Shown piece after piece: positions 1 through 64,000 of a DNA stretch of 64,000 nucleotides; position 1 is the stretch's first letter; the number at the start of each line of letters is the position of its first letter. A program made the position numbers and the translations under genes. The notes under the pieces were generated by a model. That model saw only the letters and a program-made list of their open reading frames with translations. It made no database searches and was not told the origin of the DNA. The DNA is from Cyanobacteriota bacterium (GTDB taxonomy: Bacteria; Cyanobacteriota; Cyanobacteriia; Thermostichales; Thermostichaceae), in assembly GCA_033764955.1 (NCBI GenBank), contig JANRIL010000024.1:32001-96000 (forward strand), written 5' to 3'.

Positions 1-1501
1 GATCTCCCTCATGGGCAGTGCTGACGAAATCAGGATAGGCAATATTGCCATGTTCGCCAATATCGAGTCCGGCGATTTCTTCTTCCACCGAAACTCTTAG
101 CCCAATCGTAGACTTGATGATCTGAAAAAGAACGAAACATGTGACAAACGACCAGAGGGCAATCGCCCCCGCCCCCAAGATCTGTACCCCCAGATTGCCC
201 CAACCCACACCAGACTCGCTATGGGCAAAGATAGGAATGCCCGCCGCTATCACTCCCCAGGCTCCACAAACCCCATGCACCGAGATCGCCCCCACGGGAT
301 CATCAATCTTGAGGTTGGCTTCGATAAACAGCACTGCGAATACAACCAAAATTCCCGCAATCGAGCCAATCAAAATAGCACCCAAAGGATGCACCGTGTA
401 GCAACCAGCCGTAATCCCCACCAGTCCTGCCAGGGCACCGTTGCCCACAAATGTCATATCCGGTTTGGTAAAAACAGCCCAGGAGGTGAACAGTGCCCCA
501 ATCGCCCCCGCCGCCCCCGCTAGGTAGGTATTAAAGGCAATCCAGCCAATGTCAGGAATAGCTGCCGTTGTGGATCCCGCATTAAAGCCAATCCAACCAA
601 ACCACAAGATAAAAACCCCCAGCATTCCCAATGGCAGGCTATGTCCAGGAATCGCCCTAGGCTGACCATCTGAGCTATATTTACCCGTGCGCGGTCCCAG
701 CGACAAAGCCCCCGCCAAGGCGGCGGCTCCTCCACAGAGATGCACTACCCCGGATCCGGCATAGTCGATATAGCCTAAATTGCCTAACCAACCGGAGGTG
801 CCACCGTTATAAGCCCCAAACAGGCTATTCCAAGCCCAGCCGCCAGAGATGGGGTAAACGATCAAAGAGATAAAAACAGAGTAGATCAGATAAGCAATAA
901 ACTTGGTGCGCTCAGCCATTGCCCCCGAAACGATGGTGGCTGCCGTCGCTGCAAACACCAGTTGAAAACAGAAAAAAGTGAATGGCCAGCCTGGATTGGC
1001 ATCAGGGCTATCCACCACCGTAGAAGTATTGGCACTCGCCCAATTAAAAACAAACCAGTTGATTCCTAAAACCCCAGTCGGGTTAGACCCAAACATCAAA
1101 CCAAACCCCATAAACCAAAAGGCACAGGCTCCAAAACAAAAGTCCATCAAGTTTTTCAGAACAATGTTGGCCGCATTTTTGGCGCGGGTAAAGCCACACT
1201 CCACCATGGCAAAGCCCGCCTGCATGAAAAAGACGAGGGTTCCCCCCACCGTTGTCCAAACAATGTCAGCGTGGTATTGGCTAGTCGCTAAGCTCTTTTT
1301 TAATTCTGCCAAAGCCGCTGGAGAGAGGGTTTTCGCCAGCTCAGGTAGGGTTTCTTCGTCTTGGGCAAAACCAGGCCAATGGCTCAAAATCAACCAAAAC
1401 CCTAGCATCATCAAACTGATTTTTAACCAACGGGGCAGTTTCCTGATGGGATCCAGCCACAGTTGGCGGAATGGTGCTGTCTGAGTGAGGAAGCGATCCA
1501 T
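1..1501 (-). CDS. amt: Ammonium transporter (Amt family); stop codon lies just outside the window
   Basis: Not in the ORF track. Manual translation from ATG at 1501 gives MDRFLTQ...VFFMQAGFAMVECGFTRAKNAANI...DYAGSGVVH...IGEHGNIAYPDFVSTAHEGD. Confidence 0.95.
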   Translation of the reverse strand, partial: MDRFLTQTAPFRQLWLDPIRKLPRWLKISLMMLGFWLILSHWPGFAQDEETLPELAKTLSPAALAELKKSLATSQYHADIVWTTVGGTLVFFMQAGFAMVECGFTRAKNAANIVLKNLMDFCFGACAFWFMGFGLMFGSNPTGVLGINWFVFNWASANTSTVVDSPDANPGWPFTFFCFQLVFAATAATIVSGAMAERTKFIAYLIYSVFISLIVYPISGGWAWNSLFGAYNGGTSGWLGNLGYIDYAGSGVVHLCGGAAALAGALSLGPRTGKYSSDGQPRAIPGHSLPLGMLGVFILWFGWIGFNAGSTTAAIPDIGWIAFNTYLAGAAGAIGALFTSWAVFTKPDMTFVGNGALAGLVGITAGCYTVHPLGAILIGSIAGILVVFAVLFIEANLKIDDPVGAISVHGVCGAWGVIAAGIPIFAHSESGVGWGNLGVQILGAGAIALWSFVTCFVLFQIIKSTIGLRVSVEEEIAGLDIGEHGNIAYPDFVSTAHEGD

Positions 1502-1584
1502 GCTGCTTGTAACCTACTAAAAACAATAAGATTTCTGAAAACTTTCGGGATCCTTATGAATGGCTATTTATGGCTAATTGTGTA

Positions 1585-1627
1585 AAGCTACACGATTTAT
1601 CCTGAGGTCATAGGTAACATACTATAC
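1585..1627 (-). promoter_or_regulatory. NtcA-activated promoter for the leftmost amt
   Basis: GTA-N8-TAC at 1614-1627, then on the minus strand 23 nt and TAGCTT (TAN3T). Confidence 0.8.
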
Positions 1628-1817
1628 AAATACAGAGAGGAATGCTTTTGAAGTGATGTTGCTTATGGCTGCTTAGTTAAAGAAACAAAGCCTGGGAGCG
1701 GAAGGCTGCCAACACTTTGACGGTATCAGGACTGACTCAGCCTCGCTAGATACAAAGGGATCCCCTAGATTCTGGAGCCTAGGGTCAATCCTCATTTGCC
1801 TAGGTTCTGATAATTTT

Positions 1818-1859
1818 GTGTCGCATGTTACATTTCTCTGGCACATCAGCCCTTAAAGT
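1818..1859 (+). promoter_or_regulatory. NtcA-activated promoter for the second amt
   Basis: tGTG-tcgcatgt-TACa (1818-1831), 22 nt, then TAAAGT (1854-1859). Confidence 0.75.
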
Positions 1860-1902
1860 TAGCCGAGATTGTTGATATCGATTTACCTGGGACTTGATAA
1901 AT

Positions 1903-3381
1903 ATGCGGTGGAAACGCTTAGCAACAAAGCTAAATGATCTCAAGCGAGAAAACCGATCCAACCGATTGGTGAGGTTCTTGGTTGATAAATGGGGCTACTG
2001 CCTCCCCTTTGCCATCTTGATTGGATTGGATTGGATGTGGGCTGTCCATGCACAGGACGAAACCGTAACCATTGATTACTCAACTATTGAAGGCTTAAAG
2101 GTTGGTCTTGACACCATGTGGGTCATGATTGCAGCCTTTCTTGTGTTCTTTATGAATGCCGGATTTGCCCTGGTTGAATCTGGCTTCTGCCGTGTCAAAA
2201 ATGCTGTCAACATTTTGTCAAAAAACTTAATTGTATTTGCCATCTCTACCCTAGCTTTTTGGGCGATTGGCTTTGCCTTCATGTTTGGAGATGGCAACCC
2301 GATTATTGGGCTAAGTGGATTTTTCTTGGCGGGTGCCGATAACAGTCCGGCCACTGGCGACGCCTATCAAGGGGTATTTTCTGCTCTCAACTGGACGGGG
2401 GTCCCTTTAGCGGCCAAGTTTTTCTTTCAGTTGGTGTTTGCAGGAACTGCCGCCACTATTGTTTCTGGAGCCGTGGCTGAACGGGTTAAGTTCATTGATT
2501 TCCTGATTTTTAGCTTCATTATTGTCGGTTTGATCTACTCCATTGGGGGACATTGGATTTGGGGTGGTGGTTGGCTATATGGCCTGGGCTTCTGGGACTT
2601 TGCCGGATCAACCGTGGTTCACTCCATCGGTGGTTGGTGTGCTTTGACGGGAGCGGCATTTCTGGGGCCGAGGCTCGGTCGCTACGTTAACGGCCAGACC
2701 ATCGCTATTCCCGGTCACAACTTGGGCTTAGCCACCCTAGGCTGCTTGATCTTGTGGTTGGGTTGGTTTGGGTTCAACCCAGGATCCACAATGGCCTTAG
2801 ATGCCAAATTGATTGGTCATATTGCGTTGACCACTAATTTGGGTGGTTCGGCGGGTGGAATCATGGCAACGATTGTGGCCTGGGTAAGGTTTGGCAAGCC
2901 AGATTTAAGTATGGTGATCAATGGCATCTTGGCCGGTTTGGTGGCTGTCACCGCTGGCTGTGCCTTTATCAGTGCTGGAAGCTCTGTGATCATTGGGGGG
3001 ATTGGTGGCGTGCTGGTCGTCTTTGCGGTGGGTTTCTTCGATAGCCTCAAAATTGATGACCCTGTGGGTGCACTCTCGGTTCACTTGGTCAACGGAGTTT
3101 GGGGCACTCTCGCCCTTGGTTTATTTGCGGATCCCAGTTGGCTGGGAGCGGGGATGGATCCTGGCTTGCTGTTTGGGGGCGGGGTCAAACTCTTAATTGC
3201 TCAACTGATCGGTATCATTGCGATTGGCGTCTTCTGTGTGATCACTAGCTCTATCGCTTGGATCGTGTTGAAATCCATTTTTGGCTTGCGGGTTTCTCCC
3301 GAGGAAGAAAACGAAGGTCTGGATATTGGGGAACATGGCATGATTGCCTACAGTGGTTTTGTTACTGTCAAGGAGCCATAA
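1903..3381 (+). CDS. amt: Ammonium transporter (cyanobacterial Amt1-like)
   Basis: [41 protein letters not shown] and GLDIGEHG motifs. Alternative TTG start at 1894. Confidence 0.96.
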
Positions 3382-3790
3382 ATTTCCCTTTCTCGTTAAA
3401 CACTTCTAAAAAAAGATGCTTTGTCCGATAATAGGGTCTTAATCATTTGGATTACGATCTTATCCATCCTACAGAGCATTTTTTTTAGGCTATGCCTAAG
3501 TTCATGTCCCTTGTTTTTTGATCAGGGCTAACTATCGCTTGATTTAATCATCCGCTTATCATCTGTCTGCCCGTTCCTACCTGATCAGCCGCTTTATCCT
3601 GCACGATTGCTCATCTGGCTGACTACATCGAGCCTATCCGTCATGGCTGAATCATCTGCTCCTCAAAGGTTTACCTATCCGAACCTTATTGACAGATACA
3701 ACTTATCCCTAGATTGCTAAACACAGCCCTCACCCGTCTCCCAGAATAGGGAGGGGAGTTAGCCTTTGCTTGATAATTCAGAGAAGAACC

Positions 3791-3931
3791 GGGCGTTGCT
3801 AAATGCAACTATGAATCGCCCTTATCCCAAACCCTTCTCTCCAGGGAGAAAGGCTTAAAATTCTTGTTCCCTCCCTCTTTGGGGAAGGCTAAGGGTAGTT
3901 TGGCAATTCATGGACAGATTCAGCAACGCCC
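3791..3931. mobile_element. MITE-like element with terminal inverted repeats
   Basis: gggcgttgctaaat...tatgaat pairs with attcat...attcagcaacgccc. Encloses a CCC/GGG-rich palindrome. Non-coding. Confidence 0.65.
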
Positions 3932-4059
3932 CTATTCCGAGTTAGGGTTTCCACCGATAGGGCAGTGTTGGTCACCACCACCGACGAAACCCAAAACGCG
4001 GGGAAAGAACACCTAACGGGATGGTAGCCATCGCTGGGAAATTGAACAGTCCCACTAAA

Positions 4060-4098
4060 AATGAAAGGCACTGACAGGAATAGAAAGGCGTCAGTGCC
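4060..4098 (-). terminator. Probable intrinsic terminator of the glnB-amt transcript
   Basis: Stem ggcactgac/gtcagtgcc followed on the minus strand by tttcatttt. Confidence 0.5.
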
Positions 4099-4293
4099 AG
4101 TAGGTCTTAGGTATTTTTTGGAGAAAACTTTCTCTATCTTGGATAAAATTCCTCAAATGCTATCTCAAGAAAAGGATGGAATGATTTCGTTTCTCTAGGT
4201 CGTGTTGATCTTTAGCAAAGCAAAGGGAGATTTAGGGGGATCCGAGCCTGGGACAGACTGTATTGTCTGATCGAAGGCAAAGATCAACAAAGC

Positions 4294-5766
4294 CTAGTAA
4301 TTGTGCTCGGAATCGGTCGCCACACTCACAAAGTCAGGATAAGAAACATTGCCATGTTCCCCAATATCTAGACCTGCGACTTCTTCTTCCACCGTCACCC
4401 GCAAACCAATTGTAACTTTGAGGATCACAAACAAGATTAGGCAACTAAAAAATGACCACGCAGCAATAGAAGCCGCTGCCAAGATCTGTACCCCAAAAGT
4501 TCCCCAGGTAATGCCAGCGTTGGCATGAGCAAAGAAAGGGATCCCTGCTGCCAAAACTCCCCAGACTCCTCCTACTCCATGTACAGAGGAAGCCCCAACT
4601 GGATCATCAATCTTGAGAACGTTCTCAATGAATAGAACCGCAAAGACAACCAATACTCCCCCTATTCCACCAATAATGATGGCTCCCAGAGGATGAACTG
4701 TCCAACAACCCGCCGTAATACCAACCAATCCCGCTAGAGCACCATTGCCAGTAAAGCTGGTATCCGGCTTACTGAAAATGATCCAGGTTGTTACCATCGC
4801 CCCAATCGCTCCGGCGGCTCCAGCTAGGTAGGTATTGAAGGCAATCCAACCCATATCTTGGATAGCGGCAGTGGTGGAACCCGCATTAAAGCCAATCCAG
4901 CCAAAATAGAGAATGAATACCCCTAATATCCCTAAAGGTAAGTTATGTCCGGGAATAGCCCGTGCTTCTCCATTGGAGCCAAACTTACCTGTGCGTGGGC
5001 CTAACACCAGAGCCCCTGCTAGAGCAGCGGCTCCCCCACAAACGTGAACCACCCCTGAGCCAGCATAATCAACGTAGCCTAGGCTACCCAACCAACCGGA
5101 TGTGCCCCCGTTATAAGCCCCAAAGAGGCTGTTCCAAGCCCAGCCACCGGAGATCGGATAAACAATTAAAGAAATAAAGACTGAATAAATCAGATAAGAA
5201 ATAAACTTGGTGCGCTCGGCCATCGCTCCCGATACAATCGTGGCGGATGTGGCCGCGAATACTACCTGAAAACAGAAGAAGGTAAAAGGCCAAGCATCGC
5301 CAATCACTATCCCGTCTGCTCCCACTGTGGATCCGGTACCCGTTAGCCAACTAAACGCAAACCAGCTAGTGCCAAAAAAGCCATTGCTCGATCCAAACAT
5401 CAAACCAAAACCAATAAACCAGTAGGCAATAGATCCAAAGCAAAAATCCATCAGGTTTTTGAGGACAATGTTGGCGGCATTCTTGGCACGAGTAAAGCCA
5501 GTTTCCACCATGGCAAACCCTGCCTGCATAAAGAAGACGAGGGCACTGCCTACCATCGTCCACACCAAGTTGCTCCCCGCCTTCACACTAGCAAGCTCGG
5601 CAGCCAGAGACTCTAAGGTGGGAGGTTCATCCTGAGCCCAAGCAGCATGATCTCCCAAAACAATCCAAAAAAGGCTTAGAACAACAAAACCCAGCAGCCA
5701 CCTAGGGATCCTTGCCATCAAGCGATGGTACAGGGTTGAACGATTTAGCATCATATTCATTGTCAA
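4294..5766 (-). CDS. amt: Ammonium transporter, close paralog of 1..1501
   Basis: Amt motifs FFMQAGFAMVE, DYAGSGVVH, GWIGFNAGS, DDPVGASSVH. Confidence 0.96.
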   Translation of the reverse strand: MTMNMMLNRSTLYHRLMARIPRWLLGFVVLSLFWIVLGDHAAWAQDEPPTLESLAAELASVKAGSNLVWTMVGSALVFFMQAGFAMVETGFTRAKNAANIVLKNLMDFCFGSIAYWFIGFGLMFGSSNGFFGTSWFAFSWLTGTGSTVGADGIVIGDAWPFTFFCFQVVFAATSATIVSGAMAERTKFISYLIYSVFISLIVYPISGGWAWNSLFGAYNGGTSGWLGSLGYVDYAGSGVVHVCGGAAALAGALVLGPRTGKFGSNGEARAIPGHNLPLGILGVFILYFGWIGFNAGSTTAAIQDMGWIAFNTYLAGAAGAIGAMVTTWIIFSKPDTSFTGNGALAGLVGITAGCWTVHPLGAIIIGGIGGVLVVFAVLFIENVLKIDDPVGASSVHGVGGVWGVLAAGIPFFAHANAGITWGTFGVQILAAASIAAWSFFSCLILFVILKVTIGLRVTVEEEVAGLDIGEHGNVSYPDFVSVATDSEHNY

Positions 5767-5816
5767 TTCGACCTGTAGGGTTACGTCACATCAGCGTTAG
5801 GGTTGGGAACAAAGCT

Positions 5817-6209
<393 letters not shown>

Positions 6210-6216
6210 TTATTTT

Positions 6217-6230
6217 GTAACGGTAGCTAC
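6217..6230 (-). promoter_or_regulatory. NtcA binding site upstream of glnB
   Basis: GTA-acggtagc-TAC, with an imperfect -10 (TACAAA) 22 nt downstream on the minus strand. Confidence 0.7.
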
Positions 6231-6409
6231 GGTTTTTTGAATGGGATAATTCTTAGCATCATTTTTCTGGTTCCGTCAAGTCCACGGATAAGGTGGACTG
6301 GGATCCCCTAGGGTCTAGGGAGGGCATCCTGGTTTGCTCATCAGTTATTCATCAAAATTCGAGTTACCGCCATTAGGATTCAGGCTATGCAGACCCCAAC
6401 AATTGGCCC

Positions 6410-7438
6410 ATGAACATCGAATCGATTGCCCAGCAGATTCACCACCACTGGCAGGAACAGGGATCCCTGGAGACTCCTCGCCTGTTAGCACATGGGGAGT
6501 CGAATCTGATCTTTCGGTTGGGGGAGGATCGTTTAATGCGGGTCGCTGTCACCACCCCCAATCAACGATTCGCGGGCGATCCGCAGCGGGTGACGGCCTT
6601 TGAATCGGCTATTTTGCACTATCTGGCGGGCACTGGCATCAGCCATCAACTGTTGGGATCCCAGCTTAGCCCCACGCCTGAGTTGCCCTATACCTATCTG
6701 ATCACCAACTTTTTAGAGGGAGAATCCCTCAACTACCGTCGAGATCATCTCGCCAAAGCTGCCCAAACCCTGGCTTGTTTGCATCGTCTCCCCTCTGTCC
6801 ACACCTTGGTACCTCCCCTCCAGCCGATTGACGAACCCTTAACCCTGTTTTTGCGAGAATCCCAACGCTATGCTCAGCCCTACCTGAAGGATCCCAAAGC
6901 GGATCCCGATATCGTCGAGATGCTTCAGATTGTCTTGATGCAAGCACGGCGGCTACAAAAACAAGAGACCGACCTGCAACGGGATCCCTATGTCTGTCTG
7001 GTGCATGGCGACCATACCCATGACAACTGGCTAATTAACTCCCAACAAGCCCACCTAATCGATTGGGAATGGGCAGAATTGAGTACGCCAGCCGCAGATT
7101 TGGGGCATTTCCTCTCCCCTGTCACCATCCATCGCTATCACCATTACCAATTGCCTGTGGAAGATCGGGAGTTTTTTCTGAATCACTATTGGCAGGCTCT
7201 CGACCATGAACCCTTGCGGCAAACCCTTCAGAATCATTGGAGAGTGTTTGGGGCTTTTCCGGCGATTCGCTCCCTTTGCTGGACGGCTGGACAATGGACA
7301 AAAGGGGATCCCTGGTATAGCCAAGCGGGGGATGCCAGCTCGCAGGTACGTTTAGCCCGCCAGCAAGCCAGCCACCAGCATTTCTCTCGGTTATGGGAAG
7401 GGGTTATGCAGTGGATCGAGGAGGTATCTGGCCTGTAG
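6410..7438 (+). CDS. Aminoglycoside phosphotransferase / choline kinase-like protein
   Basis: GESN, LVHGDHTHDN and IDWEWA motifs. Confidence 0.8.
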   Translation: MNIESIAQQIHHHWQEQGSLETPRLLAHGESNLIFRLGEDRLMRVAVTTPNQRFAGDPQRVTAFESAILHYLAGTGISHQLLGSQLSPTPELPYTYLITNFLEGESLNYRRDHLAKAAQTLACLHRLPSVHTLVPPLQPIDEPLTLFLRESQRYAQPYLKDPKADPDIVEMLQIVLMQARRLQKQETDLQRDPYVCLVHGDHTHDNWLINSQQAHLIDWEWAELSTPAADLGHFLSPVTIHRYHHYQLPVEDREFFLNHYWQALDHEPLRQTLQNHWRVFGAFPAIRSLCWTAGQWTKGDPWYSQAGDASSQVRLARQQASHQHFSRLWEGVMQWIEEVSGL

Positions 7439-7639
7439 AGTCAAAGAACCCATGACTCATCCCAAGGGGTCGGTTCCGCCTCCCAATCGGCTGATCGCCC
7501 ATGCCTGCCAAGGGCAACTTTTTGTAACAAACTTGTCATAATCTCATCGCCATCCTCTGCGTGAGCGGGCGATCACGGAGGTTAAAGATTTCTATTATCA
7601 TGGCGAAGAGACGGAAAACCCTTGGGTAGTCAAAGCGAT

Positions 7640-9472
7640 ATGAATGCAAGCGCCGGATTCAGTGCCGCCGACACAGAACGTTTTGAGATTCGGTTGGGTG
7701 AGGCGCTAAACAAGGCCGGAGTATTGACCGGATCCCAACTGGCTCAAGCCATGTACGAAAAGCGGGATTCTCCTTTTATGTTAGGGGAAATTTGTTTGGA
7801 GTATGGTTGGCTGACTGTTGACAAGCTTTATCCGTTTATTCCCTCTAACCTGCTGCGCCTAGGGGAAATTTTGGTGCTTTATGGAGTAGTCAAACTGGAT
7901 CAACTGAAGGCGGGCTTGATCAGGCAACAGCAGAAACCAGGTACCACAATCGGACAGGCACTTCTTCAACAGGGATTAATCACCAATGAACAACTGACCT
8001 GGGCGCTGGAAGAGCAACGCATCTTACGCAAACGGCCTTTTCCGAATGCGTGGCAAGCTCTAGAGGGTCGTCTACCTGGCACGCAACCGCAAGGTTCGAG
8101 GGCGGCTGAGGAGCTAAAAGCCCTGCACGATCAAGTCAGCCAGTATCAAGCGCAATTGGCGACCCTAGCGCAGCAACGGCAAGAATGGGAGCTATTTCGT
8201 CAGCAAACCCAACGGCAACAGACTGAACAACAGGCTCGTCACCACGAGCAACTCGCCACTCAGCAAGCCACCCTAGAAGCCAAGGAAGCCCAACTGCAAG
8301 CCACGGCTCAGGCGTTGGATGCTGCCCGTCAACAAATTAAAGAGATCACCCAGCAACTGCAACAATCCCAAGCTCAGGCCACTAGCCACGAACAGCATCA
8401 GCAACAATTGGCTCAGGCTCAAGCCGTTACCCGTCAACAAATTGAACACTATCAGCAACAAATTCAGCAACAAGAGCAGGTGATGGCTAAACTGCAACCG
8501 GTGATTCAGCAGTTGCGGGGGCAGGTGGGGCAACTTAACCAAAAACTAGCGGAGGCGCAGGCTGGTGAGCAAGAATCCCAAACCAAGCTTCAGGAACAGC
8601 AATCTCAATTGATGCTGGCTCAATCAACCAAAGAACGGTTGATTCGAGATGTTGCCGAAGCGCGGCGGCAAATTGCCGAACTCACCCGCCGCTGCCAAAT
8701 TCAGCAACAGGAAGAAACTGATTATTTGCAGCAGATTGCCGGACTGAAGTCAGATCTATTGCAAGAGCGCTCCCAAAAAGCAGCTTTTGTTCAGGAGGTT
8801 CAACAATTGCGTGAACAACTCTCCGCTCAATCCCATCAACTGAAAACTGTGCAGCAGGAATTGATCCGCCTCCGCACCGCTTCCGTATCCAGTCGCACCA
8901 CCTCCGGTCCTGTTCCCCTACCTGCTCGCCAGTCGATGCCACCGACACCAATTGCTCCAGAGGTTAAATTAACTGCTGCCGTTAATCAGGAGGAGGAGTG
9001 GTCAGACGACTCAGAAATTACTCTGGTAGATTTGGCAGAAGAAGAGTCGGAGGCTCTGCAAGCGGCAACGCCCTGGGTGCAACGGGTTTTAACTGCTTTG
9101 CGATCGGCAGGGTTGATCAGCAATGCTGAGATCGAGCTAGTGCTATCGGAATGGCAACGGGATGGGGGAACTTTTACGGAAGTTTTGTCTGCCCACACAG
9201 GCTTGCAAACAGAAACCGTCAAGTTTTTTAGTGATGGGGGGTACTCGGTCAAACTGTCAGGCGCTAACCAGATGGGTGATTTTTTGCGAGCCTCTGGGTT
9301 AGTAGCTCCTCAGTTAATTGACCAAGCCCAAGCCAGTCTTCAGCCAGGACAGTCTCTCTGCCAACTTCTCGCTCATCAAGGGCTAATTCGCCAGGAAACC
9401 GCCGACTACTTTACCCGTAACTTTGGTCAGCGCCATAACCGTTTTCGTTCCCTACGGGATCCCTCTCACTAG
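7640..9472 (+). CDS. Multi-MshEN-like motif protein with long Gln-rich coiled coil
   Basis: Repeated RLGE-x-L-x3-G-hh motifs at the N-terminus, about 270 aa of Q/E-rich helix, and degenerate repeats at the C-terminus. Alternative TTG start at 7622. Confidence 0.65.
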   Translation: MNASAGFSAADTERFEIRLGEALNKAGVLTGSQLAQAMYEKRDSPFMLGEICLEYGWLTVDKLYPFIPSNLLRLGEILVLYGVVKLDQLKAGLIRQQQKPGTTIGQALLQQGLITNEQLTWALEEQRILRKRPFPNAWQALEGRLPGTQPQGSRAAEELKALHDQVSQYQAQLATLAQQRQEWELFRQQTQRQQTEQQARHHEQLATQQATLEAKEAQLQATAQALDAARQQIKEITQQLQQSQAQATSHEQHQQQLAQAQAVTRQQIEHYQQQIQQQEQVMAKLQPVIQQLRGQVGQLNQKLAEAQAGEQESQTKLQEQQSQLMLAQSTKERLIRDVAEARRQIAELTRRCQIQQQEETDYLQQIAGLKSDLLQERSQKAAFVQEVQQLREQLSAQSHQLKTVQQELIRLRTASVSSRTTSGPVPLPARQSMPPTPIAPEVKLTAAVNQEEEWSDDSEITLVDLAEEESEALQAATPWVQRVLTALRSAGLISNAEIELVLSEWQRDGGTFTEVLSAHTGLQTETVKFFSDGGYSVKLSGANQMGDFLRASGLVAPQLIDQAQASLQPGQSLCQLLAHQGLIRQETADYFTRNFGQRHNRFRSLRDPSH

Positions 9473-9579
9473 TCTATTCGCCAGCCTGTCAGTCAGTCAC
9501 CGACAACAAGTGGAGAGTAAGGATTGTCTTTGAAAAGGAGCAGATGAAATCCACAAGATCAAAAGCGAAACGAGGGAAC

Positions 9580-12135
9580 TCAAGTTTCCTGCCATTGGGG
9601 AATATCTACCCGAAAGTTTGTCCATCCCTGCTGACTGGTAACCGTGATTTCTCCCGCTAACTCTTCCACCAATCCTTTAATCAGGGAGAGTCCTAAACCT
9701 GTGCCACCCCGCTGCCAACGATCAGCTTGGGGAATACGATAAAATTTATCAAATAGCTTGGGTAAATTATTGGGATCTATCGAGGCTTGGTTGCTGACCG
9801 AAAACTGAATGCCATAGCCAGAATTACTTAAAAAGGTGCCAACCCGTAAAATAATTTGTCCAGTGGGTTCTGTATATTTGCAGGCATTATTCAGGAGTTC
9901 TTCCAAAATACGCTCTAGGGAGGCTCGATCCGTACAAAAGGGAGGTAAACTCTCCTGAATATCGCAGCGTAACTGCAACTGAGATTCTTGGGTACGAATG
10001 TGAAAGGGTTGCAGTAAATGCTCCAAAAAATCAGTGATGTTCAGGCATTCGGGAGTGATCATGTGAGCATGAGCCTCCAGGCGTTGCAGGCTGAGCAGGT
10101 CATTGATGAGGTTGGCCTCATATTTACATTGTTGTTCCAGAATTGCTAAATAACGCTGTTGTTTTTCGTTGAGGGGACTTTTCTTGAGCATCTCAATTGA
10201 CATTCGCATGGTGGCAAGGGGAGAACGCAATTCATGGGAAACAGTGCTGAGGAAGTCATCTTTCAGTTGATTGAGTTCTTCCAATTCGCGGACTTGCTGC
10301 TGACTGGCTTCAAAAAGACGGGCTTGACGGAGGGCAATCGCACATTGATTCGCCACCTGCTGAACAAGACGAATTTCTGCTTCCGAAAAAAACTCTTCTT
10401 TGGGTCGATAAACCGAGATATCGCCAGGGATCCCTTGCTCATCTTGCATCGGACAAAATAAGACAGTGAGGGGTTGTTGCCGACAATAGAGATCACAGCA
10501 ATGTACCCACTCTCCCTCTAAGAGGGGAAGAGTGTATTCGGGATAGCTATCCAAGGCATAGATGTGATGGAGGGAGGAGGGAAACGTACCATCGGTGTAT
10601 TCATGGGTGGCAATGGCTGTACCCGCTTCCACGTCGTAGAGGGCAATTTCACAACAGAAGCATTGCAGGGCATGACCCAATTCCTCAACTGCTGTTTGTA
10701 AGGATTCATTTTCGTCAAGGGAGTCGCGCACTTTGTCGGTGATGCGTTTAAGGAGGGCTTCAAAAGCTAGGGATTGTTGCAGTTGTTGGGTGCGCTGCTC
10801 CACCCGCATTTCGAGCTGATTGTTGAGGGCTTTAACCTGTTCGTAGAGGCGACTTTGTTGCAAAGTGATAGCCAGTTGATCTGCTAGCCGTTTGAGGAAC
10901 TCTTTGTCCCAGGGATCCCAACGGTGGGGAGCCGTGCAATGGTGGGCAATCAAGAGACCCCAGAGGATATTATCTTGGCGAATTGGCACTACCAGATTGG
11001 CGCGCACATCCAAACTAATTAACAATTCCATGTGGCAGGGTTGAATGCTGCTGTCGTAGATATCGTTAATGGAACTGACTCGTCCGGCTTGATAACTATG
11101 ATGCCATTCGTTTTGTAGGCAAGTATCTTGAATTTCTCGTCCCAAAATCGAAAAGATCGGGTCGCTGACGGATTCTACGATGACAGTTCCTACCCAATCT
11201 TTATCAAACTGGTAGATCAAAACCCGATCCGCCTGCAACAGTTGGCGAACCTCCGTAACGGTTGTAGTAAGAATGACTTGCAGATCGAGGGATTGACGGA
11301 TCCGCTCCACCAGGGATCCCAGGAGTTTTTCCTGCTCGGTTTGCTGCTGCAGGGCACGCTCAATTTGTTTGCGTTCCGTGATGTCTTGGACAGTGCCAAA
11401 CAAATGCTTGAGATGGCCTCGTATAGTTCCCGCTTCACCCCGAATTTCAATAAAGCGAATCTCACCGTTCGGGCGAACAATTCGACAATCGATTTGAAAG
11501 GATTCTCCGGTAGTCACATAAAGTTCGAGGGTTTGGCGTACCCGCATCTGATCGTCGGGATGATAGCGATCTAATACTTCTGGGAAGGCAGGATGATACT
11601 GCTTGGGATCCTGTCCAAAGATGCGGTATTGCTCGTCTGACCATGCCAGGGCAAGGGTCTGGGGGTCAAAACTCCAACTGCCCACATGCGCCACCTGCTG
11701 AGCCATCCGCAGATCGGCCTCTAGCTTCCAGACCTCGGTGATATCGCGGCTACAGCAGAGCAATCCCTCAAGTTCGCCCTCGCTATTGCGAAGTGCCGTT
11801 ATCAGATTTTCCCACCACTTGGGGGTGCCTTTGGCGGTCGGACAAAACCCTGTAAAGCGACCTACCCCGCCCGCTTTGGCGGCAGCGGCAGCGGCATAGG
11901 CGGCCTCTCGATCCTCCCCCTGCCACCAATCCATCCAAATAGAGCCTAAACAGGGGGCAAGATCCTCCAACTCCATGAGAATCAAACCGATATCACTCAC
12001 TGAACAAATGCGTCCCTCAAGGTCGAGCACCTTAATACAAAACGGGCTGCTTTCCAAAATACGTCGATTGAGTTCTTCGCTGCGGCGCAACGCTTCTTCC
12101 GTGGATAGGTCTCGGTTGCCACTCAGATTAAGCAT
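9580..12135 (-). CDS. PAS-PAS-GAF(cyanobacteriochrome)-GAF-histidine kinase
   Basis: PAS/PAC motifs (DITE); GAF with DTCL and PCH bilin-binding Cys motifs; SHELRSPL, NACKY, GGTGLGL. Confidence 0.88.
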   Translation of the reverse strand: MLNLSGNRDLSTEEALRRSEELNRRILESSPFCIKVLDLEGRICSVSDIGLILMELEDLAPCLGSIWMDWWQGEDREAAYAAAAAAKAGGVGRFTGFCPTAKGTPKWWENLITALRNSEGELEGLLCCSRDITEVWKLEADLRMAQQVAHVGSWSFDPQTLALAWSDEQYRIFGQDPKQYHPAFPEVLDRYHPDDQMRVRQTLELYVTTGESFQIDCRIVRPNGEIRFIEIRGEAGTIRGHLKHLFGTVQDITERKQIERALQQQTEQEKLLGSLVERIRQSLDLQVILTTTVTEVRQLLQADRVLIYQFDKDWVGTVIVESVSDPIFSILGREIQDTCLQNEWHHSYQAGRVSSINDIYDSSIQPCHMELLISLDVRANLVVPIRQDNILWGLLIAHHCTAPHRWDPWDKEFLKRLADQLAITLQQSRLYEQVKALNNQLEMRVEQRTQQLQQSLAFEALLKRITDKVRDSLDENESLQTAVEELGHALQCFCCEIALYDVEAGTAIATHEYTDGTFPSSLHHIYALDSYPEYTLPLLEGEWVHCCDLYCRQQPLTVLFCPMQDEQGIPGDISVYRPKEEFFSEAEIRLVQQVANQCAIALRQARLFEASQQQVRELEELNQLKDDFLSTVSHELRSPLATMRMSIEMLKKSPLNEKQQRYLAILEQQCKYEANLINDLLSLQRLEAHAHMITPECLNITDFLEHLLQPFHIRTQESQLQLRCDIQESLPPFCTDRASLERILEELLNNACKYTEPTGQIILRVGTFLSNSGYGIQFSVSNQASIDPNNLPKLFDKFYRIPQADRWQRGGTGLGLSLIKGLVEELAGEITVTSQQGWTNFRVDIPQWQET

Positions 12136-12402
12136 TCAGTTTAAGCATAGGTAAGGTTTGGCAGGCAGAAGAATGAGTGATGTCAGCAGATAACCTAGCA
12201 GTATCTTAATTCTAAGTATAATTAGAAACCTGCCTTCATAACACTTAACTTTTGATTCCAAAAGTAAAAATCGCGGCTAGGGATCCCTGCCCGTTCTAAC
12301 CTGCACAAGGGAATAGCTTGAGTCTAAACCCTCACAATTTTTGCAATTCTTAATGCCTAAAGAGGGTCATCGCCTAGCCCAGTTGCCCCACTAGCAAGAT
12401 CG

Positions 12403-12789
12403 TTAGGATGATGGATCCCGACGGATCAAACAGCGAATTTCTTGCAGCAAAATCTCAAAGCGTTGGTCAGATTCTGCCTGTCGTTGCTTGAGTTCGAGGT
12501 ATTACTGCTTAAATTGATTGAAATTAACTTGATGGTGTTCCAAGGTTTGCTGCTGACGTTCCAAGATCCCTTGGTGGCGTTGCTGCACCTCCCGCAACAT
12601 CTGGATAGCTGTGGTCACACTACTGAACCATTCCAGAATATGGATGAGATCAGCACGGGTTGCGGCGACGACCTCCTGCAAACGCTGTTGACCCTACTGC
12701 CACTCGGCTTGCCTTTCTTCAAAGTGGCTGTGCTTGTTTTCTAGGCGCAGTACGGCTTGGGTGAGGAGGGCTTCTTGTTCGGGTGTCAT
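12403..12789 (-). pseudogene. Coiled-coil hypothetical protein pseudogene with two in-frame stops
   Basis: MTPEQEALL...WQ*GQQ...FKQ*YLELKQRQAESDQRFEILLQEIRCLIRR; TAG at 12694-12696 and TAA at 12502-12504, same frame. Confidence 0.7.
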
Positions 12790-12850
12790 CTTTCTTCTCG
12801 AAGGGAGTGGCATCCAGATTGTTTGCTCTAGCCTAGCCGGGATCCCTGGG

Positions 12851-13696
12851 CTATTTATCCCGCCCTAAGGCAAACCCACTCATAAACTGTTGTTGGAGCA
12901 AGACAAAGACAATGACCGGGGGCAAACTGGCAATGACCGCTCCCAACATCATCGGGCCATAGGATGCGGATCCATCGGAATTGATCAGGGTTTGTAGCCC
13001 AATCTGCACCACTTGCCGAGCCTGACCCTGAATGATCAAACGAGGCCAAAGATACATATTCCAGGCATAAACAAACTGGATGACTGCCAACGCCCCAATC
13101 GTATTCCAACTGAGGGGAATTAACACCTTGATCAAAAACTGGAAAGGGTTTGAGCCATCCAATTGAGCCGCTTCCGAAAGTTCGGCGGGAATGTTGGCAA
13201 AGTGTTGACGAAACAAAAAGGTTCCGGTAGCACTCGCCAAAAAGGGCACGATCAAGGCTGTATAAGTGCTTCCCCAACCCAAATCGGTGACAAAACGAAG
13301 CAGGGCAATGATCAAAATTTCGGTGGGCATCATTAAGGTGAGCAAGACCAACCCAAACACCAACCACTTGCCAGGAAAACGAAAATAAACAAAGGCTAGT
13401 CCGGCCATCAGGGATAAAATCGTCTTGCCGACCGTGATCGTCACTGCCATAAAAATACTGTTGAGCATGTAGGATCCGAGGCGACGGGATCCCATCACCA
13501 CCTGCCAATTATTGAGAAAGGCGTCACCAAAAGTAAATTGATAACTATATACTTCTGTATTGGTCTGGGTGCTGACAATGATGGCATAAAGAATGGGAAA
13601 TCCTAAAATCAGGCAGACAACCCACAGTAGCAGGTGAATAGGCCAGCGTTCCGGCCAAAGGGATCCCGTTTTCACGGCGGTGATAGATTTGGTCAT
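12851..13696 (-). CDS. ugpE: Glycerol-3-phosphate/carbohydrate ABC permease
   Basis: EAA motif ELSEAAQLDG, YAWNMYLWP, operon context. Confidence 0.8.
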   Translation of the reverse strand: MTKSITAVKTGSLWPERWPIHLLLWVVCLILGFPILYAIIVSTQTNTEVYSYQFTFGDAFLNNWQVVMGSRRLGSYMLNSIFMAVTITVGKTILSLMAGLAFVYFRFPGKWLVFGLVLLTLMMPTEILIIALLRFVTDLGWGSTYTALIVPFLASATGTFLFRQHFANIPAELSEAAQLDGSNPFQFLIKVLIPLSWNTIGALAVIQFVYAWNMYLWPRLIIQGQARQVVQIGLQTLINSDGSASYGPMMLGAVIASLPPVIVFVLLQQQFMSGFALGRDK

Positions 13697-13722
13697 TGCT
13701 TTTGGCCCATGGGGAGAATAGT

Positions 13723-14916
13723 TTAAGCACCATAGGTAACATTCTTTTCGGTGGTGCGGAATTGCAGGATAGTTAACCCCACCACCACGACAAATAAAAC
13801 AATCGATTGAGCAGCGGCTTTACCCAAATTACCAGAGGCTACACCTACCTCATAGATTTTATAGATCAAAACTGATGTCGAACCCAGTGGGCCACCTGCC
13901 GTCAACAAATCAATTGTGCCGAAAATATCAAAGAACGCATAAGTCAAATTCGTAACCACCAGAAAGAAAGTAATCGGCGAAAGCAGGGGAACCGTAATAT
14001 TCAAAAATCGCCGGATAGCACTGGCTCCATCCAAAGAGGCTGCTTCTTGCAAATCGTGGGGTAGGTTTTGCAACCCCGCAATATAAAACAAGACGTTGTA
14101 GCCCATCTGTTTCCAAACACTGGCAAAAATCACCACCCAGGGAGCCAAATTGGGATCACTCAACCAGTTAAACTCTACGCCAATAATTCCTTTCAAAAAA
14201 TAGTTGATAATGCCAGCAATTGGGTTAAACAAAATGAAAAAGATAATGCCGGCGACAGCGGGAGAAATGGCATAAGGCCAGATTAAAAGAGTGCGATACA
14301 GATTAGCCCCTCGAATCGGCTGATAGGCCAATATCGCAATCAGCAGGGAACTCACCAAGCCAAGCACAATAATGGCTGTTGAAATGCCAAAAGTGATGAT
14401 CACACTGTGGAGATAGCTATCATCCGTGACCAAGCCCGTAAAATTATTCAAACAAACAAACTTGCTACGGGGTGCTCCGACAAAGGTGAGCAGAGTGGAT
14501 AACCGCAGGGTATCGAGGGCGGGATAGTAGAGAAATAAAACAAGGATGACCAAGGTTGGCAACAGAAACAGCCAAGCCGCCCACCAGGATCGAAATATTC
14601 CCTGTTGTTGGATAGCAGGGATCCCTTGTTTTTTTTGCCGATCTTGCCAGATTAACCAACCAGCGGGGATGAGCGTGGCAGCCATGCCGATTATGACCAA
14701 CCCCCAGCCAAAGATTTGATCGAGAGCCGATCGCTCCGCTGCAAAAGGACAAAAACCCAGGGGAGCCATAAAGATCAAGGATCCCCCCAGTCCGGCGAGT
14801 CCCCCCAAGCTGGATCCCTGCCAAAGCGGTCGCCCCAGATATTGACCCCATAACCCCAAGAGGATGGATCCGACTATCGCCGCCACCAGAGGGATCCCGA
14901 TTTCTGCCATCGCCAT
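13723..14916 (-). CDS. ugpA: Glycerol-3-phosphate/carbohydrate ABC permease with extra N-terminal TM segments
   Basis: LIWPYAISPAVAG, WKQMGYN, EAASLDGA. Confidence 0.8.
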   Translation of the reverse strand: MAMAEIGIPLVAAIVGSILLGLWGQYLGRPLWQGSSLGGLAGLGGSLIFMAPLGFCPFAAERSALDQIFGWGLVIIGMAATLIPAGWLIWQDRQKKQGIPAIQQQGIFRSWWAAWLFLLPTLVILVLFLYYPALDTLRLSTLLTFVGAPRSKFVCLNNFTGLVTDDSYLHSVIITFGISTAIIVLGLVSSLLIAILAYQPIRGANLYRTLLIWPYAISPAVAGIIFFILFNPIAGIINYFLKGIIGVEFNWLSDPNLAPWVVIFASVWKQMGYNVLFYIAGLQNLPHDLQEAASLDGASAIRRFLNITVPLLSPITFFLVVTNLTYAFFDIFGTIDLLTAGGPLGSTSVLIYKIYEVGVASGNLGKAAAQSIVLFVVVVGLTILQFRTTEKNVTYGA

Positions 14917-15059
14917 AGGTCTGTTGTGGTTAACTATCTTCTATAAAGGTTCTGGAGAATTGCAGATTTGCCTCGCCTGTTGGGATCCAACCAAGTCAGA
15001 AGGAGCGAAGCTCACTTGCCTCACCCCTTCTTTAGAATCCTACAGAATCAGCGAGAGGA

Positions 15060-16421
15060 TTATTGATAGAGAGAGTTATACTCCTCCAGCAACTGGTTAG
15101 CCTCGGTGTTGGCATTCGCCATCGCTGCCGCCGGATCACCCCCCTTTAGCATCAACTCTTCCATCGTCTGGGTGACAATATCACGGGTTTGGGGAAAGCT
15201 ACCCAAGAGGGCACCACTGGTGGCTACTGTAACGGTGCTGTTGTTGATCTGGTCACTGGCAGTGTAGAAGTTGGGATTTTCCTTAAACCAGCCTTCCTTC
15301 TCTAGCAATTCCACAGAGCTTTCGCGGATCGGCAGATATCCAGTGAATTGATGCCATTCCGCCGCATTCTCGGTGTTGTTGAGCCACAACATCCAGGTGA
15401 GTGCCCCTTCCTCGACTTTCGGATCGAGATCATTAACCAACCAGAGGCTAGCCCCCCCGATCAAATTTCCTTTCCAGCCGGTTTCAGCGTTGTAGGGCAT
15501 CCGCGAGGTAACCAGCTCAATGTTGTTCTCTTTAGCGGCATTGGTGATGTTAGCAGCATCGGCGCTACTGGTGATCACCATCGCTACCGTACCCGTTTGG
15601 ATGCCAAGTTCCGTGGCTTCCCAATCCCGTTGCTTGCCACTATAGAGGTAGTAACCTTTGTCCTCCATGCTCTGCCACCAACTGGCAACGGCTACCGAAG
15701 GAGAAGAATCCAGTAATAATTCACTGGCGCGACTTTTCCGTCCATTATCGTTGTTGGCCAAGGGAGCATCCTGTTGAGCCATCCACTGCTCGTAAAACCA
15801 ACCATGATTCGGCCAGGTCACACAGCCTTTTGGTTTGTTAGGCAGAGCCATAATTTTTTCACAGGCGGCTTCTAGTTCCTGCCAGGTGGCGGGGGGCTTT
15901 TCGATGCCTGCTTCTTTAAGGATGGCGGTGTTGGAGTAGAGGATGGGGGAAGAACTGTTCCAGGGCATGGAGGTAAACTTCCCTTCCACGGTGTAATAGT
16001 TCACCACGGGTTGCACAAAGTCGTCAAAGTTGACCGGAACGCCGTTAAATTCGGTTTTGTCCCCCAAGGCATCCGCAATCGACTTAAAGTAGCCAAAGTC
16101 ACGGGCTCGTTGGGTTCCCACTTCAAACCACTGCACGACGGCAGGGGCGCTATTTTGTTGGATGGCTAGATCCGTAGCTTTTTGGATTTCTTCGTAGTTG
16201 GCGTAGCCTTCCACGCTCACCTTAAATTGGGGAAATTGACTGTTAAAGGCTTCGGCCTTTTCTTTCGTCCAGTCCAAACGGTTATCGGTAAAAGCAATCC
16301 AAACCTTCACCTCAGCAGGATCCTGGGCAAAGCTAGGAATACTGCCGATCTTGAAAACGGCGACGCTGGTCAATAGGCTGGCGGCAGCTAACAAAAAACG
16401 ACGATTGATCACGCTGACCAT
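15060..16421 (-). CDS. ugpB: Glycerol-3-phosphate ABC substrate-binding protein (Tat-like NRRFL leader)
   Basis: FEVGT, SMPWNSSSPILYSN, IGGASLW, TGYLP motifs. Confidence 0.8.
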   Translation of the reverse strand: MVSVINRRFLLAAASLLTSVAVFKIGSIPSFAQDPAEVKVWIAFTDNRLDWTKEKAEAFNSQFPQFKVSVEGYANYEEIQKATDLAIQQNSAPAVVQWFEVGTQRARDFGYFKSIADALGDKTEFNGVPVNFDDFVQPVVNYYTVEGKFTSMPWNSSSPILYSNTAILKEAGIEKPPATWQELEAACEKIMALPNKPKGCVTWPNHGWFYEQWMAQQDAPLANNDNGRKSRASELLLDSSPSVAVASWWQSMEDKGYYLYSGKQRDWEATELGIQTGTVAMVITSSADAANITNAAKENNIELVTSRMPYNAETGWKGNLIGGASLWLVNDLDPKVEEGALTWMLWLNNTENAAEWHQFTGYLPIRESSVELLEKEGWFKENPNFYTASDQINNSTVTVATSGALLGSFPQTRDIVTQTMEELMLKGGDPAAAMANANTEANQLLEEYNSLYQ

Positions 16422-16597
16422 AAGGTTAGTGAGTATTTTGTACAGCTACAGACAATACACTGCTCACGTTAAGGAAGGATTATCCTTCGTCAGCTCCTTA
16501 AAAAATCTAGGGCAAGATAAGCTAGTCACCCTAAATTGGCAGCAATGTCAAGAGGATTGCCTGCGTTTTTTAGGTTACATAACCGGTTCGCCAAGCT

Positions 16598-17428
16598 ATG
16601 GATTTATCGGCTCTCTCCCCTCAGCAAGTCGTCACTTACCTGGAGCGTCTCGGCTATCAGGGATCCCTGCATCCCACGCCGGAAACCCTCCGCCGACTGC
16701 AAAACTCTCATTTGTTGGCGGTGCCTTTTGAAAACTTAGATATTCATATAGGGCGAGCCATTTCCATTGAACCCCAACATCTGTTTCATAAGATTGTTCT
16801 CCAACGACGGGGGGGGTTTTGTTACGAACTCAATGGTTTATTGGCGGAGCTGTTGATGGCTTTAGGATTTCAAGTGGATCGCTTATCGGCACAGGTGAAT
16901 CGACCGGATGGTCGTTTAGGACCTGCGTTTGATCATTTGGTTTTATTGGTGCATTTGGAACACCCTTGGTTAGTGGATGTGGGCTTTGGCGATTCCTTTC
17001 GGGATCCCCTGCGATTGGTAGCCGATTGTCCTCAATCTTCCTATCGCCTAACCTGCCAACACAACCACTGGCGGGTGGAACAATCCCAGCCAAATGGGGA
17101 CTGGAAATCTCAGTTTGTGTTTGATTTGGATCCCCACCCGTTGTCGGATTTTGCGGCCATGTGTCAGTTCCATCAAACCTCGCCAGAATCCTTATTTCCG
17201 AAAATGCCTTTGTGTTCCATTGCGACTCCCACTGGGCGTGTAACCCTCAGCAAACAAAAACTGATCATGACCCTAGATTCAACTAATCGAACCGAAAAAG
17301 GCTCCGAGAAAAAAGTGATGACCCTCACGCGATCTGACTACGCCACCGCGTTAGCAACCTATTTTGGTGTGAAATTAGCTGATCGAGAGGTGGAGCGATT
17401 ATGGGGATCCCTGATGGTCACTTCTTAG
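16598..17428 (+). CDS. Arylamine N-acetyltransferase
   Basis: VPFENL, RGGFCYELN (catalytic Cys), DHL, LVDVGFG. Confidence 0.93.
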   Translation: MDLSALSPQQVVTYLERLGYQGSLHPTPETLRRLQNSHLLAVPFENLDIHIGRAISIEPQHLFHKIVLQRRGGFCYELNGLLAELLMALGFQVDRLSAQVNRPDGRLGPAFDHLVLLVHLEHPWLVDVGFGDSFRDPLRLVADCPQSSYRLTCQHNHWRVEQSQPNGDWKSQFVFDLDPHPLSDFAAMCQFHQTSPESLFPKMPLCSIATPTGRVTLSKQKLIMTLDSTNRTEKGSEKKVMTLTRSDYATALATYFGVKLADREVERLWGSLMVTS

Positions 17429-17438
17429 AAACAGTTCC

Positions 17439-18392
17439 TTAAATCAGGCAGTCACGATTGAATTGATCCAAAAACTTGAGTTGATGATAGAGCATCTGAA
17501 TATGGGTCAGGTCAACCCCTTGAGACTGGGCTGAGCGCCAGGGATGGCCAATAATAGCTTCGATTTCCAGAGGTCGTCGCTGTTCATAATCAATTTTCAT
17601 GCTGGTGCGGTAAGGTTTCATTTTTTCAGTCTTTTCTATCATTTCTTGCAGAAATTCATCGGCAATAGTTCTTCCCCAAGCCGCTGCTCCCACTACTACT
17701 TCCTGCATCAGCTTTTTGATCAAATAGCGGGCATCCTCACTGCTCATCATTTGGTCAGTCGTAGCATTAAAGATAACAGATAACCCATTAAAGGGAATGT
17801 TCCAAACCAGCTTTTGCCAGCGAGAGAGTACCCAATCTTCCCCTAGCTGCACAGGGATCCCAGATTCCTGAAAGTCAGACTGAATAGCCAACATCCCCTG
17901 AGTAATACCTTTTACTTGATAATTATCACCATACTCAGCCAAATGAACGGAGCCATAATCGAGATGGTGAATATGACCTGGACCAATTTTATTAGAACTC
18001 ACAAAGCATAGCCCTGCTATCACCCGTTTCGGACCGATAATCTTAGCCACCCATTCCTCTCCGCCCAGACCATTTTGTAAGAGAAGGACAATTCCATCAG
18101 GTTTTAATAAAGGAGGCAACAGCTCCGTTAATAAATGATTTTGTAGGGTTTTGATGGCAACGATCACGACATCACAAGCGGGCATTTGTGAAACCTGTGG
18201 ATAGGCTTGCACCTGAGGCAGATAAAAATCCCCCTGCCATGAGTCAATTCTTAAGCCGTGGTTTACAACATGGGCATAGTCTTGATGAAATAAAAAATGG
18301 ACAGGAAAGCCCGCTCGTTGCAGTTGCCCTCCATACAAGCCTCCTACGGCTCCCGCTCCCACAACAGCATAAGATCGTTCCCTGCTGGTCAT
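17439..18392 (-). CDS. panE: 2-dehydropantoate 2-reductase
   Basis: GAGAVG, LQNG, WQKLVWN, TSMKID, LEIEAI. Confidence 0.88.
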   Translation of the reverse strand: MTSRERSYAVVGAGAVGGLYGGQLQRAGFPVHFLFHQDYAHVVNHGLRIDSWQGDFYLPQVQAYPQVSQMPACDVVIVAIKTLQNHLLTELLPPLLKPDGIVLLLQNGLGGEEWVAKIIGPKRVIAGLCFVSSNKIGPGHIHHLDYGSVHLAEYGDNYQVKGITQGMLAIQSDFQESGIPVQLGEDWVLSRWQKLVWNIPFNGLSVIFNATTDQMMSSEDARYLIKKLMQEVVVGAAAWGRTIADEFLQEMIEKTEKMKPYRTSMKIDYEQRRPLEIEAIIGHPWRSAQSQGVDLTHIQMLYHQLKFLDQFNRDCLI

Positions 18393-18549
18393 CCCCCGAT
18401 CTCCCCTAACGATCTAGCTTTGCCCCAGTCAACCCTGGAAAGGAACCTTCTTGGCGAAGTTATTAGTTGCCCCAGCATCATGGACATTAAAATAACAACT
18501 GACAACATTAGCTACCAATAACTTAAAATCTTCCACCAACATTCATCAA

Positions 18550-18636
18550 CGGAGAGAGAGGGATTTGAACCCTCGATGACGTTGCCGCCATAGCAGTTTT
18601 CGAGACTGCCGCATTCAACCACTCTGCCATCTCTCC
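18550..18636 (-). tRNA. tRNA-Ser(CGA)
   Basis: GGAGAGATGGCAGAGTGG...GCAGT-CTCGAAA-ACTGC, long variable arm, GGTTCAAATCC; CCA not encoded. Confidence 0.97.
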
Positions 18637-18700
18637 AGCAGGGTCTAGGTAAACCATTCTGACACTGAAGCCCACCGCGAGCAAGGGATCCCTCTCCCCT

Positions 18701-19552
18701 TCAAATCCCCAGCCCATCCCGCAACAACCAAAATCCGCTAAACGATCTGGCCTGTAGATCGGTCTGAATCGCCAAAAAGTGGATCCCGTACACCTGCTTT
18801 TTCTGGGCTTCAAATGCCTCTCCTTCCTGCTGCAAGCTAGCGCTATTCAAGCGGGCTACTCGATAGCAGTCACTTTGCCCGACCTCCAAAACAAGGCTGG
18901 CCTCGGTTGGGGCTAACCGCAAATAGGCAGGTTCCAACCCACTCATCCAAGCGGCTAAGGGCAAAGCGCGCCGTGAGATGATGACCAATCCAGGCACAAC
19001 AACCTCATCGGCTAAGGGCAAATTCGCCAGAGAAAAGCTCTCACCAAAATCCCTTGTCCACAACTCTGCGCTTGCCAGATCCGACACCGTCATGGATACC
19101 AGTGCCCAGCGTTCCCCCAGCACCTTATCCGGCAGAGGGCTGGGATCCGCAGGTTCTGCCTCACTATCCTCCAGATCGAGGGGATCATAACGATAGGCTG
19201 ACTCCTGCAGATAAACCTGCTCGACTCGCTGTCGCATCCATTCTGCCAACGCATAAACACGGCGACTGGGTAGGAGCGGAATACCAACCAGATCACAGCC
19301 TCGCTGTAGGATAGAAGTCATTCGCCCCCGAAACACGCGAATCGCGCTGGGGGTCATCCCCCTAGCCTCGATCAACTCCTTGAGGCGTTCTCCTACCCAG
19401 CTACTATTCACCTGCTGGTTGCTGCCATAAAAAGCCTGACGGAGGGATCCGGATGAATCGCAGACCAACAACTGCCAAACCCGCTTGTCTTGGTCATCCC
19501 GGAGGGGAGTAACCCAAAAGTCCATTTGCCAAATCGTTTCGGAATGCCCCAT
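18701..19552 (-). CDS. Tab2/Atab2 family RNA-binding protein
   Basis: IWQMDF...WQLLVCD, VNSSW, RALPLAAWMSGLEP, IHFLAIQ...FSGFWLL. Confidence 0.85.
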   Translation of the reverse strand: MGHSETIWQMDFWVTPLRDDQDKRVWQLLVCDSSGSLRQAFYGSNQQVNSSWVGERLKELIEARGMTPSAIRVFRGRMTSILQRGCDLVGIPLLPSRRVYALAEWMRQRVEQVYLQESAYRYDPLDLEDSEAEPADPSPLPDKVLGERWALVSMTVSDLASAELWTRDFGESFSLANLPLADEVVVPGLVIISRRALPLAAWMSGLEPAYLRLAPTEASLVLEVGQSDCYRVARLNSASLQQEGEAFEAQKKQVYGIHFLAIQTDLQARSFSGFWLLRDGLGI

Positions 19553-19986
19553 TAGCCCTGCGGATCCCCCACCAACGCCAGAGAGTGCTCACCAAAGATA
19601 GCCTCTTGATGCCGATAAAACTTAAACTCCAGCAGATTAAAGAAGGGATCCTGAAGAAAGAAGGTGGCATGCTCTAGGGGAAGATCCGCAAAGCGCCAGC
19701 GTGGTTCCTGGTAAAAAGTTAGGTGATGAGCCTGGGCACGATCACAGAGGTTCTGCCACGCCTGCTGGCTAGGCAAGATCAAGCCAAAGTGACGAGGATA
19801 AATCCCCCGTTGGGGAGTTAGCGGTTCATGGGTGAGATGAGCCACCAGTTGATGTCCCGCCAGGTTCAAAATCACAGAGGTAGGAGTTTCCCGTCCGACC
19901 CCACAGCCTAAACCTTCCGCATAAAACGCTTTGGTTTGGGCAATATCATGCACCGGAAAGGCGAGATGAAAGCAAACGGTATCCAT
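19552..19986 (-). CDS. VOC/glyoxalase family protein
   Basis: FHLAFPV, YPRHFG, DPFFNLLEFK. Confidence 0.85.
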   Translation of the reverse strand: MDTVCFHLAFPVHDIAQTKAFYAEGLGCGVGRETPTSVILNLAGHQLVAHLTHEPLTPQRGIYPRHFGLILPSQQAWQNLCDRAQAHHLTFYQEPRWRFADLPLEHATFFLQDPFFNLLEFKFYRHQEAIFGEHSLALVGDPQG

Positions 19987-20054
19987 AAAATCGCAGGGAT
20001 CCCTTAGAGAGGCTATTTATCCTACCAGGGTAGACAAGAAGGATTCAAACCTGA

Positions 20055-20714
20055 CTATTCCACCTGTTTCTCTTCCATCCTCTCTAGACGCTCCTGAAAA
20101 TAGTCCCGCCAGTTTTGAGGTAACTCCTCCACCCTCAATAGAGCCTGCAAACGCACGGGATCCTGAGAGCGCTCTAGGTAAAGGCGAGTAATCTCTGTAA
20201 TCGGCACCTGCTGAGGATGGGCTGCTATCCGCTCGATCCGATCCCCAGCCGCCAAAACCCCCGGCTGCACCACCGAAAAATAAATGCCCGTGCGCTGAGC
20301 CTCTTGAAACCGCTTGACCATCTGCATGTCCCCAAAACGGATCCCTAACTTAAAGCAGGGAAGGCGAGGTTGTTTAGCCATCAACAGGGCAGATCCAAAG
20401 CGAAAGAGATCCCCGATGGCAACCGTTTCTTCTAGCAAGCCGGAGGTGGTTAAATTTTCCCCAAAGATGCCACCCACCAGATCCACCTCCGGTAACTGGT
20501 GTCGCCAGAAGGAATAATGCTCGATTGGATAGGTATAGACAGCTTTATCCACCCCCCCATGTACCGTCAAATCCGCCTGTCCATCCCCAGCCAGATTCAA
20601 GGGATCCACCACCACTTCCCCCTGAATGGGGTGTTTGTAGATACTGGTCAGAACCGACTTCCCCTGCCAGAGTACGGCGCGGGGTTGTCCGACATAAACA
20701 TTCTCAATTTGCAT
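20055..20714 (-). CDS. MOSC domain protein (YiiM-like)
   Basis: GDGQADLTVHGGVDKA, FGENLT, QPRLPCFKL. Confidence 0.9.
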   Translation of the reverse strand: MQIENVYVGQPRAVLWQGKSVLTSIYKHPIQGEVVVDPLNLAGDGQADLTVHGGVDKAVYTYPIEHYSFWRHQLPEVDLVGGIFGENLTTSGLLEETVAIGDLFRFGSALLMAKQPRLPCFKLGIRFGDMQMVKRFQEAQRTGIYFSVVQPGVLAAGDRIERIAAHPQQVPITEITRLYLERSQDPVRLQALLRVEELPQNWRDYFQERLERMEEKQVE

Positions 20715-21136
20715 CCCTTCCCCCCTTGACGGTGCTCTCACGCATCAGTATTCCCCCATGAACTAAGCGGAGGGGGAGCCATCTACTTGACCTCGAAAAT
20801 CGTCAGAAACAGGACTAGCCTGCATCTACTGTATCCCTTCTATTTATCCTTCCCGCGCGTTCTTGCTTCTGCGGAGAATACAAACCCCCTAGCAAAACTT
20901 AGTCAAGAGATATAACAGAATTTTGAGAAATCGAGATAAAAATTGCGGGGTCTACATACAGCGGGATATAGTTTTTTCCATAAAAGCGGTGATAAATGGT
21001 TTTTTTCAATAACAGCTCCAGGGGACACGACCCTCTGGGGCTTTTGACATGAAGGATGGATCCCCCCAGAATGAGGGGATCCACTCTCGCGGGATCCGTT
21101 TATAGTCCAGACAGGGTGCAACGGCTGGAGGCTCTC

Positions 21137-23290
21137 ATGGTGTCCAATTCCGCAGCAGTACGGGCTGGCAAAGATGCCCTAATTCAGGGGCGGTATCAAG
21201 AATCGGTGCAAATTCTGGAGGCGTATTGCCATCCCTCCTCATCTGAACAGGTAGGAGATCCGGAACGCACAGAAGCCCTGATGATTTTGATCCGTGCCTA
21301 TCAACAAATTGGGAATATTGAAGCTGCCCGTGGGCTATGTGAGCAGCTTGGGCAGCATCCCGACAGTAAAGTCGCGGATTGGGGAAAAAAGTTTTTATTA
21401 CGCCTCCCCCCTCCCTCTGTCCTAGCCGTTGCTCCCGAAACGGTTGCTAGCGCCCCGCCTCCCCCTCCCCCTAAAGTGTCTAATGCTTCTCAGCGAGCCA
21501 GTCCAAGCGGAGTCAAGCTAGCCATCACGCCGTTGGCGCTACCCCTCCCCTGGGTACTCAAACTAACTGTAGGCATCAGTGTAGGGGTGATTTTTGTCTT
21601 GGGGTTGCTCTGGATCAACGGACTATTTCGCTATAACTTACCGTGGGTTGCCAAAGGGTTCATTACCCTCAGCCTGACAGCGAACGTGGCTGCCGCTGCC
21701 TATTTTTTGACCCCCCTCATCCTTGATTATTTACAAAATTGGCTATTCAAAGTTCGTTGGGTTTCCCTGACCGAGATCGAACAACGCAGCCCAAAAGTGG
21801 GACAACTGGTCAGCCAGGTGGGGCAACAGCAGCATCTCAAGCTGCCCCGTTTTGGCATCATTCCCGATGCGAATCCGGTGATTTTTGCCTATGGATCCCA
21901 TCGGGATCACAGTCGGATTGTGCTCAGCCAGGGGATTCTCAACCGCCTAGAAGCTGATGAAATAGCCAGTTTGATTGCCCACCAATTAGGGCGCATAGTC
22001 AACGGTGACTGTAGTGCCCTCACCCTAGCGGCTTTCCCCGCCCAACTGTTTTATGCCATCTATGCTTTGGTGGTGCGCTGGGGGCAAGGGCGCAATGGAC
22101 GGCAGGATTTGATCGGGCATTTGGCGCTCCCCGCTTATGTGGTTTATGTGGCGCTTACTTATCCTTTATTTTTCCTCTCCCGCACAGGAGCTTATTATGG
22201 GGATCGCTTTGCGGCAGAGCTAACCGGAAACCCCAACGCCTTGGCACGGGCACTGGTCAAAATTGCCCACGGATTGTTGCAGGAGGGGAAAAAGCGCCAA
22301 CTCCCCAGCTATCTGGTGGATGGATCGCGGCTGATGGGAATCTACGATCCCAAAACGGCTATCGCCACTGGTCTGGCTTATCAGTCCATCAAAAGTGAAC
22401 AGGGATCCCACCAACCGCTCAGCGCCGTCTTTGGCTGGGATCTGTTTAATCCTTGGGCCCGTTGGATGGAGGCCAATTCTTCCCATCCTCTCCCTGGCAA
22501 GCGGATTCGGGCTTTAGCCACCTATGCCGAACGATTACGTTTGACTCCTGAATTTGGGATGGCAGAGGTCAGTCACATAAGTCAACAACTTGATAGTAAG
22601 CATCTCAAAGGAAAGTTCTACTGGGATTTAGCCATCTATGGGGCTGAGGTGGTAGGACTGGTAGCGGGCTGGATGGTGGGGTTAATTCTATTCTTTGTCA
22701 TCGACAGACCACCCACCTTAATTTATGGATCCGCAATGATAGGATTTGGCCTGGGCATGGGGGTCAAGGCCATACTCATCTTTCCCCGTCGCCAACAGGC
22801 TACTCCCGCCGATATGCTCACCCTCATGTCGGATGTCTATGCCTCTCCGGTTCGCAGTCAACCCGTTTTGCTGGAAGGGGAATTATTTGGTCAACGACAG
22901 GCCATGTATCAACTGGGATCCGAGCTACGCCTGCAAGATGCCACGGGGATGATCCCGGTTCGCTTTACCTCCCGCTTTGGCCCGCTTGGCAACCTATTGT
23001 CAGGACTGCAACAGGCAGGCTATGCTGCCCCCAAGGGGATCCGCACATTTTTGGGATCCCGTGTGCAAGTCCAAGGTTGGTTGAGAAGAGGGATCACCCC
23101 CTGGTTAGATCTGTCCCAAATCAACCATCCTTCGGGCAAAAAAGGAGCTAGTCACCATCAAGTCTGGCTTTGTATTTTTGCCTTAGGGATGGTAGTGTCT
23201 GGAGCTTTGGTCATTCTTTATTGGCATCGACTACCTCCACTTTCCTGGTATACCGTGCAAAAACTCCTCAGACTCAAGCCTAGTTATTAG
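21137..23290 (+). CDS. M48/HtpX-like membrane protein with TPR-like N-terminus and degenerate zinc motif
   Basis: PVIFAYGS, AHQLGR in place of HExxH, TGNPNALARALVKI, SSHPLPGKRI. Confidence 0.8.
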   Translation: MVSNSAAVRAGKDALIQGRYQESVQILEAYCHPSSSEQVGDPERTEALMILIRAYQQIGNIEAARGLCEQLGQHPDSKVADWGKKFLLRLPPPSVLAVAPETVASAPPPPPPKVSNASQRASPSGVKLAITPLALPLPWVLKLTVGISVGVIFVLGLLWINGLFRYNLPWVAKGFITLSLTANVAAAAYFLTPLILDYLQNWLFKVRWVSLTEIEQRSPKVGQLVSQVGQQQHLKLPRFGIIPDANPVIFAYGSHRDHSRIVLSQGILNRLEADEIASLIAHQLGRIVNGDCSALTLAAFPAQLFYAIYALVVRWGQGRNGRQDLIGHLALPAYVVYVALTYPLFFLSRTGAYYGDRFAAELTGNPNALARALVKIAHGLLQEGKKRQLPSYLVDGSRLMGIYDPKTAIATGLAYQSIKSEQGSHQPLSAVFGWDLFNPWARWMEANSSHPLPGKRIRALATYAERLRLTPEFGMAEVSHISQQLDSKHLKGKFYWDLAIYGAEVVGLVAGWMVGLILFFVIDRPPTLIYGSAMIGFGLGMGVKAILIFPRRQQATPADMLTLMSDVYASPVRSQPVLLEGELFGQRQAMYQLGSELRLQDATGMIPVRFTSRFGPLGNLLSGLQQAGYAAPKGIRTFLGSRVQVQGWLRRGITPWLDLSQINHPSGKKGASHHQVWLCIFALGMVVSGALVILYWHRLPPLSWYTVQKLLRLKPSY

Positions 23291-23310
23291 TATCCATTTG
23301 GAAGAGAACT

Positions 23311-24117
23311 ATGCACAAGGTTGAGCCTAAACCTGATTGGCCTGACTCCTGGAAATCTAGCTATACCTATGATCTTTTGGAGGTTTATGGAGAGATTTCT
23401 AGGAGAGGGTATGCCTATGCCTATCAAAATCGTCAAAATTATGCTTTAGAGGCTTTGAGAGCCATCTCTACCCCTGGGGAGAGGATTCTTGATGTGGCGG
23501 CGGCGCAGGGTAATTTCTCTCTTCTGTTGGCAGAAATGGGATATGAAGTGGTTTGGAATGACTTGCGATCTGAGCTAAAAGACTATGTGGAACTCAAGCG
23601 CGAAAAAGGTAATGTAGAATATCGAGTAGGAAATATATTTGACTTCTCCGACGCAAACGAATTTGATGCTATTTTAGCCACTGAAATTATTGAGCATGTT
23701 GCTCATCCTGATCAGTTTTTGAAGAAGCTAGCCTTTCTGCTTAAGCCATCTGGACATATCATATTAACCACCCCAAACGGAGAATATTTCCGAAATAACT
23801 TGCCTAAGTTTTCAGATTGTCCAGATCCTAGTCAATTTGAATCAATCCAATTCAAGCCAAATTCGGATGGACATATCTTCTTGTTTTATCCAGATGAGAT
23901 TCAAAAACTAGCTCAAGTGACTGGTTTACAACTCAAGGAACTAAAACTTTTTACAAATCCATTAACAGCAGGACATATCAAATTAGAGCTTCTTCTTAAA
24001 TCTTTCCCAAGAAAGGCTGTGAATTTTTTGGAGTCAATTACTCAATTACAATCTGGATTTCCATTCCGGAGACTGAATGTTCATCTGCTTGCTGTTTTGC
24101 AAAAGCCGAAGACCTAA
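23311..24117 (+). CDS. Class I SAM-dependent methyltransferase (AT-rich, likely acquired)
   Basis: ILDVAAAQG, TEIIEHV, ILTTPN. Confidence 0.85.
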   Translation: MHKVEPKPDWPDSWKSSYTYDLLEVYGEISRRGYAYAYQNRQNYALEALRAISTPGERILDVAAAQGNFSLLLAEMGYEVVWNDLRSELKDYVELKREKGNVEYRVGNIFDFSDANEFDAILATEIIEHVAHPDQFLKKLAFLLKPSGHIILTTPNGEYFRNNLPKFSDCPDPSQFESIQFKPNSDGHIFLFYPDEIQKLAQVTGLQLKELKLFTNPLTAGHIKLELLLKSFPRKAVNFLESITQLQSGFPFRRLNVHLLAVLQKPKT

Positions 24118-24523
24118 GCTGCTCATCAAAGCGAGTAAAATCACTACCTGCCTGATACAATTCTAGTTCAAGCCTAGTTATGATTGATATAGTAAACCTG
24201 TAAAATTGCATAGTCATTCTCAGCTTAATTAAAAAATGTTTGAGTGTTTTGCCGTAGGGTTCTGCGAGCCCATTTGGGTTCACTCTTAATCTGTAATGAT
24301 TATAAAAAACATGCAACTATTCTTCTCCATTTCTTTGGTTTTACTCACCAGGTAGATTAGCTGAACAATGCAGTGCAAGCCTAAACTTTGCGATCTGGAT
24401 TGGACTGGTCTAAAGATTCTTGGGAAATGATTACTTGTATGTAGGGATCCGGTGAGGAGCAAGCTGATCCCTTTCTGTTGGCTGGATTTCTCATAAATAG
24501 CTCTGTCTAAGCAACTTACGACT

Positions 24524-24617
24524 TATAGTTATTCCAAATAAGTATGCAACCACCTAAATCTTGATATCCGAACCTTGAGAGATTTTGGGTTTCTCAAACT
24601 AAGTTGGAACGACTATA
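24524..24617. mobile_element. MITE-like element
   Basis: Imperfect terminal inverted repeats tatagttattccaaataag and ctaagttggaacgactata. Confidence 0.55.
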
Positions 24618-25085
24618 GCTCGCCATCTGTGAATGCTTGAGACAAGAACTCAGCCATGTACCGTTTCGCTCCAAGCCTCTAGGGATCCGGCTGAACGTAA
24701 TTTTTGTCGGAGGGTTTTGATATGAGCTTTGACGGTTTCTTCTTCGGGAGATTCTTCGGTTGTCCAGATGCGCTCAATTAGGGACTCAGGGCAAAGTTTA
24801 AGAAATCCTAGCTGTCTGGGAAGAAGAGGGATCCCCTATAACGGGAGGAGGAATTACCCTGTTGGCTCCGGCAGGCTTTCCTTATGGATAACATCTATTG
24901 GTTGGGACATACAGCAACCCTAAGTAAGATGTGAGAAGATTTTCCCCCTCTCCTTGCGGGAGAGGGGCTAGGGGTGAGGGCGGTTCACGGATCAAATAGG
25001 GTTGCTGTAGCTTGAAGCCTATCTGTGAGTTGCAGATAGCAGGTACATCAAAATCTGACTTTGAGGTTTGGTTGTGCAAATACCG

Positions 25086-25298
25086 ATGACTTTTAGTGAT
25101 GTGGTCGAGGTAGTCAAGCGTCTTTTCGCAGATAAAATGCGTGAAATTCAACTGTTGTTGAAGCAATACTTTCGTGAAGAGCGTCCTGACGAGATATATG
25201 ACAATTTCTAGTCAGCGCAAGTCGAACAGTAAAAGGGTGAACTGAAGTTTTCCTCTAATATTAAGGAACTGAGAGAATTGATAGAGGAGCAATTGTGG
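25086..25298 (+). pseudogene. Putative antitoxin pseudogene
   Basis: MTFSDVVEVVK...DNF*SAQVEQ*KGELKFSSNIKELRELIEE; stops at 25209 and 25230; runs into the toxin start. Confidence 0.65.
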
Positions 25299-25561
25299 AA
25301 GTCGGTTTCGGCTATCCATTCAAATGTGCTTTTAAAAGACGCATTAAAGGCAATGCAAATCTAGAGGCAGGGTTTTGGCAAAAATTGGAACAGTTCACCA
25401 TAGATCTATTTGATCCGAGCTTGAAAACACATAAATTATCGGGCAATTTCAGGGAATTTTGGAGTTTTAGTGTAGATTGCGATGAGAGGGTGCTGTTCTA
25501 CTTTACGGAAGATGGAAAGGCTGTGTTTGTAGATATCGGTAGCCATGACGAGGTGTATTGA
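25295..25561 (+). CDS. RelE/YafQ-like mRNA interferase toxin
   Basis: LKTHKLSG...WSFSVD...RVLF...DIGSHDEVY. Confidence 0.85.
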   Translation: MEVGFGYPFKCAFKRRIKGNANLEAGFWQKLEQFTIDLFDPSLKTHKLSGNFREFWSFSVDCDERVLFYFTEDGKAVFVDIGSHDEVY

Positions 25562-25578
25562 AAGCAATGGTCGCGGCA

Positions 25579-25663
25579 GCACAACAACGCTGTTGGAGCG
25601 GACTGGATCAAACTGCTGGTGTGACCAAAGATTGCTGACATCCGCTGACCGCAACCGTTATCT
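25579..25663 (+). repeat. attC-like imperfect palindrome
   Basis: Begins gcacAAC, inner stem agcgga/tccgct, ends GTTatct; just after the toxin stop. Confidence 0.45.
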
Positions 25664-25888
25664 ATTCTCAATCAGCTAACCCCCCAGAATATTCTGGATA
25701 TTTCATAGCCATTACTTAAATTAGGACTACCCTTTTCCCTTGTGTGAGGGAACCAATCTCAGAAACTATCTGAATCAAGATCGGCAATCTCTCTGGGGAA
25801 GTAGGGTTTTCCCATCGGTTGACCGGATTAGCAACCGTTAGATTGGAGCAGAATAAGAAACCAATATTCCTAACAACGTAGGTAGCCC

Positions 25889-27349
25889 GTGAGTGGCCGC
25901 TTTTTTCCATCCTTACTGAGTCAAATGTGGGCGGAGTTGCCGTTGCCAGAGTGGTTGCCGGGAGTGGGTGAATCTGTCTGGCAGCAGGCTCTTTTGGCGT
26001 TGACTCAACTGTGGCGAGAGGCAGGTCAGTTTGGGGTAGTGGTGAGTGGACCAGTGGCTTGGCTGCCTGCCAGTGAGTGGCAATGGCAACCGGAGTGGCA
26101 CCCTTTAGCTCAACGGGATCCCTTATCAGCAACGGCTCATCCTGCGGAGGAGCCAACCACCGATACCCTACGGGATCGACGCTGGCTTTTCACCGCTGAT
26201 CTGTCTCCCGACGTGCTGTTTGAACCGGGTCAGACCACTATCCCCCTTTTGCCTTTGGATCCGGCGCAGCAAGAGCGATTTTTGCTATTGATTAGCCCAG
26301 TTTTTTGTGTGATTGTCGCCGAGGGATCCCATCCCCATACCGGTCAGCCGGGGATCATGCTCTCCTTTGAGCCGGAAGTATTGCAGCGGGCTTGGCAAGG
26401 ACTCCAGGCTCGCTTACGGCAGGTACGCCCCGACCGCTTATCGATTTGGGAAGATCTGCTCAACCACTTCCCCCTCCAACCTCCCCACCCCCGCGTCATG
26501 GCTCGCTTTAGCAGCCTCTTACTCTTGCCGTTGGGTTCAAGGGATCCCTCCCTCATGGCGCAACTACCCGCCGCCTTGCCCACAGAGCTAGTCACGACAG
26601 AAAACCCTCCAGACCACAAGACGGACGGTTCCTCACCAGCCACCCCTACCCATCCTTCTGAAGATGTGGCTCCCTTGTCGGAAGCCGAGCTACTGCGAGC
26701 CTTGATCCATGAAATTAAAACTCCTCTCGCCACCATCCATACCCTAGCAACCCTGATTCTCAAACGGTCCGATCTGCCGGATAAGGTGCGGGATTATGTG
26801 GAGAAAATTGATCGAGAGTGTTGCGAACAAATCGATCGCTTTAGCCTATTTTTTCAGGCCACTGAGATTGATCACCATCCCCTCCATTTGCAACCCACCG
26901 CCCTTGTGGATCTGGTGCATCATCACCTGCCCCGTTGGCAAACCCAGGTGGAGCGGCGGGGTTCTCGGCTGGATCTGAAAATTTCTGAGGATTTACCGAA
27001 TGTCGTCAGTGACCCCAAAGCTCTCGATACGATCCTGACGGGAATTATTGACCGGATTGCCCGAAGTTCTCCCCCCGGCAGCAGGATTTCCGCTCAACTG
27101 GTCAGCGCCGGAGAACAAGTCAAGCTTCAGTTTCAAGTCATTCCCCAGGATCCCGTCTGGCCCCATTCAACCCTGACCCCCCTGCAAGCCATTGGGCAAT
27201 GGCTGGTGCTACAACCAGATACAGGAGCGATCAGCCTGAGCATTCCCGTCACCCAAACTCTGTTTCGTGCGTTGGGGGGATATTTGACTGTCAAACAGAA
27301 AGGGCATCACGGAGAGGTCTTCACCATCTATCTGCCTCGCCAACTGTGA
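25889..27349 (+). CDS. Hik34-like histidine kinase with degenerate ATPase domain
   Basis: HEIKTPL...IDRECCEQIDR; no N box or DxG; GAISLSIPVTQTLFRALGG replaces GxGLGL. Confidence 0.75.
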   Translation: MSGRFFPSLLSQMWAELPLPEWLPGVGESVWQQALLALTQLWREAGQFGVVVSGPVAWLPASEWQWQPEWHPLAQRDPLSATAHPAEEPTTDTLRDRRWLFTADLSPDVLFEPGQTTIPLLPLDPAQQERFLLLISPVFCVIVAEGSHPHTGQPGIMLSFEPEVLQRAWQGLQARLRQVRPDRLSIWEDLLNHFPLQPPHPRVMARFSSLLLLPLGSRDPSLMAQLPAALPTELVTTENPPDHKTDGSSPATPTHPSEDVAPLSEAELLRALIHEIKTPLATIHTLATLILKRSDLPDKVRDYVEKIDRECCEQIDRFSLFFQATEIDHHPLHLQPTALVDLVHHHLPRWQTQVERRGSRLDLKISEDLPNVVSDPKALDTILTGIIDRIARSSPPGSRISAQLVSAGEQVKLQFQVIPQDPVWPHSTLTPLQAIGQWLVLQPDTGAISLSIPVTQTLFRALGGYLTVKQKGHHGEVFTIYLPRQL

Positions 27350-27392
27350 AGCGGTCTAAGGAACATCTCTAGGGGATCCCTACCCTTTTGTA

Positions 27393-28229
27393 ATGCTGAA
27401 AAATCGTGCCAAGGGGAGTGATGGAAGGTTGAAAAAAGTCATGAGGCAGCCCCACAATTTGTCCCCCCTCTCCCCTCCTACTCAACCCCCCACTGATATG
27501 AACCTCAACAGGGATCCCCTCGTGAGTGGGGAGCAAGTAGCCGCCCTGCTTCATGAAGTGCGAAATCCGTTAACCACCCTCCAAACACTGGCAAAGCTAC
27601 TCAAAAAGCGACTCCCGGCTGGGGATCCCAACCAGTGGATCGGCAACAGTATGGAACAAGAATGTCAACATTTGCAGGCGTTATTAGAGCGTTTTGAAGC
27701 CAGCCTCGGTTCCGAGCGCCCACTCCAGTTGCAGATTGTCTATTTGCAAGAAATTCTGCCGGATTGGATTGCCACCTACGAAGCCCTTGCCCATGCTCAC
27801 CACATTCATTTTCAAAGCCAATTAACGGAAGCATTCCTCCAAGCTTTACCTGCCGTTTGGGTGGATCTTTTAGCGCTTAAACAAGTCCTGGGCAATTTGG
27901 TCGATAATGCTTGCAAATATACTCCCCCCGGAGGATCGGTGAGCCTGGGGGTAGCAGTGCAGTCGGATGGAGTGATTGTGTCCATTCAAGACAGTGGGGA
28001 TGGCATTTCCCCGGAGCATTTAGCCCACATTTTTGAGCCATTTTATCGAGCAGAATCAGCCACACCGGGTCAAGGTTTGGGCTTGGCCATCAGCCGAGAT
28101 TTGGTTGAGGGAATGCAGGGCTGCTTAGAAGTGGAAAGCCAGCTTCATCAGGGCACAACTTTTCGGGTGAAAGTAGCTTTAGCTAACACCGACCAGACCA
28201 CCCAGTTAAGGGATGATCAGCCTGATTAA
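27393..28229 (+). CDS. Hik2-like histidine kinase lacking a sensor domain
   Basis: HEVRNPLTTLQTLAKLLKKRL, NACKY, DSGDGI, GQGLGL; only about 50 aa precede the H box. Confidence 0.7.
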   Translation: MLKNRAKGSDGRLKKVMRQPHNLSPLSPPTQPPTDMNLNRDPLVSGEQVAALLHEVRNPLTTLQTLAKLLKKRLPAGDPNQWIGNSMEQECQHLQALLERFEASLGSERPLQLQIVYLQEILPDWIATYEALAHAHHIHFQSQLTEAFLQALPAVWVDLLALKQVLGNLVDNACKYTPPGGSVSLGVAVQSDGVIVSIQDSGDGISPEHLAHIFEPFYRAESATPGQGLGLAISRDLVEGMQGCLEVESQLHQGTTFRVKVALANTDQTTQLRDDQPD

Positions 28230-30001
28230 GAAACCAGAACGGCTTCCTCCAGTTTTTGTTGATACCATAGACGGGCATACAACCCTGCCGGATCGGCTAA
28301 CAATTGGAGATGGGATCCCGATTGCACAATGTTGCCCTGATCCATCACTAAAATTTGATCGGCTTCCACCACAGAGGTGAGACGGTGGGCGATAAAAAGA
28401 ACCGTTTTTTGCTGTTGGGTTTGCCGCAGCGAGGTAAGAATATCGAGAGCTGTTTGGTTGTCCACACTCGATAACGAATCATCCAAAATTAGGATGGGGG
28501 CATCCACCAACAAAGCCCGTGCTAGAGCAACCCGTTGCCGCTGTCCACCAGAAAGGGTGATGCCCCGTTCCCCCACCCTGGTTTGATACTGCTGAGGAAA
28601 GCGTTCGATTTCGGGGTGAATGTGGGCAGCTTTGGCCACACTCTCCACCTCCCATTCACTGGCGTCGGGCTTGCCATAGCGAATGTTATCCAGCACGGTG
28701 GCATTAAACAAAAAACTTTCTTGTGGCACATAGGCAATCGCCTGCCGCAGGGATCCCAACTGAATCTGGGTGATGTCAAGTCCGTCAATCCAAAGCTGTT
28801 GGGGGGCAATTTCCAGGAGGTGGGGGATGGCATTGGCGAGGGTGGTTTTGCCCGCTCCAATCGGCCCAACAATAGCAACCATCTGACCGGGCTGAATTTG
28901 AAAACTGACATGATTGAGGGCGAGACGGGTGGATCCGGCAAACCCAAAGGTCAGATCGCGGGCAATGATTTCTCCTTTTGGATTGGGAAGCGGGACGGCT
29001 CCTAGTGGATCGGTGATGGTGGGTTGAATGGCCAACAGTTCTCCCACGCGATCTAGGCTGACCTGTCCACGCTGGTAGGCGGTGATGGTAAAGCCCAAAA
29101 GAGCGGTGGGAAAGACCAGCCGTTCTACATAAAGGGTAAGCGCTGAAAAATCTCCCAGGGTGAGGCGACCGGCGGCAATCAGGGGGCTACCTGCCACCAA
29201 CAACACCAACAAACTCATGCCCACCAGCGCCACCAAACTGGGAAACAACCAGTTACGAGTGATCGCTAACCGCAGGTTAGCTTCCAGAAGTTGTTGATTT
29301 TGGCGAGCAAACTCCGCTTGTTCATGTTGCTCTTGGGCATAGACCTTGATGGAGGTAATGCCGTTCATATCCTCTTGGATCAGATCGCTTAAGTTCCCCA
29401 GCCGTTGCTGCACCTCCAGTTGTTGTCGTTGCAGTCGTCCACTGGTGATTTTCACCAGCACCAACATGACGGGATACACCGATAGAGCCAGCAGACTCAA
29501 CCAGGGATCAATCCACAGCATCGCCGGGACGGTCATGCCATAGGCAAAAAACGTATTCGCTAGACTGAGAATGGCAAACCCCAACAAACGGCGGATATTG
29601 TCTACATCACTGGTGACACGGGTGATGATATCGCCGGCAGACTGATAGCCAAAATAGGAGGGAGAAAGGGTTAAGAGGTGTTCAAAAATGCGTTGTTTCA
29701 GGTCAAACTCCACCTGTCGCCCCACCCCAAACATCCAGACCCGCGAGGCAATCCGCACCCCCATCATAGCGCTGGCTACCAATAGCACCACCACGGCATA
29801 GTGGGTCATCTGCCCAAGATTTGGCAGCACTAAAACATCGGCATTGGTGGGGCTAGATAGACTATCCAGGATAATCTTGATATACCAAGGTAGAAATACC
29901 CCCAAGCCGTTCACCACTAGCAGGGATCCAATGCCCAGCCACACCTGCCGTTGATAGGGGCGGAGATAATGCTGGAGTTGTTGCAGGTGGGAATGAGCCA
30001 T
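28226..30001 (-). CDS. ABC exporter, fused permease/ATPase
   Basis: TM domain plus GPIGAGKT, LSGGQRQR, ILDD. Confidence 0.93.
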   Translation of the reverse strand: MAHSHLQQLQHYLRPYQRQVWLGIGSLLVVNGLGVFLPWYIKIILDSLSSPTNADVLVLPNLGQMTHYAVVVLLVASAMMGVRIASRVWMFGVGRQVEFDLKQRIFEHLLTLSPSYFGYQSAGDIITRVTSDVDNIRRLLGFAILSLANTFFAYGMTVPAMLWIDPWLSLLALSVYPVMLVLVKITSGRLQRQQLEVQQRLGNLSDLIQEDMNGITSIKVYAQEQHEQAEFARQNQQLLEANLRLAITRNWLFPSLVALVGMSLLVLLVAGSPLIAAGRLTLGDFSALTLYVERLVFPTALLGFTITAYQRGQVSLDRVGELLAIQPTITDPLGAVPLPNPKGEIIARDLTFGFAGSTRLALNHVSFQIQPGQMVAIVGPIGAGKTTLANAIPHLLEIAPQQLWIDGLDITQIQLGSLRQAIAYVPQESFLFNATVLDNIRYGKPDASEWEVESVAKAAHIHPEIERFPQQYQTRVGERGITLSGGQRQRVALARALLVDAPILILDDSLSSVDNQTALDILTSLRQTQQQKTVLFIAHRLTSVVEADQILVMDQGNIVQSGSHLQLLADPAGLYARLWYQQKLEEAVLVS

Positions 30002-30321
30002 CCGAGTTGCTTCCGACTTTCTGAGTAATGAAGGGTAAGAAGGGGCGAGTTGCTGGCTTGGATCCTTGGGTTCACTCTAACCTGGGCAGGGGATGGACTA
30101 GCTGTGGTTTTAGGTGTGGGAGAGAATCCGCAGGAAAGTTACTAGGGGGTTTTCCGCCAATTCCATCACGGCTAAGGGTAGCCAAACAGGTCAAGAATCC
30201 TGCCTTGGTCTCATGCCGTCATCTTTTACAATGCTGAGGGGATCTCCAAGCGGATCCCTAGGCTAGAGGAGATCGTCCTTAACGATCCTAAACTGCTGAC
30301 TGTGTTCTCTGAGGTGTCATT

Positions 30322-30897
30322 ATGTCCAGACCGCATTCCTCTACTCACCCCACATCCCGTAGCCATCTTGGGCGACAGATTGTTATGGCGTTATGGGTTA
30401 TTAACCTCGGCACATTGGCGGCGGGGATCCTACCCCTCAAGGCGGCGGCACAGTCTGGCTTTGTCATTACGGGTAGTGAGGATGTGCCGGTTCTGTCCTA
30501 CAAACTCGACTTTCGAGGCGTTCGAGATAAGATAGACCGCTATCGACTGGATATCCCCCCACAGGATGTGGCCGTGGCGGAGGTGCAGATCAGTGGTCCC
30601 CCCAACTTTGATGGCAAAATTGATCCCGAAGAGGTGCGCTTAGAGGTGGAAGGCCAATCCGTTCCCCTTTCGGAGGTTTACTGGAACGAGGAATTTCGTT
30701 CGCTAGAGGTGATCACCGAGGAGCCAGTAGCAGCAGGCCAAAGCATGAGATTAATCCTTTCCCAGGTACGCAATCCCTCAAAAATAGGAGAGTATCGGTT
30801 TGTGGGGCGGCTGCTAGGCACGGAGGCTAATCCCCTATTTCGCACCATTGGCAACTGGATCATTTCTATCGATCAGTTTGAACGAACAGGTTTTTAA
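30322..30897 (+). CDS. DUF2808-like exported protein
   Basis: Signal peptide, LSYKLDF, DRYRL, VRNPS, IGNWIISI. Confidence 0.7.
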   Translation: MSRPHSSTHPTSRSHLGRQIVMALWVINLGTLAAGILPLKAAAQSGFVITGSEDVPVLSYKLDFRGVRDKIDRYRLDIPPQDVAVAEVQISGPPNFDGKIDPEEVRLEVEGQSVPLSEVYWNEEFRSLEVITEEPVAAGQSMRLILSQVRNPSKIGEYRFVGRLLGTEANPLFRTIGNWIISIDQFERTGF

Positions 30898-30944
30898 CCC
30901 TTTCCGTCTGGTGCCCGATCCGCTTTCTCTAGAGGATTTTTCGT

Positions 30945-31802
30945 TTGTTCCATATCATTTGGCGGGGGGTTGCCGCTACCGATCTAGGGATCCCGAATGC
31001 TTGGCAAGCCTTAATTTTAGGGTTGGTGCAAGGGCTAACGGAGTTTTTGCCGATCAGCAGTACGGCGCATCTGCGGATTGTGCCGGCGGTACTGGGTTGG
31101 GCGGATCCGGGAGCTTCTTTTTCGGCGGTGATCCAACTGGGTAGTTTGCTGGCGGTACTGGTCTATTTTTGGACGGATCTGACTCATTTGGGGCAACAAT
31201 CCTGGCAGGCCATCCGCCAACGGGACTATCAAAATGATGCCTTGCGGGTGGTGTTGGGCATTGGGGTGGGAACGTTACCAATTGTGGTGGCGGGGTTAAC
31301 CATCAAGCTGATTTGGGGATCCCCTCCCCGCCAACTGACGGTGATTGCTCTGGCCTCGATTGGCTTAGCCCTGCTGCTGGCGGTGGCCGAACGCTATGGC
31401 AAACGGCAACGGGACTGGCAGGATCTGGGCTTTTGGGATGGCATTTGGGTAGGACTCGCTGAAGCCCTCGCCTTGATTCCAGGGGTTTCGCGCTCAGGAG
31501 CCACCTTGACAGCAGGGCTGTTTTGCCACCTAAAGCGGGAGACGGCGGCTCGTTACGCTTTTTTGTTAGGGATCCCGGCCTTAGCCCTGGCTGGGATTGT
31601 CGAGTTGGTTTCCGATTGGCAATGGACGGCTCTGGGATCCCAACTTTTGGGTACGCTCTCCGCTTTTGTCTTTTCCTATCTCTCCATTGATTTTCTGTTG
31701 AAATTTCTCCAGCGCAGCAGCACTTATATCTTCATTATTTATCGGGTGCTCTTGGGTTTAGCCATTTTGTTGGGGCTAGCAACCGGATTATTAAATCCTT
31801 GA
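30945..31802 (+). CDS. uppP: Undecaprenyl-diphosphatase (start uncertain)
   Basis: QGLTEFLPISSTAH, PGVSRSGAT. Confidence 0.93.
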   Translation: MFHIIWRGVAATDLGIPNAWQALILGLVQGLTEFLPISSTAHLRIVPAVLGWADPGASFSAVIQLGSLLAVLVYFWTDLTHLGQQSWQAIRQRDYQNDALRVVLGIGVGTLPIVVAGLTIKLIWGSPPRQLTVIALASIGLALLLAVAERYGKRQRDWQDLGFWDGIWVGLAEALALIPGVSRSGATLTAGLFCHLKRETAARYAFLLGIPALALAGIVELVSDWQWTALGSQLLGTLSAFVFSYLSIDFLLKFLQRSSTYIFIIYRVLLGLAILLGLATGLLNP

Positions 31803-32055
31803 GTTGGCAACGCTAGAGCCAGGATCCTCCCCTCAAGGCACAGCCTGAGAACCCGCCATCCCTCAGGTTGGGGGAGAAAGTCGAGGGGCTAAGTTTATCC
31901 GAAACTCGCCGCTACTCTGGGATCCCGTCAACAGAAAAATTTCACCGATGGCGAGTGGTGAAGAGGGATCCACAACGGGGGATGATAAAGAAGTCTCAGC
32001 AAGCCATATCTTTGCTCGACATTCTTTACGTTTGTGCAGATGGGAGAGTTTAGCG

Positions 32056-32508
32056 ATGTCAAATCCGGTCAATAGTGCAGAACAATTGCTCAAAGCTTAC
32101 GCTTCGGGTCAACGGGAATTTGCCAAATCTAACCTGAGTGGAGCCAGTCTGAGTGGTGTCGATCTGAGCGGTATTGATCTGAGTGGCGCTAATTTGCAGG
32201 GGGTGGATTTGCGGGAGAGCAATCTCAGTCGGGCTAACCTGGCTCATGCTGATCTGCGGGGAGCTAGACTACGCCGTACTAACCTGATTGGAGCCAACCT
32301 CAAGGAAGCCGACTTTCGGGGAGCGAATATGTATCGCGCCAAGCTCAACAAAGCCAACCTGAGCGGAGCCGATCTCAACAAAGCCGATCTGAGAATTGGT
32401 GCTGATCTGCGGGAGGCTGAGATTGCTGGCACCAACTTCAAAGGGGCATTTTACGATGAATACACCAAGTTTCCCGATGGCTTCAGCCCCCCCGAAGCAG
32501 GTATGTAA
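32056..32508 (+). CDS. Pentapeptide repeat protein
   Basis: Tandem A(D/N)Lxx repeats; C-terminal YDEYTKFPDGF. Confidence 0.9.
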   Translation: MSNPVNSAEQLLKAYASGQREFAKSNLSGASLSGVDLSGIDLSGANLQGVDLRESNLSRANLAHADLRGARLRRTNLIGANLKEADFRGANMYRAKLNKANLSGADLNKADLRIGADLREAEIAGTNFKGAFYDEYTKFPDGFSPPEAGM

Positions 32509-32533
32509 AACCTTGCCCTCACCCAAAATTCCT

Positions 32534-32625
32534 GCTTGTTCAGGAATTATCCATGACACGCCAGGGATCGGGATCCCCCTAAATTCCCCTTAAAAAGGGA
32601 GGCTTTGCATCCTTTCCCCCTTTGA
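32534..32625 (+). repeat. Dispersed ~95-bp repeat, inverted copy at ~42688-42784
   Basis: gcttgttca-N-aattatc-N-atgacacgc-N-agggatcgggatccccc...ccccttaaaaag...ctttgcatcc is shared by both loci. Confidence 0.8.
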
Positions 32626-32676
32626 TAAGGGGGTTAGAGGGGCGCTCCCTTTTGCTTTGCTAAAGATCAACACCAC

Positions 32677-33657
32677 CTAGTCCAAATGCAATTGGGCAAT
32701 TGTTTGTTGCAAAATTTCCCCAGAACGAGAGAGTTGCTGTTGCTCGGAAGGGGTGAGAGAAAGGGACAACACGCGGGACACGCCCTGCCGATCCACAATC
32801 GCAGGTAAGCTGAGGCAGACTTCTTTCATGCCATACTGACCCGTGAGTAGGCTGCTGATGGTCAAGACCCGCCGTTGATTGTGTAGCACAGCCTCGACGA
32901 TTTGGGTTACCCCCAGACCAATCGCATAACTGGTGGCTCCTTTGCGCTTGATGATCTCATAGGCGGCGTTTCTCACCTGCTCATAGATCTGGTCAATTTC
33001 CTGCTGACGAACGGGATCCTGCCATTCGGGGAACAAATCGGTGATGGAGGTTCCGACTACGTTGACCTTGCTCCAGACCGCCACCTCACTGTCGCCATGC
33101 TCGCCGATAATGTAGGCATGGAGACTACGCGGATCCACCTGAATTTTTTCGGCCAGCAGATAGCGAAAACGAGCGGTATCCAAGACAGTGCCGGATCCCA
33201 TGACCTGACTGGCTGGAAACCCCGATAGCTTGAGGGAGACATAAGTCATGATGTCAACGGGATTGCTGACGATGAGCAGAATGGCATCAGCACAGTGCTC
33301 TACCACCTGCGGAATCAAGCTCTTGAAAATTTCGGCGTTCCGCTGCACCAGATCAAGGCGGGTTTCACCCGGGCGCTGTTTAGCTCCGGCGGTGATGATG
33401 ACGATATCGCAGCCTTGACAGTCAGCTAGAGATCCAGCGCTGATGCGGGTGGGTTGAATAAAAGGGATCCCATGCACCAGATCCATGACTTCGCCCTCCG
33501 CTTTATCCCGATTTTGGTCACAGATCACCAGTTCATCGAGGGTATTTTGGATCAACATGGCATAAGCACAAGCCATGCCCACTTGTCCGGCACCAATGAT
33601 CGCTCCTTTGTGCAGGCGACGATCCACAACCGCAGGGCTAGACCGCAAATTTTCCAT
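32677..33657 (-). CDS. ldh: L-lactate dehydrogenase
   Basis: [43 protein letters not shown]. Confidence 0.93.
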
Positions 33658-33819
33658 AACAGACCCCCAAGGCAATTCCACTAGTCTAGACAGAAAAAAC
33701 ATATCATTCCTTCGCAGGAACGTTTTTTATTCTGTTAGAAATATGGTGGGTTTGGGCACTGAAACTGTCCTCAATTAGGGTTCAGTTGTGTTTCTAGTTC
33801 AGAGCTTAACCTCATCGTC

Positions 33820-34050
33820 GTCACGAACCCGACGCTGCCCTAAGCCCTTCGGTCAGGCTACGCCAACGGGAGAGCGCGGGCTTGTAAACAGCCAGGTTTA
33901 CAACGCAAGTCGTGACTAGACCATAAGCCAGCTAGATTGCACGGACTTCCGAGCGTTTTCCTAACTCGGATTGCCTCTAAACCCTCTGGCTGAGGGTGCT
34001 TGCAGAAAGGACATTAATCTATTTGGTGGTCGAAGGAACAAGTTGTTTTT
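33820..34050 (+). ncRNA. omegaRNA scaffold (guide predicted immediately 5', in the flank)
   Basis: 5' GTCACGA pairs with TCGTGAC (33910-33916), followed by TAGACC; stems tccgag/ctcgga and accctc/gagggt; GGTCGAAGG before the ORF. Confidence 0.75.
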
Positions 34051-34062
34051 GGATTATCTCCA

Positions 34063-35154
34063 ATGAACCCCAGCAGTCGCATTCCAGTATTAGCTCCAGA
34101 CGATACGCCACTGATGCCAACCTTGTACCGCAGGGCGCAAGCATGGGTAGATTCTGGCAAAGCCGAATGGGTCAGCAATGACCTCAACATTAAAGCTGTG
34201 CGTTTATATCAAGAGCCGTTTAGCCGCAACACTCAACCCATCGTGGTTGGCATCGACCCAGGTAAAAAGTTTTCAGGCATTGCCGTCCAATCCAGTCTCT
34301 TCACCTTGTTCAGCGCTCATCTGATTCTGCCCTTCCCGTCCGTCACTAAAAAGATGACGGGCAGGCGTATTCTCAGACGAGCGAGAAGGGGCAGACGCAT
34401 CAACCGCAAAGTGGCTTTCCATCTACGTGCTCACAGACAAAAACGGTTTGATAATCGCAGGCAAAAGAAGTTGGTGCCGTCAATTCGTGCCAATCGTGAA
34501 CTTGAGTTGCGACTGGTCAAAGAATTGTTGCGTCTATTTCCCGTCAGCACCATTGTTTACGAATACATTGAAGCCAGAGGAGATAAAGCTTTCAGCCCGG
34601 TGATGGTAGGGCAAAAAGTCATGCTGGAGCGACTACGCCAACTGGCTCCCACAACCACACAATTCGGCTGGGAAACGGCTAAACTCCGCACTCATCTAAA
34701 TCTGGTCAAACAAAAGGCTGATAAGTCCGCACAGACCCCCCAAACTCATGCGGTAGATGGTATTGCTCTTGCTGCGAGTCAGTTTGTGCAATACAAAGCC
34801 TTTTACACCACTCAGACACATGGGCATGACTGGGCGGGAACCGTGCGGCCAACGGCCTCTCCCTTTCGTGTGATTGCCCGTCCTAACCTGTTTCGCCGTC
34901 AACTCCACTTCGAGAACTTTGGCAAGGGTGGAATTAGAAAACGCAAGGGTGGCACTGTCACGCCATTCGGCTTCCGCTCTGGTGATTTTGTCGAAGCTGA
35001 AAAGGCTGGCAGAGTCTATCGCGGCTGGATTGGCGGCTTTAGTGAAGCCAGTAAAGTCGTTTCGGTGTATGACCACAACTGGCATCGACTAGGGCAATTC
35101 AAAGCGAACAAAGTCAACCTCATCAAGCGGAGTACAAAACTGTGTGTAGCGTAA
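34063..35154 (+). CDS. isrB: IsrB RNA-guided nickase (RRXRR family)
   Basis: PLMP, RuvC-I GIDPG, Arg-rich bridge helix RRARRGRR, RuvC-II VYE, RuvC-III HAVDG; no HNH/CxxC; 363 aa. Confidence 0.85.
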   Translation: MNPSSRIPVLAPDDTPLMPTLYRRAQAWVDSGKAEWVSNDLNIKAVRLYQEPFSRNTQPIVVGIDPGKKFSGIAVQSSLFTLFSAHLILPFPSVTKKMTGRRILRRARRGRRINRKVAFHLRAHRQKRFDNRRQKKLVPSIRANRELELRLVKELLRLFPVSTIVYEYIEARGDKAFSPVMVGQKVMLERLRQLAPTTTQFGWETAKLRTHLNLVKQKADKSAQTPQTHAVDGIALAASQFVQYKAFYTTQTHGHDWAGTVRPTASPFRVIARPNLFRRQLHFENFGKGGIRKRKGGTVTPFGFRSGDFVEAEKAGRVYRGWIGGFSEASKVVSVYDHNWHRLGQFKANKVNLIKRSTKLCVA

Positions 35155-35523
35155 ACCCATTGTCCGGCTCCGTCCCTGCGCCGGACTCGCATTCCTCCCG
35201 ACGCTCCCCTAAGCCCTTCAGGCAGGCTACGCCAACAGGAGCGCGCGGGACTCCTGCTGTTTTAGTTGAAGAAAACTAAGCAGAGAATTAGGAAGCAAAA
35301 GCCACTAGCTCCCATCCCATAGCAGCAAACCTTAATCAGGGTAGAGGCAGAAATTCGCGGCAAGAGACGGATTGGAAGGGATGCTATAGCGTGGATGGGC
35401 ATATTTTGCTTGTCAAGGATGGGGATGCCTCGTCGATAGGATTTACCGACGAGGCATCCCAGTTGATGGGTAGGGGGATCCCGGCATTTCACCCATAAAA
35501 TTTGCCCATAAAAATGGCATGAC

Positions 35524-36030
35524 TCAAAGCTCGGTCATGCCAATCACATATTTTGACCATTCGCGGTGGGTGCCACTCCTGACCACCTTAGAAATCTCAA
35601 AGTAGAGGCTGCTGTGGGGGCGGCGAGGGGGACGCAAGAGGGGCATGTCGGCTTCGCGGGGGGTACGGCTGCCCTTCTTGACATTGCAGCGGACACAGGC
35701 ACTCACGACGTTATCCCAACTATCTCCCCCCCCACGGGAACGGGGAATCACATGATCAATCGTCAGGTCTTCGCCGGAACAGCCGCAATACTGGCAACTA
35801 TGACCATCCCGATACATGACATTGCGCCGCGTCAGGGGAATTTCTTTGTAGGGGACACTCACGTAATGGCGCAACCGAATCACCGTGGGCAAAGGAACAT
35901 CCCCATACACTCGCCGCCCATTATGCTCCACCTGCTCTGCCTTTCCTTTAAGCAAGAGGACAACGGCTCTCCGCCAACTGGTGATGTTGAGCGGTTCATA
36001 GGATGCGTTGAGAACCAGAACTTTACTCAT
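35524..36030 (-). CDS. HNH endonuclease (McrA-like)
   Basis: VLVLNASYEPL, RDGHSCQYCG, TIDHVIPRSRGG, CVRCNVKK. Confidence 0.92.
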   Translation of the reverse strand: MSKVLVLNASYEPLNITSWRRAVVLLLKGKAEQVEHNGRRVYGDVPLPTVIRLRHYVSVPYKEIPLTRRNVMYRDGHSCQYCGCSGEDLTIDHVIPRSRGGGDSWDNVVSACVRCNVKKGSRTPREADMPLLRPPRRPHSSLYFEISKVVRSGTHREWSKYVIGMTEL

Positions 36031-36299
36031 CAGTAGGCTAAAAAAGTTAGGGGGAGTGCCATCCTCACAGGTAAAGAGGAATTAAGCAAAATGCTAACAG
36101 GCGGGTTTTGCTCCTGCCTAGTCTCTATCATGCCCTGTCTTCCCCCCTCTGGGTTAGTTTTCGGATGGTGGGGGTCGTTGGGTTGTGATGGGTCTGGGGT
36201 TCTGTCTATCTGAAAATAACGACGAAATATGATCAGGGATCCGCCAAGACGGCGCAGGGAATTTATCCCTGAGAGTTTCAAATGACTGGATCTGCGTAT

Positions 36300-38342
36300 T
36301 TACCTGGCTTGGGATCCCTTTTCCTCTCCTCTTAGCCCACCACTTTTCAGTCCAGCCACTGGCAAGACAAAGTGAAAGGCGCTCCCCTGCTGCTCGCCCG
36401 CCGACTCCGCCCAGATCTGCCCGCCCATCGCCTCGATAATCAGACGGCAAATCGCCAAGCCTAAACCTGTTCCTCCCACCGAGCGGCGGAGGGATCCCTC
36501 CGCTTGATAAAACCGATCAAAGATGGCTTCCAGGCGATCCTGAGCGATGCCCCGTCCGGTGTCAGCAATTGTGAAACGAACGGTGGGGATCCCTGGGATC
36601 CGCTCCATCTGCCCTGCGGATGGCTGGCTCACCCGCACCCAAATCTGCCCCTCGGCGGGCGTAAATTTGCAGGCATTATCCAACAACTTACGCAGCACCT
36701 CCACCAACCATTCCCCATCCGCACTCACCCAGGGCAGTCCTTCCGGCAACTCCAGATCAATGCTGGGCAACACCTGCTGGCGACGGCGGGCATTCAGGTT
36801 GCTGACCGCCAGTTCCACACATTCTTCCGGCGACACCGCCTCAATATGCCACTGAATTCGACCACTTTCCAGCTTCGAGAGAGTAAGAAAATCTTGCACC
36901 AATTGGCGAAGCCGTCCCGCATCCTGCAAGGCCGTGTCCAACATTTCCTGGCGCACCGCCAACGGCATGTCGGGATCCGCCGCTAGGGACTCCAGGCAAA
37001 CCTGGATAGTGGAGAGAGGGGTCCGTAATTCGTGACCGGTCACAGCAATCAGATCACTTTTCGCTTGATCGAGGGCGGCCAATTGATGATTGAGTTCATC
37101 CAAATGTTGATAAGCTTCCGCCTGGATGAGCGCCACCCCCACCTGAAAAGCAATCCCCTCCGCCAACTCCACCACCGAGGGATCCCAGGGCTGGGGTTGC
37201 GCTTGGTGCAGCTCCAACAGACCCAACAAGCGATCTTGGTAGAGCATGGGTACGGCTAACCAAGCCCCAATCCCCCAGGTTTGCCAAGCAACGGTAGCTA
37301 AACGAGGATCCCGGCTGCTATCCGTCGCCAGCACAAATTCCCCAGCGGTCATGGCCTCCTGTAAAAAGGGATTTCCAGCCAGTAGCCAGTCTTGGGTCTG
37401 TAGACTGGCCGTGTCCGGTTGGCAATATTCATGCTTCACCTGCACATAGGCTTGATCCCTCTGGCAGCGATAGATCAGACAACGAGCAACAGCCGTGGCT
37501 TGCCCCAGTTCCTGCACCGCAATGTGCAGAATTTGGCTGGGATCCAAAGAGCGGCGGATAGCGGTGCTAATTCGATTCACCAAGCGTTCTTTGCGCTCTT
37601 GCAGTTGGATCGCTTTGTAGGTGCGCTGCAATTTGTATTGTCCCGCCTGCAAGTAGGTAATCAACCGTTCTGCGAAGGGGGCAGGGTTGAGATGGTAGCC
37701 ATTACGGGTTACAGAATCCTCCCATCGGTTTCGCAGACCATCCAGCAGCGGGTACAAATCCGGTCGGTAGGCCAAAATTTTGGGGATAAGATGGAGGGCT
37801 GCTTGATAAGCCACGGGGGGATCAAAAGACCAGATGCCCTCAAACTGGCGAGCCATATCGGGATCCCGACCATTGCTGCTGCTGGGGGCGCGCAGGAGTC
37901 GCTCTCGGCAAACTAGGCAGGTGGCGTAGGCGGGATCCAACACAATCAGATGCCATTCTTGGGTGAGGGGATCCGCCTCATCTAAAGCAACTGTTTGGTA
38001 GGGAGTAGGGGTTTGGGAAAAATCCGTTTCTGGCATGGCCAGCACATACACCTGCTCAGCTATTTGGCTAATCCGTTGATAACGACGGGCTTCTTGTCGG
38101 TAATAGCGCTCCTTTTGAAAATTGGCAAACACCACCGGATGGCTTTGCCCCGAAAGCACTTGATCCTCCATGGCATGACTAAGGGCAACCAAAGAAGATT
38201 TGAAGTAAAGCTGGGGGTGGAGTTGGGGGAGAGCCGCCAATAGATCCGCCAGTAGAGAAGTGCGTTGGGGGTGGGCAAGGGGGGGCGGGGGTATCGGCAT
38301 ACAAGGCTCAGGCAGCACTTTTGGGATCCGCGACGGTAGCAA
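36300..38342 (-). CDS. DICT-GAF sensor histidine kinase
   Basis: YFKSSLVALSHAMED and QEWHLIV (DICT), GAF, GHELRTPL, NACKF, GGTGLGL. Confidence 0.88.
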   Translation of the reverse strand: MLPSRIPKVLPEPCMPIPPPPLAHPQRTSLLADLLAALPQLHPQLYFKSSLVALSHAMEDQVLSGQSHPVVFANFQKERYYRQEARRYQRISQIAEQVYVLAMPETDFSQTPTPYQTVALDEADPLTQEWHLIVLDPAYATCLVCRERLLRAPSSSNGRDPDMARQFEGIWSFDPPVAYQAALHLIPKILAYRPDLYPLLDGLRNRWEDSVTRNGYHLNPAPFAERLITYLQAGQYKLQRTYKAIQLQERKERLVNRISTAIRRSLDPSQILHIAVQELGQATAVARCLIYRCQRDQAYVQVKHEYCQPDTASLQTQDWLLAGNPFLQEAMTAGEFVLATDSSRDPRLATVAWQTWGIGAWLAVPMLYQDRLLGLLELHQAQPQPWDPSVVELAEGIAFQVGVALIQAEAYQHLDELNHQLAALDQAKSDLIAVTGHELRTPLSTIQVCLESLAADPDMPLAVRQEMLDTALQDAGRLRQLVQDFLTLSKLESGRIQWHIEAVSPEECVELAVSNLNARRRQQVLPSIDLELPEGLPWVSADGEWLVEVLRKLLDNACKFTPAEGQIWVRVSQPSAGQMERIPGIPTVRFTIADTGRGIAQDRLEAIFDRFYQAEGSLRRSVGGTGLGLAICRLIIEAMGGQIWAESAGEQQGSAFHFVLPVAGLKSGGLRGEEKGSQAR

Positions 38343-38438
38343 TCAACAGCAGAGAAACACTGACCGTCCAGCCACCTCTGCCCGTGTGGTTAGTTTAGCG
38401 ATTTACTTCCCTCTTTTTGGAAGCTGCTTAACGATTCC

Positions 38439-39248
38439 TCACCCCAGCACAATAAACTCTAAAGCCCGCAAAACTTCAAACCAATCCCTCGTTTCCAGAC
38501 GAACGGTTTGTTCTCCCACCAAACTGGCACTCGGATAAAAGGATTTCCGATAGGCTCTGGGGGGATGTTTGTAGGTCACTTCTAAAACAAACCAATCGGG
38601 CAAGGGTTGGGCGGTAATTTGCAAGTGTTGCCGTTTGTCGAGGGCACGCTCGACCCCGGCGCGAATCTGTTGAGTCGCTAGGCGGGTGTGAATGGATCGC
38701 GTGGATTCTCCTCTGCCCTTGAGGGTAGCCACTGTTTCGATCTGGGGGTCATAGGCGGTGACGGCAGCACAGAGATCCCCATCCCCCGCCACAAAGATGG
38801 TGGGTACCCCCTCATAGGCGGCTGTCCAGGTGACAAGGTGAAACTCGGCAATCGGCTGATGATTGATGCAAATCTGTGTAACCTCGGTGGTGTAGGTATG
38901 GGCTAGCGGATTGGCGGCGGATCCCGCCCGTGAATGATATCCCACCAAGATGAGGGCATCAAAGCTGCGATCCAAATCCTGCACCATACAGTATGGATGG
39001 CCACTCCAGCCTCGGATCAGTTCTACGGGCGGTGGTAAGTGGTGGGGAGATAAATTGCGACCCGTATCATGGGCATCTTTTACCAAGATCTCGGTTGCTC
39101 CGGCAGCGATTGCCCCTTCACAGGCCGCTACCACTTCCTCTTGCATCTGCTGACGACAGGTTTCATAGTTCCATTTGCCGACGGTGGCATCATCCCAATG
39201 GCAAATCCCCGTAATCCCTTCGATGTCGGCACTAATGTAAACTTTCAT
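38439..39248 (-). CDS. D-aminopeptidase, M55 (DppA) family
   Basis: ISADIEG, DAH, GYHSRAG, LAHT. Confidence 0.9.
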   Translation of the reverse strand: MKVYISADIEGITGICHWDDATVGKWNYETCRQQMQEEVVAACEGAIAAGATEILVKDAHDTGRNLSPHHLPPPVELIRGWSGHPYCMVQDLDRSFDALILVGYHSRAGSAANPLAHTYTTEVTQICINHQPIAEFHLVTWTAAYEGVPTIFVAGDGDLCAAVTAYDPQIETVATLKGRGESTRSIHTRLATQQIRAGVERALDKRQHLQITAQPLPDWFVLEVTYKHPPRAYRKSFYPSASLVGEQTVRLETRDWFEVLRALEFIVLG

Positions 39249-39433
39249 ACCTTGATGTGATATTTTGTCAGGGCTTGGGGATAGTCGATACCGAAGAGAA
39301 ACTCTTGTCCTGAACAAAAATTGGCAAGAAGTCTTGGCCAACCTTTGCAGTGGAGCAGTGAGGAAAAACCCCTTAAGGATCTTATAATGTGAGAGCTAGA
39401 AGTTGTATGAAATTTAGCATCCTGGCTTCCAGT

Positions 39434-40564
39434 ATGTCTTTATCTGCCGATTGTCCTGCCACGCGCGTCTCCATTCAGCTTTTGTTGTTTGTGAATAGTC
39501 GGTCAGCCACGTTAGAGTTAGCCGAACAGATTCGCCTACACTTGCACCATCTGCAAGAAGCCTATCCCGTTGAACTGGAAGTAGTAGAGCTGGGAGAGCG
39601 TCCCTATTTGGCAGAACACTACAAGCTGGTGGCGATGCCCGCCCTCGTGAAGATTAGCCCTCTTCCTGCTCAGGTGTTGGCGGGAGGGGATCTCACCACC
39701 CAAATCGAGGTGTGGTGGCCGCGTTGGCAGGGGCAGGCGGCCTTGATGACCCAACAAAATCAGTCGGAGAGCCAACCGGATCGGCAACCTTCCCAACCCT
39801 CAGCCGCTTTTTTGCAATTGTCGGAAGAAGTTTTTCAGCTCAGACAAGAACAATCCCAATTGCAAGAACAGCTTGCTTTTAAGGATCGCATCTTGGCTAT
39901 GTTGGTGCATGATTTGCGTAGCCCTTTAACCGCTACATCAATTGCGATTGAGAGCCTACAGCAGGGAGAAATGGCAACTTTAGATCCTGCCACTACACAG
40001 CATCTTTTAGAGCAAGCCCGTCAGCAAATTCGCAAGATGGACTCGATGATTACCGATATTTTAGAGGCCGCACACGGAACTACTGCCGAATTAAAAATCA
40101 CCTCTAGCGAAGTGCAGTTAGGAGAACTATGCTGGTCCGTGATCCAAGACTTTATGCCTCGCATTCGTCGCCAGCAATTGACGCTACAAACGGATATTCC
40201 TACCGACTTACCGACAGTGCATGTGGATTGCGATAAGATCCGTCAGGTATTGGCTAATCTTTTGGATAATGCCATCAAATACAATACCCCTCAGGGCAAA
40301 ATTCATCTGTATGTTCTGCATCGCACAGCTCAAAAAGTACAGGTGACGGTCAGCGACACTGGCCCTGGCATTCCCGAGCCGGATCAAGAGCGAATCTTTA
40401 GCGATCAATTTCGCTTAGTTCGGGATCAACAGCAGGAGGGTTATGGAATTGGGCTGTCCTTGTGTCGCCGCATTATTCGTGCCCATTATGGACAAATCTG
40501 GGTGGATTCTCGTTTAGGTCAGGGCAGCAGTTTTCATTTCACACTACCTGTTTTTCGTACCTAG
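39434..40564 (+). CDS. sasA: Circadian output kinase SasA
   Basis: KaiB-like N-domain (PYLAEHYKLVAMPALVK), HDLRSPLTA, LHRTAQKVQV, GYGIGL. Confidence 0.9.
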   Translation: MSLSADCPATRVSIQLLLFVNSRSATLELAEQIRLHLHHLQEAYPVELEVVELGERPYLAEHYKLVAMPALVKISPLPAQVLAGGDLTTQIEVWWPRWQGQAALMTQQNQSESQPDRQPSQPSAAFLQLSEEVFQLRQEQSQLQEQLAFKDRILAMLVHDLRSPLTATSIAIESLQQGEMATLDPATTQHLLEQARQQIRKMDSMITDILEAAHGTTAELKITSSEVQLGELCWSVIQDFMPRIRRQQLTLQTDIPTDLPTVHVDCDKIRQVLANLLDNAIKYNTPQGKIHLYVLHRTAQKVQVTVSDTGPGIPEPDQERIFSDQFRLVRDQQQEGYGIGLSLCRRIIRAHYGQIWVDSRLGQGSSFHFTLPVFRT

Positions 40565-40600
40565 CAGGTGTCTCTAGAGTGGCGTAGCAAGGGGTAATAG

Positions 40601-41341
40601 GTGCAAGGGATCCCTAAACTGACTGAGCAGGTCGTTCACATTTGGCAGGTTGATTTAAGAGTATCTGATTTTGCGTTTGGATCCTTGTGGAATCTTTTAT
40701 CGGAGGAGGAACAATTCCGAGCCAATCAGTTCAAGGTAGAGCAAGCCAGAAGGACTTTTGTGATCGGGCGAGGCTGTCTACGGCGCATTTTAAGCGGCTA
40801 TGAGCAAACCGATCAGCCAGATCCTGCCAAGATTCAATTTATGTATAGCCAACAGGGTAAACCGAGTCTTTCCACGATATCTTCTGGGATCCCTTTGCGC
40901 TTTAATCTTTCCCATTCTCATCAGTTAGCCCTGATTGCAGTTGGTCTCAACGCCGAGATGGGCATTGACCTGGAATATATCCGCCCAACGGCAGTAGAGG
41001 CTCTGGTTCAGCGTTTTTTCGCCCCATCGGAGTCAGTTTTTTTGCAAGGATTAAAGGGGGAGATCCAGTTAAAAACTTTCTTTCGCTACTGGACTTGTAA
41101 AGAAGCCTATATCAAAGCCAGCGGACAACGGCTTAGTCAATCGCTTAGTCAAATCGTGATTCGGTTCGATCCGGTTAGCCCAGTTGGTTATCAAGCCTAC
41201 TGGCAAGGGATCCCGATTGAGCCGGATTGGTGGATGTATGAGGTTGCTTGTCCGCAAGACTATATGGCTACTCTAGTCATTGATCGACAGATTCAGAACC
41301 TTGACTATTTCGACGGGTTTCAGGGCGATTTTTGCCAGTAA
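40601..41341 (+). CDS. 4'-phosphopantetheinyl transferase (Sfp/HetI type)
   Basis: GKP, FNLSHS, GIDLE, WTCKEAYIKA. Confidence 0.92.
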   Translation: MQGIPKLTEQVVHIWQVDLRVSDFAFGSLWNLLSEEEQFRANQFKVEQARRTFVIGRGCLRRILSGYEQTDQPDPAKIQFMYSQQGKPSLSTISSGIPLRFNLSHSHQLALIAVGLNAEMGIDLEYIRPTAVEALVQRFFAPSESVFLQGLKGEIQLKTFFRYWTCKEAYIKASGQRLSQSLSQIVIRFDPVSPVGYQAYWQGIPIEPDWWMYEVACPQDYMATLVIDRQIQNLDYFDGFQGDFCQ

Positions 41342-41348
41342 GAGTTCT

Positions 41349-42215
41349 CTAAATGTTGCCTTCCAAACCGATCACTCGCTCGTGACCAGCATAAATATTA
41401 AAGCGATCTCCCCGTAAAAACCCAATCAGGGTCAAACCAAATTCGTTAGCCAATTGCACCGCTAAACTGCTCGGAGCCGAAACCGCACAAATCATCGGGA
41501 TCCCGGCGGCTAGACTTTTCTGCAAAATCTCATAACTGGTTCTCCCACTCACCATTAAAATAGACTGGCTCAAAGGAATTTGATCAGCTAAACAGGCAGC
41601 CCCGATGACCTTATCAAGGGCATTATGACGACCCACATCTTCTCGAAGCCACTGCAACCGTCCATCAGCGGTGAAGAGAGCAGCAGCGTGCAGACCCCCC
41701 GTGGAGAAAAATTGTTTTTGCGCTTTTTGTAATTGTTCCGGCAGTTGAGTAATCAAATCTGGAGATATTTGATAGGTGATGGATAAGGGTTGATAACCCC
41801 GTAAGCGCAGGTGGTCGAGATGGAGTTTGCCACAGACACCACAGGCACTATTTACTATAAAATGTCGCTCAAGTTTCCACAGTTCGGGTAGATCTTGGGT
41901 CGTCAATTCAACATTGACAATATTTTCCTGTTGATCGCCGTCTAATCCAGGATCCACACAATAACTTAATCGCTTCACATCCTGACCGGAATGGAGGATC
42001 CCTTCCGTCAATAAAAAGCCTGTGACCAAGTCAAAATCAGCCCCCGGAGTTCGCATGGTTAAAGCTAAGGTTCGGGGCGGATTCACCAGACGAATCTCCA
42101 AAGGTTCTTCAACCGAAACATAATCAAGATGAGGTGAAACCTGTTGGTTTTGAACTCGCCAGAGACGAATTTCGTGTTTATTTTTTTGCTTAGTTGGCTG
42201 TGACCCAGAGTTCAT
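41349..42215 (-). CDS. fdhD: Formate dehydrogenase accessory sulfurtransferase
   Basis: EEPLEI, MRTPG, CGVCG, TGGLHAA, EDVGRHNALDK. Confidence 0.92.
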   Translation of the reverse strand: MNSGSQPTKQKNKHEIRLWRVQNQQVSPHLDYVSVEEPLEIRLVNPPRTLALTMRTPGADFDLVTGFLLTEGILHSGQDVKRLSYCVDPGLDGDQQENIVNVELTTQDLPELWKLERHFIVNSACGVCGKLHLDHLRLRGYQPLSITYQISPDLITQLPEQLQKAQKQFFSTGGLHAAALFTADGRLQWLREDVGRHNALDKVIGAACLADQIPLSQSILMVSGRTSYEILQKSLAAGIPMICAVSAPSSLAVQLANEFGLTLIGFLRGDRFNIYAGHERVIGLEGNI

Positions 42216-42276
42216 TGTTAACACTCACCAGATAGGCCAGGGTTGATCACTCAGCAGACTGGATCCCCGGACTTGA

Positions 42277-42558
42277 CTAGGGATCCCGAAAGCTCTGCTC
42301 TTCGCCAGACATGGAGGAGGGATCCCGTTGATAGTCTGGGCAGCCCTGGCAGGGGCCAGATGGATTCACCGCACAGCGCAAAAAAGAAGTGTGGGCATTA
42401 AATAAGCAGGAGGGATCCCCGAGGGAAGGAGTCGGACTTTCCCAGACATGGTGACGCATCAACAGCACTTGCCGCCGCCACTCTTGCAAAAATCGCTGAT
42501 AGGCTCGCTCCCGCAGGGAGCGCAAGGCAATGGTATCCAATGGGGGGTCTTTGCTCAT
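42277..42558 (-). CDS. Small Cys-rich cyanobacterial protein (DUF6464-like)
   Basis: GDPSCLFNA...LRCAVNPSGPCQGC motif. Confidence 0.7.
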   Translation of the reverse strand: MSKDPPLDTIALRSLRERAYQRFLQEWRRQVLLMRHHVWESPTPSLGDPSCLFNAHTSFLRCAVNPSGPCQGCPDYQRDPSSMSGEEQSFRDP

Positions 42559-42825
42559 CAGGCACAGGGGAAGCACGTTGTTCTGTGTTCGACTAAACGA
42601 TAGTCTATTCAAGTAATAGCTATGAAATACAGCTTATCCCTAGACTACTGAACACAGCCCTCACCCCCAACCCCCTACAAGATTAGCCCTAAAAAGGGGG
42701 GAACCGGATGCAAAGTCCCTCTTTTTAAGGGGGATTTGGGGGGATCCCGATCCCTCGCGTGTCATCGATAATTTGTGAACAAGCTGTAGCAGCACCAAGG
42801 TAAGAAAAACTACGTTTTGCTACTT

Positions 42826-43896
42826 TTATTGAATGATTAAATGATCCGACAGCTCAATATTCACAATCGTATTGGGTTTTAGCGTAACCACACGATCTAT
42901 ATTGGTGGTGCCCGCCGCGGCTCCCGCCATGCTGCCAGCGACAATCGGCAGCAAGCCAAATCCCCCCGTTAGGATCCCTAGTGCTAGCCCGCCTGCGGCT
43001 CCATAGCCAGCTCCCCGCACCACCGTTGTACCCAAGTCTGCTTGGGGATCCATACCCATAGGAAGCAGATCGGACTGACCATTTAATAGATAAGTGGAGG
43101 TTTGTACCGTGACGCGATTCGCCACAAAACGAGTGCCAATCAGCTTATCCTCAACCTCAGCGTTGTCCCCATCAGAGTTGAGGGGACGCCGTTTTTCTAC
43201 CACGGGCTCAAAGGTTCCCCAGACAACGCTGCCCGCCGGGATCACCACCTGACCAAACCGATCCACCACAGGCTCAGATACCTCTAGGTTACCGTTGATC
43301 GCTTGAAAAGGAGGAAAGGTGATTTCTCGATAAACTGTCAAGGGCAGCATGGTGCCAGGGGCTAGTTCCCCCCGGCTGGCTTGGTCAGCTACGGATCCAG
43401 GGGCAATTCCGGGTTGCCGTTGATAAGTATAGGCATCGCTGGTCGCCGCCGGAGCCACAGGCACCACAGGGATAGCGGGATCCACCGGATTGCTGATCAC
43501 CGCTTGATTGGGAACAGGGGGAAGGGGTTGGCTGGGGGATAGTGTGGGATCCAAGGGCAGAGAGGGCAGTGGGGTGGAATAAACCACCTGTTCTTGGCTC
43601 TCTGGCAAAATCGGCAGGGTGGGAATAGTCCCTTCGGCGGGCATGGTGGATAAATTGGGGTCTGCCGCGGTTGGGTTTACCGTCGACGTATCAACTGTCG
43701 GTTTGGTAAAGTCAAATTCTTGTGCGTAGCTGATAGAGGTGCTAAACAGACTCCAGGCAACCAGGTGGTGGGTGAGAAGTAATACCGAAGCTAAACGACG
43801 CATCATCAAGTTCCCCTTGCTGCGGATCGACATAGGCTGGCAGTAGCTTAACACCCTCGTGCCCATTTGCCTACTATATGTAGTAGACTTAACCAC
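42826..43896 (-). CDS. Exported hypothetical protein (Pro-rich linker, Gly-zipper C-terminus); start probably near 43806
   Basis: Long ORF with a signal peptide and GAAGGLALG. Confidence 0.7.
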   Translation of the reverse strand: MVKSTTYSRQMGTRVLSYCQPMSIRSKGNLMMRRLASVLLLTHHLVAWSLFSTSISYAQEFDFTKPTVDTSTVNPTAADPNLSTMPAEGTIPTLPILPESQEQVVYSTPLPSLPLDPTLSPSQPLPPVPNQAVISNPVDPAIPVVPVAPAATSDAYTYQRQPGIAPGSVADQASRGELAPGTMLPLTVYREITFPPFQAINGNLEVSEPVVDRFGQVVIPAGSVVWGTFEPVVEKRRPLNSDGDNAEVEDKLIGTRFVANRVTVQTSTYLLNGQSDLLPMGMDPQADLGTTVVRGAGYGAAGGLALGILTGGFGLLPIVAGSMAGAAAGTTNIDRVVTLKPNTIVNIELSDHLIIQ

Positions 43897-43986
43897 CTTA
43901 ATCTAAGGTTTGCCACTAAATGCCGCAGGGATCCATTTGCTGTTCAAGAGTAGGAAATAATCAGGCAGGATCATCGGGAGCTAGGG

Positions 43987-44601
43987 ATGCTGTTGGATGC
44001 CTTAATCTTGGCGGGGGGAGAGAGTTCTCGCATGGGATCCGACAAAGCGCTCCTGGATTGGCAGGGGGAGCCCATGCTGCGGTGGGTGGCTAGGGCGGCG
44101 GCTAGCTGCTGTGAGCATATTTACGTGCTCACCACTTGGGCGGAACGCTATCAAGCCATTGCCGATGACGACTGGATATTTTTGCCGGAATCCCAAACCC
44201 GCCGTGGCGCGCTCTTAGCCTTTGCCGAGGGGTTCCACCAGATCATGGAGCACCCAAACCGAGCTACCACCTCTCCAGCCGAACGCTGGGTATTGCTGCT
44301 GGCTTGTGATTTACCCCGCCTGGATCCCTCGATCCTCCGGTTGTGGAGTCAACAAATTCCCCCACTTTCCCCGACTGTGCAGGCGCTTGTGCCGTGGCGC
44401 TCCGGCTATTGGGATCCCTTATGTGGGTTTTATCGGTTCACCTGTCACCCCTCGCTAGCCGCTTTTGTTGAGGCGGGGGGGCGCTCCTTTCAGCGTTGGT
44501 TGGAGGAACTGCCCGCTCATCCCCTCCACCCGACGGATCTGGAAGCCTTGATGCTCTGGAATTGCAACTATCCTGCGGATCTGATCTTGCCGAACATTTA
44601 G
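43987..44601 (+). CDS. mobA: Molybdenum cofactor guanylyltransferase
   Basis: ILAGGESSRMGSDKALL, LACDLP, NCNYPAD. Confidence 0.93.
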   Translation: MLLDALILAGGESSRMGSDKALLDWQGEPMLRWVARAAASCCEHIYVLTTWAERYQAIADDDWIFLPESQTRRGALLAFAEGFHQIMEHPNRATTSPAERWVLLLACDLPRLDPSILRLWSQQIPPLSPTVQALVPWRSGYWDPLCGFYRFTCHPSLAAFVEAGGRSFQRWLEELPAHPLHPTDLEALMLWNCNYPADLILPNI

Positions 44602-44825
44602 GTCAGGTTGAAGGAGGGATCCCTTATCGGCTTTTAGAACTCATTAATCAGGCGGAATTCAACCAAGATTTTCAGTTTCTTAAGGAGTTTGAGGCTCAAT
44701 AATTGTTGTCTCTGGCACCTCTCCAATTTGCTATCTGTTGCGCATTAATGACCAAGACCAGCGGCGGCAAACAACCTCGGCAACTTGACCAAGACTCTCG
44801 ACCATCTGCTTCGTCGACAGGTTAT

Positions 44826-45170
44826 ATGGTCATGCATGCGTTTCCAGGTACCGTCATCCCGCCACTAGCGAAAGTAGTAGTAGACGGTGGAGGAGGGAGG
44901 AAAGTCTTTGGGCAATAAACGCCACACACAGCCAGCAACCAGAATATAGAGGATTGCCTGCAACACCTGGCATCAGTTGACTTGTCTGGAACGACCAACG
45001 TCCTTGGGGGGGAAGTAATGAGGCTAAGAGATCCCATTGGTCGGGGGTGAGGTCACTGGCATAGACTGGATGCATCGCTCTTTGGGGAGCTGTAGTTGGA
45101 AATTTCAGCCTAAACCCCAAGGAGTTTTTCTCCCCCTTGTATCTTTTGTTGAGTTTCCAAACATCCTCTC
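44826..45170 (-). mobile_element. Truncated, frameshifted IS5-family transposase remnant with left end
   Basis: MHPVYASDLTPDQWDLL, then in other frames LPKDFPP and VYYYFR*WRDDGTW; end sequence GAGAGGATGTTTGGAAACT at 45170. Confidence 0.75.
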
Positions 45171-45293
45171 AAACTGGATGCCGATTGTCTCAACCGACCA
45201 TCTTCAAGAATGTCCTCAGAGACTGCCTGAGAAGCCTAACAAGTTACGCTTCAGCCAGCCGCTACCATAACAGCCACGGATTACCTGCAAAAA

Positions 45294-46043
45294 ATGATCG
45301 ATATGTCAACTCCCACGTCAGAAGGGCTACCCAGGGATCCGGATCCCTCAGTAACCGTCTCCGTTGCTCGTCGCGTCAAACCGGGATGTGAGGCTGAGTT
45401 TGAGGCTTTTTTAGTAGGAATTACGACGGCTTGTCGTCAATTTCCGGGCTACTTGGGCAGTCAGATGTTTCCGCCCGTCAATCATCAAGATCCCGAATAT
45501 CGGGTGATGTTTACGTTTGATCGTCTCAGCAACCTACGCCGTTGGGAAGCATCGGCTGAGCGTCAGGCTTGGTTTGCGAGAGCCGAACCCCTCACCCTCA
45601 GTCCCCCACAAATTCAGGTGCTAACTGGGTTGGAAAGCTGGTTTACGCTCCCAGGAAAGCCCGCCATCACCCCTCCCCCTCGTTACAAGATGGCAGTGGT
45701 GACCTGGCTGACAGTTTTTCCTCTGATCACGTTGATCTCTGAAATCCTCCAGCCCATTCTCGGACAATTACCCCTGGTGGAGCGGGTTGCCTTGGTGACT
45801 GGGATTGCAGTTCCAGTTATGACCTATCTGCTCATGCCCCAAGTGACGAAATGGGCGGCGGGTTGGCTGTATGCTGAAGAAAGCATCCCACCATCCCCAA
45901 CGGATGAACCACTCACCCCGGAAGAACAGGAGCTAGGAGCAATCCCCTCAATCCTATTCTCCTCCTTGCCCATAACCGATAAACAGCCTGCCCCGGAAGA
46001 ACGGGATCCCGATCCCATTCACCCGTCTTTCTTCACAAGCTGA
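45294..46043 (+). CDS. ABM-like domain membrane protein
   Basis: RRVKPG..FE, FPGYLG, WEASAER, GLESWF, PPRYKMA, two TM helices. Confidence 0.75.
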   Translation: MIDMSTPTSEGLPRDPDPSVTVSVARRVKPGCEAEFEAFLVGITTACRQFPGYLGSQMFPPVNHQDPEYRVMFTFDRLSNLRRWEASAERQAWFARAEPLTLSPPQIQVLTGLESWFTLPGKPAITPPPRYKMAVVTWLTVFPLITLISEILQPILGQLPLVERVALVTGIAVPVMTYLLMPQVTKWAAGWLYAEESIPPSPTDEPLTPEEQELGAIPSILFSSLPITDKQPAPEERDPDPIHPSFFTS

Positions 46044-46175
46044 AGCCCTATCGATATCTGTTTTCTCGTTTTGACAAGGCCGAGAAAGGATGGGCTTGTC
46101 AGAAAGGGCAAGTCTGAGCAAAATTATGGAAGAATCCTTAAATCTTTTACCGTCGCGCGCAAGGAAGCTCTTACT

Positions 46176-46457
46176 GTGTCCACCGAGGTTCTCGTCAAGA
46201 GTTCAACAGCCCGAAAACACATGCCCATGTATCGGGTGTTGCTGCATAACGACGACTTTAATTCGATGGAGCATGTCGTCGAGGTATTAATTGCCACTAT
46301 TCCCGGAATGCAGCCCCCCCAAGCCACCGAAATCATGTTGGAAGCCCACAATAATGGCATGGCGGTGGTGATTATTGTTCCCCAGGAGCACGCTGAGTTT
46401 TATTGTGAACAACTGAAACTGCATGGGTTGTTTAGCTCGATTGAACCGGAGTGCTAA
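46176..46457 (+). CDS. clpS: Clp protease adaptor ClpS
   Basis: YRVLLHNDDFNSMEHVV, EHAEFY; GTG start inferred. Confidence 0.93.
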   Translation: MSTEVLVKSSTARKHMPMYRVLLHNDDFNSMEHVVEVLIATIPGMQPPQATEIMLEAHNNGMAVVIIVPQEHAEFYCEQLKLHGLFSSIEPEC

Positions 46458-46460
46458 GGG

Positions 46461-47282
46461 GTGTCTATCCTCTTGACTTGGCCGTTTCCGCTACGGTTTC
46501 TGACCTTTTTGTTGGTATTAGTGCTGGGTTGGTTGCCCATAGCCGCTCTTTTGTGGTTGAGCATCCCCCCCGCACGAGATTATGTCTGGATTCCGCTCTA
46601 CGCATGGTTGCTGATCCTGTTGTGGCAGTGGGGATCCCGTGTCTGGCGGTATGAGCGCCCTTTTATCTCTTATGGTTTGACGGGGGATCCCTTGTTTCGT
46701 CAAGAGTTAGGGTTGGGTTTGCTGCTGGGGGTAGTGGGTCTCTTTTTGCTATTTGGACTGCAAGGCTGGTTGGGCTGGTTGGAATGGCAGCCGATCGAGG
46801 GCATGACGTTGATCCTCACCCTGGGAGTGGGCTTGGTTTTGGGTCTGGGGGTGGCGCTGGTGGAGGAATTGGTGTTTCGCGGCTGGCTACTTAACGAACT
46901 GCGCCAGGATTACGGTCTGTGGAGGGGAGCCTTCATCAGTGCCCTGATTTTTGCGATAGCCCATTTTCTTAAGCCGTTGCCCCAGACTATCGAAAGTTGG
47001 CCGCAGTTTCCGGGCTTATGGATAATGGGTTGGCTGTTGGTGGAGGCTCGTCAGGAGCGGGGAGATCGCCTCAGTTTAGGCATGGGATTACATGCGGGCT
47101 GGATCTGGGGGATTACGTTGGTGAATACCCTGGGTTGGGTGGAATATACGCAGCGAGTGCCTGCCTGGGTAACAGGGGTGGGGGGCAATCCGTTGGCGGG
47201 CATCCTAGGAGTCTTGTTTTTGCTTTTGACCAGCCAAGGCTTGAAAATGTTGCCGAATCGACTGTGGCCTGCTGGGGAATGA
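46461..47282 (+). CDS. CPBP (CAAX/Abi) intramembrane metalloprotease
   Basis: EELVFRG, FAIAH, GLHAGW. Confidence 0.88.
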   Translation: MSILLTWPFPLRFLTFLLVLVLGWLPIAALLWLSIPPARDYVWIPLYAWLLILLWQWGSRVWRYERPFISYGLTGDPLFRQELGLGLLLGVVGLFLLFGLQGWLGWLEWQPIEGMTLILTLGVGLVLGLGVALVEELVFRGWLLNELRQDYGLWRGAFISALIFAIAHFLKPLPQTIESWPQFPGLWIMGWLLVEARQERGDRLSLGMGLHAGWIWGITLVNTLGWVEYTQRVPAWVTGVGGNPLAGILGVLFLLLTSQGLKMLPNRLWPAGE

Positions 47283-47329
47283 GCGCCAACTAGGCTAAGA
47301 TTTCTTCGCACCGCTTCCTCAGGGTAGGG

Positions 47330-48307
47330 ATGGATCCCGTTCAACTATTGGCTATTTTGGCAACGGCGATTGCCACCTCGACTCCCTTGGTTTTGGCTTG
47401 TTTGGGGGAAACCATCAGTGAGCGAGCGGGGGTGATCAACCTCTCGGCGGAAGGAACCATCATGCTGGGAGCCATGACCGGATTTGCGGCAGCTTATGCC
47501 ACAGGTCAGATCTGGTTGGGCTTTTTGGCGGCGGCAGGGGTGGGGGCGGGGGTAGCGCTGATTGTCGCCTTCGCCGCCATCACTCTCCAGCAATCTCAGA
47601 TCGCCATTGGCTTTGTTTTGGCTCTGTGGGCGGCGGATCTCTCCTCTTTTTTGGGCAACGCTTTTGTGCGGATCCCAGGGCCGACAGTCCCCAGTTGGAA
47701 GCTACCTATCCTGCACCAAATTCCTGGAGTGGGATCCCTTTTGTTCGCCAGTGATGGCTTGGTCTACCTCACCTACCTGCTGATTGCCATCAGCAGTATC
47801 TTCTTCTATCGCACCCGTGCTGGTTTGGTGTTGCGGATGATTGGAGAACAGCCAGCGGCTGCTTTTGCCCGTGGGATCCCTGTGGTCTATTGGCGCTATT
47901 TTTATACCCTACTGGGGGGAAGCTTGCTCGGTATCGCCGGGGCTGCTTTTTCCCTCGACTTTAAGGCAGGCTGGAGTCACCGTCATACGGCAGGTTATGG
48001 CTGGATTGCCCTAGCGATTGTGATTTTTGGGGGTTGGGATCCCCTCAAGTCTGCCCTGGGAGCCTATTTGTTTGGCATCCTGCAATCGTTGGCCAGTGTT
48101 GCTCAAAGTCAGATTCGGTTTATCCCCACCCAGGTATTTAGTGTGGCTCCCTTTGTTGTGATGATCTTGGTGCTGGTCTTGACTTCTGGACAATGGCTAG
48201 AGCGATTGTTGGATCCCTTGCCCTACCATTGGCGACATCGATTGCTGAAAATTCTTCGATCGACTCCCCCTGCTGCATTGGGTCAAAGTTTCAACCCTGA
48301 TCCCTAA
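47330..48307 (+). CDS. ABC permease (nucleoside/sugar BPD_transp_2 type)
   Basis: GETISERAGVINL, GYGWIALAIVIFGGW. Confidence 0.88.
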   Translation: MDPVQLLAILATAIATSTPLVLACLGETISERAGVINLSAEGTIMLGAMTGFAAAYATGQIWLGFLAAAGVGAGVALIVAFAAITLQQSQIAIGFVLALWAADLSSFLGNAFVRIPGPTVPSWKLPILHQIPGVGSLLFASDGLVYLTYLLIAISSIFFYRTRAGLVLRMIGEQPAAAFARGIPVVYWRYFYTLLGGSLLGIAGAAFSLDFKAGWSHRHTAGYGWIALAIVIFGGWDPLKSALGAYLFGILQSLASVAQSQIRFIPTQVFSVAPFVVMILVLVLTSGQWLERLLDPLPYHWRHRLLKILRSTPPAALGQSFNPDP

Positions 48308-48359
48308 CCATGAAAGCTTAGGGTAAATTTGCCAATGCTTAATCCCCCAAAATCTTCGA

Positions 48360-48893
48360 TTAAGGAAGGTGCTTAACCAAAAGAGTTTGGGTAGGAAATC
48401 CTAACCAACACCAAGCATGACGAATTTGGAGTAGGGAACGATAATGAAGCTGCTGATAAAGCCCATAAGCAGCATGGTTATTGCTCAATACATGCAGATA
48501 AAGACTGCGATATCCCCAAACTTGCACAACCCCTTCAGCCGAAAGCAGCAACTGCCGACCCACCCCCTGCCGTTGCCATTCGGGTAGCACAGCCAAGTTA
48601 GAAATATAGGGCAGTTGTCCCCGCCCTGCCATCCAGGAGAGGTAACGCAAAGAAATCTCCAACGTGCCAATAATCTGATTTCCCTGCCAGGCTGCTAAGC
48701 AACAATAATGGAGATGTCGAGAGGAGAATCGCTGCTTTAGATCCTCTCGGATACCGATTTTGCGAATGGGAAAGAGCAGTTTCTGCAACCCCCGTGGGGG
48801 ATGAAAGGCTTGGGCCAAAACTTCCGCCAATTCAGGCAAATCGGCAACTGTTGCCGGATAGATGGACAACGATTGTGGAGGGGTAAATAGCAA
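48360..48893 (-). CDS. GNAT acetyltransferase
   Basis: YISNLAV...QRQGVG, LYLHV..N. Confidence 0.85.
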   Translation of the reverse strand: MLFTPPQSLSIYPATVADLPELAEVLAQAFHPPRGLQKLLFPIRKIGIREDLKQRFSSRHLHYCCLAAWQGNQIIGTLEISLRYLSWMAGRGQLPYISNLAVLPEWQRQGVGRQLLLSAEGVVQVWGYRSLYLHVLSNNHAAYGLYQQLHYRSLLQIRHAWCWLGFPTQTLLVKHLP

Positions 48894-49079
48894 AGCCCTG
48901 AGATTTTACAATGGCATCGCTACTATCTTGACCTAACCCGACAGGTCAACGCCGCTCATAAACAAAAAGTTTTTGTTAACTTACCACGGTTTATCTCATC
49001 GATCCTGTCCACGGATCTTGACGAGAGGGGAATCAGCCAGTAGAAAACTAGGGATCCCAACGCAATCCCATAGATACAA

Positions 49080-49112
49080 TCAAAAGCGATGGCCGAGTTT
49101 AGACCATCGCCT
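49080..49112 (-). terminator. Intrinsic terminator-like hairpin
   Basis: gcgatgg/ccatcgc stem followed by tttt on the minus strand. Confidence 0.5.
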
Positions 49113-49458
49113 CCGATTATTTTATCGACATTCATGAAAAACAGATGTTTTTAGAGAACAGCCTCTAGGCTGTGATGAAGAGAAACTAATTCAGTTGTGG
49201 TAGCTTTTGTAGCCTCTTGCAGACAAAATACAGACAAAAAGGTAAACAAGGGTTAGACAATCACTAGACAAAAGTCATGGACAAAAGAAACAAAACCAAA
49301 ACAAATGTCTTGTTTGAGCCTTCCTCGTTCTCATCATGACTCTCCCCGGTTAGAGGCTAATTATCTAGCCTAACCAGATGCTGAATCCTCTTACGTTGGC
49401 AGAACCCATGACCAGCCGCGACCCTAGTGACCAGAAAGCCTAACTCGCAAGCTCCCTG

Positions 49459-49614
49459 TTACTCTAAGTCACTGGCATAGCACGTTGAACCATCACGCTT
49501 ATAAATATCATCCGTGATGGGCTGAAATCCTACTTTCTGTAGATCTGATTCCGCAGGAGCAAACACACGAACAATAGCCTTAGCTATTTGCTGAAAGAAC
49601 CGCAACATAATCAT
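49459..49614 (-). CDS. 51-aa small protein resembling a conserved cyanobacterial RIFxP...GxQP family
   Basis: SD aggagg; MIMLRFFQQIAKAIVRVFAPAESDLQKVGFQPITDDIYKRDGSTCYASDLE. Confidence 0.65.
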   Translation of the reverse strand: MIMLRFFQQIAKAIVRVFAPAESDLQKVGFQPITDDIYKRDGSTCYASDLE

Positions 49615-50690
49615 GCCCTCCTAAAGCGACACTACTTGGGTTCTGCTCAAGCTTGACAACACTTATCCTAAATTAACCTCGGAATAAAGTGTTATGGGTG
49701 ACGATGGAATGCTCAACAATGACGATAGACTTATTTTGGCTCACTATAAAAGCAAAAGCACTCAGCTAATCAATCTCAATCTTTAATGAAGAGAAAAATT
49801 GAAGTTCAAACAAGATGTTAATCATAACTCTTGATGATTAATCTTGATGGCTGACTTCCGTGAAACATGAAGGGAGAAACGATTAGCCAATGTGATTTGC
49901 TGTGAGTCTATTGCTTGCCGGATCTAATACTTCGGGATCCGAAATCGGGTCTGAGTTTAGGCTGTAGTAAACATCAGAGGGAAGGGTGATCGACAGAGTA
50001 TAGATCGACTGATTTGAACCAACCAGATTGATAACCTCCTTTCCAGAAACCCTACATCCTTAATATAGTTATTTCAACTTCTCATGACAAGTGAATGCAA
50101 ATGTTCTTAACGAGCGAAGTCAATCCTTAACCTATGCTATGAAATCCTCTATCAATCCCCTCAAGTTTCTGCAATATTATCCAGCCTGCTGACTAGATGT
50201 AGTATCATATTAAAGCCTTTACGCCAATCAAAGCTTTGCCTAGAGGGAGTTTTCGATTCTTTTAGGCTGAATAACTATTCACCACAAAAACTGGGATCCT
50301 CAGAGCAGGCCCACTAGCCTGTGGTTAATTGATGATTAATTTATGTGGCCATTTTGCCACTTTCATCAGACTCTTCTACCGTCTTTATGCTAAAATTCAA
50401 TAGCCTCCTATTTGAAATTAGACTTCCACGTCAAATCCTTTCAGCTCTACTTGCTTCCGCCTGATATCCCTTACTGGATATCTCTTCATAAGATCTCGCG
50501 CAAGTGTCATGAAATCTGGGTAAATCTGTGGGAATCTGGCTTTGTTAAGGGAGGGGAAGGAGCTTTACGACTTGTTTGCCGGCTCACCCTTGTTTCCTTT
50601 ACATTTTGTAATTTCCTGAGACCGGATCCCACCCATGTTAAACTCTGTTGCAATGCTGAGTCATTGCGTTTTCTGAGGACACACTTACCT

Positions 50691-50828
50691 ATGCAAGCCA
50701 TGCTCCTGTTGGCTAGCCTGCCCGAAGGCTACGAACTGTTTGATCCCCTCGTGGATTTGCTGCCTGTGATTCCCCTGCTATTTTTCCTGCTAGCCTTTGT
50801 TTGGCAAGCAGCGGTTGGATTTAAGTAA
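50691..50828 (+). CDS. psbK: Photosystem II protein K
   Basis: [36 protein letters not shown]; start at ATG 50691. Confidence 0.97.
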
Positions 50829-50968
50829 AATGATGATCTAGCTGGGATCCTTCCTCCCCTTTGAATGACCTGTAGGACTTCAGAAGGAGCGTGCAAAGGG
50901 ATCCCTATCCAGTCTAAAATTTTTCAGGTCGGGCGCAAGTCCGGCCTTTTTGAGTGGAGTGAAAGGGG

Positions 50969-52534
50969 ATGGAGCAGCCACGGCGCTCGTTACTATCGAT
51001 TGCGGGGTTAGTGGCCGCTGCCACCCTCCTTAGTAAAGGGATCGGGTTTATTCGGCAATCTCTGATCGCTGCGACGTTTGGCTCTGGCTCGGATTACAGT
51101 GCCTTTGCGGTGGCTTATGTGCTACCGGGGTTCTTGCTGATCCTCTTGGGGGGAATTAATGGGCCGTTTCACAGCGCCATGATCAGTGTCCTGAAAAAAC
51201 GCACGGATCCTAATCAATCGGATTGGATTGACTCGATCACAACCTTGGTAACCTGTTTGTTGCTGGGGGTCACGGCCCTGCTGATGGTGTTTGCACAACC
51301 ACTGGTGGTACTGATGGCACCAGGAGCCAGTTCAGAGGTGCATCGATTGGCGGCAGAACAGCTACAGATTATGGCTCCCCTGGCGGTTTTTGCCGGATTG
51401 ATCGGCATTGGCTTCGGCACCTTAAACGCCAGAGAGCAATTTTTGTTGCCTGCTTTGAGTCCCCTTTTATCCAGCCTGTTGGTGATTGTTGCGATTGTGA
51501 TCTGGGGTCGCTCCGGCCAGAGTCAGGTCTTAGCTTGGGGAACTTTGGCGGGAGCCGTGGCGCAATGGCTGGTGCAGGTTCCCGTGCAAGCCAGATTGGG
51601 CTTGGGTCAGTTACGAATCTGCTTTGCCTGGGGATCCCCTGAAGTCAAAACGGTGGGTTTACTGATGCTGCCAGCGGTCATTTCCTCCGGCATGGTGCAT
51701 ATCAATGTCTATGTCGATATGTTTTTTGCCTCCTTTGTGCCGGGGGATCGGACGATTGGTAACTTAGGGTATGCCCAGTTGTTGGTGCAAACCCCCCTAG
51801 GGATCCTTTCTAATATGGTGCTGGTTCCCCTAATGCCCCTTTATGCCAGCCTTGCCGTTCCGGATCGCTGGCCGGAGTTCCGCCAACGCATTCGCCAGGG
51901 TGTTGTTTTGACCGCCCTGTTGATCCTACCCATGTCGATGCTCTTATCGGTGTTGGCACAGCCGATTGTGCAGGTGGCCTATGAACGAGGGCGCTTTACC
52001 CCCGACATCACTCAGGAGGTGGCAGCGCTTTTGACCGCCTATGGGGTGGGGATGGTCTTTTATCTGTTGCGGGATGTGGTAGTACGGATTTTTTATGCCT
52101 TGGAGGATGGACAGACTCCGCTGCGGGTTAGCCTGCTGGCGATCTTTTTGAATGCTGGACTGGATTGGGTAGGGCTAAAGCTGTTTGGCGCGCCCGGACT
52201 AGCCTTGGCTACCGCCGGCGTTAATGCCATCGCGCTACTGGTGCTAGGTATTGCCCTACAAAAGCGGTTGGGAGATTTGCCCTGGCAGTCAATCACTAAG
52301 GTTTTGGGGCAGCTTATGGTTATTACCCTGGGATCCGCCACCTGTACCTGGCTGACTTGGCAACAACTGACCGCCTGGGGATCCACCTGGGGGTGGCTGG
52401 GGCATCTGGCGGGAGCCTGTGGAGCGGGAATCATTGGCCTGTTAGTGTTTGGGATAGCCGCCGTATTATTACGGATCCCAGAAGTTCAGGAATTACGGAA
52501 TTATGGCTTAACTCGTCTCCGCAAATCTGAGTAA
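50969..52534 (+). CDS. murJ: Lipid II flippase
   Basis: ATLLSK.IGFIR, GGINGPFHSA, YERGRF, RIFYALED. Confidence 0.93.
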   Translation: MEQPRRSLLSIAGLVAAATLLSKGIGFIRQSLIAATFGSGSDYSAFAVAYVLPGFLLILLGGINGPFHSAMISVLKKRTDPNQSDWIDSITTLVTCLLLGVTALLMVFAQPLVVLMAPGASSEVHRLAAEQLQIMAPLAVFAGLIGIGFGTLNAREQFLLPALSPLLSSLLVIVAIVIWGRSGQSQVLAWGTLAGAVAQWLVQVPVQARLGLGQLRICFAWGSPEVKTVGLLMLPAVISSGMVHINVYVDMFFASFVPGDRTIGNLGYAQLLVQTPLGILSNMVLVPLMPLYASLAVPDRWPEFRQRIRQGVVLTALLILPMSMLLSVLAQPIVQVAYERGRFTPDITQEVAALLTAYGVGMVFYLLRDVVVRIFYALEDGQTPLRVSLLAIFLNAGLDWVGLKLFGAPGLALATAGVNAIALLVLGIALQKRLGDLPWQSITKVLGQLMVITLGSATCTWLTWQQLTAWGSTWGWLGHLAGACGAGIIGLLVFGIAAVLLRIPEVQELRNYGLTRLRKSE

Positions 52535-52778
52535 GGTCATACCTTTGTCACAAATGTAACGAATCGCAGCATAGAATCACTCATCTTGGCGTGGGATCCC
52601 TGAATGGCAGGTTATTGTCTGACTCAGAAAGGGTAGATTTAACATAATCGGATCCCTCGAATGGCGCTTCTCTACCTCCAAACCGGTTCAGATATACTTA
52701 GAGATAAGAGGTATCAGCCTAGGTTCAATTCGGATCCGGATTATCTGTAGTTCCTGAAGTTTTGTGGGAGAGTCACCG

Positions 52779-53333
52779 ATGACTACTGAACAACCTCCTC
52801 CTAAAGAACCCATCGGGCAAGTTTTCAAACGAGCCGGGCTGCTAAGTGAAGCTCAGGTACAGATAGCCCTGATGGATCAAGCTCAATATGCTGGCACCTT
52901 ATTTGGCGAGATTGTGGTGATGCGCGGGTGGATCAAACCCGAGACCCTGGCCTTTTTCCTAAATACCATCCTACCTACCCTGCAAGCGGCTCAACCCAGC
53001 CAGACCCCACCCTCCACCTCGGCACCTCAGGCAGAGGATCTCTCCCAATATGCTTCAGTGCAAGCTCCCGCCATCAATCGGAGAATGGGTTCGGGAGCAA
53101 CGCCCAAAGCCACCACTCCTCAACCTCCCACTGCTGGCAAAACAACGGCTCAACCGCAAAAAAAGCAAGCGCAGCAGTCCTCCAAAAAGGCAGGCTGGGG
53201 GGGCTTGGATAGCTCGTTGGCGGCGGAACTGCGCTCGATGCGGGTGGAGGGATATGAAGTGGGCAGTGAGGATGAGTCGGAAATGTTGCTTGAGCAAGAT
53301 CTCTCGGAAGACGATTTAAAGAAGCTGCTTTGA
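52779..53333 (+). CDS. Hypothetical protein with an N-terminal MshEN-like motif pair and disordered tail
   Basis: PIGQVFKRAGLLSEAQVQIAL...FGEIVVMRGWIK. Confidence 0.65.
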   Translation: MTTEQPPPKEPIGQVFKRAGLLSEAQVQIALMDQAQYAGTLFGEIVVMRGWIKPETLAFFLNTILPTLQAAQPSQTPPSTSAPQAEDLSQYASVQAPAINRRMGSGATPKATTPQPPTAGKTTAQPQKKQAQQSSKKAGWGGLDSSLAAELRSMRVEGYEVGSEDESEMLLEQDLSEDDLKKLL

Positions 53334-53433
53334 CCGAGAAGATATCCGGTCGAAATCTCCAAAAGATCCCATTGACCGCTTCCTGCTAGGCTAACAAAGC
53401 CCAGATACCAGCCTACTTGTGGGTTACGTTGCT

Positions 53434-54066
53434 ATGCCAATCGGACTAACTCGCCGTGTTCGCAATCATGTCAACCCATTTCATGTTCAGTATCAAACGG
53501 CAGCGGAACCTCCCCACTGGGAAAGGATTTATGCCCAGTTGGCTCAGCCCTTTCATCTGGATATTGGCACTGGCTGTGGGCGATTTTTGCTGGCGATGGC
53601 TGAGCAGCAACCCGACTGGAATTTTTTGGGGGTAGAAATTCGCCAACCCCTCGTCGAAAGAGCCAATCAGTGGAGACAGGAGCTACATCTGACGAACCTG
53701 CATTTTTTGGCCGCCAATATCAACGTGTCCCTGCGTTCCCTGTTTGCCCCCCAGGATCTCAGCTTGGTGACTATTCAGTTTCCTGATCCCTGGTTTAAGA
53801 AACGTCACCAAAAACGACGGGTGGTACAACCGACCCTCGTTGCGGATCTGGCTCTGTTGTTGCGTAGTGGGGGATCCGTATTTCTGCAATCGGATATCGC
53901 CCCCGTAGCCGAAGAGATGGCGGAGCGATTTAGCCAGCATCCCGCCTTTATCAACCCTAACTCCCATCCCCTTGACCACAACCCGCTAGGGATCCCTACC
54001 CAGCGGGAGAGCCAATGTGTGCGGCTGGGATTACCCATCTATCGCTACTGGTTTGATCGTCTGTGA
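53434..54066 (+). CDS. trmB: tRNA (guanine-N7) methyltransferase
   Basis: RVRNHVNP, DIGTGCG, GVEIR, QFPDPWFKKRHQKRR. Confidence 0.95.
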   Translation: MPIGLTRRVRNHVNPFHVQYQTAAEPPHWERIYAQLAQPFHLDIGTGCGRFLLAMAEQQPDWNFLGVEIRQPLVERANQWRQELHLTNLHFLAANINVSLRSLFAPQDLSLVTIQFPDPWFKKRHQKRRVVQPTLVADLALLLRSGGSVFLQSDIAPVAEEMAERFSQHPAFINPNSHPLDHNPLGIPTQRESQCVRLGLPIYRYWFDRL

Positions 54067-54173
54067 TCCCTGCCAATAGTCCTGCTGCTTGCCTTTCGCC
54101 CAGAGGTGGGTTATCACCAGGGAATTCTTATTCACCCTGGCTCATTCCCTCTCCAGTTATTTGAGGATTCATC

Positions 54174-55262
54174 ATGCGGCGGCGGCATCTATTGCAGTGG
54201 GGAGCTTTCGGGGGATCCCTCTGGCTGGGGGGATCCGTGATGTCCCAGCAGCTATCGGGCACCGAGATCCTGGAGGGGGCTTTCCCTCTTCTGGATCTGA
54301 GGGATTTTTCCCAGCCTCTCCCCGCCCATTGGCTAACCGAAACCTCGGCGTTTTATGTGCAGTCAGCTTTTGGCACCCCAGAGGTGGATCTGGACACTTG
54401 GCGCTTAACGATTGATGGGTTAGTAAAGCAATCCCTGAGTTTCACCCTAGCGGAGATTCAGGCTGAGCCTGCCGAAGACTTTTATTGGACGCTCCAGTGT
54501 ATCGGCAATCCTGCCGGAGGAGAATTGATTGGCAATGCTCTCTGGAGGGGGTGTCGTCTTTTGCCCCTGCTTGAGCGGGTCGGCATCCCTTCCACTACGC
54601 CTGCCTTTGCTTTGCATGGGGCGGATGGCTATGTAACGGCTCTTCCCACCGCCAGCCTGCTTCACCCTGATGTGCGGTTGGCCTATCGCATGAATGGGGA
54701 TCCCTTACCTGCCCAACATGGCGCTCCCCTGCGTGTCTTCATCCCTGGCAAATATGGACAAAAACAACCGAAATGGCTGACCCAGATCACCGGCATCCCC
54801 AGTTGGCAAAAAGGGCATTGGGAACGCTTAGGTTGGTCAAATGAAGCGAATATCCTCACCCAAGCCTTGCCCCGACAACTTCAGTCGATGGCAGACCCTC
54901 CTCCTTCTCCCGCCTTATCTAAGGGGCAGCGGGTTTCCCAAAAAGTCTCTCGTCTCACCCTACCCACAGGGCGAATTGTTCTGGCTGGGGTGGCGCTGGC
55001 TAGTGGGCAGGCCATCTCGCAGGTTTTGGTGAGTGCGGATGGAGGCACCACCTGGCAGATTGCCAACCAAAATCAGCCCGATACTCCCTACGAGTGGACG
55101 CTCTGGCGTTACGCTTGGTCATTGCCGGAGGTCGGGAACTATGAATTGATGGCGCGAGCGGTTACTCCTGACGGAGCACAGCAACCGTTGAACGACATTA
55201 TTCCCTTTGATGGGACGAACGCGGTGTTGCGGATCCGCCTCAAGTTGGTGGATAGCCCGTAG
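54174..55262 (+). CDS. Molybdopterin-dependent oxidoreductase (sulfite oxidase family), Tat signal
   Basis: MRRRHLL, TLQCIGN, GNALWRG, HGAPLR, YGQKQPKWL. Confidence 0.88.
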   Translation: MRRRHLLQWGAFGGSLWLGGSVMSQQLSGTEILEGAFPLLDLRDFSQPLPAHWLTETSAFYVQSAFGTPEVDLDTWRLTIDGLVKQSLSFTLAEIQAEPAEDFYWTLQCIGNPAGGELIGNALWRGCRLLPLLERVGIPSTTPAFALHGADGYVTALPTASLLHPDVRLAYRMNGDPLPAQHGAPLRVFIPGKYGQKQPKWLTQITGIPSWQKGHWERLGWSNEANILTQALPRQLQSMADPPPSPALSKGQRVSQKVSRLTLPTGRIVLAGVALASGQAISQVLVSADGGTTWQIANQNQPDTPYEWTLWRYAWSLPEVGNYELMARAVTPDGAQQPLNDIIPFDGTNAVLRIRLKLVDSP

Positions 55263-55380
55263 ATGAGGGGTAAATCCCTGCAACGCCTCTGGGTGTGATG
55301 GCTGTAGATTTCTGTATCTGTGCGGATCCCGCTTGTCCTGCAATATGCCAGGATGCAACTAAGGATCTGGGTATCAACCT

Positions 55381-55647
55381 ATGCTTTCTGGCTCATCACC
55401 TGACCCTGTTCGTCAAAAGGCTTTAGCCGCCCTCACGGCTGAGCTGACCGCCCAAGGACACCCCAGTCCGTATGCCCAGCAGATGGCCGCCGCCCTTATC
55501 TTTCAGGCAGACCTAGACTTGTGCAGCGCTCAATTGGCTCGCTTGCTAGCTTGGCTGAAAGAGCAGCACCATCAGATTTATCCCGATGCGCTGGCTCTGG
55601 TCAACCAAACCCGTGAGGAGTTTGAACGGCGGGTACAAAACGGCTAA
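55381..55647 (+). CDS. Hypothetical small helical protein
   Basis: 88-aa ORF between clear genes with protein-like composition. Confidence 0.65.
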   Translation: MLSGSSPDPVRQKALAALTAELTAQGHPSPYAQQMAAALIFQADLDLCSAQLARLLAWLKEQHHQIYPDALALVNQTREEFERRVQNG

Positions 55648-55674
55648 GCACTACTCGTTTAGGGATCCTCCCCC

Positions 55675-56397
55675 TCAGCGATCGGCGCAATAGCGATAGC
55701 CCGCTTGCGGTACACCCGTTTCTCCCGCTACATCTAAAAAACTGGAGGGAAGAGAGCGCATGGGATGGTGGGTAATCACGCTGTAGTGGAGATGAGGCAC
55801 TCCATTGCGAGAAACCCCGCTCCTGCCGATCACCTGTCCCGCCCGCACCGCTTGATGCCGCTTTACCGTAACACTACTCAAGTGTCCGTAGAGGGTACGC
55901 ACCTGGGGAGTATGGTCAATCACAATCGCCATGCCATCCCCACGGTTGGATTCAATCACGCCAATTTGCCCCGCTGCCGCCGCCGTGATTAGGGATCCCC
56001 TCTGCATGCCAAAATCCCAGGCATAGCGGTTGGAGGGGAGATAGTGGCTATAGGAGCCGTGGTTCCCTTGCAAAACAGGATGACACTGCCGACGGGGAAA
56101 GGGTAATTGATAGCCCCGCCACACCTCTGGATCAAGCAAAGCCCGCAGTTTTTCTCGATAGTTTTGCAGGGATCCCCTCTGCCTAGGGGGATAAGCCCGA
56201 ATCATCTGATCCACCAAGTCAATAGAGGCTTGCCATTGCTGCTGTCCTACCGCCTGCTGAAGTTGGGCTTGTAGCTGTTGAGTGGAAGCAGCGAATCCTT
56301 GTGTAGCCAGATAAAAAGCCCCTAACACACCACATAACATAGCTAGCCAACCGTTAACCCTCCGGAATAGGGTGGAGGAATTGTTAATATCTTTCAT
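55675..56397 (-). CDS. M23 family peptidase
   Basis: SH...AWDF, LYGHL, PHLHY. Confidence 0.85.
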   Translation of the reverse strand: MKDINNSSTLFRRVNGWLAMLCGVLGAFYLATQGFAASTQQLQAQLQQAVGQQQWQASIDLVDQMIRAYPPRQRGSLQNYREKLRALLDPEVWRGYQLPFPRRQCHPVLQGNHGSYSHYLPSNRYAWDFGMQRGSLITAAAAGQIGVIESNRGDGMAIVIDHTPQVRTLYGHLSSVTVKRHQAVRAGQVIGRSGVSRNGVPHLHYSVITHHPMRSLPSSFLDVAGETGVPQAGYRYCADR

Positions 56398-56499
56398 AGC
56401 TAGTTAGTCTTTGCTTTTTGGGGATGTCTTGCGGATTTTATTCTTACCAAATACAACTCATCAATACATCATTGGCAAACTGAGCCGAAATATCTAATC

Positions 56500-57138
56500 A
56501 TGAATGCCGATCACCCAGAGCAGCTTGAGGTTTCTCAGGAACCTTTTCCTTCAATCCCCCTTCAGCAAGGGGATCCCTTGGCCATCCAAACCTGGCTCAA
56601 TCAGCAATTAACCTCCCGTGATTTGACGATCACCGCCAAACGGCAGGGGCAGGAGCTACGCCTGTTGCTGGAGTCTCCTCAGTTATTGGGGGCTGAGCCG
56701 CTCACCACCCAGATCCAGGAACTTCTCAAGAGCCTACAAACCGACTCCATTGCTCAGGTTTGGCTCTACGGCAAACAACTGGAGGATCCGATTCCCAACT
56801 GGCACTCCTCTTTTGAACTGCCCACCGATTTACCCGCCAAACCCCCTAGCAAAATTGAATTGGCTAAACAGGGGGATCCCCAGGCATTTCAACAAATTTT
56901 AGACTACTTATTGCTGTCGGAAGGATGTTCCAGCAAGATCCATCTGAATCGCCAAGTGGGATCGATGCAGGTGATCATTCAGGGGGAAGAGGTGCCCGAT
57001 CAAGCTCGTCTCACCGATCTGGTCTACAAAACCCTAACCCGCCTTGACCTGAAATTTGTCAAAAAACTCAGGATCGCTGGACAAAAACGTGGCTCTTTCT
57101 TCCCCAGTTGGAGTGGCGATCTCGATACCCGCCTTTAG
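56500..57138 (+). CDS. Hypothetical protein with an internal duplicated domain
   Basis: Two repeats: QGDPLAI...YGKQ...W and QGDPQAF...AGQK...W. Confidence 0.7.
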   Translation: MNADHPEQLEVSQEPFPSIPLQQGDPLAIQTWLNQQLTSRDLTITAKRQGQELRLLLESPQLLGAEPLTTQIQELLKSLQTDSIAQVWLYGKQLEDPIPNWHSSFELPTDLPAKPPSKIELAKQGDPQAFQQILDYLLLSEGCSSKIHLNRQVGSMQVIIQGEEVPDQARLTDLVYKTLTRLDLKFVKKLRIAGQKRGSFFPSWSGDLDTRL

Positions 57139-57351
57139 GCTAGTTTTCGTCCGAAGTCAGAGGGATTTCCAAGACTGCCAAAATTCTCCGCGAGGGAACA
57201 TCGGGCTGGGAGAGATCCGGATCCCCTGAGACAGCGTATTCTTTGGAAAGTGCTTCGTGCATGAAACACTGGCCGCTCATCTGTCAGCCTAAGCATACTC
57301 TTGGCGTTAGGGTGAGGTGGAGTCACAAAGGATGGGAGGAAAATTCTGCCT

Positions 57352-57894
57352 ATGTCAGGATCTGTTGGGGCATCCCCTCGCTCGACTGCCTTTTGGTCGA
57401 TTTGCCGCCGCGTTTATTTGGTTTGGGCTGTGATTGTGTTGGGGGGGTTTGTGGCTACCCATTTTTATCAGGCGGCTGGAGCTAACTGGTTTTGGCTGAT
57501 ACTTTCCTTAATGGGGTTGGGTTATATGATGCGACAAACCCAGTTGCCAGAGTTTCACAAAGCCGGACTGGCTCACCTGTTTTATGTGGCGATGGTCTGG
57601 ACACTCACCATTGCCCTGGGCATGGTGATTTCGGTGATCCCATTTCTTAATACCAACCCCCTCACCCCCTTGAGCCTCTATCTGGGGGCGTTTTGGTTGT
57701 TTCAGATGGGAACCGGACACCTCTTGAATGGGATGGTGGATCCTCCCCGTCAAATTTATTGGTTGACAGGAGGATTGCAGTATGTCGCGGGTGGGTTGTG
57801 TTTGGGGATCCCGGCCTTGTTGTCTTGGCAGTATCTTTTGGCCGGTGTAGTGGGAGGATTGGCGATGATCCTCTTGATTGTTTTGAGGCGTTAA
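57352..57894 (+). CDS. Hypothetical membrane protein
   Basis: About six hydrophobic segments. Confidence 0.7.
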   Translation: MSGSVGASPRSTAFWSICRRVYLVWAVIVLGGFVATHFYQAAGANWFWLILSLMGLGYMMRQTQLPEFHKAGLAHLFYVAMVWTLTIALGMVISVIPFLNTNPLTPLSLYLGAFWLFQMGTGHLLNGMVDPPRQIYWLTGGLQYVAGGLCLGIPALLSWQYLLAGVVGGLAMILLIVLRR

Positions 57895-58910
57895 AACCTT
57901 GCCCAGGCTTTGATTAAGGATTTAATTGTTGATAACAGTGTAGGGGGAGCTGCCGATTCTGGCACATATTCGGGCAAAAAGTCTGAAGCAGGATCAAAGC
58001 GAATTTTTGAGATCTCAAACACAGAAAAGGATCCTCCCTTTGTGGGCAACTGCAGACCATTTCTATCTCCCACCAAAACTTTATCCTTGATCATTTCATA
58101 AACTGGCTCCGAAACCAATAAACTACTGCTCACTCCATGATTAGCCAGTTCAACTCGTCCGGCAAAGTTAATCGAATTTCCCACTGCCACTATCTTCGTA
58201 GAATCGTGAGGATCTACATAAATCAAGACAGCAGATCCGTAGTGAATGCCAATACTGAGGCTGATTTTTCGGTAGGACAGTTGTTGAAGTGTTTCGTTTA
58301 ATTCATTGACAGATTCAATCATTTCCAGTCCAGCTCGAATAGCTTTTTCTACAGAGCTATCTGATTTTTTTTGAGGCTGATCAATTCCAAAGAGGGCGGA
58401 CAAACGCAAGCCCATATAACCATTAATAACTCCACCATGCTGATGAATGACAGATTTCATACGGTAGTAATAACGACCCAATGTATAGATCATGTCATAG
58501 GGAAAATTAACCTCATCAAAATTAGTCAGTCCACGAATACTAGCAGAGAGAATAGCCACTGTTTTTTTTGTGCCAATGGAACCGACAGCCACTTGGTTTT
58601 TGACAACTTCAATATCTTCGTTATCAATGACTAAACGCTGAATAGAAATGTCTCCTTTTACTTTCGTCTGGCAGGCTAAACGAATATGAACAGGCAGGTC
58701 TAATTTCTCAGCTAAGACTTTCTCAGATGGAGTCATAATCGTACAATTCTCGATGCCATCTAGGATCATCACCCGACAGGTGGAGCAAATAGCGTTGCCA
58801 CCACAGGCATGAACGTGACGAATCTCTTGACTGAGCAATGATTGTAAAATAGTTTGGTATGGGCTAGCTTCGACAACAATATTGTCCGGTGAGCAGTTAA
58901 TGGTAGGCAT
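57891..58910 (-). CDS. 2Fe-2S ferredoxin fused to a degenerate class III nucleotide cyclase domain
   Basis: HACGGNAICSTC...RLACQ; cyclase-like SIGIHYG and VGNSINFAGRVE. Confidence 0.85.
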   Translation of the reverse strand: MPTINCSPDNIVVEASPYQTILQSLLSQEIRHVHACGGNAICSTCRVMILDGIENCTIMTPSEKVLAEKLDLPVHIRLACQTKVKGDISIQRLVIDNEDIEVVKNQVAVGSIGTKKTVAILSASIRGLTNFDEVNFPYDMIYTLGRYYYRMKSVIHQHGGVINGYMGLRLSALFGIDQPQKKSDSSVEKAIRAGLEMIESVNELNETLQQLSYRKISLSIGIHYGSAVLIYVDPHDSTKIVAVGNSINFAGRVELANHGVSSSLLVSEPVYEMIKDKVLVGDRNGLQLPTKGGSFSVFEISKIRFDPASDFLPEYVPESAAPPTLLSTIKSLIKAWARF

Positions 58911-59090
58911 ATCTATAATCCCCTCTTAAATAGATTGATTTTAACACATCAAAATCAATTCACACCCATAATTTATACCAACTCTAAAAAGAGATTCCAC
59001 CGTAAAGTCAAACTCTATTTTCCAAAACAATCTGGCTTAACATCCCCATACCTATGCTACTTTTTTTCAGGGAGCATCTTTCCACAAACT

Positions 59091-59582
59091 ATGCTGATTC
59101 GTCCTGCTCAATCCTCTGATGTTGCAGCCATCCTTGATATCTATAACGAAGCAGTTCTAAACACCACTGCTAGTTATGAGTATCAACCCCGTTCTTTTGC
59201 TTTACAAATGGACTGGTTTGCCGAGCACAAAGAATCGGGTTACCCCATTATTGTCGCTGAAAATACTGAGACTCAAATTTTGGGATGGGGATCCCTGAGC
59301 CGCTATCACAGCCGTTGGGGATATCGCTTTACAGTGGAAGACTCCATTTATGTGGCGGTGGGATCCCGTGGTCAAGGCATTGGGAAGATGCTTTTGGGTC
59401 GTTTGATCACATCGGCTCAAGAGCGCCAGTTTCATACCATTGTGGCCGCTATTGATGCTGCTAATATGGTTAGCCGCAAACTGCACGAAAAATTTGGGTT
59501 TATTCAGGTCGGATGTTTGCGTGAGGTCGGATATAAATTTGATCGATGGCTAGATGTTGCCTACATGCAGTTGTTGCTTTAG
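59091..59582 (+). CDS. GNAT, phosphinothricin/methionine-sulfoximine acetyltransferase-like
   Basis: IYNEAV, VEDSIYV, GQGIG, EVGYKFDRWLD. Confidence 0.9.
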   Translation: MLIRPAQSSDVAAILDIYNEAVLNTTASYEYQPRSFALQMDWFAEHKESGYPIIVAENTETQILGWGSLSRYHSRWGYRFTVEDSIYVAVGSRGQGIGKMLLGRLITSAQERQFHTIVAAIDAANMVSRKLHEKFGFIQVGCLREVGYKFDRWLDVAYMQLLL

Positions 59583-59741
59583 TCTTATCAACCCATCAAG
59601 CAGCATGGAAATACACCCACTGTTTTTCAATACAAATTCAACCGGAATTGAGCTTATGAATAGGGTTGCTTCCCGAAATTGTTTCCTATATTTCGCGGAT
59701 AATTTTCCCATTCCTTTCTCCAATTCCAGTAGCATAGAAGG

Positions 59742-60181
59742 GAAGAGATAGCAGGGGCAGGTGATCGCGTCCTAATTTTTTAGGATGAGGAAAGTCCGGG
59801 CACCCTGAAGAACACATCGCTGGAGAAACTTCCAGTGCGGGTAACCGTGAGGATAGTGCCACAGAAACATACCGCCGATGGCAGCGTGTCTGCACAGGTA
59901 AGGGTGCAATGGTGGGGCGCAAGCTTAATGTAAGAGCCCACCAGCAACATCGAGAGGTGTTGGCTTGGTAAACCCCGATGGGGTGCAAGGCCGCAACAGC
60001 AGGAACATGGCTGTTCTTCGTCCCTGTCTGTTGCACCATCGTGATCAGAGGGATCCCTTCTGACTCAACGATGGTGAAGGTGTGCCGCAAGAGGTTGGTG
60101 GTAACATCAATCCCAGATAGATGATCGCCCATGTTCAGTTTGAACACCGACAGAACCCGGCTTACAACCTGCTGTCTCTTC
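59742..60181 (+). ncRNA. rnpB: RNase P RNA, type A
   Basis: GAGGAAAGTCCGGGC, AGTGCCACAGAAA, GGTAAACCCC, ACAGAACCCGGCTTA; terminal P1 gaagagatagcagg/cctgctgtctcttc. Confidence 0.97.
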
Positions 60182-60319
60182 GTCTCAAGTTTATTATGAA
60201 AAACCCCCCCTATTCAAAAGATAGGAGGGATGTGGTTGGATGAGTCTCTCAGAAATTATTTAGATAGAGATGCCTTGCTCATTAGAAAAATTTCAAGGCC
60301 GTTTTAGAGATACTGAAGC

Positions 60320-60355
60320 TCTCCATTGACTTATCAGTCTCCATTGACTTATCAG
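60320..60355. repeat. 18-bp exact tandem duplication
   Basis: tctccattgacttatcag occurs twice back to back. Confidence 0.85.
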
Positions 60356-60396
60356 ACAGTGAGAGCAAGCAGTAAGAGCAGGGAGTCAGAAGCTAA

Positions 60397-60834
60397 TTAG
60401 GCAATGCTCACTTTCACCACTCTATTTTTTTCTGCTTCCGCCTTTGGCAGCGTCAAGGTGAGGATCCCATCTTTATAGTCAGCTTGCACTTTGTCGTTTT
60501 GGATTCTCACATTGAGGGGGATAACTCTTTGGAATCGTCCATAACGAAACTCGGTGCGAGTCATGCCTTTTTCTTCAGTTTTGATCTCAGATTTGCGCTC
60601 CCCAGCAATAGAAACCGCCTCAGTAGTGACCTGAATATCAAGATCTTTGGCATCAATACCAGGGATTTCTAGCTTGAGATGTAACGCTTCTGTGGTTTCC
60701 TGCATCTCCGCAGCCGGAATAAAGTGAACACCATTTTCTCTTGTGGTCGCAGGAGCTAAACGCTCGAATAGCCGGTTCATCTCTCGCTGAATCTCATCAA
60801 CTTCTCGGAAGGGTTCCCAACGAATTAGAGCCAT
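60397..60834 (-). CDS. hspA: Small heat shock protein Hsp20
   Basis: MALIRWEPFRE, EFRYGRFQR, ADYKDGILTLTLPK. Confidence 0.95.
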   Translation of the reverse strand: MALIRWEPFREVDEIQREMNRLFERLAPATTRENGVHFIPAAEMQETTEALHLKLEIPGIDAKDLDIQVTTEAVSIAGERKSEIKTEEKGMTRTEFRYGRFQRVIPLNVRIQNDKVQADYKDGILTLTLPKAEAEKNRVVKVSIA

Positions 60835-61177
60835 AGCCGTAACCTCTTGTTTTGGGTATCGTTTCAGAGGCTTGTTATATCTAACCTCTTTCTAGTACTA
60901 GAGTAATCTTCTCCAATAACAGAAGAAGTGCGGCAAACTATCCTAAACAATTCGCAAATACCGATCTCGTGAGTTGACTATCATATCGCTATCAATAGCC
61001 ACCAATACCTAGCAGATAAAGTCACTTAGAGAGGATCGGGATTCCGATCTCCTTTATGAATGGGGATGGGGAAAACCGTATGACTCATTCGCCCTTTTGT
61101 TGGAAGATAGTTGATGTGCTGCTAAAATCCAGACTCAATAGATACACGGCCACCTTTTCGTAACCACTAACGATCCC

Positions 61178-62098
61178 ATGACATCCTCGCCAGAGTTGCC
61201 GATTACCGGAACCTTTTTGGATGAAATCAGCCACGATATCCCCTCTGCCAACTGGGGATCCCAAGCATGGGCTAAGGAATTTGCCTCAATGCAGGCGGAT
61301 GGGATTGATACTGTGATTTTGATTCGGGCTGGTTATCGAGATCGCGCCACCTTCCCCTCCCAGGTGCTGAGTCAGCTACACCCCCATTTGATTGTTCAGG
61401 AAGATTTGGTCGATCTATTCTTACGATTGGCAGATCAGCATCATATGGCTTTTTATTTCGGCACTTATGATTCGGGTCTTTATTGGCAACAGGATAATTA
61501 TCAACTGGAGTTGGATATTAACCGAGCTTTTGTCGATGAAGTATGGCAACGTTATGGAGACTATTCAGCTTTTCAGGGTTGGTATATTTGCCATGAGATC
61601 AATACTTTCTCAGAGGGCATGATGCAAGTTTATGAACAGCTTTCTCGTCACCTCAAAGATCTCAAAAATTTACCTATCTTAATTTCTCCTTATATTCGTG
61701 GCTCCAAACAATTTGCGGACGCGATTAGTTTGACTCACCATGAACAGGAGTGGCGGGAAGTTTTTGCCCGTTTGGATGGCCTAGTGGATATTGTGGCGTT
61801 TCAAGATGGGCAGGTAGAGTTTGCCGAATTGCCCGACTATTTGGCGATTAATGCTCAATTGGCTCGTCAACACCACATCACCTGTTGGTCAAATATTGAA
61901 ACATTTGATCGAGATGTCTATATTAAATTTCCACCTATTGCTTGGCCAAAACTACGCTATAAAATTGAAGCGGCTCGCTCGGCGGGGGTAGATAAACTGA
62001 TCACTTTTGAGTATTCCCATTTTCTCAGCCCAAACTCAATGTTTCCATCCGCTCATCATTTACGGGACTGCTATCGGGAGTGGTATAGATCAGCCTAA
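61178..62098 (+). CDS. DUF4434-like glycoside-hydrolase-fold protein
   Basis: ITGTFLDEISHDIP, GWYICHE, FQDG, WSNIETF. Confidence 0.7.
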   Translation: MTSSPELPITGTFLDEISHDIPSANWGSQAWAKEFASMQADGIDTVILIRAGYRDRATFPSQVLSQLHPHLIVQEDLVDLFLRLADQHHMAFYFGTYDSGLYWQQDNYQLELDINRAFVDEVWQRYGDYSAFQGWYICHEINTFSEGMMQVYEQLSRHLKDLKNLPILISPYIRGSKQFADAISLTHHEQEWREVFARLDGLVDIVAFQDGQVEFAELPDYLAINAQLARQHHITCWSNIETFDRDVYIKFPPIAWPKLRYKIEAARSAGVDKLITFEYSHFLSPNSMFPSAHHLRDCYREWYRSA

Positions 62099-62279
62099 TC
62101 TTCTGAAGAAGTATCCCAAAGATATCTAGAATTCACTAGTTCTATGACAGTAACCCTGCCCTCTCATGAAATCAGAGGTTGACATTATCCCAAGGGGATC
62201 CCATTCGTTAGCACACAAAAATCCCCCCTGCTCTCCGGGATGTCGAGAAAGGGGGAAAACCCATCAACGATCCCATCGC

Positions 62280-62450
62280 CTAGTGGCAACAGTCGGATGT
62301 GACGCAGCAGACGGAAGGGTGATCATGGTCGTGGGTAGCACAAGCTTCGCTACAAAATAGTTGGCCTGCAAAACTAAACCCCTGGCTAGAGTCAAAACTG
62401 CACTGGCAATGGTCACAGGCGCAGCGTACCAATTCAGCAGTAGCAGACAT
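62280..62450 (-). CDS. smtA: Bacterial metallothionein (SmtA/BmtA family), 56 aa
   Basis: SD gaggg; MSATAELVRCACDHCQCSFDSSQGFSFAGQLFCSEACATHDHDHPSVCCVTSDCCH. Confidence 0.88.
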   Translation of the reverse strand: MSATAELVRCACDHCQCSFDSSQGFSFAGQLFCSEACATHDHDHPSVCCVTSDCCH

Positions 62451-62557
62451 ACGCTATCAACTCCCTCTTAAAACAGTAGAATTAGCCTAGCAAGGTAGCA
62501 GGCTGGCTCCTGAAACCAAAATCATTCTCACTCTTATCCAAAGATTTCTAAAGTAGG

Positions 62558-63808
62558 CTAATTGGGGGCAATTTGTTTTTGCCACTCCTGCTCTAGGCGG
62601 GTAGTATATTCCGCATTCACTACAGGAACGGCCTCCTGAATGAGAGGTTGCAATGGGACTCCATAACGGACTTCTACCTCTGCGAAGGCAGCTTGTTCCT
62701 CCGCTGAGAGGTCTGCCACCCTGATCAGCGGGGGATCCCCCCAGACTTCTGGCTTGAGTTTTTCCAGTTGTCCGGCGGGACTGGCTAAGAGATTAGCTAG
62801 AACCATTGCTCCGGCTGGATTGCTGGCATTGCTGGGAATGGCGGTAAATGAGGGGTCATTGAGGGTAGATCCTGCCATTGTGAAGGCACGAGTGGTCGTA
62901 GGAAATTGTTTTGCTATGATGCCAAGGGCGATGTTGCTGACAAAGGTGGGCATGATCCAAATCTCACCATTGGCAAACAATTCGGCTAAGCGGCTTTGAC
63001 TGGGAGGATAGCTAACCCCTTTCTGCCAAAGGTAAGGTTCCAGTTGGCGGAGATAGGCCAAAACCTGTGGGGACTTCTCCACCCAGAGATCCGCATTAAA
63101 CTCCGCTCCGGCATATTGCTCATAGCCACCCGTCGTGCCATAGAGAGCTGTCAAGACAAAACGGCTGCCATCAAAGGCAGGGGGAGCCACATAGGTAAAT
63201 CGTCCGGGATTAGCCTCCGCCCACGTCAGCAGTTCAGCAAAGCTCTGGGGGGGCTGGCTGACCCGTGCTGAGTCATAGGCCATCAAATAATAGCTGCCCG
63301 TGTAGGGAGCTTCGTAGCCATCGATGGGCAAGCCAAAGTCGCTCTCAACACTGAGATTATTTTGGTAGTAAGCCATGCTGGGCAAGGGATCCGTAAAAGG
63401 GCCAAAGAGCAAATTGCCCTGTTTGAGGGTACGGAAGTTCTCGCCGTTGATCCAAATCAAGTCAATGCTGCCACCCGTGGTTAAGCCAGCTTGCACTTCT
63501 CCCACCACCTTGTTCACCGCCTCGACGGTATCGCTGAGGGGAATGCGGTTGAGGGTAATCTGGTAGTTTTGCTTGAGTTGGGTTGCCACCCAGCCATCGA
63601 CAAAGCGGTTGATCTGATCGCTGCCACTCCACATTGCCCAGTTAACAGTGGTGCCACGACTGCGCTCAACAATCGCATCCCAACTGGCGGAACGGGGATC
63701 CCAAGTTTGGGTGTATCCTGTTAGTCCGCTCAATCCTGACCATCCCAGCCCTAAGAGCAATGCCACTAGCCCCAACAGGGAGCGGCGGGATCCCTTTCCG
63801 TTTCGCAT
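62558..63808 (-). CDS. ABC substrate-binding protein (YnjB-like)
   Basis: GSIDLIWINGENF, NPGRFTY.PP.FDG, AIPSNA, WGDP. Confidence 0.82.
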   Translation of the reverse strand: MRNGKGSRRSLLGLVALLLGLGWSGLSGLTGYTQTWDPRSASWDAIVERSRGTTVNWAMWSGSDQINRFVDGWVATQLKQNYQITLNRIPLSDTVEAVNKVVGEVQAGLTTGGSIDLIWINGENFRTLKQGNLLFGPFTDPLPSMAYYQNNLSVESDFGLPIDGYEAPYTGSYYLMAYDSARVSQPPQSFAELLTWAEANPGRFTYVAPPAFDGSRFVLTALYGTTGGYEQYAGAEFNADLWVEKSPQVLAYLRQLEPYLWQKGVSYPPSQSRLAELFANGEIWIMPTFVSNIALGIIAKQFPTTTRAFTMAGSTLNDPSFTAIPSNASNPAGAMVLANLLASPAGQLEKLKPEVWGDPPLIRVADLSAEEQAAFAEVEVRYGVPLQPLIQEAVPVVNAEYTTRLEQEWQKQIAPN

Positions 63809-63891
63809 AGGTTCTTCCTCAAGATCGTTGAATCATGATCGTTAGCGCAACACTTTGAATCCGCTTGAACCCCCCTTTTGATAGCCCTCGG

Positions 63892-64000
63892 TCACGCGGC
63901 AAGGATAGGTGGCCTCACCGAAACAGGTGCTTCTGGCAACGGCCAAAGAGCGGCGGGAGGCAGTGCAACCCACACCTCATCGGTGACCTTCACCGCTGGA
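63892..64000 (-). CDS. 3' end of an upstream gene, possibly an ABC ATPase TOBE tail; partial
   Basis: Open frame PAVKVTDEVWVALPPAALWPLPEAPVSVRPPILAA* upstream of the binding protein gene. Confidence 0.45.
   Translation of the reverse strand, partial: PAVKVTDEVWVALPPAALWPLPEAPVSVRPPILAA

Follow-up and report, generated by a model that had tools for sequence, protein, structure and literature searches.

The window, by which we mean the whole 64,000-nucleotide stretch of DNA that was analysed, carries at 33820-35265 a 1446-bp IS200/IS605-type element. It consists of a 243-nt omegaRNA scaffold (33820-34062) followed by isrB (34063-35154), and its two ends carry hairpins of 53 nt that match each other. 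Its upstream neighbour is an ldh-type gene on the minus strand (32677-33702), with Pfam matches to Ldh_1_N and Ldh_1_C, and its downstream neighbour is a stand-alone HNH gene of 168 aa, likewise on the minus strand (35524-36030). The features of the locus are listed below, DtIsrB being the IsrB of Desulfovirgula thermocuniculi.

33800-33819, plus strand: predicted guide segment of the omegaRNA, in flanking DNA outside the element; 20-nt length by analogy with DtIsrB
33820-34062, plus strand: omegaRNA scaffold (RE side in IS200/IS605 naming), from a 12-sequence alignment, covariation and an nhmmer profile
33828-33880, plus strand: end hairpin copy 1, equal to SL1 of the omegaRNA and presumed to be the TnpA-recognised subterminal hairpin; direct repeat
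34063-35154, plus strand: isrB, 363 aa, intact, with PLMP, RuvC I, Arg-rich bridge helix, RuvC II/III and TAM-interacting domain
35162-35186, plus strand: hairpin directly after the stop codon, GTCCGGC ... GCCGGAC, kept in relatives with changed stem letters
35197-35249, plus strand: end hairpin copy 2, at the TAM-side end (LE in IS200/IS605 naming); direct repeat
35250-35265, plus strand: final 16 nt of the element, from hairpin to TAM; boundary by analogy with the empty sites of a related element, L017
35266-35270, plus strand: TTGAA, the predicted target-adjacent motif (TTGA = NTGA), in flanking DNA abutting the element; present in 8/8 aligned elements

For the hairpin that follows the stop codon, a terminator, an RNA-stability element and a part of the transposon end are all possibilities.

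The isrB reading frame is free of stops, frameshifts and catalytic substitutions, and its only Pfam match is to RRXRR (PF14239; E 2e-40, residues 7-170). An earlier, sequence-only reading of this DNA had called the gene an apparently intact IsrB, and the motifs that it named were all located in the translation: PLMP at residues 16-19, GIDPG at 63-67 (containing Asp65), an Arg-rich stretch (RRILRRARRGRRINRK), VYE within VYEYI at 165-169 (Glu167), and HAVDG within THAVDG at 228-233 (His229 and Asp232). Its claim that the protein lacks an HNH domain agrees with the Pfam search, in which this frame gave no HNH match whereas the neighbouring ORF did, and with the short gap between RuvC II and RuvC III, only 62 residues from Glu167 to His229. 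It had also proposed a family check; carried out through Pfam and against all solved structures, this returned DtIsrB as the best structural match (PDB 8DMB; E 1.8e-48, residues 5-359), solved IscB chains being far weaker. The latter align at E 1e-8 or weaker and over the N-terminal part only (main aligned stretch, query residues 8-162), with HfmIscB showing an additional weak second stretch at query residues 179-220.

Residue conservation was evaluated over 81 aligned sequences, namely the window protein and 80 homologue matches from public cyanobacterial genomes. The catalytic residues are kept almost throughout (Asp65 in 80/81, Glu167 in 81/81, His229 in 81/81 and Asp232 in 79/81), as are Met18 (79/81) and Pro19 (78/81) of the PLMP motif. 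Arg342 and Gln345, each kept in 80/81, align with R323 and Q326 of DtIsrB, which are described as reading G3 and A4 of its TTGA TAM (PMC9581776). The aligned sequences measure 265-390 aa, a range that includes truncated matches, and are too short for an HNH insertion. Against the five nearest homologues, whose proteins are 77-85% identical, dN/dS amounts to 0.06-0.09, which indicates purifying selection; the ratio is only approximate because dS is saturated (>1.5), and it describes the whole lineage, not the window's copy. As an assignment for the protein, IscB was considered and rejected, since no HNH lies within its RuvC domain.

To examine the leader of the gene, we aligned 33800-34075 with the matching stretch of 11 related loci (12 sequences); this alignment and an nhmmer profile replaced a MAFFT alignment of 76 upstream regions, which was too gappy. 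Over the first 20 columns none of the 12 loci resembles another, and conservation sets in at exactly 33820, with GTCA.GAACCC. The boundary between guide and scaffold that the sequence-only reading had drawn between 33819 and 33820 is thus the exact start of similarity to the 11 related loci. The scaffold start, GTCACGAACCCG, resembles that of DtIsrB, whose scaffold is described as beginning gucaac.. immediately after a 20-nt guide (PMC9581776). RNAalifold predicted 52 pairs, 29 of which show compensatory changes, and to its structure we added an outer stem, S1, and two loop-loop pairings, proposed by eye from the alignment. The scaffold then comprises the following parts.

33820-33826 with 33910-33916: S1
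33828-33880: SL1
33882-33903: SL2
33948-33970: SL4
about 33982-33997: SL5
33890-33894 with 33987-33991: pseudoknot 1, SL2 loop with SL5 loop
33958-33962 with 34034-34038: pseudoknot 2, involving the SL4 loop
34049-34063: terminal hairpin, up to the start codon

Standard pairs occupy 92.1% of the cells of this structure, compared with 36-52% when the partners are slid by 1-3 columns, and 34 of the 65 pairs have changed on both sides, compared with 6-10 in the slid controls; none of 500 shuffles attained the observed pairing values. In the adaptor pseudoknot between SL2 and SL5, which is known from DtIsrB and from the two cyanobacterial IsrB RNAs that have been tested (PMC9581776), all five proposed pairs form, 95% of cells are paired and three of the five pairs have changed on both sides. 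The window copy keeps every scaffold helix, some of them through compensatory changes particular to this copy, for instance C-G at S1 pair 25/114. With the nhmmer scaffold profile, 76 of the 80 related cyanobacterial IsrB loci prove to have this RNA immediately upstream, 11 of the 76 having themselves been in the profile. Folded as a single sequence, 33800-34075 is no more stable than its shuffles (z -0.54), so that the support for the RNA comes wholly from covariation. What had been described as a structured leader of about 240 nt is a conserved leader of 243 nt with covarying pairs. The suggested search with covariance models gave nothing of the kind: a scan of 32000-37000 against Rfam at E up to 1 yielded no match, including to HEARO (RF02033), the omegaRNA of IscB. 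As for the guide, its nearest match elsewhere in the genome has 4 mismatches, and no match carries a TGA-type TAM.

The end hairpins claimed by the sequence-only reading do match, forming a 53-nt direct repeat (33828-33880 and 35197-35249) of 91% identity, one copy of which makes up SL1 of the RNA while the other forms a hairpin at the opposite end of the element. In related elements, the two end hairpins likewise resemble each other within the element. SL1 is reported by Hirano et al. 2022 (PMC9581776) to be dispensable for nicking by DtIsrB and is linked there to transposon mobility, which fits a dual role of this hairpin as the structure recognised by TnpA. On the downstream side, similarity to seven relatives continues through the hairpin and a spacer of 14-22 nt and stops after TTGAA (35266-35270). 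This pentamer is invariant in the 8/8 aligned elements and is their last conserved block, in agreement with the earlier prediction of a TTGA TAM at 35266-35269. A profile of the end matches 33 of 79 downstream regions, 26 of which align to its last positions (TTGA in 18, ATGA in 8), and the 18 full-end matches from outside the profile comprise 10 with TTGA and 8 with ATGA; these counts are partly circular, because local alignments reach the end of the profile only if the sequence there is TTGAA-like.

The window copy shares its core of IsrB protein and omegaRNA with a clade of close relatives (L015-L018 and L031; 77-85% protein identity). At its two ends, SL1 and the TAM-side hairpin have shifted together to a longer form, CCCGACGCT...GCGCGGG; in their stems and adjoining letters they are similar to the hairpins of a 60%-identical clade (L030 and L040-L042). 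It is conceivable, if rather doubtful, that IsrB elements switch their mobilising TnpA by replacing both end hairpins together, with the nuclease and guide core remaining fixed. If so, the window copy would have become stranded upon loss of its matching TnpA.

The search for an empty junction, which had been proposed as a further check, succeeded for a relative and failed for the window copy. No empty allele of the latter was found in 40 relatives, whose ldh and HNH genes are either on separate contigs or widely spaced, so that no site is shared, and two exact-pattern scans of metagenome contigs, with letters of the left flank and of ldh, respectively, returned no matches. One DNA sequencing run (5% of sampled words) yielded six short contig pieces, which are fragments of a related element and contain no joints. 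Three 151-nt pieces from that run cover the scaffold and the 5' part of the gene with 4-7 differences each; none covers the left flank.

Because its own flanks gave no empty allele, the junction was tested on the closest usable relative, L017, which has a protein of 82% identity and the same RNA. One relative within that genus has the element at the same site (96% identity), and in seven of the eight other species of the genus the site is empty, reading ...GGCTATTGGCG/TTGAAGATGCGG, where the slash marks the junction; the eighth has 13 extra letters there. In this empty site the L017 left flank runs as far as the last base ahead of GTCAAG and is followed directly by TTGAA and the right flank. 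Elements of the family therefore start at the first scaffold base and end just before TTGAA, they make no duplication, and the guide match and TAM are left in the empty site. For a second relative, L015, a clean junction was found in 0/3 genus relatives, because these lack extra flank DNA on both sides. The form of the junction that the sequence-only reading had put forward, guide flank followed by TTGAA, is thus that of the L017 empty sites. For the window copy, of which no empty allele was found, the junction is taken from this homology, and its empty site would read ...CATCGTC/TTGAAG.

An IVYWREL fraction of 0.401, obtained from 1428 long ORFs of the genome, translates to about 41 C by a formula that is reportedly that of Zeldovich et al. 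2007, a crude estimate with a large error. This temperature is compatible with a warm-water organism and does not imply a thermostable enzyme. The thermostable compact nickase envisaged in the sequence-only reading is speculation. The octamer GGGATCCC is present in 4915 copies in the genome (1293 per Mb, about 1 per 773 bp), whereas GCGATCGC has only 109. Elhai 2015 (PMC4390886) describes this repeat pattern for the hot-spring, thermophilic Synechococcus OS types A and B. Given this signature, a moderately heat-tolerant IsrB is conceivable. As had been noted, GGGATCCC is absent from the element (33820-35265), where about 1.9 copies would be expected; because the Poisson chance of finding none is about 0.15, this is only a weak hint.

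Among the closest known systems is DtIsrB. It and the window IsrB share homology over their full length, the PLMP motif, the RuvC triad with the additional His, the bridge helix, the lack of HNH, the aligned Arg and Gln that interact with the TAM, and a TTGA TAM, which is predicted in the present case. In both, the omegaRNA is encoded 5' of the nickase gene, the guide coming immediately ahead of a scaffold that starts GUCA..CCC, and it has an S1/SL1/SL2 guide adaptor, the pseudoknot between SL2 and SL5, and a terminal hairpin in the ribosome-binding region; the DtIsrB hairpin is described as holding the ribosome-binding site itself (PMC9581776). They differ in that DtIsrB is a distant match from another host phylum, that its scaffold measures 262 nt instead of 243 nt, and that the window system is known here from its sequence alone. 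CwIsrB (Crocosphaera watsonii) and DsIsrB (Dolichospermum sp.) are cyanobacterial IsrB-omegaRNA systems reported as tested in vitro (PMC9581776). Compared by description, they resemble the window system in their cyanobacterial origin, their NTG-type TAM and their SL2-SL5-type pseudoknot.

Outside IsrB, the scaffolds of IscB-type omegaRNAs are described as deriving from a transposon end, with the guide lying outside the element and the donor joint as the target (bioRxiv 10.1101/2023.03.14.532601). The GstIscB element of Geobacillus stearothermophilus, ISGst5, is like the window element a non-autonomous IS200/IS605 element, with a scaffold from the transposon end, a guide outside the element, a TAM adjoining the other end and a targeted donor joint. 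Its TAM, TTCAT as read from the left end, corresponds to ATGAA in guide orientation, a variant that 8 related cyanobacterial elements also show. Unlike the window IsrB, GstIscB has an HNH domain and is described as cutting both strands, and its RNA matches Rfam HEARO. A case of movement has been reported for Microcystis aeruginosa, where the IsrB element orf2067 jumped into cyanophage Mic1 at ATGA (PMC11237433). According to that account, orf2067 moved together with about 200 bp of upstream sequence and a short downstream tail, a layout like that of the window element; whereas orf2067 was caught moving, the window copy carries no sign of recent movement.

In membership tests, every sequence-level feature that defines an IsrB-omegaRNA element was found at 33820-35265, and we regard this stretch as very probably a non-autonomous element of the IS200/IS605 family (ISC1/IsrB-type OMEGA) with IsrB and its omegaRNA. 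From the established mechanism of the family we infer how it would work. A transcript starting in the left flank would give an omegaRNA with its 5' end of about 20 nt (33800-33819) as the guide, and the IsrB-omegaRNA complex would seek out this 20-nt sequence where NTGA follows it. The recognised site would be the scarless donor joint, ...CATCGTC/TTGAAG, left when TnpA excises the element, and a nick made there by IsrB in the non-target strand would favour recombinational reinstatement of the element.

In this genome the element is single-copy by DNA search and by RRXRR family search, and the absence of TnpA claimed by the sequence-only reading extends from its immediate surroundings to the 3.8-Mb assembly (48 contigs, 89% complete), in which Y1 TnpA (PF01797) has no match, although transposase genes often fail to assemble. 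The same genome contains 10 TnpB-type matches, and Y1 TnpA is present in 5/5 genomes holding the closest relatives. Given a single copy and no TnpA found, the element is probably stranded at present. The ldh gene upstream is divergent, lying on the strand opposite to isrB, and a scan of 33550-35550 that covers the sigma-70 consensus only found no sigma-70-like promoter site. IscB-type elements are described as depending on outside transcription and favouring co-oriented upstream genes (Meers et al., bioRxiv 10.1101/2023.03.14.532601). The single copy, the lack of TnpA and of a guide target, the divergent ldh gene and the lack of a promoter site argue for a currently idle copy.

These same observations (the single copy, a TnpA found in all five closest-relative genomes and not in this one, the divergent neighbour, the empty promoter scan and the guide that has no target elsewhere) would also suit a silent, stranded relic, one that makes no guide-bearing omegaRNA, has no transposase, is inert here and will decay. 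We consider this improbable. The ORF has no stop, frameshift or catalytic substitution, and the scaffold helices are all kept, some by compensatory changes of the copy's own; moreover, the promoter scan was limited to the sigma-70 consensus, and the assembly is 89% complete. The preferred reading is that of a mobile IsrB-omegaRNA element whose copy in the window is probably competent in sequence, with no target to act on. Nothing in the element sequence is broken.

Domesticated TnpB-derived regulators provide an analogy for another reading, in which the host would have kept the IsrB-omegaRNA pair for a task of its own, for example regulation or defence, and not for transposon maintenance. Strong purifying selection on the protein lineage and the presence of one intact copy where no TnpA was detected are in keeping with it, but the dN/dS values reflect the whole lineage and not the window copy, the catalytic residues are intact and not lost, and both end hairpins and the TAM are intact as well. 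Nor is there a conserved host context, because the flanking genes are not neighbours in the 40 relatives, and the guide matches nothing else in the genome; we judge such a function highly unlikely. That the gene is some other RuvC-fold gene, or an IscB with recent HNH loss, beside a chance upstream structure has next to no probability and is already contradicted, for although no Rfam omegaRNA or HEARO match was obtained, DtIsrB aligns over its full length (E 1.8e-48) whereas IscB chains cover the N-terminal third only, the 81 aligned sequences (265-390 aa, truncated matches included) are too short for an HNH insertion, and covariation in the leader lies far above controls.

The IsrB-omegaRNA element of the window belongs to a numerous family, with at least 171 related stretches confirmed among the species-representative genomes; its closest relatives there, with proteins of 77-85% identity, come from MAGs, filamentous ones and ones labelled Thermosynechococcaceae. 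IsrB systems have already been characterised structurally and biochemically, two of them from cyanobacteria (PMC9581776). The element is a correct, well-delimited call and an ordinary addition to this large, already tested family, one more OMEGA element that is intact in sequence and whose genome yielded no transposase. To our knowledge, no RNA-guided nickase smaller than IsrB has been described in the Cas9 lineage, and further IsrB orthologues are candidate compact tools. Since the calls of guide boundary, scaffold and TAM are backed by relatives, the copy in the window is directly testable.

The element's two end hairpins, one at the start of the omegaRNA scaffold (33828-33880) and one on the TAM side (35197-35249), have stems reading CCCGACGCT...GCGCGGG, whereas those of the closest IsrB relatives read CCCCCACCTG...GGTGGGGG, with the window's stems differing at matching positions. 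Relative to these closest relatives, the change is seen at both ends together. The window's stems resemble instead those of the 60%-identical clade, for which the loci L030, L040, L041, and L042 were compared; all 15 of the 15 letters of ATTCCTCCCGACGCT are common to the window's end hairpin and L042.

Further observations concern related loci in other genomes:

L086, 177-381 and 1501-2412: split IsrB locus.
L016, 444-631, minus strand: second omegaRNA-like scaffold match (E 1.1e-24).
L112, G054:C43:9800-10600: variant, in one sister species, of the empty site of L017, a related IsrB element.

In L086, about 1.1 kb separates the upstream omegaRNA scaffold from the remainder of the gene, the latter continuing from codon 60. 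In L031, an insertion of about 130 nt, downstream of 2589, interrupts the TAM-side hairpin; beyond the insertion, the sequence continues with the 3' arm, the spacer, and TTGAA. The second scaffold match in L016, on the opposite strand from the IsrB element and about 650 nt upstream of it, could be an omegaRNA standing alone or what remains of a different element. The variant empty site carries 13 extra letters, a second TTGAA among them, which may represent a footprint or an independent change.

Two further features lie beside the element in the window:

35524-36030, minus strand: stand-alone HNH endonuclease gene, 168 aa (Pfam HNH, E 3.7e-16).
35422-35460: near-perfect inverted repeat of 17 nt with a 5-nt loop (94% complementary).

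The HNH gene adjoins an IsrB that itself lacks HNH. It is located outside the element and on the opposite strand. Because it was found in all 40 of the 40 related genomes, at 69-80% DNA identity and with or without IsrB, the adjacency looks coincidental. The inverted repeat is positioned 3' of the stop of the HNH gene and may be its terminator, although no T-run follows it.

Not a single Y1 TnpA was found across the assembly of the element's own genome, but there were ten TnpB-type (PF07282) matches, several of them within open frames of 390-420 aa. Examples are:

C45:123257-123460: TnpB-type match.
C5:149013-149216: TnpB-type match.

Since two of the ten are located at contig starts, transposon genes may be under-assembled in this genome.

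Counted over the whole genome, GGGATCCC is hyper-abundant, with 4915 copies or 1293 per Mb (in the window, for example, at 33464 and 35475), whereas HIP1 in its usual cyanobacterial form, GCGATCGC, is rare, with 109 copies or 28.7 per Mb. GGGATCCC is a derivative of HIP1 that has been reported for Synechococcus OS types A and B, both thermophilic (Elhai 2015, PMC4390886).
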